From Eledone cirrhosa (taxonomy: Eukaryota), in the NCBI GenBank assembly GCA_964016885.1, contig OZ024742.1:279434001-279498000 (forward strand): a DNA stretch of 64,000 nt. The letters run 5' to 3'. Below, piece after piece: positions 1-64,000 of this stretch. The notes under the pieces were generated by a model, which saw only the letters and a program-made list of their open reading frames with translations, ran no database searches and was not told the origin of the DNA. The stretch's first letter is position 1, and each line of letters begins with the position of its first letter. The position numbers were made by a program, and so were the translations under genes.

Positions 1-49
<49 letters not shown>

Positions 50-70
50 AATATATATATATATTTATAC

Positions 71-112
<42 letters not shown>

Positions 113-1045
113 ATCAATGCGTAAACATTTGTATGGAGTAATGTGTCTAAGCGTCAATGTGTGTGTGTCTATGTAATAATGTATGTGATTGCACGTGCGC
201 GTGGTGGTGGAGTTGATGATCGGTTTGTTGTTTGTACTTGTAATGAATGTGGTACGGGTGGAAGTATGGTGTGGTTATTGAATAGAAGTAGGAAGGTAGT
301 GGAAGGGGAGGATTAATGTTTATTGAAACATCTTTCCAGATGGTTCCAGATGGATCCCCTCAGCTGCATGATTACTCTTCTCGTATAGTTTCATTAACAA
401 ATATTATAGTGGCTCATTATTTTATTCATTTGTTTATCGGTTTTGTCAATACCTCGTATATATTGATTCATATTGATTCATAATTTAAGCCACCACGGTG
501 CAGCATATATATGTATATACATAAATTATATTCGTTTTGTGATATTTTGCAATTTGGCAATAATAATACACTTACTGAATTCATCCGCCAAAATAAGGGT
601 TGCCTCCCTTGTCGAGCCCCATGTGAGTATTGGTAACGGTCAATCCTTGGCCTGGCACTTGAACTAAAAGCCTGTTGAGAAAGTGACTTCCTTGTTCAAT
701 CATCCTACCAAAAGCTTAACATTATTTGTCTAAGCGGACAAGTACTTGATTTCGGAGTCGCAGAAACCCAAATGCTGGATTTTCACACACCATCTAGGAG
801 TCCGGGTACATTTTTCAATCATATTTTTTTATTTTGTTTGACCCGAATTGCTTCGTCGTTTCTATGGTTGTGCGGATGACGGTTTAGCCATCGTCTCAGT
901 GTGTTTGGCCTTTAACGTATGTTATAGCTCTAGTTCGTTAGAATCTTTTGAGCGCTTGCCACACATATCGGAAGTTGTTTTTCGCTAATTTCCAATAGCC
1001 GAAATACGATTCTCGCTAATTTATATTTGTATATATACATATATG

Positions 1046-1096
<51 letters not shown>

Positions 1097-1104
1097 TATA
1101 TATA

Positions 1105-1919
1105 CTAGCAGTAAAGCCCGGCGTTGCTCGGGGTCGCTCAGTAGCTGTGTTAAAGTTACAATGTTAAGTTTCTTTTTTGGCTTAAAAACTGTAATGTCTA
1201 CTGTGCAGACTTGCATGTGGTGTTTTTGATTAATATTCCCTCAACCAACAATATGCCTTATGAAGTTAAGAAAACACAACGATAACCCGAATGTTATAAC
1301 AAAAGAGGATGCTGGGGATAAAAACTGCACTGGTTATTTATTAACAAAGATCGAAAATGTAAACACTGCAACGCAGAGAAAAACATTAGCGTAACCAAAT
1401 TATCAGTTATGTCTGTCTGCACGCCTATATCACCTCTCTGCACGACTGTCTGTCTGCACGCCTGAAATATTTGCTTGTTTTACGTAGTCTTTAAATAGAC
1501 TTGTTTTCAAGTAAAAATATTGTTTTAAAATGCTTTTAAATGGAAATGAAGCAAAACGGAAGCTTAGTGTTCGAACTGATGAATTTTGCAGGTCAATATT
1601 TTGCTGGCTCGACAACTGTTCGTGTATTGTGTTAATGTCATTTTAAACGCTGAGAAAGCCAGCGTAATTTTTTACGTAAGACGCTCAATGTAAACAGAAC
1701 AAAGGGAAATAACTGATAACTTACGCTCAAAAATCGATACATTATATTCGATTTCGTCACATGGGGTGGGTCAATTTGAAATATTTTTTTTCCGATGTCT
1801 TCGCTAGGGCTCAATGTACAAGTATAGCAATTTCGGTGCAATTCCGTCAGAGATTCTAAGAGGAGATGTGTGCCAAAAATCGATAGACAGACAGACAACC
1901 ACAGTTTTATATATATAGA
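1105..1919 (-). mobile_element. Non-autonomous Helitron (~815 bp)
   Basis: On the minus strand it starts A|TCTATATATATAAAA (1919) and ends with the subterminal hairpin CCCGAGCAACGCCGGG (1117-1132) followed by CTAG|T (1105-1108). This gives TC...CTAG termini inserted between A and T, with no TSD and no ORF. Confidence 0.85.
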
Positions 1920-2093
1920 TTGTTATATTTGGGGAGGGTCATATTTGTGTAATAGTATTACCAAAATTAATAACAGAACACACTCACTGTTTGGTTGTTT
2001 TGTGCTTTTGTGTCCTTTATACTGGTTATTTTAATTTATTCGGTCCTCAATGCTGCCATTGACTGACCAACGGTCAAAAATACAGATACAATA

Positions 2094-2161
2094 TAAGTAT
2101 GTATACGTATATACATACATGTATACAGACGTACAGTAGTATGTATATATACACATACATG

Positions 2162-2242
<81 letters not shown>

Positions 2243-2445
2243 CTATGGATTTACCGAGCTTTTATTATAATGTTCGGTTAGTTTGTAAACAAACATCCTG
2301 AATTAAGCCGTACAGTGTTTACAACCATCGTTGCCATTTTGTTCAACACTGATAAAAGAACGATGTACTAGTTTCAAGCTTATTAGCTATCGTCAGCACC
2401 GTATACCTTCCTGCCAGATGATTGAACGGCTGAAAATATATACTC
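2094..2445 (-). mobile_element. Non-coding HHR-bearing repeat, family A (retrozyme/PLE pLTR-like), copy 1
   Basis: Homologous to 2901-3398 (+) and 34697-35062 (-); contains the HHR at 2361-2401. Confidence 0.75.
2361..2401 (-). ncRNA. Minimal type I hammerhead ribozyme, canonical core
   Basis: Minus strand: cggtg CTGACGA t agct aata agct t GAAAC TA GTA catcg. Stem I is cggug/caucg, stem II agcu/agcu, stem III the palindrome ACUAGU, and the cleavage triplet GUA. Confidence 0.85.
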
Positions 2446-2695
2446 TCTCTCTCCATTTATATATAAATATATATATATATTATTCAGCATATTAATACAT
2501 GAAGACATTCACATAATCAAAATATATGTTTTATTATATATATTTCGAAGATACTGTGCTGTTTTTTAAGTATGTCCCCGTCAGATAAAATACATGAATT
2601 GATGTATGACATACTTCATCGGTCTTGATGGTTCAATTCCAGTATTGTAAAACTATATTCATTGAGTAATCAATGAACCATATTAATCTTTGTTT

Positions 2696-2751
<56 letters not shown>

Positions 2752-2755
<4 letters not shown>

Positions 2756-3398
2756 GGAAAAAATGAAACGAAATTTCATTTCTCACACTTAGTACGGCTG
2801 TTACTTAAATATAAGTATGTATACGTACATACATATATGTATACAGACGTACAGTAGTATGTATATATACATACATGCACACATATATATATGTATGAGC
2901 ATACGTATACATACTTATATTTAAGTAACAGCCGTACTAAGAGTGAGAAATGAAATTTGGTTTCATTTTTTCCATTTATCGTTTTCGGTACGCCCGGCCG
3001 ACTAACTCACTCGATATGCAAATTAGGCTGCTCAGCCGCTAATATGCATAAGGAAAGTATATACTTTAGACGTTCAATCATCTGGCAGGAAGGTATGCGG
3101 TGCGGATAAGCTTGGAACTAGTACATCGTTCCTTTGTCAGTGTTGAACAAAAGGTCAACGATGGTTGCTAAACACTGTACGGCTTAATTCGGGATGTTTG
3201 TTTACAAACAAACCGAGCATTATGATAAATGCTCGGTAAATCGATACGTATATATATATATATATGTGTGCATGTATGTATATATATACATACTACTGTA
3301 CGTCTGTATACATATATGTATGTACGTATACATACTTATATTTAAGAACAGCTGTACTAAGAGTGAGAAATGAAATTTCGTTTCATTTTTTCCATTTA
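2752..3398 (+). mobile_element. Family A copy 2: partial tandem (period 420 nt) with an inverted 5' segment, in (TA)n
   Basis: 2901-2978 recurs at 3322-3398 (gagtgagaaa at 2941 and 3361). 2752-~2895 is the reverse complement of the unit's 3' end. The HHR at 3098-3128 has a core deletion and GGAAC. Confidence 0.75.
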
Positions 3399-3720
3399 TA
3401 TATATATATAAATATATATATATATATGAGAACGGTATTCTCAGATGAAATCCGATTTACTAATATGGTGCCGCCAGGAAAAAACACGTCCTTCTGCTCG
3501 TGTGTCCAGCATATATCTGCTCTGAGGATACCTTTTCATAACAACCACAAATGCATGAAGAATTTCTCGATTGTATGGAGAACCGTGGAAATAATCATAA
3601 TAATTAAACGATTTATGTATCACCAGCAATATTATATATATGGTTCTCATATATTTGATATATATTTATCCTTATCGAGCCCTCTTTGGATTTTAGTCTT
3701 CAAATTTATTATTATTACTA

Positions 3721-3870
<150 letters not shown>

Positions 3871-4295
3871 CGCACTCCATCGGCAATATAAGATACATTC
3901 CTAAAGTATGCACCAAGTTATTTGCTTCAACACAAAACGCGTAAAACGAGTGTCTATAAGGTTTCCGGAGTCGAGTTTCTGCCGCATTAATGCAGCAGTA
4001 AGGTGCATTGCACCATCTGTCTACATATATTATGCAACAATGCACAATGTGCTTATGTATGCGGCTTCATCAGCGGGTATCGCCTAATCAATAACCAATC
4101 TATCGACAGAATCCTAAGACCAGTCTATGCCGGCCATGACTGTTTGTGACGAATGGTAAAGCTATTAGCAACTGGCACCCGATAGGACTCTATCTCTCAA
4201 CCAGCCACTGATTTACAAATTTTACGTGGGTCCGGGAAGCTAAATTATATATATATATATGTGTGTGTGCGTGTGTGTGTGTTTAATATAGAAAA

Positions 4296-4346
4296 GGCTT
4301 CTACAGGACTAGAACTGATTAATTCAGGAGAAATCATTAGGAAGCC
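4296..4346 (-). ncRNA. Degenerate hammerhead motif
   Basis: Minus strand: ggcttc CTAATGA tttctcctgaat TAA tCAG ttctagtc CTGT A gaagcc. It has a perfect 6-bp stem I and a GUA triplet, but several core substitutions. Confidence 0.4.
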
Positions 4347-5944
4347 GACTGTCCAAGTAATATGGTGGTATTTATATCTTTTCTGGTGGTATGAGAGGGT
4401 GGTGATTGGGATGGGTGGAGGTCCTTGGTTGATGGATTTAAAGAAAAGGGAATTCTTTAAAAACTATATTTAGAGTAACAAACGTAGAAAAAATTCTATA
4501 GGCAGGTTCACACGGGGGGGGGGGGACGGACGCCCGAAGCCATTTCTATATTAAATATTTATACTCTGCTATGAATTGAGTACCTTACTTACTGTGGTTA
4601 CATTATATATATATATGCGTGTGTTTATATGTATATATATATATATGTGTGCTTGTGTGTGTATGTGTGTGTGTGGGTGAGTGTGGGTTAGTGTGGGTGG
4701 GTCTGGGTGTATGTGGTGGGGTGTACAGTGATGGACCGTATTGAGAGGGTGTGATAGAGCTGAGGACAATATAACTGTACTTTTATCGGTGTTGTGAATT
4801 CAATGTGGATTATATAAATATATATATAGAGACATAAATAGGTTCAACATTTGTGAAGTAGTGTTGTCATTTACAATCAAAATATTTGACGATGAGATTC
4901 GAACTTTGATCATAAACTGGTGTGGTTAAATAGTTAATTATCTGGTGTCCAGATCTCAAGATCTCGGTTATTTCAATTCTGCCTTTCATACTTTTTTTTT
5001 CAGGGATTGATATAATCGACGCTTAACTCTTCCTCGCATTGGATCTAAATCAGAAGCTTTTGTACATAGAAATATATGACGCAGCGCCGTGAATATCTGT
5101 GTAGTGGCATAGTTGATTCAAACGAACCCAGTACCTGGCGAGATTATAATTTAGCGTTTCCGGTAAGATGAAAGGCGAAGACTATTTCGAAGGATTCAAA
5201 ATTGTAACGTAAACCGCCATAATAAGACATCGCTTTGAAACGCTCATGTTTCTCTCAATCAATAAATGTTGAATTTGGGAGATGAAATGAACTGACTGAT
5301 TCTGTAATATTTTATTTGATACGGATATACAAACGCACCATTGGTCAAACATGAAATAAAGGTAGATAAATTCCACATGGTAGGTGAGTGACGCTCAACC
5401 GATTTTACCAATTCAATATGATAATATGCACAAGGAAGGGCACTTAATCTTATCTCGCTGATCCTCACTTCACAAATTTGTGAATTTTTAATTAAAACTT
5501 TGTTTGAGACCATTTAGTTAGTAACATATTCCTCTATGACGTCAGGTATTTGCACTTATCCTTATCCTGATAAAATTGATAAATAAAAAGTATTTAAATG
5601 GAACGAAAATGTAGTATTATTTTATATTATGACGTCACAGCGGCAATATTTTCTTCACAAAATTGTAACATTTTATTTCGTAAATATATAATAGATATCA
5701 AGTTTAGAATTTTGTAGAGTGCGTATTGTCTAGTAAAGTCTGACATAAATACAAATGTGATAGACTATCGTCCTGCAGATAGTCTTGACAATGTAGATAT
5801 ATTATACTCATGACAATTGAAGCAGTTTCGACAATTAAAATTATCTACTAGCACAGAAGTCATTTTATATATTTACAATCGCGAAACGTACTGAAAATTT
5901 GATGAGTGTTTCGTGTGATGCCCGGTAAGTATTTTCTACAAAGC

Positions 5945-5986
<42 letters not shown>

Positions 5987-7120
5987 CACACACACAACTG
6001 TACACACACACCCTCGCATACACACAATACAAACATACACCGACACACACACGCGTACGCTCGCATGCACCTACTCACACATACGCATATAGAAAGGATT
6101 ATAAACCTATTTGTATATATCATGAACATTGAGATAAAATTGAATGAAAAATATTAGTTTCCTCTGATAAATTTGCTAATCTTTCTCTCTCTCTCTTTAT
6201 ATATATATATATATATAAATATACCCCCCCACACACACACCGCTACACTCTCCCTCAACTTTTCACACTGACACACCTCCTCTCCTGTCCGCCCAACCTC
6301 CGCACATACACACATTCCCCACACACATACAGACCATCCCTGACCATTACCACTCACCTGTCTGTCAACGTCCGAACTGCTACCTTCATTCTCTCTGTCG
6401 CATCCTTCGCCCTGCCTTGACCTTCTTGACCACTTTCTGCTGCGCGCGCACCCCATAATTCTCAACTTCCTCCGCACCATTCCACGGATCCTACACCACT
6501 GGTCACACGCTCCAGACATCCACCTTTTTATACTCAGTTCTTTTCCCCATCTGTCCATACACTCACCTGGAAAACATTCAGGAAAACAGACACGCAAACA
6601 CTTACACTATTTTCGCACACACGCAACCATACATTCCCACGTATCCACATCACGCATAAACACACACACAGACGTGCGTATCCTCACATACACATACTTG
6701 GTCTCCGGACTGCACACGCTCCCTGTGCCCCACCTCTCCATCCACACGTACACACACACTGACTTCTTACACCCCACTCCATGTACACACTGGTTTTCCT
6801 ATTATCCGAACATGGAACCTCCTTCTTACCCAAACATTCACACTCACATCCACACATACACACACACACGTACACCTACACACATACACACACACCACCT
6901 TCCGCCCTCCCCCACTTGAACCCCCTGTTTCCTTCTCCCCCCGCTATACCCACCCACCACCACCTCTACACGCCTCACACCCTTTCACCAAATGTTTTCA
7001 TTTTAATTTTTCTACCATCATTTTAATGTTTTTTCCTTCCCTTTAACCGCCCCCCCCCTTTAATAACTTTCCACCACTCCCTCTCACACTCTCAAAATTC
7101 TTTTTCTTCCCACTTTTCTC

Positions 7121-7145
7121 CTGATGAAGGGCTTATGCCTGAAAC
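7121..7145 (+). ncRNA. PLE-type hammerhead core
   Basis: CTGATGA a gggc ttat gcct GAAAC. Homologues at 15292-15316 (-) and 26676-26700 (+); the three-copy consensus stem II is gggc-ttat-gccc. Confidence 0.7.
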
Positions 7146-7260
7146 GCCCCCCCCCCCCCCACACTCTCAAGCGTGAACCTAATACCTTCACTGTTTGTAC
7201 TGCACACTTCGTTATCGTTTTTGTTTTTTGTTTTTAAATTCTATGTGTATATATACATAT

Positions 7261-7299
<39 letters not shown>

Positions 7300-7381
7300 C
7301 GTATCTCAAATCTTTTAAAGACTTCTTTTCCAATTTCAGCCCGCCCGTCCCTTCAATCTATCTTATTTCCCATCCTTTCTT

Positions 7382-7409
7382 CTTACGAAGGACTAGCGTC
7401 CGAAACGTT
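7382..7409 (+). ncRNA. Second hammerhead-like core (G5 mutated)
   Basis: CTTACGA a ggac tagc gtcc GAAAC GTT: perfect 4-bp stem II and a loop-less palindromic stem III (AACGUU). Confidence 0.55.
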
Positions 7410-7506
7410 AACACCCTCTTCCTTCTATTTCAAGCGTTAACCTAATATATTCCTTCCATATATTGTGTTCTTATTTCTGTTTTCCTTGTACACACATATA
7501 TACATA

Positions 7507-7566
<60 letters not shown>

Positions 7567-7568
7567 TA

Positions 7569-7642
<74 letters not shown>

Positions 7643-8332
7643 TATGTGTGTGTGTGTGTGTGTATGGGTGTGTGTTACGCGTGTTATTAACGAAAGGGGG
7701 AAAATGTACGTAGTACCGAAATAGAGTTTAAATGCTCTATATTTTGGCTATATAGTGAGTCTTCTTACTTCAGAGTTTCACTTGAGCACTCACAGGATCA
7801 TTGAAAATATGTCACGTTAAGTACAGTCAATGAAGAAAACCATTTTATTGACTCCGAAAATAAGGATATCGGCAGGATTTGTCTTAAACGTATCTAGCTA
7901 AATTCAAGAATTCATTTCGTCTGATGATCTACCCATATTTTGCTTGTTATATAAGGTCTAATGGACTCGATTTGTCGGTAATGATGGCAGTAGCCTTTTA
8001 CCTATGTAATTTATGGAGACCAGTATTGGTATTCTATATGCACCATTTTACCGGTTATATGAACAGCATATATACTAACAGGACATTAGCACTTTCCTAA
8101 CTTAATAGAGTGCATTAGAGAAACACTACATTGATTAAAGATAAGAATTAAACTTTAATACATTTCTATTATATAATTACATAAATGTTCAGCATACGTA
8201 CAAATGTCTTACATAGTAGAGAAATAAATACATACATGTGGCGTCACAATTACAATTTAGCAGCATGTCTAGGTTTGGAAAAGTGTGTAAATTGTACAGT
8301 TATAGACAAATATGTATACATATATTACATAT

Positions 8333-8396
<64 letters not shown>

Positions 8397-8402
<6 letters not shown>

Positions 8403-8739
8403 GTGAGGTTTTTTTTACAAAATGAAAAATAACCGAGGTGTCCTACACGAGTGAAAGTATAAAGAAAAAAAGATGAAATCGAAAATGCAACTGGAGTCTT
8501 ATTTTTTTTTTAAATATATATATTCATTAGGTTCCTTTACCGGTTTCGCAGTTCTTCTGCTTTTAAAAAGTAGAGTTGAGATGGAGGGTCTGTGGTTTTT
8601 CTGAAAACCCATAGAACCTCCATCTCAACTCTACTTTTGAAAAGCAGAAGAACTGCGAAACCGGTAAAGGAACCGAATGAATATATATATTTAAAAAAAA
8701 AATAAGACTCCAGTTGTATTTTCGATTTCATCTTTTTTT

Positions 8740-8746
<7 letters not shown>
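8397..8746. mobile_element. Fold-back palindrome in (TA)n carrying an HHR (family B)
   Basis: Arms 8458-8600 and 8604-8746 are near-perfect reverse complements. The left arm extends ~60 nt further, and (TA)n lies on both sides. Confidence 0.85.
8634..8669 (+). ncRNA. Hammerhead with U3-A8 covariant core
   Basis: ctt TTGAAAA gcag aagaa ctgc GAAAC CG GTA aag. Stems I and II are perfect, stem III is the palindrome ACCGGU, and the triplet is GUA. Confidence 0.75.
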
Positions 8747-8775
<29 letters not shown>

Positions 8776-10011
8776 ACACACACACGCACACACACACACA
8801 CACACTCACTCACACATACATACATACATATAATCTATATTATAATTCTGCTTTTTGTGAATATTTATGTCTTCAAGTATTTTAAATAATATTTCTTTAT
8901 ACATAAATACGGCGTTTCAACGGCATTTTAAACACGGTTAAGCCTATTTCCTATTCAGGTCTGACTACAGAAGATTAATTCCGAGGAAGGTTAGAGAATG
9001 GGTTAAAATAAGAGTGAAAGATACATAAAGGAATAATCGACCCCAGTACTCGACCGGTACTTTTTATGGACCTCAAATGGATGATGGGCAAAGTTGTCCT
9101 TGGCGAGATTTAATCTCAGAGAGCAGCGAGGTGGAACGAATATTGCAAAGCTCTCTATCAGACATTGTAACAAAGTCGGTAGTTCAGCGTCTGATTTTGA
9201 ATATTACTGCGTGAATATGTATTATGTTTTGAAATGTTTAGAATAATATTTCTTTCGACCTATATATTAAGTCTTTACACATGTATATCATTAAAATCTA
9301 TGGATTCACAAGAAAGATGGTTGCATGTCGCTCGACAAAATGTGGGAATATGTAAAGCACGAACAAGACATGAACAGCGAGAATAAATAATAAAAAAAAA
9401 GACAACACAACAGACATGTACGGAAATGAATGACGAACAGAGGAATAACGCTTTTGAGCAAGCTAGACTAAAACAATAGGAGGGAAGAAATAATATGGAA
9501 TTAGAAGAACGCCAGAAATGTTTAAGCCTGTTTGACTACAGCAACAAGAGTGAAGAGATAATAGGCAACACTGTTTTGAGCATGATAGACTAAGACATCA
9601 GGAAAGGAGAGATAATATCAAAGAGCACGAACGAACACATCATCTCGAGCAGTAGCGGGGGCCGCATAGCCTTAGAATAGAAAATATGAACGCTGAAGAT
9701 CTGCACAATTTCAGACAGAATAAATTTTTATTGAGCGGTCTTAGGAGAAATGACCCAGTAATTAATATTGATGATAATGTAGAAGAATATCATATTGACG
9801 ATACGAATATTTCCTGCGGTCATTGAGGAGCTTTGAAATTTAGAAATGAAAGTTATAACTGTTGTAATAATGGAAAAGTTATGCTGCCTCCATTGAAAAT
9901 ATAACCTGAGAGACTGAGAAATCTATTTGAAGGATACACTATAATATAACAAGTTATATATTATTGACGCGGAGGAAGCTGTGCAGCACAGATTGGAAGC
10001 ATCGCCAAATA

Positions 10012-10196
10012 ATTGTTTCTACTTTAGGCACAAGGTCAGCAATTAGCCACTGCATTTCTGGTACTTTATTTTATCGACCCCGTAAGGATGAAAGGCAAAG
10101 TAAACCTCGGCGGGATTTGAACTCAGACCGTAAAGGGACGTAACTTTGCTGGAAAGCATGGTGTCCGACTCTCTACCGATACTGCCAATCCACCGC
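10012..10196 (-). mobile_element. tRNA-derived SINE (full length) inserted in the Helitron
   Basis: A-box TGGCAGTATCGG, B-box GAGTTCAAATCC, and central domain gcctttcatccttacggggtcgataaaataaagtacc (Meta/Sauria-SINE-like). Flanked by the duplication cgccaaataat. Confidence 0.9.
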
Positions 10197-11376
10197 CAAA
10201 TAATGACACCTCACTACAATCAATGTCTATGATAAGTGAGATGTTGCATGACTGTAATCCATATGTTGAAGTTAAAATATATTACATGATACTTAACAAG
10301 AAGAGACAATTGTTCCGTGCGGAAGTGTGAATTAAGATTTAGAAGAGGATCAGATATGAGACGCTATAATTTACAAACTAGCAATGAAATAGCTGTTTCA
10401 TGTTGGGGGATAGATGATGTCCCACTCGTACACAGATATATTGTCATCTACCCTAAAACCATCCTCCCGGGAAAATACTATATATTGCATATCACGTGGA
10501 CAACATGACCTACCCTTTATTGCTTCCAGATCGTAAAGTTGGGTGCCATAGTGACATAAAGCATGCAGAGTACCGCAGGACCCACGTCCAGAATAGACTA
10601 ACATTTCAGGCGTATTACAGATACCGTACAGCTTATAGAGACGGATTTAGTGTGATACCTAGGTCAAGCAAATTATTTCAGCAGTATTTAGTAGAGGATT
10701 ATGTGAAAGTAGAGAGAAACAGTTTTCAGTATTTGAGGAACAATGAAGCCTAATTACGAGTGAGTGAGTAAAATAGTTTAATGGATAATCGAAACAGAGA
10801 CGCGGATGATAATACTGAGCTTGGGGTGCCAGTTATTTTGCAAGCTTCCGTCACTGGCAGCCCAAGAAACACGCATCAGTACTTTCAGGATGTTATGATA
10901 ATTGGTGCAAAATGTGGCAAACCAGATCTTTTTATAACTTATGCATGCAACATGATGTTCAAAATAATCTAAATCCAATATTTAGGTGTCGTGTATAACT
11001 TATAAAACGATCTCGTTTACCACATTTTGCAAGAATTATCATAATCTCCCGTGTGTAATGTGTCTGGCTTATCTGACCATACAAATTATTTACGGGACCT
11101 GGATCGCATAATACTGAACGAGGCTTCTATGATTCCTTCCAATGCAATTCATATAATTGAAGTTTTTGGAGGAAAGGTGTTGCTTCTGCGAGGTGAGTTG
11201 CGCAAGTGCTGCTAATATTACCAATGAGTACCCCTAAAGACTCATTGGAAATAAGCCTTGAAAACTGCCATATGTGGTATTTCTCTCAAGATTTTACATT
11301 AAACAATAATATCAGAGTAAGAGATCAGAGAGAGGAAGAGGGAGAGAGATAGAGATAGAGATAGATAGAGAGAGAG

Positions 11377-11483
<107 letters not shown>

Positions 11484-11853
11484 GAAGTGTCCATTGCATC
11501 TTGGCAATGGAACAACACCTCGAATTGAAGAACTGAATATGAAGGAAGATTATGTTGAAGTGATTCCATTCTCATGTCTAAATGACCCGTTACTGAAACA
11601 TACTTTCACTGATACAGTGCAACAAGAGAAAGAAATGTGGATAAATTTGTCTCCCAAAAATGCTGATTGCCTATTGATCAATTAAGAGTTTCTCAAACAA
11701 CTACTCAGTAACAGTCATGTTTGTTATTATACTGATAGCATGAACGCTGGTGACCGTTCAGAAGCTGACATATATACTATTGAATTTCTAAACTCACTCA
11801 CACCTTCCGGGATGCCGCCTCACAAATTCCAATTAAAAGCAGGATTAATAATA

Positions 11854-11972
11854 ATTGTTTCTACTTTTGGCACAAGTCCAGCAATTACTCAGTACATTAC
11901 TGGTACTTTATTTTATCGATACCGTAAGGATGAAAGGCAAAGTTAACCTCGACGGGATTTGAACTCAGACCG
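11854..11972 (-). mobile_element. 5'-truncated SINE inside the helicase LKAG-IIM motif
   Basis: Same family; flanking duplication taataataat. Confidence 0.85.
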
Positions 11973-12309
11973 TAATAATAATGTTTCACGGAATATTTCA
12001 ATTCTGAACAGATTATGCAATGGCACACGATTAGAAGTAATGAGATTGCATCAACATTCCATCGAAGGTTCTCTTATCAATGGTCCTTTGATGGGTAGTC
12101 GTGTGTTGTTCCCAAGACTGAAATTAGTCCCCAGTGATCCCAATATCCATTATACTTTTGAAAGAGAGCAGTTTCCAGTAACACTTTTGTAAGCTATGTC
12201 AAACAAGAACCTGGGTTAAACATTCGTTAAAGTGGGTCTGTTTCTTCCTGACCCAGTATTTAGCCATTAACAATGGAAGTCACATTTTCACACGGACTCT
12301 TTTCGTGGC

Positions 12310-14734
12310 TAGTAGACCATTTCTGAGCAGTAACCATGAGTGTCAGAATAATATTTTGAAATATGTCCGATTTCAAAATTTCTCAAAAAATGTCCATTTT
12401 GATACCCTTAGTTGACTATGTGCGCAGTTGGCTATCATTTTTACCATGCATTTGTATACTTCCACCGATGATGTGACAGAAATTTGGCTTTGTTGCTGAG
12501 CTTCCTTTCAGAGTTATGATATTTTAATGCATCATATTAAATGTTCAGGAACTCCTCCTGCCATAATGGAGTCCATTTCTATATCTCAGTGTAACTTGGA
12601 AGATGAATATCACAACATCACTTACTCTAGAAAACATATTTTTGAAATGCAGTTCTGACAATGAAAAGACTTTAATTCACTGGAGATCTGGAGTTTTACT
12701 GCATGAAGATAATGTTTGCTTTCAAAAATGTTGCTAACCTTTGCAGCCATTATGATTATCATGGTGTGTCTGCTGAATGTCATTTCTTTGCTACTAGCCA
12801 CGGAAAGAGTCCGTGTGATGGTGTGGGGGCACAGTTAAGAGGCTAGTAGCCAGAGGAAGCCTTCAGGATACTGTTAATGACCAAATTCTAACATCGCATG
12901 ATATGTACAGCTGAGCAAGAGATAACATTCATGGGATTAAATTTTTTTCTTTGTTTCAAAAGATCAAATACAAGAAAATGCTGTCAAATTTAAATTGGCT
13001 GAACGGTTTGATGCTTGTAAAACGATAGCTGGAGTTAGATCGCATCACAGTTTCATTCCATGACCAGGGAATAAGCTTCAGATGATATGCACACTCTTTT
13101 GAATGTAGGGCATTATATGGAGAGCCAGGCTAGTGTAAACTGGGACGATCAACCAGGCAAGTATGTAGCCTGCGTGTCCGATTCCAACTGATATGTTGGA
13201 AACATTATTGAACGCTCATTTGAACATTCTGATGTTCTTGTTTCCTTTATGAAATTATCGAAAAGCAATGTACTTTCTTGGCCAGCATCATTCCGTAAGA
13301 ATGAATTTTGGGTTCCTTTACAACATGTCATGTCTGTAATCAGTGCACTAATCGTTTAAGGTAGAAGTGCCCACACCTACACAATTAGTCCAAGTGATCT
13401 GATCAAAATTCTCACTCTATTCCCTCAATTTGTGTAGAATTAATATGATTCACATTTGTCTTTAACCTAAATATGTTTTATAATTATTTAATACTAGTTA
13501 TTGAGTTGGGCACTGAAAGTTTTTAATATTTACTTTTGTTGTATTTAAAACATTTTGTGGCATGCTGTCTTGTAAAGTTGGTACTGTGTACTAATTCGAA
13601 TGTGACACTGTATAAAGTGTATTAATTACTTCCCGCCGATGTTGACTTTGCCTTTCATCCTTACGGGGTCGATAAAATAAAGTACCAGTAATGCACTGGG
13701 TAATTGCTGGCCTTGTGCCTAAAGTAGAAACAATTAATTACTTGTCTGCAGCTGTATGTAAAAATTACTCATGGATATGCCTTGTTTGTCATCAATGAAT
13801 CAATGGGGACTGTATTGAATAATTCAATGAAGGTTAATATAGTATTCTATCACATTCGTGTCCTGTGTGGCTCTGTCCACTATCATGTAAAACGTGGTTA
13901 TGGATATACGTGTAGTAGTTTGCTATTTGTTGAATCAATAAATACCCATTAATTTAAAATATGTTTATTTATACTATATTGAATGAATTACAGATAGATA
14001 ATATGCTGTTTTATATCCATGCTTTATGAATAAGTTGATGCTGTACAAAACGCTGACAACTGAATTTCTAAACATTCACAACTATGAAAAGAAGCTCAGC
14101 AACAAAATCAAATTTTCGTCATATCATCTGTGGACGTATAAAAATGCTTAGTAAACATTTGAAAATGATAGTGAACTAGCCACATGGTCAAAAAAGGGTA
14201 TCAAAATGGTCATTTAAAAAAATAATTTTGAGACCGCACATATTTCCAAAAATTATTCTGACACTCCCATAATAGTAACTAACATGGTTACTGCTAAGAA
14301 ATGGTCTACTATATGCTAAATAACAGGAAACAAATTGTGGTTGCTTTATCTAGGGTACCTATTGAGATAAAAATACCTAAAAGAGGCATACATTTGATGT
14401 ACGTTTAATTCTTGCTAATTTTCAGAGGCCTGTAGATGAGAAAATATACGAGATACACTTGATTTGAAAAATTTGTCCCCAAACACATGATTTCAAAGTT
14501 GTGCTTACCTTATTAGATGAAAAATGGCTGTCTCAAGTTTGTTGGATAGGTTCGTTTGCAAAAAATCTATAATTAATTAATATTTTAAAGTCTACAATTT
14601 CAAAACAACCAAAGATATTGACCTAATACTTCATATTTTTCCATCATATAGTTACAGGAGCAGGCATGATTTTCTTTCAGGGGGATCTGAGGGGTGACCT
14701 GGGATCCTCTGGGTGATTTGACATGGAATGTCCC
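12310..14734 (+). mobile_element. Internally deleted Sola2-like DNA transposon with long TIR
   Basis: Transposase fragments NVANLCSHYDYHGVSAECHFFATSHGKSPCDGVG(fs)TVKRLVARGSLQ (12727-12866), IAGVRSHHSFIP, and PGKYVACV..YVGNII..SWP..FWVP (13150-13330). Diverged inverted repeats at 12310-12520 and 14078-14311. The right terminus is ...tttgacatggaatgtCCC (14734). The Sola2 assignment rests on recalled motifs. Confidence 0.7.
13631..13733 (+). mobile_element. 5'-truncated SINE in the Sola2-like element
   Basis: Central domain plus 3' tail; duplication attaattactt. Confidence 0.85.
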
Positions 14735-14749
14735 TAGATATATACATAC

Positions 14750-14810
<61 letters not shown>

Positions 14811-14812
<2 letters not shown>

Positions 14813-15004
14813 ACGATGTAGGTAAGGTAAGGAACCAGATGGACCATAACGCACCAGAGTACTCCATACTTAGGGTAGTAGATTTGGTAATCAGAAAATG
14901 TTTAACGCCGACAACAGACCTCAAGCCGTTTCGACGGCTATTTCTGTCCAGAAATAGCCGTCGAAACGGCTTGAGCCCTGCCGTCGGGGTTAAATATTTT
15001 CCTA
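14811..15004. mobile_element. Fold-back palindrome, family C copy 1 (3' half of an HHR on both arms)
   Basis: Arms ~14896-14946 and 14949-15003; GAAAC ggc ttgagccct gcc GTC ggggtt at 14963-14991; left arm ~85 nt longer. Confidence 0.8.
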
Positions 15005-16150
15005 CAAAAAACAGAAAAACGAAGAGGCAATACAAATGTTGTTATTATTAGTTTTACGCTGGCGGTGGATTGGCAGTATCGGTAGAGTGTCGGACGCCAT
15101 GCTTTGCGACATAGAGTTACGGCCCTTTATGGTATGAGTTCAAATCCCGCCGAGGTTCAATTTGCTTTCATCCTTACGGGGGTCGATAAAATAAAGTACC
15201 AGTAATACACTGGGATAATCTCTGGCCTTGTGCCTACAGTAGAAACAAATATTAGTTTCACGCTTGAGAGTGAGGGAGGGGGGGGGGGGTCGTTTCGGGC
15301 ATAAGTCCTTCATCAGGAAAAAAGTGCGTAGGAAGAGAGTTGCGAGGGTATGTGGAGGAGTGGTGGAAAGACATTTAAAAAAATGATTTAAAAAAGGGGG
15401 GGGGGAGAAAAGGGAGGAAAAAAATCTTTTTTAGAGAGTAAACAAATTTTTTTTTAAATAAAAAGAAATAAGTAGTGAAAGGGTGTGAGGCGTGTGATCT
15501 TGGTGGTGGGTTGAGAGGGGGGTCCGAGCGGGGAGGGCTGAAGGTGGTGTGTGTGTATGTGTGTAGGTGTAGGTGTGTGTGTGTGTATGTGAATGTGAGA
15601 TTTGGGGGAAGAACGAGTTTCCATGTTCAGGTAAGAGGGAAACTGGTGTGTACACGGGGTTGCGTGTAAGTCGGTGTGTGTGTGTGTGCGTGTGGTGGGA
15701 GAAGGTGGATGTGTGGGGGTTGGTGTGTATATTAGTCGAGGTGTTAGTGGGATGTGTGTTGAGGGGGTGTTGGTGGAGCGGGGAGAGAGAGAGGGAGATA
15801 AAAGGTGTTGGGAAAGCAGGAGGGAGTGTAGTGTACTTGTGTGTGTGCGTGTTTGGATATGAGTGTGTGAGTGTGGTAGAGAGGGTTTTATTATTACTGG
15901 TGGTGGGAAAGGGGTGGAATGCGGGTGTGTGGAGTGGGTGGTGTATCGGTGTATACATAGGCGTGGGTGAGTGTATATGTGATGGTGTGTGTTCGTGTGT
16001 GTTCGTGTGTGTGTGGTGAGGGGGAAGTTGGTTGGGGGATGTTAGCAATATTAGTTGTGGGGTGGTCAGATGTGGATGTATGGGAGGGGGTTAGTGGTGG
16101 TAGTAGGGTGGGTGGATAGTGTGAGTGTATGTATATATGTACAGGTGGGT
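15005..16150 (-). mobile_element. Neptune-like PLE 3' region, copy 2
   Basis: Reverse complement of the 6.2-7.2 kb and 25.2-26.8 kb repeat; HHR core at 15292-15316; interrupted by the SINE at 15061-15247. Confidence 0.7.
15061..15247 (+). mobile_element. Full-length tRNA-derived SINE
   Basis: ggcggtggattggcagtatcgg...gagttcaaatcc...gtagaaaca; ~15-bp duplication tattagttt(t/c)acgct. Confidence 0.9.
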
Positions 16151-16164
16151 GTGTGCGATATATA

Positions 16165-16818
16165 TATATATATATTTCGTTTCTGAATTTGTTTAGCAAT
16201 ATTCTTTATGTGAAAACGTGTGTTGAAACCGATATTGTTATACTTTGGGAGGGTAATGTTGCCAATAAGAAACACATGCACCAGAAGTTCACTTCAATTT
16301 ATTATAAATTAAATTTATAAATTTAGGAATTTATAAATTTCCGGTTTGTTGGTTGGTTCCACAACCAGACGATTGTTCATATATTATCAAAGTTCTTTCG
16401 TCACACATTCTGTGACCTCTTCAGTGACTGGGGATTCTTTTCTTTGTTTTTGTGCCTATCCTTTGTTCTGTCCTAAGCCATCTTGTTTTTGTGTGTGTTG
16501 TGTGCTTAGTTTGCGCATGTGTTACATCCGTATGTATGTGTGTGTTTATATTTGTTTATTTATTTGTTTATTTACATGTGCTGTGTGCTTAGTTTGCGCA
16601 TGTGTTACATCCGTGTGTATGTGTGTGTTTATATTGGTTTATTTATTTGTTTATTTACATCTTTGACAATATATGAACAATCGTCTGTTTGTGAAACCAA
16701 CCAACCAACCAGATATTTATAAATTCCTAAATTTATGAATTTATTTTATAATAAATTGAAGTGAACGCAGTTGGTGCGTGTGTTTCTTATTGGCAACATG
16801 ACCCTTCCAAAGTATAAC

Positions 16819-16823
<5 letters not shown>
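16165..16823 (-). mobile_element. HHR-bearing non-coding element (family D) with inverted arm
   Basis: 16232-16392 is the reverse complement of 16661-16821. There is an internal 83-bp tandem duplication (16501-16660), a related fragment at 54740-54826, and (TA)n flanks. Confidence 0.75.
16386..16428 (-). ncRNA. Minimal hammerhead, canonical CUGAAGA core
   Basis: Minus strand: gtca CTGAAGA g gtcaca gaatg tgtgac GAAAG AA CTT tgat. Stem II is 6 bp and the triplet is CUU. The other arm has tgac, which makes stem I perfect. Confidence 0.75.
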
Positions 16824-16854
<31 letters not shown>

Positions 16855-16856
<2 letters not shown>

Positions 16857-17050
16857 CGAAGGAGGTGTGGTAAGGAACCAGATGGACCATAACGCACCAA
16901 ATTACTCAATACTTAGGTTAGTAGAGTGGGTAATAGAAAATAGTTTAACCCCGACGGCAGAGCTCAAGCTATTTCGACGGCTATTTCTGGACTCCAGAAA
17001 TAGCCGTCGAAACGGCTTGATCTCTGCCGTCGGGGTTACATTTTTTTCTA
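16855..17050. mobile_element. Fold-back palindrome, family C copy 2
   Basis: Same sequence as 14811-15004; axis at ~16992 (tttctgg act ccagaaa); (TA)n on both sides. Confidence 0.8.
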
Positions 17051-17164
17051 TATATATATGTGTGTGTGACAGCTCACACCTATGCAGGTTTAGTTAGCCT
17101 CCTCCAAGGTATATCTCGTGGGAGGTGTCTTGGGTAATTTAATGATAGGGACCCCAGTCCTATT

Positions 17165-17427
17165 ATCTCATTTCTACAGCTGAGTAAACTTGAGCAACGT
17201 GAAATGAAGTGTCTTGTTCAAGGAAACAACACATCACCCGGTCCGAGAATTGAACTCACAACCTTTCGATTGGAAGCCCAATGCTCTAACCTCTAAGCCA
17301 TATATGAAGGCGCATGGCTGAGGAGTTACAGCAATGGGCTTGCAAGCGAAAGGTTGTGAGTTCAAATCTCGGACCGGGTTATGTGTTGTTTTCTTGAGCA
17401 GAACACTTTGTTTCACGTTGCTCCAGT

Positions 17428-17428
<1 letters not shown>
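17165..17428. mobile_element. Head-to-head pair of a second tRNA-SINE family (CORE/V-domain-like)
   Basis: 17165-17300 (-) and 17309-17428 (+) each carry an A-box (TGGCTNAG), a B-box (GAGTTCAA) and a cttgagcaagacact..tttcacgttgctc-like domain. Confidence 0.7.
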
Positions 17429-17520
<92 letters not shown>

Positions 17521-17544
17521 TACATTATATTATATTATATTATT

Positions 17545-18432
17545 CAAATCCCGAGTTCAAATTCTGCCGAGATTAACTGTGCCTTTCATCCTTACGGGGT
17601 CGATAACATAAAGTACCATGCGTCGAAACATGGTGTCCGACCTTCTTCGGTTACTGTTAATCCACCACCATGTTAATAACAAATCGTTTCTTTTGGCACA
17701 AAGGCAGCAATCGTTCTAGTTCATTACTGGTGCTTTATATTATCGACCCCGTAAGGATGAAAGGCAAAGTTATCCTCGGTGGGATTAGAAATCAGACCCT
17801 AAAAGGGCGTAACCCTAATTCATAAAGTATGTTGCCCGACGTTCTACCGATTCTGCCAATCCACTGCACTAATAATAATTGTTTCTACTTCTGGCAGAAG
17901 GCCAGCAATTATCAGTGCATTACTGGTACTTTATTTTATCGACCCCGTAAGGATGAAACGCAAAGTTAACCTCGGCGGGATTTGAACTCAGGATGGCAAG
18001 GGCCTTAACTCTATTAGTCAAAGCATGGCGTCCGACCCTCTACCAATACTGCCAATCCACTAATGATAATTGTTTCTTCGTTTTGGCACAAGGCCATCAA
18101 TTAACCAGTGCATTACTGGTACTTAATTTTATCGACCCCGTAAGGATGAAAGGCAAAGTTAACTTCGGTGGAAATCGAACTCAAGATGGCAAGGGCCATA
18201 ACTGTATGCGTCAAAGCATAGTGTCCGACCCTCTACCGATATTGCCAATCCACCGCCCTTCCACTAATAATAATTGTTTCTACTTTAGGCACAAGGCCAG
18301 CAAATTACCCAGTACATTACTGGTACTTTATTTTATCGACCCCGTAAGGATGAAAGTCAAAGTTAACCTCGGCGGGATTTGAACTCAGAATGGCAAGGGC
18401 AGTAACTCTATACGTCCAAGCATGGCGTCCGA
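17545..18432 (-). repeat. Tandem array of SINE copies (~190-bp period)
   Basis: Four head-to-tail units at ~17683, ~17878, ~18068 and ~18273, joined by (AAT)-rich linkers. Also a head fragment at 17620-17670 and an opposite-strand fragment at 17545-17617. Confidence 0.85.
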
Positions 18433-19087
18433 TATGCCGACGATTTACATGTTTGCGCGTTTGTGTTTGGGTGATTGCATTTGTGCATGATTGTATGTTA
18501 TAGGGCAGTGTGTTAGTGTGTGCAAGTGTGTATGAGTGAGTATGATTGTTCGGAATAGTGCGTGCGGTGCCTGTGAGTTTTTAATTGTTTGAGCAGTATG
18601 CTTGTGTATGCGTGTGCGTGCGTATGATTGTTTGGTACAATCTGTTTGTGTGTATGTTTGTATGTATTTATGTATGTATGCATATAACTATCTATGTATG
18701 CATGTATGTATGCATACCTTACGTATGTGTGTCTGTATGTATGTGTTTGGATGCGTACCTGTGTGTTTGTGTAGGGGATATTTTGGGGCCGAATCAGTGT
18801 TCAGGTGAATCTGCTCTACGAATATGTCTATATGTCTGTAACGAAACAATAATATTCCTGGGCCAAGGGGTATTATTAAAAATCCCAACCATGAAATATC
18901 AATGATTAATAGGAGAATGAGATGTCTAGCCAAATGAATTTTTTTTGTTATGGCAATATATGTCTATATATGTGTGTAGGTGTCTTTGTACGTGTGTATG
19001 TGTGTTAGTATGTGCGTGCGTATTTATATATATATGCATATGCGTGTGTGTGTGTTGTATACGTACGTGAATATATATGTATGCATA

Positions 19088-19128
<41 letters not shown>

Positions 19129-19154
19129 TATGTATATACACACACACAACACAC

Positions 19155-19191
<37 letters not shown>

Positions 19192-19884
19192 AATATACAA
19201 CTGTATACATACGATTATATATGTTTTATATTTTTCTGTATATGCATGAGTGCCTTATTAGTTATTGAGAGACCGACTGATTGAGAGAAAGAGTGAATGA
19301 GAGTATAAATGGGGAAGTGGGTGAGGGAAGGCGATGTGGATGTAACAATGTTATAGTATATTGATATAAAATTTAAGATTATGAAAATTTGATAAATGAA
19401 GAAAGCACAAAACAATGAGTCCATTACGTATCAATGGATGACTGCCTGGCTAGAGAAAACAAGAGAGCTAGTGACGTGTTTGGGAGAGTGGGAAGCCCAG
19501 TATGTGGCAGAGATGTTGGCGTTTAATCGTGTGAATAGAGACAAAGAATTGAGGTATATATGGCAGGCTACTGTAAGCGGTGATATTGATAGTATTGGGT
19601 TATGCTGTGTTGTCAACCGTGGAAGCTTTCTACTGTCAACCTCATACAGTATACCTCCCCACACTAACCATCGCTATATATATATGCATATGTATATATG
19701 TATATATGTAAGTGTGAATGTTTGTATGAATGTATGTTGTTATGTATGTATGTAAGTACATATGTATGAATGTATATATGAATGTATGTATATATAAATG
19801 TATATATATATATATATATATATGAATGTATGTATGTATATATGCATGCATATATAATGTTTGTATGTATGCGTGTATGCATAC

Positions 19885-19984
<100 letters not shown>

Positions 19985-20099
19985 ATGTTCGCTAGTATGT
20001 ATGCAAGTATGTTTTATATGTGTATGTAAGTATGTATATATGCAAGGAAATACACAGTCACGGATATCTTTCTTATTTGTTTTAGTCCCTAATATTCAC

Positions 20100-21100
20100 T
20101 GAGCTTTCTATGCTATTGAATTGAGATAATTTATTTCGATTTGTATTTTCTAATATTTGCTGCTCCCTTAATTAGTTAGTTTGGGCTGAGCTGACATATA
20201 CTCCATTCTTCAGATATACTCTAAAGAAAGAAATCTAGCGGGTGTAAGTCAGTGTTGTGGTGGGACTAGACAAAATCAGTCTTTAAGCTGATTTCCCAAT
20301 TATTTTTTAGCCATTCTCAGGTATCATCAGATGTGTCGGGGCTAACTTCCTCTTTCTGGAACCACATATTATGCCTTAGATATGGGTACATGATCCGTGG
20401 TACCTTTTTGAAGTCTTCCAGGCCCATCACATAGACTTCTTTTGTGACTATAACGGTGATACCATTTTCTCGCATTTTTAACGTACAAATCAATCAAATC
20501 TTCTCTCAGATATGGCAGCCAATGCAGTACATTTAAGTGAGAGGAGAAGTCTCACGATCACTTCAGAGGGGATCTTTACTCCACCGAAGACATTGTTCTT
20601 TGATATTCCCCTCTAAGTGAAAGTGGCCTTCTTCAGGTGTCCACAGCAGATTTAAAAAACTCCGGGGTTTTTTTCCATCTCTAGAATTATTTCAGCTATA
20701 GCCTTTCTCTTGGTCTTATAAGCTTCATTACACTTTGTTTAGTCTGTATTCTGTAGGGAATTTCTGAGGATCCCATTTGACACCACTTCTCGAAGTTTCT
20801 GTAGAATGCCACAAGAACTGACTTTCCATGCACCGCCATCATGTTGCTCTCTGCTTACCAGACTCTCGGTCCGTAGCAAGAACTTCCTGTGTACGTTTTC
20901 CGGGTCCAGTGTGAGTAAGATATTGTATTGATAGTTTTCACTATCCAATAAGTTTCAAACCTCTTCATCAACTTTTGTATATTGGCTTTGAAGGGAGATT
21001 TCTACGTTAAAAATGCGAGAAATTAGACCTGTAACTGCTTGTAGGAGTCACACTTATAGTAGTATTTCACAAAGAAAATCCAATACTGGAGCACCATTTG
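20100..21100 (-). pseudogene. Decayed Tc1/mariner-superfamily transposase (DUF4817-type HTH plus DDD-like domain)
   Basis: Minus-strand fragments FFVKYYYKCDSYKQLQ, PSKANIQKLMKRFET, FPYRIQTKQ, FLNLLWTPEEGHFHLEGNI (cf. WFSDEAHFHL), MWFQKEEVSPDT (cf. WFQQDGAPPHT) and SHHNTDLHPLDFFL (cf. WPPxSPDLxPLDFFLWG). Multiple stops and frameshifts; TIRs not found. Confidence 0.75.
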
Positions 21101-21177
21101 GAGTCTTGTCTTTACAGACGTTATATTTCCATGTCTTGAAATTGCATGTTGATCGGTGAGAAAATGAATATTCAATG

Positions 21178-21224
<47 letters not shown>

Positions 21225-21282
21225 ATTTGATATATATTCATCCTTATCGAGCCGTTTTGGATTCTAGTCTTCACATTATTAT

Positions 21283-21366
<84 letters not shown>

Positions 21367-22247
21367 CTATGTCTGTGTATATACAATTGTGTGTGTGTGT
21401 GCGTATGTGTCTGTGCGTGTGATTGTGTATGTGTGGTGGTGCATGTGTATTGTGGCTGTAAAGAGACGTAACGATGATGACCAGGATGAAGATAATGATC
21501 GTGGGGAGTGGATAATGATAATATTACGACGAGATTATGAACATGATCTTGATGATGATTGTGATAATCTTGATGATGATGATGATGATGCTGGCATATA
21601 CCGCCAGTGATAATGCTGATAACTATTTTCCATAATACTGAGTGGTGATAATTATTATTGTTTTTTATCATTAGGTTAATGGCGTTGATTGTAATGGTGA
21701 TGATGGCGGTGAGTGTGGTGCTATTCTTGGTTTCAGTGAAACAATACTTCCAAAAAAAGAATAAATTAAAATGTCATTTGAAAGCACAAATTATTTAAAA
21801 CACAAAGCCAGCATTATGAATGAAATAATTACTTATTTTAGACAGTAACTAATAAAATAAAATGATAAAAAAATGTTAAGAAATAAAAAAAACTTTGTGA
21901 AAACGTCATCTAGTAGTGTTGCAATGTGACATTTGCTGTTGTTGTTGTGTCCGACTTTGTTATCGTGGTTGTCTTTATTACTTTTCTCGTTATTTTGTTG
22001 CAGTTGTTTTAGGTCATAGAACTGACGTGATATTTTAATTCTGTAATTATTCTGGTTTCGATTAATTGCTATCATCATTAGACTGCGACCAGTCTGAGGC
22101 CACGCCATGAAAATGAAAATATTTAGACGATCCTACAGACCTCAGGGGTTACTTTATAAAATCTGGTACTTATTTATTTATCCTATAGAGTCGAATTGCT
22201 AAATATGGGAACACAAACACATGCACATACCCTTTTATGTATGTATG

Positions 22248-22349
<102 letters not shown>

Positions 22350-22352
22350 ATA

Positions 22353-22660
22353 TAGAGAGAATGGGAAACGAAAAATCAGTGATGCATCGGAACTAAATTT
22401 ATTGTGTGTTACAATTGTTTCCCCTTTCTAAGAGAATATCATCCGAAATCAGTAGAGGTGTCCGATGAACCTGCGAGTCTAGAGTAGGTAGATCCACACA
22501 CCGATCGCACCTCGAGTTGTTCGCCGGGGAAACAAATGTAACACAATAAAGTGAGTACCGATGCATCACTGATTTTTCGTTTTCCATTCTATAAAACTCT
22601 GCTCCGTAAGAGCATAGTGTGCTACACCGTTATACCGCCTATGGAAGCATCTTAACAACT
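22353..22660. mobile_element. Inverted-repeat element with HHR (family E)
   Basis: 22353-22425 is the reverse complement of 22526-22592; (TA)n on the left; the right arm extends ~70 nt. Confidence 0.75.
22458..22544 (+). ncRNA. Hammerhead with U4C core and 60-nt stem II
   Basis: gtgt CCGATGA [60 nt: cc.gcga...gatc..gatc...tcgc.gg] GAAAC AAAT GTA acac. The opposite arm preserves the palindromic GAAAC AATT GTA. Confidence 0.6.
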
Positions 22661-22686
22661 ATTAGACACACACACACACACACATA

Positions 22687-22719
<33 letters not shown>

Positions 22720-22720
22720 C

Positions 22721-22818
<98 letters not shown>

Positions 22819-23075
22819 TATATATATATATATCTAAGGCGGGTAAAATTCCCGAGATCCATGGACGAGTTCTCTCCAGCGGTCTCTGTCCCTCATTATC
22901 GCTGCCATGTCCTGCGCCTCCAACAGACCAGTGTCTGTCCTTAGGGCATCAACATACGTTAACATTGGTCTTCCTCTCTATATATATATAGTAATAATAA
23001 ATTTGAAGACTAAAATCCAAAGAGGGCTCCATAAGGATAAATATATATCAAATATATAAGAACCGAAGAGCCAAT

Positions 23076-24943
23076 ATTTATTAAAATAACAGATTAAAGT
23101 TTAAGCAAAGAATCGCTACTTTCACCCTTATCGGGATGTTATGAAACTAAAAAAGTCAATTTGTGAACGCAGAGGTGAATATTTCAAAAAACGTTACAAA
23201 CCAAGGAAGACAGGAAGACGATACTTTGGTTCGTGGAAACGTTCCCTGGCAAAGAACGGGAAAAAACGAAGATAATACGTCATTATTTGGGGCGGTGAAA
23301 TCCCGCCGAGGTTAACTTTGCCTTTCATCCTTACGTGGTCGATAAAATAAAGTAACACTAATGTACTGGGTAATCGCTGGCCTTGTGCTAAAAGTAGAAA
23401 CAATTATTTGGAGCGGTGAATCAATTACGCGATAAGACAAAACCACGTTTATAGTATAAATGAAATCGTAGACTAATATTCTATTAGGTGGTTCATGGAG
23501 ACATTCTCTGGTAATGAACGAAAAAAAAATATGAAGATAATACGTCATTATGTGGATCAGTGAGAACAATTACACGCAAAGACAAAACCACCTGAATGGT
23601 ATAACTGTTGTCGTAGACTAAAATTCTATCTAGGAAACCGAATGATTCTCGGCTTCAGAGTTAAGAATAAAGTAAATAAAATACAGAGGTAATCGAAATT
23701 AAATATATACATACACTCATCCATATACGTACATACACAAGCATACGCGAAAACACTCGCCATGGGTATACAACTACAATCACGTACACAAAAAAAACGG
23801 GCCCATACAGAACCCACACACCGCCTGTACTCGCACACATACGAACGTATGAACCAAATACACATAAAATATATATAAAATAAATATATATATATGTGTG
23901 TGCGCGCGTGTATACATATAATTAAATGAACGTATATAAATAAATAAATACGTATATAACGCGCGCACACACATACCTACATGTAAAACACGTATGTTCG
24001 CAGACGACGTCAACCAAAACACAAAGTACACAAATACACGCACCCTACATACGTACGAACCCGCATACCCACACAGACGCAAAACTCACGTATACACATA
24101 ACCAAATGTACATGTACGAGAATATATAATATATTATATACGCCATAACATATACAAGCAAATATACGTACGAGAAAGTATACGTACCTTCACAAAGCAT
24201 ACAGGTAATATATACTTACCTATACAAATAAGTAATGGTATAAACATAAAATATACTTAGCTACCATATCAAGACATAAAATATCCGCGTATTGTTCGTG
24301 TGTTTTTGCGATGCGTGTATGTATATATTTAATTTCGATTACTTTTGTATTTTATTTACTTTATTCTTAACTCTGAAGCCGAGAATCATTCGGTTTCCTA
24401 GACAGAATTTTAGTCTACGACTTCAGTTATACCATTTACGTGGTTTTGTGTTTGCGTGTAATTGTTCTCACAGCTCCAAATAATTGTTTCTACTTTTGGA
24501 ACAAGGTTAGCACATACCCAGTTCATTACTGGTATTTTATTTTATCGACCCCGTAAGGATGAAAGACAAAGTTAACCTCGGCGGGATTTCACCGCTCCGT
24601 ATTATCTTCGTTTTTTCCGTTCATTGCCAGATAATGTTTCCATGAACCACCTAATAGAATATTAGTCTACGACTTCATTTATAACAAAGACGTGGATTTG
24701 TCTTTGCGCGTAATTGTTTTCACCGCTCCAAATAATGACGTATTATTTTCGTTTTTTTTTCGTTCTTTGCCAGGGAACGTTTCCACGAACCAAAGCATCG
24801 TCTTCCTCTCTTCCTTCGGTTGCAACGTTTTTTTTTGAAATATTCACTTCTGCGTTCACAGATTGACTTTTTTAGTTTCATAAGATCCCGTTATGTGTAA
24901 AAGCAGCGATCATTTGCTTAAACTTTAATCTGTTATTTTAATA
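23076..24943. repeat. Large inverted repeat (~650-680-bp arms, ~540-bp spacer) with internal tandem units, each arm carrying a truncated SINE
   Basis: 23076-23757 vs 24297-24943; SINE pieces at 23300-23403 (+) and 24483-24589 (-). The outer end recurs at 27625-27705. Confidence 0.8.
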
Positions 24944-24947
24944 TAAG

Positions 24948-26790
24948 ACTGGACCTCTCCTGGCGGACCGTTTCACCAAACACCGCCGTGATATTCGTCT
25001 TGGCGGGAGTTTCCTCTTCGCCCGCCACTGTAGCTCCCCTGGACATTCCGCGCACCACCTCACAGTCTGTGGCCTACTCCAATGCCACAGAACAACCGCC
25101 ACCCGCCTCAGGGTCGAACAACGCATTATCTTCACCCTACAGACCCACACTCCCCCCGGCCTGAACTCCCCACCCCTATTTCTTTAGTCTTCGACCCCCC
25201 CCCCCCACACACACACACACATCCCCCACTAACACCACTAACACACTCCTCCTTTTCATCGCCCACCCCCAACTAACAATACTAACTCCCCCACCCCCAC
25301 CACCCTTCCCCAACTAACAATACTAACACCCCCTATCACGCACATACCCACCGGTACATATATACACGGACTCACACTATCCACACACCCTACTACCACC
25401 ACTAACCCTCACAAACATATCCACTCCCACCACCCCACAATTAATACCACTAACATCACCTCGACCCCACGCACACGAACACACCCACCCACCCAAACAC
25501 ACTTACACCACCCACTCTACACACCCTACCACCACTGACCTCCACTAACACAGCCGCATTCAACCCTTTCCCCCACCACCAGTATACTAACCCCCACTTA
25601 CACCCCCTTGACCACACACACACTCATCCAAACACGCACACACACACCAATACACTACACTCACTCCACCGTCCCCCACACCTTTCTCTCCCTCTCCCGC
25701 GCCACCCACACCCCTTCACACACACACACACTTCCCACTAACACCTCTACAAATACACACGCCATACCGCCGCACGACCACCTCACCACTCCAACCCTTC
25801 GTCTCCCCTCTCCACCGCATCTCTGCACACACTGACACACTGACTTTCTCCACCTGACATTCTCCTCTACTGCTGCTATGCCTTGACCCTCTGACCACCC
25901 CTGGGCACACACGGACACACAGCCCTCTCCACCTGTCATTCTCCTCTACCCTCCTACTGCCTTGACCCTCTGACCACTTCCTGTTGCGCTAGCACCCCAC
26001 ATCTCGCCTCTTCCGACAAACACAGCCACGGATTACACAACATTCGCCATCGTTCCCACCATCAACTCCATCACAAGGAAAATATCCGCCATTTCACCAC
26101 ACCCTCTACGGAACTACTTTAGGAACTTACCCACGGACATACTCTCGCAAACATTTTTTTTCGAACCACGCCACCTACATCTACAATGCGTATAAAAACC
26201 ACACACACGTGCGTACCCCCACATATATACACACTCAGCCTCCGGAATCTTCTCCCCTTCCCCCTCCCCACCCCCTGACCCCCATCCCCACGCACACATA
26301 CCCTTTCGACCTACACCAAAACCCACACACACACACCTTTTCCTGAACATGGAACCTCGTTCTTCCCCCAAATCTCACATTCACATACACACACACACGT
26401 ACACCTACACACATACACCACCTTCAGCCCTCCCCGCTCGGACACCCCGCCTCTCTCTCCCCACTCCACTCGCCACCACCCCTACACGCCCCACACTCTT
26501 CCACCACTTCTTTATCTTCATGTTTATTTTTATTTTTATTTTTTTATATTTATTTTTATTTGTATCCCTTCAATCATTTTCTCCTCCTTTCCCCCCCCCC
26601 CCCACACTTTTTTCTGAATGTCTCTCGTCCACTTCCCTACACACCCTCGGAACTCTCTTCCAACACACTTTTCGCCTGAAGAAGGGCTTATGCACGAAAG
26701 GTCCCCCCCACCACTCTCAAGAGCGTGAAACTAATAAACCATTGTTCGTACTGCCTCGGTTTTATTTCCGTTCCAATCAATTTTCCCTAT
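24948..26790 (+). mobile_element. 5'-truncated Neptune-like PLE: GIY-YIG C-terminus plus ~1.6-kb 3' region with HHR
   Basis: The frame 24948-25187 reads TGPLLADRFTKHRRDIRLGGSFLFARHCSSPGHSAHHLTVCGLLQCHRTTATRLRVEQRIIFTLQTHTPPGLNSPPLFL*, matching the Neptune-type R..EH...HF...GH...E..IF.L.T..P.GLN pattern. HHR-like core at 26676-26700. Confidence 0.8.
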
Positions 26791-26791
26791 A

Positions 26792-26836
<45 letters not shown>

Positions 26837-26897
26837 CTCAATCTCGCTTTCTCTCGCTCTCACTCTCTATCTAGCTGACTATCTATATATCTATCTA

Positions 26898-27571
26898 ACA
26901 GACACGCGCGCCCGGGCAGGGATCCCTCAAAAAAGATTTGCCCTAGATGCGTGCGTCACGAAGAAACCGTTGCGCACGCATTGGTGCAATGTCCGGGCGT
27001 GGCTGATCTGTGGGGCTACGCCGAACGACTGCTGTCGCGGGTGGCGCCGAATAAATTGACCGCCGAGTCCGTGATGACAATCAAACCGCCTCCCCTCTTC
27101 ACAAAGGAAGCAAAGGCGGTTTTTCTGTGCGTAATAGCCATGTTGAAAGAGGTTGTTTGGTGGACACGATTGAAAGGTCTGAGGTCAGGCAACTTCCTCT
27201 CTGGCCATAGTCTGGTCTACTTCTTCCGATATCACTTCGGAAGAAGGATAAGAATGGAGAGAGAGGTGCTTGGCCACAGGCAGTTTTATGAAAGGTGGGT
27301 GATAGTGGCGAGAATGGCTCGTGTAAATGGGCCTTCTCTGTATACCATCCTGTAGGTAAAGAAGTAAAGGAGAAGGGAGCACCTTCTCCATGTGCTCCCC
27401 GGGCAAAGGATTGCACACTTTTTCGGGGGTGTGTGCAACCCCCATCACGTCCCCTCCCTTTTGAGGTTATTTTCGATTATTTTCATGTTACACCCTTTTT
27501 ACTCGATTATATGTAAACTCCCCCTTTGTATTTGTCCCTTCTTTTTATGCCTTTATGGTAAATAAAGAAAT
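26898..27571 (+). mobile_element. 5'-truncated L1/Tx1-clade LINE 3' end
   Basis: CPRC..HEETVAHALVQCPG zinc-finger region (ORF 26951-27355); 3' end ...ggtaaataaagaaat; 19-bp TSD ctatctatatatctatcta at 26879-26897 and 27572-27590. Confidence 0.85.
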
Positions 27572-27580
27572 CTATCTATA

Positions 27581-27623
<43 letters not shown>

Positions 27624-27772
27624 AAAAATAACAGATTAAAGTTTAAGCAAAGAATCGCTGCTTTCACCCTTATCGAGCCCTCTTCGGATTTTAGTCTTCA
27701 CATTTATATATACATATATACATATATACAAATATATATATATATATATGTATTTGTGTGTGTGTGTATGGT

Positions 27773-27888
<116 letters not shown>

Positions 27889-28693
27889 CGGAAAGTAGTG
27901 GACACTCAAAGCAAAAAGACGTTTTTTTAGTCCGCTCCATTCCACCTAAATTTGCCTTGGAAATGTTACTGAAAAAATCACGATATTTATCGTCACCGAA
28001 ATATGTATAATGGCTTAATTAATAAAGGACCCTAACAACTTCAACGTCGCATTTTCCTCTTTATGTATATATATATATATATATATTTTTGTTTTTGTTT
28101 TTGTTTTTGTTTTTGTTTTTGTGTATATGTTGGTTGTTTACCGACTCCTCAGTATGCAGATTGGAGCACTGGACGAAGTACGCAGGTTGGTTTGTTTACT
28201 TCGGAGTAATGTAAAATAATTAAGTCAAATATGTAAAATTTGGCTCCGTTTATTATAAATAAAAAATTACTGCTATATATATTTCTGTGACAGCCATCAT
28301 TGGCTCTGAGCTCTTCAGGCAGTCCGAATTGGTGTGGAAAAGCATGTTGTTGAAGTGTCTTTTAGTCCGTCAATACATCGATATTTCCAGCTATTGCGTG
28401 TGTTGTCATTCCTAGCAATTGATAGTTCGAACGATATCTGGGCTCCTGCCGATATGTAGAGTGAGGAACAAATGTATCGTGATATGGTCCACATCTCTAT
28501 ATTGAAACATAGGTATAACGATATATGTTAAGTAAAATTTGGTTCCTTATTCCATTGATATATATATATAGCTGTCGAAACGACAGGACCTCAGCCGTCG
28601 GGGTCCAGACTCTTTTCCCTATATATCTACATCTATATATATATTTATATATATGTATATATGTATGTATATATATATATATATGTATGTATG

Positions 28694-28736
<43 letters not shown>

Positions 28737-28772
28737 ATATTGTATGTACATTTATATATATATATATATATA

Positions 28773-28991
28773 TAACGAAGGAAATGTGGTAAGGAAACAT
28801 CTGGACCATAACGCACCAAAGTACTCAATACTTAGGGTAGTAGAGTGGGTAATAGGAACGAGTAGGACCCCGACGGCTGAGCTCAAGCCGTTTCGATGGC
28901 TAATTGTGGACTAAAATCTTAGTCCAGAGTTTTAGTCCAGAATTAGCAGTCGAAACGGCTTGAGCTCAGCCGTCGAGGTCCTACTCGTTCC

Positions 28992-28993
<2 letters not shown>
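28773..28993. mobile_element. Fold-back palindrome, family C copy 3 (solo arm nearby at 28569-28620)
   Basis: GAAAC ggc ttgagctca gcc GTC on both arms; longer centre ggactaaaa..ttttagtcc; (TA)n on both sides. Confidence 0.8.
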
Positions 28994-29069
<76 letters not shown>

Positions 29070-29117
29070 ATGTATATAAAAATGTCTATATAAATATATG
29101 TATATATATATATATAT

Positions 29118-30573
29118 AGTGGTAGAACATTGGAAGGTAATATCCGCAGTGGTAGAGCACTCACTCCATGGGACGAGTTAGATAGAAGTGTTTACACAGC
29201 AGTTTGTTCACCATACCGAGAACAATTGTTTCACCCTAGCGGATCCTCAGCTCGTAATGGGCATGGTTATACGGAACAGGAAGGTCAACCGTACGAACGC
29301 GCATGCGCAGAAACCCGTCACTTCACACACGCAATACTAAAATGCGTGCGAGAGGTGTAAGGGAGATAACTGCGAAAGTTTGAAACGTTTTTAGTTGATA
29401 AGAAAAAATATTGATGTTACAATAATTCATTCAATCCGGAGCTTTGTAGTTATGTAATAGGTGTTTCGAGGGGTGTGGACAACGTGTGAAAAATACATTT
29501 CTCGTGTTTAGGCAATCACTATTGCATAATCTCTTTAGAATATTTATTGGTTCGTCAATACACAGTCCACACGACGGATTTCCCCTTGCGTATGGTTTAG
29601 ACTTAGTGATTGGTTTCCATTGAATGGAGTAGTCTATAGTTGAGTCCTTGCGGGACCATACATACAATAAGAAAAGAAAGCGCAACAATAGATAAACTAT
29701 CTGGTTCTCTACTCCCTTCTCACTCAACCTTAAAACCAATGTAGGCCAAAAATGTCTAGCCCCCTTAGATAGACACTTTCCCATAGGTCATATATACCGC
29801 TTTCATCGTTAACCGACAAAGTTAAACGAGGATACTCCTGCGCTAAGAACATGAAGGCCCTCATCACCAGCAGCCCAAGGAGCAACACCCCACCAGGGTG
29901 TTCTTGCCGTAAGCCTGCAATGCAACAATCCAGCTGTAATTTATGAAGCTGTGGTCACTTCCAACCGACCAAACCAACCACGGGAGGTCAAATCCTATAT
30001 GGGCATGGCGGATGGCCGATTTAACGAACGTTTCCTGAACCATAAGTCGACCTTTAGGTACCCGGACAGACGTTCATCCACGAAACTCGCGAGCCACGTA
30101 TGGTACCTCAAGGACTCAACTATAGACTACTCCATTCAATGGAAAGCCATCACTAAGTCCAAGCCATACGCAAGGGGAAATCCGTCGTGTGGACTGTGTA
30201 TTGACGAACGAATAAATATTCTAAAGAGATTATGCAATAGTGATTGCCTAAACACGAGAAATGTATTTTTCACACTTTGTCCACACGTCTGGAAACACCT
30301 CTTACATAACTACAAATCTCCGGATTGAATGAATTATTGTAACAACATCAATATTTTTTCTTATCAACTAAAAACTTTTGGGACTTTCGCAGTTATCTCC
30401 CTTACACCTCTCGCACGCATTTTAGTATTGCGTGTGTGAAGTGACGGGTTTCTGCGCATGCGCGTTCGTACGGTTGTCCTTCCTGTTCCGTATAACCATG
30501 CCCATAACGAGCTGAGGATCTGCTAAGGTGAAACAATTGTTCTCGGTATGGTGAACTAACTGTTGTGTAACAA

Positions 30574-30576
<3 letters not shown>
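29118..30576 (+). mobile_element. 5'-truncated Naiad-like PLE with inverted pLTR arm
   Basis: 29651-30328 (+) encodes TIWFSTPFSLNLKTNVG..HFP and a GIY-YIG region IYEAVV..SYMG..F..RF..H..TKLASHVW.LK..W..CGLC..E..LN.R...CPH. 29190-29650 is the reverse complement of 30108-30570. Inserted in (TA)n. Confidence 0.9.
29217..29254 (-). ncRNA. Minimal hammerhead in pLTR (mirror copy at 30508-30545, +)
   Basis: cgag CTGAGGA tccgctagggt GAAAC AATT GTT ctcg: 4-bp stem I, palindromic stem III ACAAUUGU, GUU triplet, weak stem II. Confidence 0.75.
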
Positions 30577-30607
<31 letters not shown>

Positions 30608-30789
30608 TGGGGTGACAGATGTATGCATATGTTTTCTACTGGATTTATTTTATCAGAATTTGGAAATTTCGGGTTGATGAACTTTCATATGTTATTTTAA
30701 CCCAGACTTTATCTTGCATATATTGGACAAGTAGTCACACCTCGAGGCTTAGTGACATATCCAACATTTACTCACACATTCTTAGCGCT

Positions 30790-31830
30790 ACCATGATTTA
30801 ATCATCCTTCAGCACATACTATGATTAAGAGCTTCTTTTGCTCATAGATTCATATCTAAATCCACTATTTTTACTTTTTCCTTAATAAAGTCTGTGTTCC
30901 TTTTCTTAGGCTTATGATGTGATATATTTTCTTTGCGCAACCTCAATATAAATATTTCCTTTAGAAGCCTTACTTCATTCATGCGAACAAGGTGCCATAC
31001 CCCGCGCATCTGGACCTTGATGACAAAGAGGCTTATTGTAATATACCCGAATTCTTGTAAATATTCTGCTGCGTGTGTCATGTTTGCATATTTATTGCCT
31101 AGGATACGCCAATGTTTCATTTGCTGGATTGTTTCAAGTGTTTTAAAATGCAACTTGTGGGTGGTTCAGGTTTCACATACATATAACAAAACTGTAAACA
31201 AACAAGATTCATACACAGCTATGTTTCTTGTTATGTCCCTGTCTAACCACAGCATTTTAATTAATGTTCCATATGCAATGCTCACCATCTGTACACAAAG
31301 ATGATTTTCTGCGTCAAAACACCTGTATCTGGACGGAGTACTATCCAGGTGCACAATCACATTTACAACTACCAATATATTTGACACAGCATAAGCTTCC
31401 TCTGGTGTACATCGATGTGGTCTTAGTTAAGCTTATAGAAATATCCAATAAAGGAACAATTCAGAAAATGTATTCATTATGTGCTGCATGCCTGTTTCTG
31501 AGTGTACAACAACTTTAGCATGAACATCATATAAAAGCTCTTGAATCAACAAATTTAAATTAATAGGTTCATTAGTAAATCACATTACATATTAGATTTA
31601 TTATTTAGTCTCCTTGGATGGAAACCTAGATATATATTTCGATTACAGTCATGAAATGCATAAGTAATGAGTACGACGAAATATATTGCAAAGAGCTTTG
31701 TAGCAGGAATCTCTCCTTGTTTAACAGCGTTTACCAGAGAAATTTGTTCTGGGTGTTCCTTTAAATGCAACACTAGCTTTCATAACTCGATGTAGTTGTT
31801 TGAAGATGGATTTGTGGATAGCCTAATTTA
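30790..31830 (-). pseudogene. Decayed RTE/BovB-like LINE reverse-transcriptase 3' part
   Basis: VNAVKQGEIPATKLFAIYF (cf. GVKQGCVLAPTLF), VYESCLFTVLLYVCET (cf. LLYGCETW) and QMRGVWHLVRMNEVRLLK (cf. QLRWxGHVxRM..RLPK). Confidence 0.75.
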
Positions 31831-34109
31831 TCAAAAATGATACATAACTTTACTGTGCTATCGGCATCTGGTGCAAGGGTAGCACATCCCGTATTAGAGA
31901 TCTCGTTACATAACCATGCCCATATTCATCTTGTCTATATTTATAATATATTCGTCGACAGAAAGACAGAGACCAGCCGAACTAGATGTAATCTGGTTGT
32001 GATCCACGAAGACACTGCTAATAAACCTATAATCACGAACATCTTTCGAAAATCGGATAGAGAAGCCTTTATATATAACGCATTCTTGGAAGTTAGAGTG
32101 GTTAATAAATTACATGTGTTTATTTACTATACTAAATTTACTGTACTACAGGATATATATTATTGACGGCAATAGAGCGTGACATGAGGGAGAAGTCACT
32201 TCTATTTCTAACAATTCGGGCATTCATGTACACGCACTCTGGCTTTTGTATTGTTTATATAGGATATTGAAAATTTATCTACCGGAAGTTAGTTGTTATG
32301 GATGCACCCAATAGCTGTAATGGTTGGCTGCTTAAAAGAAACGTTCAGTTTTAATAGATGTTTCTTTTTCTTTTTTTATTTTACTTGCGTGTTTCTTTGT
32401 GTAATCTCCGTTTGCACAGCATTGTAACTGAAAGCTTGTTATTTTAGTGAAATCAACACTAACATACACGATATGGCGTGCACTGTAACTTTAATTAAAT
32501 GTGACTGTATCCATATCGAACCGCAAAAGGTGCCAACAAAGCATGGGCGGCAACTGGAAAATAACAATATTAATAAAAATAACATTATTAAATAAATTTC
32601 ATTTAGCATTTGTTTCAATGCAGTAGTTGAATGCTTTGGCGTGAGACATGGCTGAGAGTGATGAAAACTATAGCATTGGTGTTTATGAAAGAAAGTGGAC
32701 ATTCACTGCGTTTCTTTTATTCTGAGGTGTTTTGTCATTCATTAAACGACTTAGTATTGATAATGAAAACAAACACCGAACTTTTGGTTTCCTAGTTATT
32801 TGAAATGGCGAGAAAATGTTCGCTGGATTCCGGAAATGTTCCACAATGTAAACAATAGAATGCTGAATGGCGTTGAGGATTATTGAGTTATGCCGTCTGT
32901 TGGAAAATGATATAATTAGGTGCAGTTGAAAATATGCATCCAGTGTGTGTTGCAGGATTTTTCCTTACAACACATAAACATATTTTATAAGCAACAATCT
33001 GAGATTTACCCTGGATTTGATATGTTTAGCCCTATGTTTAGTCCTTTTTACGCATCCCAATGCAAAAGATATTCTAAATGTGAATGTCTCAACTTTTGTA
33101 TGTATTTTAAACTATATTCATTGCGCAATGAGACCTTCCTTTTCTAAAATTGATATGGTAAATGTTTTAGGTTTATTTCTCTGTTGTATGTAATTTTGTA
33201 ATGTTTCTAAATTATTTCTGATAAAAGAAAATAAATCTACATCAAATCGAAATAATATATATAACCCGTATATACGTGAACACTTGTTAGTTTTAGATCC
33301 AAATATTAATACGTTGTTCCTATTAACTTTCTGGTTTTCAAAGACAAATTCTCTGCACATGATTCTCTTGAAAGAGTGAACTGTCTCGCGTATTACAGGC
33401 TTGAGATACATTTTCAGGGGATGAACGACTAGAAATATTTTATATGGGCAAATCTAATTATTTTTTTACAATTTTAACATTGTATTAAATAGAGGGCTTA
33501 ACGGAAAGTTGCTTATCATTAAAATTGATTCGTTCCGATTCCAGGAACTTTTTTACTGATTATTATGTATTCTTCAAAAATTTCATTTTGCTAATTCATT
33601 TATTTCAGTTCATACGAACCAGAAAATTAATATTTTTTCCCCATCACTAACTTCATCCTTTAAACTCATACATATGTTATATCAACTGCTTGCTTCACTC
33701 TGAATACTTTGTTTAATATTTATCTGCAAGCAGAATTCTAGAGTTTTTAATATTAATACAAGTTATCTCCGTTGCTAGACATAATTTAATCATACATTTT
33801 CGATATATTTCCTAAAAGATATTTGAATTTTACGACCAAGTATGTCTCTCTCCAAATATAGAAGTGCACGATTTTTACTTCTACAATCCATCCCATCCCA
33901 TCCAACATCACCACCAACACGAGTGTATTAATCGTTTCCATTTATAATATATATTGGATATTTCTAAAAAAGAAAAAAAAATTCATATGCCGCCATGACG
34001 CATTAGAAAGAAACATATTTGAAAATTTGAAAACAAAATATTAAATAAATATTCACTCACGCCAGCGCACACACCCATATTTATACACGCACGCACACAC
34101 ACACACACA

Positions 34110-34144
<35 letters not shown>

Positions 34145-34163
34145 GCACACACACACACACACA

Positions 34164-34254
<91 letters not shown>

Positions 34255-34256
<2 letters not shown>

Positions 34257-34651
34257 AGAAAGTGTAACGTGAAGTTACTGTAGGTTCACCCAGGTGAGCA
34301 CTCGATGTTTAGGTTTACGTCAGTGGCGAGGTGAAGAGCTAAGCAGGGTGTAAATATAATAATGCAAGGACGGATTGTTAAGCCTTCATTACGTTTATTG
34401 ATTGGTGACGCGCGTTTCGCTATTGATAAGCTTGGGGTTCGATCTGTATCGATTTGGACAAATTTTGGAATCAAAAGCTCGTCGGACATCTGCTGTTGTA
34501 ATGACAGAATTACAACAGCAGAGGCTCAACGAGCTTTTGATTCCAGATTCGGGCAAGATCGATGCAGACCGGAGGTTAAGCTGATCAATAGTGAAACACG
34601 TGACACCAGTCAATGAACGTAATGAAGGCTTAACACATCGTCCTTGTATTT
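34255..34651. mobile_element. Fold-back palindrome in (TA)n with HHR (family F)
   Basis: Arms ~34360-34501 and 34509-34650; left arm ~95 nt longer; related fragment at 47598-47677. Confidence 0.8.
34405..34487 (-). ncRNA. Hammerhead with U4C core and ~60-nt stem II
   Basis: Minus strand: gt CCGACGA gcttttgat[42 nt]atcaatagc GAAAC GCGC GTC ac. Stem III is the palindrome ACGCGCGU, the triplet is GUC, and stem I is short. Confidence 0.6.
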
Positions 34652-34659
34652 ATATATAT

Positions 34660-34690
<31 letters not shown>

Positions 34691-34696
34691 GAATAG

Positions 34697-35122
34697 AATG
34701 AAACCAAATTTCATTTCTCACTCTTAGTACGGCACTTACTTAAATGTAAGTATGTATGTATGTATACGTACATACATATATGTATACAGACGTACAGTAG
34801 TATATATATATATATACATACATGCACACATATATATATGCACGTATCGGTTTACCGAACATTTATTATAATTCTCGGTTTGTTTGTTTGTAAACAAACA
34901 AACAGCCCGAATTACGCCGTACAGTGTTTAGGCAACCACGTCACCTTTTTGTTCAACACTGACACAGGAACGATGTACTAGTTCCAAGCTTATTAGCTAT
35001 CGTCAGCATCGTATACCTTCCAGCCAGTTGGTTGCACGTCTGAAAGTATATACTTTCCTTATGCCCGGCCGACTGAACTCACTCGATATGCTCATTAGGC
35101 TGCTCAGCCGTTAATATGCATA
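34697..35122 (-). mobile_element. Family A copy 3 with inverted 5' segment (35063-35122, +)
   Basis: HHR at 34971-35011: cgatg CTGACGA tagctaataagctt GGAAC TA GTA catcg (A13G). Confidence 0.75.
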
Positions 35123-35134
35123 AACAAATTATAT

Positions 35135-35407
35135 ACTTCCGTGCCTGTAGAGTTTATCCCGAATCGGCAGTGCCCCTCGGTAGCACTGCCAAGCGAGGGA
35201 TTTCTGGAAATTATCCATCGTCCCCGGCTCGAAAGTCCTCCGGAACAGGCTGGTCAGTTCTACTTCGTCAAGGCCCAAGGCCTCTCCGAGTGCGTCATCG
35301 CCTTTCTCACCACTAATCCACTATAGAACTCGAGAGTGGAAGTTCCACTGATCGCATTGCACGGTTGGTAGAGGGCAGTGAGTGCCTGGCAACATTCCAG
35401 GTGCCAA
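35135..35407 (-). mobile_element. L1/Tx1 ORF2 fragment
   Basis: Paralogous to 36358-36630 (STLEFY.GLV...MDNFQKSLAWQCYR). Confidence 0.8.
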
Positions 35408-35410
35408 ATA

Positions 35411-35598
35411 ATTGTTTCTACTATTGGCACAAGGCCAGCAAATAATCCAGTGCACCACTGGTACATTATTTTATCGACCATGTAAGTATGAAAGGCAAAG
35501 GTAACCTCGATGGGATTTGAACTCAGACCGTAAAGGGATGTAACTATGCTGGAAAGCATTCCGTCCGAACCTTTAGCGATTCTGCCAATTCACCGCCC
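35411..35598 (-). mobile_element. Full-length SINE beside the (ATT)n tail of the LINE
   Basis: Same SINE family; approximate duplication cca(a)ggt(g/a)ccaaataat. Confidence 0.85.
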
Positions 35599-35643
35599 AA
35601 GGTACCAAATAATAATAATAACAATAATAATAGTAATAATAAT

Positions 35644-38600
35644 GATTTCATTTATTAGCCACAAGGGCCGACATGTTGGGGACGATACAAAGACAGGGAC
35701 AGTGGGGGTTTACAATAAGGTCGAGTAAAAGTGCACACTGGCAAGACTAATTTAACAATGAAAATATAAAAATATAAAATAAACTATGCATAAATATAAC
35801 AAAATAAATTCCCCGATAGGGGGTGGAGGACCCTGGGGTGACTCGGGTACCCCACCAATCCTGAACCACCCTGCGCTTCTAGGGCACCCAGGGAGAGCAC
35901 CCCTCTCCTCAAGTTAGCTAGCCTATAGGCGCATGGTCAGAGTAGGCCCATTCACACGAGCCATTCTCGCCACATTCACCCACCTTTTAGCAAATGTACT
36001 GGGGGGGGGGGGGGCACTTTCCTCTCCACTCTCACCTTCCTTTCCAGGTGAAACTTGAAGAAGTTGATGAGGGATTGGCCGAAGAGAAAAGTGTCTGTCT
36101 GCAGTCCTTCTAACCTGGTCCACCATATAACCTCTTTCGCAACTGCCATCAGACAGGAAAATTTCCTGCTCTTCCTGACCCAAGGAAGGCGCTGGATCGA
36201 TCTTCACTATGGACTCGGCCGATAACCGGATTCGTTCCACACGCGACAGTAGCTGTTCGACATAACTCCACAAGTCAGTAATGCACGGACATTGGACAAG
36301 TGCGTGAAGATCGATTTCGTCGTTCTGTGCGCATCTTGGGCAGGTCCGTCTGACAGCACTTCCGTGCCTGTAGAGTTTATCCCGAACCGGCAGTGCCTCC
36401 CGGTAGCACTGCCAAGCGAGGGATTTCTGGAAATTGTCCATCGTCCCCGGCTCAAAAGTCCTCCGGTACACACTGGTCAGTTCGACTTCGTCGAGACCCA
36501 AAGATTCTCCGAGTGCGCCATCGCACTTGCCCACCACTAATCCTCTATAGAACTCGAGAGTGGAAGTTCCACTGATCGCATTCCCCGCTTCGTAGAGGGC
36601 AGTGAGTGCCTGGAAACATTCCAGGTGCCAGTCGCCCAGTCTCGGTCTCTTCTTGACCCAGGACTGCAGCTCAGTCAAAGAAATGAGCTGCGGAAAGGCC
36701 CGTCTGATAAACAGCGACCACACCTGTTCACCGTTGAGGCAGAATATCTGGAGATGTCGCAGCCTCACCGCATCTCTGCGCATCATTAGCCACGGCCCGC
36801 CCAGCCCTCCGCGTAGAGGGTGCTGGCAGCAGATGGACCGCCTCACCAACGGAACTTGTCCCCTCCACTAGAATTTGAAGAGGAGGCGTTCCAACTTGAC
36901 GAAGCGCGGATGGGGGCAAGGCACGACGGTCAGGTGGTAGTAGATGACAGACGCAATGTACGCATTCGCCACCTCCGCGCGATTTTTCAGTGATAGCTTC
37001 CTCCCAGCCCATTTTGGGTGAGACTGGATACTCTGCTCATTACCTCGTCCCAATTCTTTTCCACCTGGAGGTCTGGTCCGAACCAAACCCCGAGCAACTT
37101 TACCGGTCCGTCCAGCGCCCCACGACGCTGTTGGACGGCATGGTCTTGCCTCTCCAGGTTCCGAGCTGCAAGCCCACCGACTTTTCCGGGTTAAGTTTGG
37201 CTCCTGTCAACCTTTCATATTCCTTCAATAAGGTGCCGACCATCTCGATTTGTGAGGTGTTCGACACCATCACGGCAATCTGACAAGGTAAGGACTGAAA
37301 TCCGCTACTCTCTCTGACTCGCCACTCTCCCCGAACAACCGAGCAACGTTTTGGCGAAAGGCCTCAAGACCGAATTGTGGTTTTATTACCACGCTGCGCC
37401 TCCGCCACGCGGCTCCATCGAACAGCTTTGGTTCCCTCGTTTCTCAGCGCACGCGCCTTAGCTCTGACAATGCAACCTTCGTGTTTCGCATTGAAGAAAT
37501 GGTCTAATGCCATTCTTGCCGCTAGCGCGTCAGTTGCAATGCCACTATAAATAGCCTCGTCTAACTTATCTTACAGCTCCCCCTCCTTTCTATTTTTCTC
37601 TAACGCTAGTTATTTGCTGAACTCTATTGAAGTTACTCTAATCTCTCTTTTGAGAGCCCTCACCATCTGTTGTTGATGATCCCCCCTGTCAACTTTTGCT
37701 TATCTAAATTGTTGACTCGGTCCCTGTAAGCCTTACGGACCGGAAATGACATGTTCAGCTTCCAGGAACCCGGTCCTTACCTACGCGTTTTATCTAGGTC
37801 GACCGTACAGATCACACATTTGTGATCTGAATAGGCGACCGCTTTAAAAGGTGGGCAGCCCACACTATTTCTATCTATTTTCCTAATGAAGATCCTGTCT
37901 ATATACGATCTAGATGACCCCATTTGGTTGGTCCATGTCCATACTGGCACATTGGGGAAATCTAGTCGATACCGGCCAGACAGTTGGAACTGGCTGAGTA
38001 GGTTCTTGAGGCTTTTGCACCCCCCACTCCTATCGGCTACTCCCACACAATCCCAGCGTGCGTCTAAGATGCCATTCCAGTCCCCCGCTAACAGTAAAGG
38101 GCGAGACGTACACAGAAAGGTCTCCAGGCGCCTAAAGAAGTCCGGTCGTCCGGCCTCAGTAGAGGCGTAGACGGCCAGCAGTCTAGAGGCACCACCTTCG
38201 CTACTGCTCACATCCAAGACCACCAACTTACCATCCGGGGCCGGAAGATCGACCTTACCTCGAGATCCAGTCCTTTCCTAAACAGCACTGCCACCCCACC
38301 CTCCATTCCCGGCCTGCTAACAGATCCGAAGATCTGATAGTCATCGAAAACGGGGGCTATTGCGCACGTGTCGGAAATTCTGGTCTCGCTGACGGCAATC
38401 ACAACCATTTCCAGCGACCTGAGGTCGTTGAGCAGGCGACCCTGATTCCAGGGTGACCCCAGGTCGCGAACATTTAGACTTCTTACTATTAATATGGTCA
38501 TGTTGGTAAGCTAAGAGAGAGAGGGAAGGTTTACTTACCTCCCGGGATCTTGTGAAGGTCGGGTGGTTCGACCTCCATGGTTGGTGGGGTTTCTTTTGGG

Positions 38601-40640
38601 AACCCCTTTAAAAGTCTCGATGTGGGTTTCACATTCGGGGTTCCCACGTTTTGAGGAAAGTTCTCTCGAATTTCTTTGAAGGAATTGAGTGACATTCGGA
38701 CCAGAAGCAAATCTTCTGGTACGCAAAATGTGCTCCTTTCAAAAATCTCCCCCTCTGTCTGAATGTCCTCGCTTCGCGCTAAGAGGGCCATCAGTTTATC
38801 GTTGGCCCTTCTGACAAGCATGAAGTTTTTAACATTTTGTTGGTGTAGTTTTATTTGTTTTAGTTTTGGTGACTGTGGTGGTGAGGTTTTTTGTGGTGTT
38901 GTTTCGGGTATGTCTGTGTTTGTTGTAGGGGTGATGTCTGCAATTTCAGGTATTTGTGTATTTATTTGTACTTGTGTTTGTTTAGGTTGTTTTCGTTTCG
39001 GGGATTGTGGTGGTGGTGTCGATGTTGCTGTTGGTGCTGATGTTATTGGAAAAGTGTTTGCGTTAGTAGTGTCTGTATTTTTTGTTGTGTATGTTTTTGT
39101 GTTTTGTTAGGGCTTTTTTTTTGTGAGTTTTCTCTGTTTTGTTTTTTTGCACTTTTGGGTTTTCCTTCATCTTCGCTGCTGGAAGACAAATGGTCTGTGG
39201 CTGTCAGTGTCTCCGTGTCTGTGTGTGCGTTTATTGTTTTATCTATGTGTATAATTGGGGGGGGGGGTAGTGGGAGTGGGAGAGCTTTCCTCGTTTTCCC
39301 CTTGGATTAGTTTTGGTGTTGGTGGTGATCCGGCTGTTTTTGATGTTGGTGTCCGTGTCTTTGTTGGTGTTGCTTTTGGTGGTCGTGCAGCTTTCCGTGC
39401 TGACACTGGCGTTGGCAACAAAGGAGGTTTGCGACCTCCTGCATTTTTGCGCTGTGGTCAGAAGGCTTGCAGATGCGTTGCTTCCCCGCAGACAAAGCAG
39501 CGTGGCCTTCTTCCGTCAATGATTAGTTGGATTGTTGTCCCGTCCTGCAGGCAGGCAAAATCCGGGATGCTGTTCATGTCCTCCGGTTTCATTTGGAGAA
39601 GAATCTCCAAATCCATTCCGGACCAGTCCTCTCTCTTTGTCCTTTTGATATCCAGGAGGGTAGTGTCTGTCCCCTCCTCGATTACGCATCCCAGCAGCCA
39701 CCATATGTTCATTCCTGGTGGGATGCTTGGAATGCGGACCTTTACTGTCCTTTTATCCATGTAGAAGGGATGCATGATAATGCGTTCCGTTCTGCAAGGG
39801 GTCACCGAGTGCTTAATAGCAAGGGCCTCGGTTTATAAGAGTACCGAGATGGTACCGAACTGTTTGCCTCTTGCTTTATACTCTATGTTACTTCCGATGT
39901 ACTCCAAAGCAGCCTCGACCTCTGCTTGGCTGGCAAGTTCCGCTTTTCGCGTCTGCACCGAAATACATCGAAAGTACACCGTCCTCCTTTGCATGGCCGC
40001 TATTGCCTCGTCCGGGATGGTCAGGTTTGCCCAGGACTTCTCTCGTTTAATTAGCCTCCACGCTTTGGCCAACTGTTCGTCTTGATCGCTAATATCAATA
40101 TCAATATTCAATAAGCGCTTTGTTTTTGCTGCTGCTGTAACAAATGTGGTGTTTCTGATGCTCTTATTGTTGTTGTTGTCATTCTTGCTGTTGTTATTGG
40201 TGTTGTTGTTGTTGTTTTGTTTGTTGATGCTGTTGTCACCGCCAGCCGTGTTTACATTGAAGCTGTCGGTGTTATTGTCGTTATTGCTCTGAGTTGTTGT
40301 TGTTGTTGTGGTGGTGGTGGCGGTGGTGGTGGTGGTGATGTCGTTTTCAATGATACTGCTGCTATCACAGTGGGTTGTGATGGTAGCTTTTGAGTTTTGC
40401 CTTCACATTCAGTAGAGTGGATGACAGGCATGACTGTAGCCGTCGTAGTCGTGGTGAAATATACAGTGGCTGCCTTTAAACTTCTGACCTGAACGTTGGT
40501 TACCGTTTCAAGGTCGAACATTTCCATATTTATTTTTAGGTGGGGAAGCGATTTTTTTCGAATTTTTTTAAAAATAAATCTGAATATTCGGGCTTATCGC
40601 CCGAATATTGAGATGTATCCCTCTCTTTAAATTAAGATGT
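35644..40640 (-). mobile_element. Near-full-length L1/Tx1-clade LINE, decayed, RT core deleted
   Basis: ORF1 pieces span 40527-38531 and include the zinc knuckle RPRCFVCGEATHLQAF*. ORF2 starts at 38501 with AP endonuclease motifs (SLNVRDL, SETR, LLAGDWN, SRSYIDRIF, SDH). A junction at ~37280 skips the RT core. The C-terminus has CPRC..E..HALVQC, followed by a 3' UTR and (ATT)n tail at 35610-35643. The 5' boundary is approximate. Confidence 0.9.
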
Positions 40641-40687
40641 GTACCTTAAGTTTCGTTAACGACAAGAAAATACAAAAAATGACATTA

Positions 40688-40785
40688 ATTGTTTCTACTT
40701 TTGGCACAAGGTCGGCAATTATCCAGTGTATTACTCGTACCTTATTTTATCCACCCCGTAGGGATGAAAGGCAAAGTTAACCTCA
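40688..40785 (-). mobile_element. 5'-truncated SINE
   Basis: 3' tail plus central domain only. Confidence 0.8.
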
Positions 40786-40849
40786 ATGATTTATTTATAC
40801 ACCAGAAAGGGTATACATTCTGACAGTACAGGACGAAAACATAGAGTGT

Positions 40850-40897
<48 letters not shown>

Positions 40898-41049
40898 GTG
40901 TGTGTGTGTGTGTGTGCGTGTGTACGCGCGCGCGCGCGAGCGTGTGTTGGTGTCTGGGTTGTACGTGTAAACACATTTTAACAATGATAGAAACAGGTAG
41001 CAATAACATTTAAAAAAACGGTTCCTCAATACGGAGGAAACGTTCGAGG

Positions 41050-41615
41050 GTCATTCGAACGTTTACTCTGATCTTTAGAGTAAGTAACCGGTTCCAGTTG
41101 TGCTCCTCCAATCTACAGGCTCACACACAGTGGGTGCATTCGCTCGGACCAAGCTCACTTCTCTCACCCACTCTTCAGCAAATTGCTTTGAAGGTAGCAA
41201 TTATCTCTCTACTCTGATTTTCCTCCTGAAGTGGAACCTGAAAAGGTTAATCAGGGCTTCTCCAAAGAGGAGAGTGCTTGTGTTTAGACCTTTCAAGCGT
41301 CTCCACCATACAACCTCTTTCACCATGGTCACAAGATATAAAAATTGCCTGCCCTTTTTTACTAAAACACGGTGGCAGGGAAATCTTCATTATGGCCTCA
41401 GTTGATAACCGAATTTGTCCTACGCGGGACATAAACGCACAAGTCAGCAATACTAGGACACTGGATGATTGCGTGCTGGACGGTTTCGTCGTCTTTCGCG
41501 CATGTCAGACAGGCCGGATGACGGCACTTCCATGTCTATAGAGTTTATCTCGAACTGCCAAAGTTCATCGGTAACACTGCCAGGCCAGGGATTCCTGGAA
41601 ATTACCCAGCGGCCC
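41050..41615 (-). mobile_element. Diverged L1/Tx1 3' fragment
   Basis: Similar to 35940-36450 (NFQESLAWQCYR..VRDKLYRHGSAV..TQSSSVL..LTCAF). Confidence 0.7.
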
Positions 41616-41914
41616 TAGAGTCAATGTGAATTATCAAGAAAGGAACACAACAGTATTTGAGAATGATCCCTGGTTTACCCTCTCTGCAAGAGGTGCAAAA
41701 AATGTTTTAACTGATACTGCACACTTATAGAGAAGAGAACTATCTCTCTGAAAATTATAATCAATTTGGTGTTTTAACTGGCTTACCAATGTAAACAATG
41801 GGTTTATTTGACTTAGATTTCAGGAGGACAATCGGCATATAACGGAAACAATACTGAAGGAAAAGGAAAAAGAATGATAATGATAATAATTATTTATTTA
41901 TTTGTTATTATAAT

Positions 41915-42099
41915 AATTGTTTCTACTTTAGGCACAAGGCCAGCAATTACCCAGTGCATTACTGGTGCTTTATTTTATCGACCCCGTAAGGATGAAAGGC
42001 AAAGTCAACCTCGGCGGGATTTGAACTCAGATCGTAAAGGGACGTAACTATGCTGGAAAGCATGGCGTCCGACACTCTACCGATACTGCCAATCCACCG
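41915..42099 (-). mobile_element. Full-length SINE in an (AAT)-rich site
   Basis: Intact A/B boxes, central domain and tail. Confidence 0.9.
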
Positions 42100-42662
42100 A
42101 TGATTTCTGAATAATGGTCCAGATATGGCTGGCATTAAGCAGGATAAGCTATTAGTTTGCTGTGATATATATTAATTATATACTCGCTTAATTTGTTTGT
42201 AGTCGAAAATTGTGTCAAAGACATGACAGTCATCCATGTGCTGGTGCCATGATAAATCTCAACTAGAACACTGTGTCCAGTAGAGGAACCTATGCAAGCT
42301 TGATATCATTTCCGGTGTCTTTGCTATGTCATTGGCTCCACCTAGGTACCGTCTTGATCTGTGACGAACAGATATTTTCTAGCAGAGAAAACGGATATGA
42401 AATTATGACGAAGATGGAGGTGGTGATGATGATGAGGATGATGATGATGATGATGATGATGCTGATGATGTTAAAAATGGTACGACGGCGACGATAATGA
42501 AGATGAAGATGATGATGATAATAACGGTGCTGGAAAGTAAAAAAAAGAAATGTATACATAATTTCATCAAAATATTTAACAAGAAATCCATACATATTCG
42601 TCCATACGCTGAGATATAGATATATAGTTATATACATACATATATATCGTTATATACACACG

Positions 42663-42729
<67 letters not shown>

Positions 42730-43344
42730 GGGGTTCCTTCTTTCTCACACCGCACTCACGGCGTACGGTCTGCTTCTCTGACAGCTCATGAAATTCACCC
42801 AGATAATGCTGATCGGATAACTACCATGTGGCTTGCTGTTTTCCAACCTGCGGTTTGCTTTTCCTTCCGTTGTTTACTTGTCTCACTCGCTTTACGCGAT
42901 TCACTTGTCCCAATAGCTTATTTTAGTTATTGCTCGCACCAACCTGAGTGAGGTATCTGATTTTTAATGCGATGAAATACCAATGATGGTTGGCAAATCA
43001 CTGATGAGGGACTAATTTTATAATATGTAATCCATGTGCAACCATGCAGTATTCTTCTCCCCTTGTTTTTCATATATATATATATATGCATATAGATACA
43101 GACACATATATACACATGCATGAACATTTCAGACTTACACACAGACCACACATACATAACCACACAGCCACACTGATATACATCTATATTTAATCATATA
43201 TATATATTTACATACATATATTCTAAATTTCTGAAGAATTATATGAAAACATAATATAAAATAGTAAGAAGACAATAGGAACAAAAGAAGGAATGTGATG
43301 CTAACCGAAACCATGCATCGGTAATGAAAAATGAGGTAGGCTCA

Positions 43345-43383
<39 letters not shown>

Positions 43384-43537
43384 TAAAGAAATAAAAGTTA
43401 TTAGGAATATAGGAATGCGGGAAATAGTTCCTGGGGAGGGTGTCTCAGAAAAGGAAAAGATGACAAAAATGTCCAATGCTTATACATATATGCGTGCCTG
43501 TACTTATATATATGTATATGTGTGTATATATATACAC

Positions 43538-43573
<36 letters not shown>

Positions 43574-43582
43574 ATGTATGTG

Positions 43583-43692
<110 letters not shown>

Positions 43693-43700
43693 TATATATA

Positions 43701-43744
<44 letters not shown>

Positions 43745-44353
43745 TATATATATAAAGTTATATATATACAGATACACACAACACACACATATATATATAT
43801 ATATAAACACACACACACATACATATACACGCGCGCACACACACACATATATATAAATATATATATGTGTGTGTGTGTGTGTGTGTAAAGCACGTTAGAC
43901 TCACAGACAGACAAACAAACAGAGAAATGTGAAAGATGATTATATTTAATATAAAAAGAAAAAGCAGTCAAAGTAAAAGTGAAAAATCATAAAAGAAACG
44001 AAAAGTAAAGTGTCGAAACCGAGAATGATTTAGTTACTGTTGGTAACAGATTAGTAAATAATACATAAGAAATGCAAGGAAAAAATATTTAGACGTTTGA
44101 AGAAGGACATTTATTTACTATATGCATTTATTTATTCATTCTTTTTCTCATTTATTACTTATTTCGTTTATTTGTTCTTTTTATATTGCTTTAAAAAAAT
44201 TTATTATTGTTATTATTTATAAAACCAAAGCTGTCTTTGGTATTTGAAATGTCTGCTGCCTCACACATTATATTATATATTTGTTTCATTTATTTGTTAA
44301 TGTAGAGAGATGTCGTTAGTATTAGAGAGGTGGGAGAGAGACAGAGAGAGACA

Positions 44354-44411
<58 letters not shown>

Positions 44412-44555
44412 CAATGTGTGTAAGTAAGAGATGGAAAGCATAGAGATAGATAAACATGAAAGAGGGGGGAATAAACAAAGAAAAGAGAGAAATATGGTGA
44501 GAAGAAAAGAAAGCAAACTATGTATATATATATATGAGCGTGTGTATGTGTGCGA

Positions 44556-44597
<42 letters not shown>

Positions 44598-44788
44598 TCG
44601 CGTGTGTGTGTGTTGTGTTAGGTAATTCCGAAGGAAAAGGAAAGAAAAAAAGAGTGCTCTATGTATAGAACAGAGCTATTTAATTCGAAAGTGTGATGAC
44701 CGATCCAGACGTATATTAATATTGTCTGGGATCTAGAAACCATTGGTAATTGAGTAGTTATATTTTGTGTTGTTCACTTTCTAATTAA

Positions 44789-44846
<58 letters not shown>

Positions 44847-45108
44847 ACATATATATATATATATACAATAGCCCAATTTTCCTCAATTTCTCTCGCACTC
44901 TTTACCCTGTATATATATATATTATATATATATTATATATATATATGTATATATATATATGTATATATGTGTGTGTATGTATATATATGTGTGTGTGTGT
45001 GTGTATATGTATCTATTTATATATATATATACGTGTGTGTGTATGTTTGTTTGCATATGTGTATCTTCATATATAAAGAGAGAAAGGGAGAGAGAGATAT
45101 GTAGATAA

Positions 45109-45142
<34 letters not shown>

Positions 45143-45177
45143 CGAGCGAGAGAGAGAGTGAGAGAGAGAGAGACAGC

Positions 45178-45232
<55 letters not shown>

Positions 45233-45663
45233 AAGTAAAAGTAAAATATGATGTTGGTATCGTTTGGTCTGTGTAGAATTTTCTGTGAAAATGTCTGAAA
45301 GAGTTTTAAATAACAAGCCCAATTATTTTATTGAAGTTTACTGAGAAAAATTTCTTGTTTATAATGGAAGAGATTAGCTTCAAGGTTGGGTGTATTTGCT
45401 TTTGTTTCAGTTTTATTTACATTTATGAGTTTTTCACACGTTTACTTTCTTGAAAGTTTTCTCTGAGACTTGGTTGAATGTGTTGCCTGTTGGCTAATTA
45501 TTGTATGTGAGTTGTGCAAGTGCATTGCAATGTACTTTAGTTATTTTTGTTTGCCTGGAACCCGTTGTAGATGTATCTGTAAGTGTATGCAACTATGTAT
45601 GTATGTAGGTGCGTACGGATGTCTATGCAACTATGTATGTATGTACGTACGTATGTATGTGTG

Positions 45664-45735
<72 letters not shown>

Positions 45736-46238
45736 TGTATGTATGTACGTAAGTGTGCATGTGTACATAGGTATCTGTGTATGTATATAAAAGTATGTAT
45801 GTGTTTATATATATATTGATATTTGTGTCTGAGTGAATGCATGCTCCCGCCTTCTTGCCAGAAAACACATGAGTTCCACCAAACATTGGACATATTGTTA
45901 TAGTGGTAAATAAAATATTCAAAATGAATTGAAATGATTTCAAATCTATGTGATTGAGATAACATGAATTTGGAACACCAACATTATTCTATACCAAACA
46001 TACGTATCAAATATATATACCATGCTGATGGTATAGCAAGACACATCGGTCACTGGAATGGTTTCTTCATTTTCCTCGGAGGAAGAGTAATTAATCTCGA
46101 CATATGAATAAATTAAGGTAAAAAACAACCTCTGCTTCTGACAATATAATTATTTTCCGTGCAAAAACGCATTGTTGCGGCTTTCAATCTTCGAATCTTT
46201 TATACCATACACAATACTTCAAGTAAACTACAAATTCC

Positions 46239-46272
<34 letters not shown>

Positions 46273-46279
<7 letters not shown>

Positions 46280-46698
46280 ATAGTGGTGTAACACACGAGC
46301 TGTGATATATTGGTAAAAGGAAAAGAAAATGCTGACAAATTGTTCCCAGTGAAAAATAGTTTAATTAGGAATAAGTAAAAATTAGTAATAAGTATTGGTT
46401 TGTATTCAGTTTTAGCTTAAATTTTTACCGGTTGCGCATTTCTAATGCTTTTCAAAAATAATTTTGAGATAGAGCGCCTGTGATGTTTGCTCTATCTCAA
46501 AATTAGATTAGAGCAAACATCACGGACGCTCTATCTCAACATTATTTTTGAAAAGCATTAGAAATGCGCAACCGGTAAAAACTTAAAACTAAAACTGAAT
46601 ACTAACCAATACTTATTACTAATTTTTACTTATTCCTAATTAAACTACTTTTCACTGGGAACAATTTGTCAGCATTTTCTTTTCCTCTTACCAATATA
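46273..46698. mobile_element. Fold-back palindrome in (TA)n, relative of family B
   Basis: Arms ~46304-46494 and 46509-46698. HHR-like ttt TTGAAAA gcatt aga aatgc GCAAC CG GTA aaa at 46545-46580 (A13C in both arms). Confidence 0.85.
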
Positions 46699-46845
46699 TC
46701 TATATATATCTATATATATGTAAAAGAATGACCACCTGACTAAGGAAACTTCTTGTTGAGTCAATCAACGCCGTACGTTAAAACTATCCTCAACACAGAG
46801 TACTCACAACCTCTAGTTTGAATACCTTAAACGATACCTTGTTAT

Positions 46846-46909
<64 letters not shown>

Positions 46910-47332
46910 TACATACATATATGCATATATATATATGTTTGTGTGAGTATGTGTAAGCATGTGTGTAGTGTGTGCGCGTTTATATATGCAATATGTATGC
47001 ATATATTTATAAAATGTGAAATAAAGAAAATCCTTGGTACAATAAAATATATTTGAAATAAAAAAAGATAACGTCATTGGTGGTTCGTTTTCATTAAGAG
47101 TTCAATCTTTTACAAAGTGTCATTAATGTTATTTGCCCATGTAAGCCATTGTTGACTTATGTCGAGTACCTTCAGGCCTTCCTCGGTGATTGTCAAATTG
47201 TTTTTTTAACTTTTGATATTGTGTTGATGTAAATAATGTGGGATTGTCCCCTTGGAGCGATGAAATTATATGTACAGATAAAATATATATATATATGTGT
47301 GTGTATGTGTGCGCATATGTCTGTATATATAT

Positions 47333-47369
<37 letters not shown>

Positions 47370-47370
47370 A

Positions 47371-47440
<70 letters not shown>

Positions 47441-47518
47441 TTATATATATATATATATTCATTTATACACATATACATATATATATAGAGAGAGAGAGAG
47501 AGAGATAGAGAGAGAGGG

Positions 47519-47588
<70 letters not shown>

Positions 47589-48689
47589 CTAAGGGATAGC
47601 AGAAGGCCGACGGGCTTTTGATTCCAGAGTCGGGTCAGATCGATCCAAATCGCACCTTGAGCGGATCAATCGCGTCATAATTATAGTGTAGATTAATTAT
47701 TCAGCTGAATGTCTGAATATTGTTTACAATTGAATTGCTTTACATTACAACGTTTAATATTGTTGCAATTAAATAGTGAAGATTTTCGCACTTTCGTACT
47801 GTTTCCTGTTCACACTGATTCAGACTTTAGCAACGGATTTCCTGCAACTGCAGTTCATCTTAACCTTATTTCCTTTCCATTATGGAACTTATATTTATGA
47901 CCTGCGAAACAATCGTTCGCTTTCTATGAAGGATTATATTATAAAATATATCATTTACTATTTTTCTAAGGGATATTCTTGTTGTGTATGTAACATATAT
48001 TATATTTAAAACCACTTCGTCATTTTACTAATGAGCGTAGCATGGCTAATGAAGTCATAGTCACATTTTGAAGCGATTATTTCTGATAGTTTCAGATTTA
48101 ACTAAATATACTTCAATTTCTCGTTCGGTTTACCTTTTTATCTAAATAAAATATATAATCACAGCAATTACTTATATTGATATTAAATGTGATCTTCAAA
48201 TCTAAGATTTTGAATATATTTTTTTTTTGTGGGCGTTCATTCTTCGCACCATCGTCCCAGGGAAGGACAAAATCTATTTAGCAATTCATATACCACAGTC
48301 CCAGCGTGCATGCATACATCAAACACATCCACTTCATTAAGTTTAACCTAAAAAGAATTATAGTAAAATATACAACATTTCTTATGAGACATAATAATAT
48401 TAAAGGATAAATTACTAATTGAAACAAAATATCTAAAGATTTTCAAGAACGGAAATAGTTATAGATGGATAGAATTATGCTATTTTTATCTGCATGTATA
48501 GAGAAAATTGCTAACAATGTATGCAATCCAACAGCATGATAAATGTCAGTGTTATGAATGATGGAATCTAAATTATTTTTATTTACCCTTTCTCAATTTT
48601 TCCCCTTAATTTACTTGGGAATACTGATATTTTATGTAGTATATATATATATATATATGTATATGTACATATGTATATATATATATATA

Positions 48690-49774
48690 TTTCAATTTAG
48701 TAGTCAATTACAATTATTAAGCTCTAAGAAAATACTTCTGAGCATTACATTACAATTTAAAAAAATATGATCAACACTAATGTGTTTTTTTTTTGCAAAA
48801 TGACAATAATTTTTTAGTCAGATAGAAATACCTTAATTCAAGTACATATAGTCCGCCCCTATCGATCTAGAAAATATTAAATATTAAATCTATACTTACA
48901 GACGTAAAATGGCAACTGCCTGGTGCCTAGACAAGTTTAAATTTCAAAATTCAAACCTATGCAGCAGATCGGTTGGAACTTCAAAACATAAACCTGTTTC
49001 ATAAAGGATGGTATACTAATGAAATAATTAATTAATTACGGAACAACTATTTATAAAATAATTATTAGTGAAGTAATCAATTTTCTGTGATTTTCAATAG
49101 GCACCCAGAAATTATAGTCACTTCTCCTAAGATAATAATCTTAAGACTGATCTGTCGCAAGCCTAATACATGTGCTTTTGCACACGACCTTCTCAGCATT
49201 CTGGCTCATATCCATGGCGCTAGAAATAACAGCCGTAAATATGGGATTATAAATTCAGCTCTACCGAAGGAGCAGATTTATTTCAATTTAGTAGTCAATT
49301 ACAATTATTAAGCTCTAAGAAAATACTTCTGAGCATTACATTGCAATTAAAAAAAATATGATCAGCCGTAAATATGGGATTATGAATTCAGCTCTACCAA
49401 AGTAGCAGTGACTATAATTTCTGGGTGCCTATTGAAAATCACAGAAAATTGATTACTTCACTAATAATTATTTTATAAATAGTTGTTCCGTAATTAATTA
49501 ATTATTTCATTAGTATACCATCCCTTGTGAAACAGGTTTATATTTTGAAGTTCCGACTGATCTACTGAAAAGGTTTGAATTTTGAAATTTAAAATTGTCT
49601 AGGCACCAGGTAGTTGCCATTTTACGTCTGTAAGTATAGATTTAATATTTAATATTTTCTAGATCGATACAGGCGGACTATATGTACTTGAATTAAGGTA
49701 TTTCTATCTGACTAAAAAATTATTGTCATTTTGGAAAAAAAACACATTAATGTTGATCATATTTTTTTAAATTG

Positions 49775-49777
<3 letters not shown>
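48690..49777. mobile_element. Non-coding element with partial tandem (period 591) plus inverted arm, in (TA)n
   Basis: 48690-48773 is repeated at 49281-49364, and 48750-49122 is the reverse complement of 49408-49777. HHR-like ccta TTGAAAA [90 nt] GAAAC AG GTT ta at 49428-49542. Confidence 0.75.
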
Positions 49778-49862
<85 letters not shown>

Positions 49863-50368
49863 ATGTAGATAAATCTACCAAAATATACGGTAGTGTCCAA
49901 ACCGTATGAAGAATTCAATGTAATCCAAATATCATGAAAAGAGATGATGCATTCAAAAGTTTTTCGATGAAAATCACAGGAAAACAGAGTCAAGATAAAT
50001 TAATAAAAACAATGAATAAAAACAAAGAACAAGTTCCTTGTATTAAAAAATTCATCATTTTACGATCGTTTCTAGGATATATATGTGTGTTGGTATGTAT
50101 ATCATATAGATCTATGTAAAAATTTTACAAACTATCAGAAGAAATATACATACCTTCACATATATATACTGTCTTCTGAAGACAGCATATATATGTGAAG
50201 GTATGTATATTTCATCTGATAGTTTGTAAAATGTTTACATAGATCTATATGATATACATACCAACACACACATATATATATATATATCCTAGAAATGATC
50301 TTAACATGATGAATTTTTTAATACAAGCAACTTGTTCTTTGTTTTTATTCAGTGTTTTTATTAATTTA
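49863..50368 (+). mobile_element. Family G element with internal fold-back centred on the HHR core
   Basis: 49996-50175 is the reverse complement of ~50178-50368, with axis gtcttc-t-gaagac. Colinear with 55557-55845. Confidence 0.8.
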
Positions 50369-50390
50369 TATATATATATATTTACATATA

Positions 50391-50451
<61 letters not shown>

Positions 50452-50741
50452 GTCAAGAGTAAAGAGACATATTGACAAGCAAAGAGCTTGGAAAACGGGA
50501 AGTCACGGGGACAAAAAAAAAAGTTATAAAAAATGAATAGCAGAAACAACTCCACAAGTAAAACGCTGACGTTGGGATCTAAAATCTTACGAACATTTAA
50601 GAATTAAGAATATAAACATAAGAAGCAAAGCTCAGAAAGAAAACTAGAACACAGAGTAAAAGATTGGTATGTGGTTGAAGAAATACGCCTCAAAATATAC
50701 AAACGAAGCACAGGGATGATTGATGAAGAATACACACACGC

Positions 50742-50789
<48 letters not shown>

Positions 50790-50933
50790 ATAAATGATAT
50801 ATATATAAATTATATATATATATATATTTGGGCGGGCGGTATGTGTATATCTCAAGGAACAAAAGTAATGATGCCGCAGAAAACAAACCTATAAAGAAAT
50901 ACAGGCAATTATGTAAAATTGTATAAATAAATA

Positions 50934-50972
<39 letters not shown>

Positions 50973-51113
50973 TTACATATATATATATGTATATATGTAT
51001 ATATATATGTGTATATATACATATGTGTATATATTATACTTTTACATATATATATATGTATATATGTATATATATATGTGTATATAACCATATGTGTATA
51101 TATTATACTTTTC

Positions 51114-51152
<39 letters not shown>

Positions 51153-51478
51153 CATTTCCAACGTAATTGTTCGGTAAGTACGAATGTAGTAGAACGATAG
51201 AGATGGAGTGAGAGAAAGAGGAGAGGGAATTAGAAAGTGAGAGACATAGACCGACAGGGAAGCAGGGAGAGCATGGTAGGTTGAAAAAGAATAACGATAT
51301 AATAGAAAAAAATATCAATAGCCAAGTTTCCTCAAATGGCTAGCTAATCATAAAAGGTAACGATTTGTGTATGCGAAAATGTCTGTTTCTATATGTTTGT
51401 GTTTGCATTTTGTCAATTCTTTTGTGTTTGTGAGTCTGTGAATATGTACAATTGGGTGCGAGCGTGTGTGCGCGTGTA

Positions 51479-51594
<116 letters not shown>

Positions 51595-51601
51595 TGTGTG
51601 T

Positions 51602-51668
<67 letters not shown>

Positions 51669-52359
51669 TTAGTGTATATGTCTGTATATGAAAAACATCT
51701 GACACTAACGAATCTGGACAGAAACCATAGAGAGAAGAAATTAATGTTGAATGAATGACAAGAGAGCAGCAAATAAAAGAAGAATATAAAAGAAGACGAA
51801 TGAAAGCTGGCGGTGAAGGAGTGGAAAGAGAAGGATAGTGGAATTCATGGATTGGTGGAAATCTAGAAGTGCATCATGAGAGACAGTAGCAATAGAAGTA
51901 GAGTGAAGACAATGAATTTCTCAGTGAGATATTATACGCAATTATATTAATAAATAAATAATAATATATATACATATATATATATATATGTGTGTGTGTG
52001 TGTAATTGTATGTACATATATATGCAAATATTTCTGAGGAAGGGGGTCATTATAGAAATAGTTGCCTTCTGGTAGCTTCCGGTTACGCATGCGCAATGAT
52101 AAAAAACGCTTTCATGCTTCATATATGACCGAATATAAGCAAGTGTTTGGGTATGCGCCTGTATCAGAATAGTGTGAATAGCGTGTAAACATTTACATCT
52201 ATTCATAAATCTGTGACCATATACATATTTATGTAACTGTATTTAAATTAGTATATGTCTGCAGGTCTGTGGTTGTCTGGCAATAACTATATATGCATAT
52301 ATAAATGTAGTTAATCATTTATATATGCGTAATCATGAAGTATTATTACAAATCCAACG

Positions 52360-52544
52360 GCGTTGGATTGGCAGTATCGGTAGAGGGTCAGACGCCATGC
52401 TTTGCAGCATAGACTTACAGCCCTTACGGTCTGAGTTCAAATCCTGCCGACGTTAACTTTGCCTTTCGTATTTACGGGGTCGATAAATAAAGCACCAGTA
52501 ATGCACTGGGGTAATTGTTGGCCTTGTGTCAAAAGTAGAAACAA
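52360..52544 (+). mobile_element. Full-length SINE
   Basis: A/B boxes; 12-bp duplication attattacaaat. Confidence 0.9.
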
Positions 52545-52654
52545 TTATTACAAATGTCTGTGTGTGAGTGCGTCACTGTATGAGTGCCAATGCTTCTGTC
52601 TATTTATAAGAATGCATTGTAAGTTTGTACATTTACCATAATAAGGTTTATATA

Positions 52655-52850
52655 CAAGGTTCGGCTGAAAGTTCCTGGGTGACCAAGATACTCTCATGGA
52701 ATGACCAAACGAGGTTTATTTTTTAACATAATCCTTAGAAAGAAACAATGCAGTTGTTATTAAAAAGATTTGATAATAGTGAGTGCACGATTTCACAACA
52801 CTGACATCATTCTATCATAGACATGACATGAACTTTTCAGGCTACCCACG
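52655..52850. mobile_element. Mariner-type MITE (~196 bp)
   Basis: Imperfect TIRs TA|caaggttcggctgaaagttc ... gaacttttcaggctacccacg|TA with a TA target duplication. Confidence 0.65.
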
Positions 52851-53021
52851 TAGAAAAAATGTGTCCTGTAAATAAGTTTCCTTTGTTAATTAGTCATATG
52901 TAGGTCAGAAATTAGAACCTTTATGTTAAGTGTGAAAATCACAATTTCGGTTTCGATTCCATCAATAATCATTATCTGTAAAAACGAACATTTCTCTGTG
53001 TAAAATATTCAATAAGAAATG

Positions 53022-53207
53022 AATTGTTTCTACTTTAGGCACAAGGCCAGCAATTACCTAGTGTATTACTGGTACTTTATTTTATCGACCCCGTCAGGAT
53101 GAAAGGCAAAGTTAACCTCGGCGGGATTTGAACTCAGATGGTAAAGGGACGTAACTATGATGGAAAGCATGGCGTCCGACCCTCTACCGATACTGCCAAT
53201 CCACCGC
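53022..53207 (-). mobile_element. Full-length SINE
   Basis: Intact A/B boxes, central domain and tail. Confidence 0.9.
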
Positions 53208-53502
53208 AATTAATAAAGAAATAAAGTCAGATGGATGCACCACATTATCTTTAACAAACAAAATTCACACAAATCCTGAGTCATCGGCCGTTGAGATGGA
53301 CTTGGCAATTACGACCACTACGAACGTTACTGCTGGCCCACCCGGTGTTATCGTCTGACACAAGCCAAAGCGTGGTCCAGTAGCGTAAGAGACAAGACAA
53401 AACATCAACTTATACCATTTAAGCTACAACCAGTACACATAGAAATGAATGGAGGGGGGAGAAGAGATAAAACATTCATCAAAGATTAGTAATGATAAAA
53501 TT

Positions 53503-53604
<102 letters not shown>

Positions 53605-54184
53605 GATTTACATATACATAAACTAGACAGAGCCATAGATATATAGATATGTGTTTTTGGCAACCTTTTATGGTGTGGCTCAATGACAAATTAATTAATT
53701 AAATAATCAACAATCAGAGCAATATATAATAAAGTAAGTCCATAGAATCATTTGATAAAATATATACAGTATTTCTTCTCCCAATCAGGATAATTAACTA
53801 CTCAAAAAATCAATTAAACGAGGCTATACCTATGAAGAAACAAGAGATGAATAAATGATAGCTATTTTATCCGCGATCAACAGCCAGAGAAGATTTACCT
53901 AGTATTTCTAAAAGCCCGTAGAAACTGATTAGACATATAGCCAACCATACACAATTAGGTACAAAATGAAAGTTAGAAGAAAAAATGTACATAAACATAC
54001 CAAAATTATGTTTCTACCCCATGAGATTTCATTCGCTTTTTGGAAATATCCGATCATGGATAAATTCACGAGTTTCGAAATCATCAGGAAACAAACTCAA
54101 TTGGACAAGAATTTTTCTTAAATGATCCTCGCCAGAAACGAATTCAAAATGGCTAAGAATTGTCACATAGATAGATAGCGAGAG

Positions 54185-54230
<46 letters not shown>

Positions 54231-54334
54231 TAGAAATCGGATTTCGCTTCAAGCATAGCTTTATACAAATATGTATAGAAATTTCGTATTTCTAAAGAAA
54301 AACGGTATTAGAAAGCCGTAGCTATGCAAACACC

Positions 54335-54441
<107 letters not shown>

Positions 54442-54819
54442 ATATATATAAATTTTGAGTATATGTTGGTTGTATACCAACACCACTGTATGCAGATTGG
54501 TGCAGTCGACGAAGTGCGCAGGTTGGTTTGGTTACTCCGGAGTAATGTAAAATAAACTAAAATAAATAAGTCAAATATTTAAAGTTTGGCTTCGTTTATT
54601 ACTGCGGAACTGGAATCATATGATTCCAGTGCCTAGTGAAATAACAACCCAACCAGGAACTGGGCATATCACAGTATTGACAAAGTTAAACACCTCAACA
54701 ACATGTGTACTCGTTTCTACCACACTAATTCTTACATTTACAAATTTAATTCATAATAAATTGGAGTGAAAGCAATGGTGCGTGTGTTTCTTATTGGCCA
54801 CATGACCCTCTCAAAGCAT

Positions 54820-54875
<56 letters not shown>

Positions 54876-55297
54876 GGACGAAGACAGGAAAATGAAGAAA
54901 CACATAGAGCCCCATCTCATCAGTCGTTCGCTAGAGATAGGTTCTTTCAGTGTTTAAAGATTGATGCAACTGACCCTAGAGCACAATGTACAGTGACAAA
55001 TGGACAAGAGACAAGATGATAAACCTTCGACTAATTACAAATAAGAGAAATAATGCTAATAATCAATATGTTGCAACTGAAAAGAAGAGATATAGACTAG
55101 GCACATTATGTTGATTAGCCTAAATGAAGAAAACGTAAAAGAGAGATTAGAAGAGATAGAGAATATACACACGTTAGTTAAACTATTTTCCGTTTATTCG
55201 TACAAAAAGACAGAAACAGCAGAGAGAGGGAGAGAGAGAGTGAGAGATAGAGAGAGAGAGTGAGAGAGAGAGAGAGAGATAGAGAGAGAGAGAGTGT

Positions 55298-55404
<107 letters not shown>

Positions 55405-55556
55405 TAGTATTTGTGAGGGAAAGAGTATGAGAAGAAAGCCAGACAAATGCAAAGATATAAGATAGAACATATCAATTTGAAAAATAAATAATCCAGTGTA
55501 TCTAAAATCGTTCATATGTATAATATATATATAAGTATGTAGGTATATATATATAT

Positions 55557-55845
55557 GTAGATAAATCTACCAAAATATACGGTAGTGTCCAATCCGTATG
55601 AAGAACCGTATGAAGAAAAGAGAAGATGTATTCCAAAAAATGTTCGATGAAAATCACAGGAAAACAGAAATAAGTTATTTCTGAAGACAGCATATATATG
55701 TGTAGGTATGTATATTCCCTCTGATAGTTTGTAAAATTTTATACATACCAACACACATTTATATCCTAGAAACGATCGTAAAATGATGAATTTTTTAATA
55801 TAAGGAACTGCTGCTTTGTTTTTATTCATTGTTTTTGTTAATTTA
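55557..55845 (+). mobile_element. Family G element, unrearranged copy, in (TA)n
   Basis: Homologous to 49863-50368; no ORF; carries the HHR at 55675-55786. Confidence 0.75.
55675..55786 (+). ncRNA. Hammerhead with canonical core and 81-nt stem II
   Basis: ttattt CTGAAGA [cag.atata.atgtgt.ggtatgtata ... tatacatacc..acacat.tatat.cta] GAAAC GATC GTA aaatga. Stem I is 6 bp, stem II pairs over >20 bp, and stem III is the palindrome ACGAUCGU. Confidence 0.8.
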
Positions 55846-55904
55846 TATATATATATGCATATATATATATGTATGCTGTATCTATCTATCTATATATATA
55901 TAAA

Positions 55905-58693
55905 GACCTTGACAAAACCCATAGACATGGACCCAGTTACTGGAAGCTGAACTTGTCGTTACCGACATACAAAGCCTACAGTAGACGGATTAGCACTTTA
56001 GTTAAGCAGCACTTGATGGGGGCCATTGTCAACAACAGATGGTGGTACTCTCTCAAGAGGGCAGTTAGATTAGACTCGATAGGTTTTAGTAAATAATTAG
56101 AGTTAGATAGAAATAAGACCGAAAGGGAACTGGTAGATAAAGTAGAAGAGGCACTTAGGAGTGGCAACGTAGCCAGCGTGCTAGCGACGAGAATGGCCTT
56201 GGACCAGTTCTTCGACGCAAAGCATGAAGGTTGCGTTGTCAGAAGCAAAATACATGCTCTGGGAAACGAGCGAGCCAAAGCTGTTAGCTGGGCCCGAGTG
56301 ACGGAGGCGAAAAGTGGCAACAAGTCCATGGACGCGTGATACGTGAGCCGAAGCAAATGTGCGCGGCCTTTCAGCGGCACTTTGCTCAACAGTTCGGGCA
56401 GGGCGGCCCAACTGGAGAGGCTATGGATTTCGGTTCATACCTCGACGGCCTACCGCGACTCTCGGACAGCGAGGCGAAGTTCTGAGAAAACCCGATTTCG
56501 GCCGCTGAGATAGGGGACGCGCTGATCCAATGCGGCAAACGCAAATCTCCAGGTCTCGACGGTCTACCCTACGAATTTTACTTAGCAGTGCCGGACTTGT
56601 CCTTCGGTCTCCTGAAAGCGGTCTACTGCAACTGGCAGCAGAACAGTAGAATTCCCAGTTCTGTGACCAAGGGCGTAATCACGTTAGTCAGGAAGGACGA
56701 GAACAAGGGGGATGACATAGGCAACTTCCGGCCCATAACTCTGCTCAACACAGAGTTACAGATTTTGGCCAAGGTGTTGGCAAAAAGGCTGGCGCTTGTC
56801 ATGGAAAACCTGGTGGGAGAAATGCAGACATGCGCAATCCCGACCAGGTCCATACACGACAACCTCCACCACATGCGATACATCATAGAGAGGGTAGCGT
56901 GTAAACCCGGCTTCGGTGGGGCCCTGATCAACTTGGATCAGTCTAAGGCTTTCGATAGGGTTGACCATCGTTACCTGGATGCGGTGCTCGAGGCGGCAGG
57001 CTTCGGTCTCGTGTTCAGGGGCTGAATTGCTGCAATGCACAACAGCAACAACTGCTCAAGTGTCAAGGTGAACGGCTACTTATCAGAGCCGTTCCATATC
57101 ACGCGATCCATCCGACAGGGATGCGCTCTCACCTCCCTTCTGTACGTACTGACTCTCGAGCCACTACTGTGGAAGTTGGAGCTATTGCAGGGCATCCCTT
57201 TGGAACCGGGACTGCGAAAAGCGGCGTCGGCCTACGCCTACGACGTCATAGTAATGGTGTCGAGCACCTCGTAAATCGGGGAGATCGAGACCTTACTGGA
57301 GGAATACGAAAGTTTCACAGGAGCGAAGCTGAACCAAGACAAATCCGTCGGTTTGCAACTCGGAACGTGGAGAGACAAACCAATGCCTTCCGATGACGTC
57401 GTTGGACGCTGGACGGAAGGCCCGGTAAAGCTGCTCGGGGACTGGTTTGGTCCCGACCTCCAGGTGGAGAAGAACTGAAACGAGGTGACGGCCAAGGTAT
57501 TTGCGCTCACCCAGAAGTGGGCCGAGTGCAAACTATCCTTGAAAAGTCGAGCGGAGGTGGCGAACACTTATATAGCGTCCGTCATCGACTACCGCTTGAC
57601 CGTTGGGCCTTGTCAAGCCAAAACGCTCACCAAAATGTAGCGCGCACTCTTCCAATTCCTTTGGAAGAAACGGGCTCCCTTGGTGAGAAGATCCATCTGC
57701 TGCCAACACCCTTCAAACGGAGGGCTGGGGTCGCCGTGGCTGACGATGCGCAAACACGCGCTCAGGCTGCGGCGCCTCCACGTATTCCTCTTCAGACAAC
57801 CGGTGTGGGCCCCGTTCGTGAGGCGAGCCTTCCCACGACTCGTCTCGCTGACCGAGCTGCAGATCTGGGTCAAGCAAAGACCGAGGAAAGTGGGAGACTG
57901 GCATATCGAATGTGCTCAGGCGCTCACAGTCCTCTGGCAAACGGACCCGGCGATCAGTGGAGACTCCACTTCGACATTCTATAGAGGGTTGGTCCGCAGC
58001 AAGTGCGACGACACGCTCGGAGAAACTCTTGGCGTAGAGTAGGACGAACTGGCCAGCCTGTTGGGTAGGACCATCCGCCCGGTACCGATGGACAACTTCC
58101 AAAAGTCCCTGGCCTGGCAGTGCTACCGAGGAGCTCTACCAGTTCGAGACAAGCTCTACAGAGATGGGCGCCCGGGTAGGGACCCTTCGAAAAAGATCTG
58201 TCCGAGGTGCGTGTAATACGAATAAATCGTCGGGCACGCATTCATACACGGCCCGGGCGTTACTGACCTCTGGGGCTATGTAGAACGACTATTGTCGCGG
58301 GTGAGACCAATCCAGTTGACCACCGAATCCATTGTCATGATTAAACCGCCACCCTCCTGCAAAAAAGAGGTACTGTATCCCAGCAAATTTTATAAAAGGT
58401 GGGTAAATGTGGCAAAGATGGCCCGAGTGGTTGGGCCTTCTCTCTATATAAGCATGTAGGTTGAGGAAAAAGAGGAAGAGAGGAAGGGAGTACTCACTCT
58501 TGGTGCTCTTGGAGATGATGGTTGTATATTTTTTTTCGGCGTGTGTACAACCCATGTGTAACACCTCCCCCCTATTGGGGATTTCAATTGTTATTTGTTG
58601 TTTTATTAAAAGTTTATTTTCATAGACCCGTATGTAAACTCCCCATTTTTATTTGTCCCATTCTTTTGTGCCCTTGTGGCTAATAAAGAAATT
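55905..58693 (+). mobile_element. 5'-truncated L1/Tx1-clade LINE (ORF2 pseudogene with RT)
   Basis: GPSYWKLN, KSPGLDGLPYEFY, NFRPITLLNTELQILAKVLA, LDQSKAFDRVDH, SIRQGCALTSLLY, AYAYDV and CPRC, with many stops. 18-bp TSD tatctatatatatataaa at 55887-55904 and 58694-58711. Confidence 0.9.
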
Positions 58694-58724
58694 TATCTAT
58701 ATATATATAAATATATATATATAA

Positions 58725-58868
<144 letters not shown>

Positions 58869-59065
58869 TTAGTTATACTATTTATGGTTATGTAAACACA
58901 AAACCTTAAGCAGTTGTAAGTATTTTACACACACCCTAAATAGTGGTAGGCAGTAATGTATTACTACCTTATTACCAGTAAGTTAAGTAGCTCAATGTAA
59001 AAACATCAGATGATTTACAGAGCAGTTATATGAAATATAAGAATCAAAGAACTGTTCAAAACATT

Positions 59066-59118
59066 ATTGTGCTTACAGCTGTTTCCTCCAAACCGAGGTT
59101 TGGATTCTTCGGAGCAAT
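59066..59118 (-). ncRNA. Hammerhead (U4C core) at the 3' end of the young PLE
   Basis: Minus strand: ttgct CCGAAGA a tccaaac ctcg gtttgga g GAAAC AGCT GTA agca. Stem II is 7 bp, stem III is the palindrome ACAGCUGU, and the triplet is GUA. Confidence 0.8.
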
Positions 59119-60559
59119 TTATTAATGCATGGACAGTTATATGACCTCCTTTTCAGCCGAGAGACATACCAATACATATTCAAACATTGATACATATTCA
59201 AACATTGTGGGTCAACATTCATTACAGAATTTAGAGTGGCAGTACACACTTCGAGATTACATTTATATTAATAGGTACAATCAAAAATCAAAGATATAGG
59301 TTAAAGTACAACATGAAGATAAGTGGTTATATAGTGCAAATGTTATATGTGTGGCACGCATGTGCGTCTTGTTTATATAGTGTGGCAGAGAGATATGTGT
59401 GGTAGAGGCACTTAGGTAGGTAAATAAGAGTGTTAGGTTGGTAGATCTGGTGGCAAAGTCTTTATGTGATTGATATAGTCTGTGTGTGGAGAAATATTAT
59501 AAGCATTAAAGATAGTGCAAGCCTTAAAAGTGTTATAAGTATTGGAGATGCACAGCGCAGGGATGTCAAGTAATTCATGTACTTCGGCATTTTCATGGTC
59601 AAGGGAGTGTATATTTCGATTATATGCCTTTCACATAATCCACGACAATCCAGTTAGAGATCGTAGTCTGGTGTTCTTTAGTTCGATACAGGAGGTTGTT
59701 ACGTTTCGAGAAACGCCATTGAATACCGGAAGTGTGTGTGTGGCTAAGAGGAGTTAATGCATGCGGGGAGGTAACTCTGGGGTTTCTATATCTAGCCATT
59801 AAAATGTGTCCCAATATAGACCCTAAACTCTATGGTGAAGTGCACCTTCCAAGAGAGACTTTTAAAGCATAAAGTGTACTAACTATAGAGTAGTTTAACT
59901 AAGTTATGCTGAAGGTGATCATATAATTATTAAGGTGGATTAACCCATCTTAAGGTGCTACAAATGAAAATTATAGATGATGAGCGAGGATTCTAAATTA
60001 ATGATCTCTGTGGTTGTAGTCTGCTCATATGACCAGGCGCGGTGATTGCAGGATTGCTTCAGGACCCAATGATCTCTGGTAAGATTTGGGTCATCGCTTG
60101 CTACATTGGATGTCGAAAGATAATCGTCCCCAGGCAGGCCAAAGGTCAATCCGCAGTCCTCGCGACCCCTCTCTGACCGTCAGATCATCCATATACGTAC
60201 AACCCGCACGGCAGTTGCATTGCATTCACTCACTGCGCTCAGCAGCCCGGTCCTACTGGTCAACAGCGCTACTCGATTAAATCATTTTACATCTGTCTAA
60301 GGAAGGTGTTACCTCTGCCCAACACCATCCAACCGATCAATTCATGCTCAAATTACCCTTAGAGCGGTGTAGTGCCGTCCAAGTGGGTGGATGTGGTCAC
60401 ACCTGCCGTAGTGGTATAAATGGGTATATTCCCTGCGAAGGGTTCCAGAGGGATGTCGTTGTTTGTGTTATAATGGATCAGCTAGTGTTGGGTATGTAGT
60501 ATAGGGTGTGTCTCTGGTGTTTGATGCTAGATGTGGTGTTAGGTTCCAGTCCGACATTG

Positions 60560-62785
60560 CTATATATAGGGCTTAAAGTTTTGGAAGGAATGTCTGAGGC
60601 GGTGCTGGCAAGTTGCAAACACCTCAGATTTTTTGTTAAGTAGGTTACGGTTGGAGAAGATGATATTGTGTGTCTCTAGTATACAGAGGTTACAGAATTT
60701 ATTAGGTGGTTTGTACGAGGTCGCGCTGCCTATCACTTCCCATTTGAGTGTGTATGGTTTATTTTTAGATTTTAGATAGTGTATGTAGCTAGAAAGTGAG
60801 GTGGAGTTGGCTAGGCTGTGCTTTTTGAATGAGTGGATGTGCGAGTTATATCTGATTTTGAAGCAGTTAGAAGTGGAGCCTACATAGGTTTCTGAAGAGT
60901 TATTAGTCGTGACTGTGCATGAGTATATGACATCCTTGGTTAGGCATTTTTTATCTAAAGGGCAGGTTCTATTAGCTCTACAGTTACAATTATTCTGTGC
61001 GTTAGTCCGCTGGTTATAATGCAATGCGGAAGTCTGTGTGGTGGATATAGGATTTTGGGTGTTCGGGTTGACAACCCTGGTGTTATTACTTATACTAGTG
61101 TTATTTCTATTGTTACTGCCGTTGCTATTGTTGCTTGCTACAGTGGTATTTAGAGGGTTTGCATCCCGTTGTGATTTTGTTTGTTGGAAGTAAGAACTAA
61201 TTTTACTATTATTGCTGCTAGCTATGTGGTATGCTAAGTTAGGCGTCGTAGAGTATGAGATTTTAATGGTGTTTTTGTTTAAGAGGTTGTGGTACTTGTG
61301 TCCTAGAGGGAAGTTTTTATCTAGTAGTGAGAAGAAAGCCCTAGGTATGTTGGTGGAGACATTTAGGTTGAAAGGAGGGTTGAAAAATGTATTATTTCTT
61401 CTTCTATTTTTGCTTTTAGTGTTTGGTGTGTTGCTTCCTCCTAAGGCCTCACAGTAGTTTCCATGGTAATGGTTACTTCCGGTGGCACCCTCCGCTTTGG
61501 TGTACTTGTGGTTGCTATTCCTATTATTAGATTTCCTCATGGACATGTTGTGCGAGATGATGTTGTAGCTATGTGTTTTCTTAGGTAGGAACTCAATTTC
61601 TATATTATGGCCGGAGCTAGCTAATGCTTGATTGTAATATTGTGAGTTTTTGCTAAATATGTTTGCGTCATAGGACAGACTAGAGATTCTATTGGACACC
61701 CCCTTAGAGATAGAGTTTAATATTGATCTAGGGTGATTAGACTTGGTATCTACGTAAATAATTTCTCATTAGGCTTATGGAAAGGTGTATATATTTTTGA
61801 GTCTAGGTATAGTGTGGCGTCTAGGAAGTTAACATTTTTAGCGTTTTTGTCCATGGTGATACTAAGGTTAAAGTTTTTGAATGTCTTATGCAGTTGTTTT
61901 CTAGTTCTTTCTATATTAAATTTTTTATATTCTATGAGTAGAAGTGCATCATCGCGGTACAAACCACCGTTGAGGTAAGGGAGGTCTTTATGGATTTCAT
62001 TGAGGAGGTATAGGCCGACCAAATCAGTGACCTGCGCCGAGTCACTAGATCCCATGGTTATGTCGAAGTTGTTGTGCGTATCCTTGCGTGTCCATAGTTG
62101 GTCCTCGAAGGTGATTATGGTTTTACGGGCCGCAAGGATGACTTCAACCTGGGCTCTAGTCAGGTCGCTATTGGTCATGGCCATGATAAGTGCCTTATTT
62201 AATAGGATAGGGGAAATAGAGGTGTAGTATGAATTGATATCAAATTGAATAAATTTTTTGTTCTTATTATTCTTGATATCCTTGAACCATTCAATTACTT
62301 CACCTGTATTTCCCCATTGTTTAAGGTGTATCTTATGTTTAATTTGTGGGATGATTTTATCCAAAATCTTCTTGCTGATAATACCAATGTCGGACTTGGA
62401 AGGGCAGATAAGTCTTATCGTGGGGTTGCTGATGAAGTTCTCCTTATGGTCCTTCAGAGAGAATCTAGGGGGGTTCGGAGTGAAAGGTTGTGTATGCCTT
62501 TGTAGTCCTAGTTTAGACACTATATTATAACCCTCTACATTAATATCTTCTAAGTTTTTCAAGGTGGTTTTTTTGTAGCTTTTATGTAGTTCATTATATA
62601 TAAACTTTCTATAAGTAATATAATCTAGGCTGTATATGTTATTAGTTTTATCTGCGTGTACAATAATTTTATTACTAGTTTTGAATCCACTAATAGAAGT
62701 GTTAAGTTTGTTTAAGAAGGTGTTGCTTCTAATATGGTGCTTATTGTATTTAATGTTCTTAACTAGTTTAACTAGGTCATTTTCA
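60560..62785 (-). CDS. PLE RT-GIY-YIG polyprotein lacking its N-terminus, split by one 1-bp frameshift at ~61763
   Basis: ORFs 61750-62835 and 60560-61699 join as KPNEK-IIYVDTKSNHPRSILNSISKGVSNRIS if one A is restored in the gagaaa(a)tt run. Confidence 0.85.
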
Positions 62786-62849
62786 TAAATAGTATAACTA
62801 ATACTATTAACTGCTCCATATCGTTGAGCTGACATATAATATTGCCAAT

Positions 62850-64000
62850 ATGCTAATCAAAGACCAACTCCCCATGTCAACCAAGAACATACCAATACCA
62901 TCCAGGAATACATATGAGAAATTGCTGATCAACAGTGTAAATTCATTTATCAATAGAGTGAGATGGAGGACATTCCATTATGATAGAAACAAATCTAACA
63001 ACTTGAATAATACTAACAATTTTGACTCCTTCGGCTTTAAAACCTTTAAAAGCCCCCCTCATAACACTCTACTTAACTCCTTTGAAAATGACCTAGTTAA
63101 ACTAGTTAAGAACATTAAATACAATAAGCACCATATTAGAAGCAACACCTTCTTAAACAAACTTAACACTTCTATTAGTGGATTCAAAACTAGTAATAAA
63201 ATTATTGTACACGCAGATAAAACTAATAACATATACAGCCTAGATTATATTACTTATAGAAAGTTTATATATAATGAACTACATAAAAGCTACAAAAAAA
63301 CCACCTTGAAAAACTTAGAAGATATTAATGTAGAGGGTTATAATATAGTGTCTAAACTAGGACTACAAAGGCATACACAACCTTTCACTCCGAACCCCCC
63401 TAGATTCTCTCTGAAGGACCATAAGGAGAACTTCATCAGCAACCCCACGATAAGACTTATCTGCCCTTCCAAGTCCGACATTGGTATTATCAGCAAGAAG
63501 ATTTTGGATAAAATCATCCCACAAATTAAACATAAGATACACCTTAAACAATGGGGAAATACAGGTGAAGTAATTGAATGGTTCAAGGATATCAAGAATA
63601 ATAAGAACAAAAAATTTATTCAATTTGATATCAATTCATACTACACCTCTATTTCCCCTATCCTATTAAATAAGGCACTTATCATGGCCATGACCAATAG
63701 CGACCTGACTAGAGCCCAGGTTGAAGTCATCCTTGCGGCCCGTAAAACCATAATCACCTTCGAGGACCAACTATGGACACGCAAGGATACGCACAACAAC
63801 TTCGACATAACCATGGGATCTAGTGACTCGGCGCAGGTCACTGATTTGGTCGGCCTATACCTCCTCAATGAAATCCATAAAGACCTCCCTTACCTCAACG
63901 GTGGTTTGTACCGCGATGATGCACTTCTACTCATAGAATATAAAAAATTTAATATAGAAAGAACTAGAAAACAACTGCATAAGACATTCAAAAACTTTAA
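62850..64000 (+). CDS. PLE polyprotein N-terminus and RT, open to the window edge (not in the ORF track)
   Basis: ATG at 62850: MLIKDQLPMSTKNIPIPSRNTYEKLLINSVNSFINRVRWRTFHY...FGFKTFKSPP..FENDLVKLVKNIK...ADKT...GLYRDD. No stop seen up to 64000. Confidence 0.9.
   Translation, partial: MLIKDQLPMSTKNIPIPSRNTYEKLLINSVNSFINRVRWRTFHYDRNKSNNLNNTNNFDSFGFKTFKSPPHNTLLNSFENDLVKLVKNIKYNKHHIRSNTFLNKLNTSISGFKTSNKIIVHADKTNNIYSLDYITYRKFIYNELHKSYKKTTLKNLEDINVEGYNIVSKLGLQRHTQPFTPNPPRFSLKDHKENFISNPTIRLICPSKSDIGIISKKILDKIIPQIKHKIHLKQWGNTGEVIEWFKDIKNNKNKKFIQFDINSYYTSISPILLNKALIMAMTNSDLTRAQVEVILAARKTIITFEDQLWTRKDTHNNFDITMGSSDSAQVTDLVGLYLLNEIHKDLPYLNGGLYRDDALLLIEYKKFNIERTRKQLHKTFKNF

Follow-up and report, generated by a model that had tools for sequence, protein, structure and literature searches.

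U3-A8 hammerhead motifs in two young sister families of Penelope-like elements of Eledone cirrhosa, one of them with C at core position 13

The closest described counterparts of the motifs reported here are the hammerheads in the pseudo-LTRs (pLTRs) of Penelope elements in Schistosoma mansoni, for which Cervera and De la Peña (2014; PMC4209133) reported, following homology searches with a Penelope element, about 1,300 motifs in which core positions 3 and 8 are U and A. Their Fig. S3 lists the core UUGAAAA for S. mansoni family 4, and GAAA is kept in all 56 of its motifs (in one of them as AGAAA). Natural U3-A8 pairs were also reported by Perreault et al. (2011; PMC3088659), who cite the in vitro activity of the variant, so that the novelty of U3-A8 implied by a first-pass annotation of the present locus does not stand. 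A pairwise scan of another hammerhead found rescue only for the G3-C8 swap (PMC9901934), which by analogy would speak against full activity of U3-A8. Changes at A13 are given a cost of 10-100-fold (PMC4075628, citing Nelson and Uhlenbeck), milder than for changes at C3, G5, G8, G12 and A14. In a Penelope element of Anolis the hammerhead requires the element's protein, and core mutants insert in vitro (PMC11167929). Canonical EN+ elements are described as having a single ORF, with a frameshifted ORF1 also mentioned, its clade unstated (PMC8557442).

In this study, we analyse a window of 64,000 nt (the whole stretch of E. cirrhosa DNA considered) together with a search of the 3.0-Gb genome. It is near certain, as far as element identity is concerned, that the window motifs are the hammerheads of pLTRs of two young Penelope-like sister families, apparently of Neptune type, here called A and B. 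The best reading of the sequence comparisons, taken as a whole, is probably that family A carries a slow, dimeric, perhaps protein-assisted U3-A8 ribozyme, that its counterpart in family B is weakened by A13C and that the window copies are inert passengers. U3-A8 alone adds little, being a further, though large, case of a published covariation; what deserves attention is that a young autonomous family has C13 fixed in its core.

Two inverted insertions and their parent elements

The motif at 8634..8669 (+ strand) is a minimal type I hammerhead motif of family A, with a 3-bp stem I, the core UUGAAAA, a 4-bp stem II, GAAA and the palindromic stem III ACCGGU; U3 lies at 8637 and A8 at 8642, and cleavage is predicted after A17 (8666). 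The family-B motif at 46545..46580 (+ strand) likewise has a U3-A8 core (U3 at 46548) and ACCGGU as stem III, with a stem II of 5 bp and a stem I made up of three U-A pairs; it reads GCAA where GAAA is usual, which puts C13 at 46569. The first-pass annotation had read the letters of both motifs exactly. The compensatory stem changes that it saw between them are real but few, namely one pair of stem II, which is G-C in the first copy and U-A in the second, and the outermost pair of stem I, C-G and U-A respectively. Stem I is only 3 bp long in both copies, and the second copy is not the equally intact core that it was taken for, since it carries A13C.

Each motif lies within an arm of an extended inverted repeat embedded in (TA)n (8458-8601/8603-8746 and about 46273-46699), and each insertion consists of two short pLTR copies back to back, with a tail on the left arm. 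In the first pair, the right arm (8603..8746, + strand; offsets -34 to +108 from U3) is a short family-A pLTR copy that starts at the common 5' position, stops at the shorter of the two 3' ends and is followed by (TA)n, and the inverted left arm (8390..8602, - strand; offsets -35 to +176) has the long 3' end with the tail, again followed by (TA)n; the hammerhead of this left arm, at 8535-8570, has G5 changed to U at 8565. The second pair is built from a short family-B pLTR copy on the right (46501..46699, + strand; offsets -47 to about +160) and an inverted copy with the tail on the left (46273..46497, - strand; offsets -43 to about +192), whose motif is intact with U3 at 46455 and has the same C13, so that GCAA is found in both arms. 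Folding predicts that transcripts across either locus form an end-to-end hairpin burying the motif, and the two insertions are, on this model, likely to be inert passengers. Among the best 150 of 225 matches, an Rfam e-value scan of the window gave microRNA-like hairpins only and no hammerhead.

A third case put forward in the first-pass annotation, at 49428-49542, is rejected as a hammerhead: its half-cores lie ~90 nt apart, and neither the closing stem II nor stem I forms. It falls in an inverted pair (48783..49746) of an unrelated, non-coding tandem-repeat unit of ~590 bp outside families A and B, which occurs as tandem arrays and inverted pairs in (TA)n (also at L142-L161). The unit resembles PLE-mobilised repeats, yet the hammerhead descriptor matched nothing in this repeat family, and a looser descriptor gave just two weak, unrelated matches.

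The parent elements were sought in the genome at large. Upstream of one motif copy lies a frame with reverse transcriptase (RT) and GIY-YIG. A search with the family-A endonuclease gave 150 scored matches, and among the best 30 loci, which were checked for the motif, 19 have it on the same strand <=1.5 kb downstream and 0 on the opposite strand; at loci picked by the family-B endonuclease the motif is present in 25 of 30. Full-length elements of both families have the layout pLTR(motif)-ORF1-ORF2(RT, CxxCxxC linker, GIY-YIG)-pLTR(motif), in which about 4.7-4.8 kb separate the two motifs (about 4.7 kb in the family-A loci L163, L165 and L171), and in the pLTRs of intact elements the position of the motif is fixed, on the sense strand. 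ORF1 and ORF2 measure 409 and 775 aa in family A (15 stretches selected for long open frames) and 455 and 784 aa in family B (18 fetched stretches, with the same flanking motifs), with 56% identity between the families in ORF2. Pfam finds RVT_1 and GIY-YIG in ORF2 of both, the family-A RVT_1 slightly below the curated cut-off. Since unbroken ORF2 copies differ by only 0.41% (15 copies of A) and 0.61% (17 copies of B), both families are young.

The features of EN+ Penelope-like elements are all present, that is, RT with a C-terminal GIY-YIG, pLTRs, tandem and inverted insertions and a tail. In both families ORF2 has a C-x4-C-x2-C linker ahead of GIY-YIG, and insertions have TA flanks; the Neptune label appears to fit, on the strength of the linker motif and TA targeting rather than of a tree with reference families. 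Nematis elements have the same linker motif (PMC8557442). Near-exact matches to family B in low-depth contigs of two further organisms, B and C, are possibly carry-over DNA and were not counted as occurrences in other species.

All nine elements checked for the arrangement of their frames (L171, L239, L255, L256, L257, L261, L263, L266 and L335) have an overlap of 40-91 nt between ORF1 and an RT frame in -1 (L171:1871-1961 and L239:7097-7166, for example), and the heptamer U UUU UUA or U UUU UUG in the ORF1 frame. These sequences make a programmed -1 frameshift likely in an endonuclease-bearing Penelope lineage, and this conserved shift between ORF1 and the RT frame may merit separate study. 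ORF1 itself gave no match in Pfam; its conservation amounts to 23-44% identity. A weak search of 2,175 candidates gave no fusion of ORF1 to longer proteins, and no strong structure was predicted downstream of the heptamer in A or B.

Other elements were met on the way. Two PLE frames in the window (29855-30328 and 60560-62856) were considered as parents of A or B and rejected, as they belong to other families. The first, endonuclease-like, lies in a fragment of a different PLE in inverted arrangement (29179-30583), which has a canonical CUGAGGA minimal hammerhead about 30512 (+ strand) and an inverted copy near 29250. The second lies in a PLE-like element with RT and endonuclease in two open frames (60560-64000, - strand) and a perfect 918-nt inverted repeat (61868-62785/63083-64000); its frames gave no Pfam match at E 0.001, and its pLTR did not turn up downstream. 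The window also contains broken fragments of LINE type (RVT_1, Exo_endo_phos, zf-RVT) at 26879-27355, 35923-39832 and 56486-58042. Outside it, a ~466-bp unit repeated in long tandem arrays (L197-L206; G000:C1 near 5.74 Mb) carries a canonical CUGAUGA hammerhead whose stem I has 7 bp; these arrays resemble non-LTR retrozymes. Penelope RT-endonuclease contigs with hammerheads in prokaryote genome bins (L335-L341) are likely host DNA carried into the bins.

The pair between positions 3 and 8

Genome matches to the motif pattern with this stem III number 26,894 for U3-A8 (control 0) and 2 for C3-G8. Loci picked by the family-A endonuclease, which were chosen independently of the motif (a few of them overlap), have U3 in 53 of 54 matches and A8 in 54 of 54; the rest of the family-A core agrees with the canonical one in 52-54 of the 54 matches per column, so that the whole core is canonical once Watson-Crick swaps at 3-8 are allowed. 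U3-A8 is thus the state of the family, and the CUGAAGA consensus that the first-pass annotation had named as the alternative is not what the genome holds. That the motifs arose by chance, whether as double mutants of a CUGAAGA family or as a random match favoured by an AT-rich context and short stems, is accordingly so improbable that we regard it as refuted by the genome counts and by shuffling: the pattern of core plus stem III matches 3 times in the window, whereas 200 mononucleotide shuffles average 0.005 matches, and in the pLTRs of intact elements its site is fixed. About 31,000 U3-A8 pattern matches in this genome are missed by CUGANGA searches, as had been foreseen.

The other families of the genome, counted for motifs in which position 7 is not A, give 12,881 matches for C3-G8 (control 22), 4,114 for U3-A8 (61), 159 for C3-A8 (31) and 117 for U3-G8 (29). 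Many of the mismatched-pair matches listed are single-change copies of paired families, and the copy counts reflect a handful of master elements rather than independent events. Covariation was tested by these counts and by a tree, for which 87 related loci were taken from other assemblies; 35 were labelled by descriptor and by eye, and the 52 without a clear motif were left out. Matches that lacked GAAA, lay on the opposite strand or fell inside RT coding sequence were excluded too; one C3-C8 and one U3-G8 within coding sequence were among these. The resulting 37 elements (the 35 plus A and B) comprise 28 with C3-G8, 7 with U3-A8, 1 with G3-C8 and 1 with A3-U8, and U3-A8 needs 6 changes on the tree, forced by well-supported branches. 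The closest relatives (L256, L257, L261 and L263) have C3-G8 at the same place together with the same ACCGGU stem III; A and B therefore share one switch to U3-A8. Because families and relatives swap C3-G8 and U3-A8 with almost no mismatched pairs, the pair is selected rather than a product of decay, which bears out the view taken of it in the first-pass annotation.

Two further sets of U3-A8 motifs were observed. One is a family with the core UUGAGAA and a stem III containing GUAC (L177, L185-L196), downstream of endonucleases related to that of the 60.6-kb element of the window, so that a second PLE lineage of this genome has U3-A8 as well. The other consists of tandem arrays of a 316-bp unit with the core UUGAUAA (L179-L184), in which stem I is unpaired next to the cut site and a 5-nt bulge may intervene.

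Between A and B, 30 of 37 motif positions (81%) are shared, as against 44 of 133 four-fold sites of ORF2, which is near saturation (27% expected by chance), and this suggests that selection acts on the motif. The 59 nt upstream of the motif are also conserved (37/59), so part of the conservation may reflect promoter or protein-binding needs and not catalysis. One could go further and suppose that neither family cuts, the fold being a non-catalytic signal (for RT binding, for dimerisation or in a promoter-proximal role) and U3-A8 the relic of an active ancestor. We hold this to be quite unlikely: A and B agree in U4, G5, A6, A9, G12, A14, A15.1, U16.1 and H17 although their synonymous sites are saturated, and among the relatives the stems and the palindrome of stem III vary, with the core and the 3-8 pair retained, as selection on a catalytic fold predicts. 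The supposition does draw on the 3-bp stem I, on a stem I/loop II contact that is not visible, on the toleration of C13 in B and on the conserved promoter sequence, as well as on Naiad elements, which thrive without hammerheads, and on hammerhead mutants that insert normally in vitro (PMC11167929). The reading that we prefer remains that of a slow ribozyme in family A.

As the relatives use other palindromes, ACCGGU was dropped as a transcription-factor site, for which we had assumed a Grainyhead-type factor as a candidate.

C13, the fold and the proposed mechanism

GCAA, with C13, is found in 11,783 of the 26,894 genome matches. Near family-B frames position 13 is C in 66 of 67 cases, U in 1 and A in 0, so that the core of family B departs from the canonical one here; in independent DNA runs no letter but C exceeds 10% at this position, and C13 is present in the pLTRs of intact young full-length copies. 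Among the relatives, C13 is fixed in none and occurs only in one of the two pLTR copies of L257. A limited literature search yielded no report of A13C, which could be in print, most likely in the work of Lünse 2017 on Penelope hammerhead variants or in the supplements to it, and no passage on 'A13' in PMC3884650 or PMC2553840. Judged from sequence, the fixed change at a normally invariant core letter makes it likely that family B cuts poorly, yet the family has reached about 12,000 copies.

In both families stem II has 4-5 bp and is closed by G10.1-C11.1, and the palindromic stem III is of the kind suited to dimers: the ACCGGU self-duplex is given -8.3 kcal/mol, and the cofold contains a 6-bp intermolecular helix. 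Stem I has 3-4 bp, and in the monomer model its pairing probability is 0.67 in a 4-bp subfamily of A, 0.00 in the family-A window copy and 0.00-0.01 across the window copies and B. Family B, with its three U-A pairs (probability 0.01), has the weakest stem I together with a competing fold.

A13 contacts base 17, the cleavage-site base, and C offers a similar amino/imino edge. Were C13 with A17 to replace the usual A13 contact, family B would cut about as well as A. Family B is young and intact, its homogeneity is no lower than that of A, it keeps all other core positions and has A17 in common with A, and the position affected is among the milder ones (PMC4075628). Even so we consider the idea unlikely, given that GAAA is kept throughout Fig. 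S3 (PMC4209133), that no related element has fixed C13 and that B combines the weakest stem I with a competing fold; moreover, family A pairs A17 with A13, and A17 therefore does not require C13. Doubtful, too, is the more specific proposal that family B represents a new working core, U3-A8 with C13 facing A17, which some 12,000 copies have kept and which the protein of the element activates. If it were true, B and its A13 sister family would be a natural pair for asking what purpose the hammerhead serves in Penelope. What hammerheads do for Penelope-like elements can be put to the test with young, intact sisters of which one has GAAA and the other a fixed GCAA. Failure of B to cut would mean that a very successful element can do without cleavage in vivo, which would extend the in vitro result; cutting by B would mean that the core tolerates a change thought costly.

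The ends of genomic copies bear on how the elements spread. Among 137 distinct family-A matches, 3' ends fall at +176 (63) and +108 (48) from U3, and 50 5' ends lie at -50 to -31; among 149 family-B matches, the 3' ends fall at +164 (50) and +197 (47), with 30 5' ends at -50 to -31. The family-A ends were reproduced in an independent DNA run. Upstream of the motif, the pLTR (L171:400-520; L239:5480-5590) has CCAAT and, about 29 nt before the common 5' end, TATAAAA or CATAAAA; TTTCGCGCCA, which we take to be an E2F-like site, lies on the opposite strand upstream of the motif in family A and in some B copies. As the 5' ends of short copies pile up ~29 nt after TATAAAA, we infer a TATA promoter in the pLTR, which would start the RNA about 43 nt before U3.

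With weakened cleavage in B and a slow ribozyme in A, the following course may be proposed. RT would prime at a (TA)n nick and, by analogy with the Anolis element (PMC11167929), start inside the RNA at either of two sites, which would give the two 3' ends seen in each family (+108/+176 in A, +164/+197 in B). Short copies of the window type, in an inverted pair with a tail on one arm, would result when priming takes place in the first pLTR. Two motifs may pair through the ACCGGU palindrome, perhaps with help from the element's protein, and would then be cut after GUA. The copies span the cut site, and their RNA template was therefore uncut; cutting would not be required for each insertion, which would let family B keep C13. 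No pile-up of 5' ends at the cut site was seen among the sampled genomic copies, a sample enriched for motif-bearing copies, nor was a 5' end found there among the best 15 of 174 loose ends in the DNA run, although the search that reproduced the family-A ends skipped an AT-rich repeat beside the cut site and has no bearing on 5' ends at that site.

Comparison with known systems

As elements, A and B agree with the Neptune clade as described by Craig et al. (2021; PMC8557442) in RT, a CX2-5CxxC linker, a C-terminal GIY-YIG and (TA)n targets, and also in insertions that are tandem or inverted and bear a tail on one side. They differ from that description in an upstream ORF1 that overlaps the RT frame in -1 with a U UUU UUA heptamer, and in a family-A tail of 68 nt instead of 30-40.

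With Poseidon PAc of Anolis carolinensis (Frangieh et al. 2024; PMC11167929) they share two RT starts matching two genomic 3' ends and copies made from uncut RNA. PAc has C3-G8 and a motif that overlaps the start codon, whereas the motif of A and B lies about 170-200 nt upstream of ORF1.

As ribozyme motifs, those of A and B are like the min-HHRs of S. mansoni Cercyon and other metazoan elements (PMC4209133) in type I topology, position in the pLTR, short stem I, G10.1-C11.1, a palindromic stem III for dimers, U3-A8 and the core UUGAAAA, and the same paper describes opposite-strand pairs of motifs separated by 100-700 bp. The motifs of A and B are distinguished by the passage from A9 to G10.1 without an extra base and by the cut site GUA, and, like the Drosophila and shrimp types, they have a palindromic insert of 2 nt. 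With the motifs of Perreault et al. (2011; PMC3088659) they share U3-A8 covariation in nature; the text of that paper names A6C, A6a, U13a and U15.1-A16.1, not A13C. Family B is set apart from the min-HHRs by C13, which is absent from the 56 motifs of Fig. S3 (PMC4209133).
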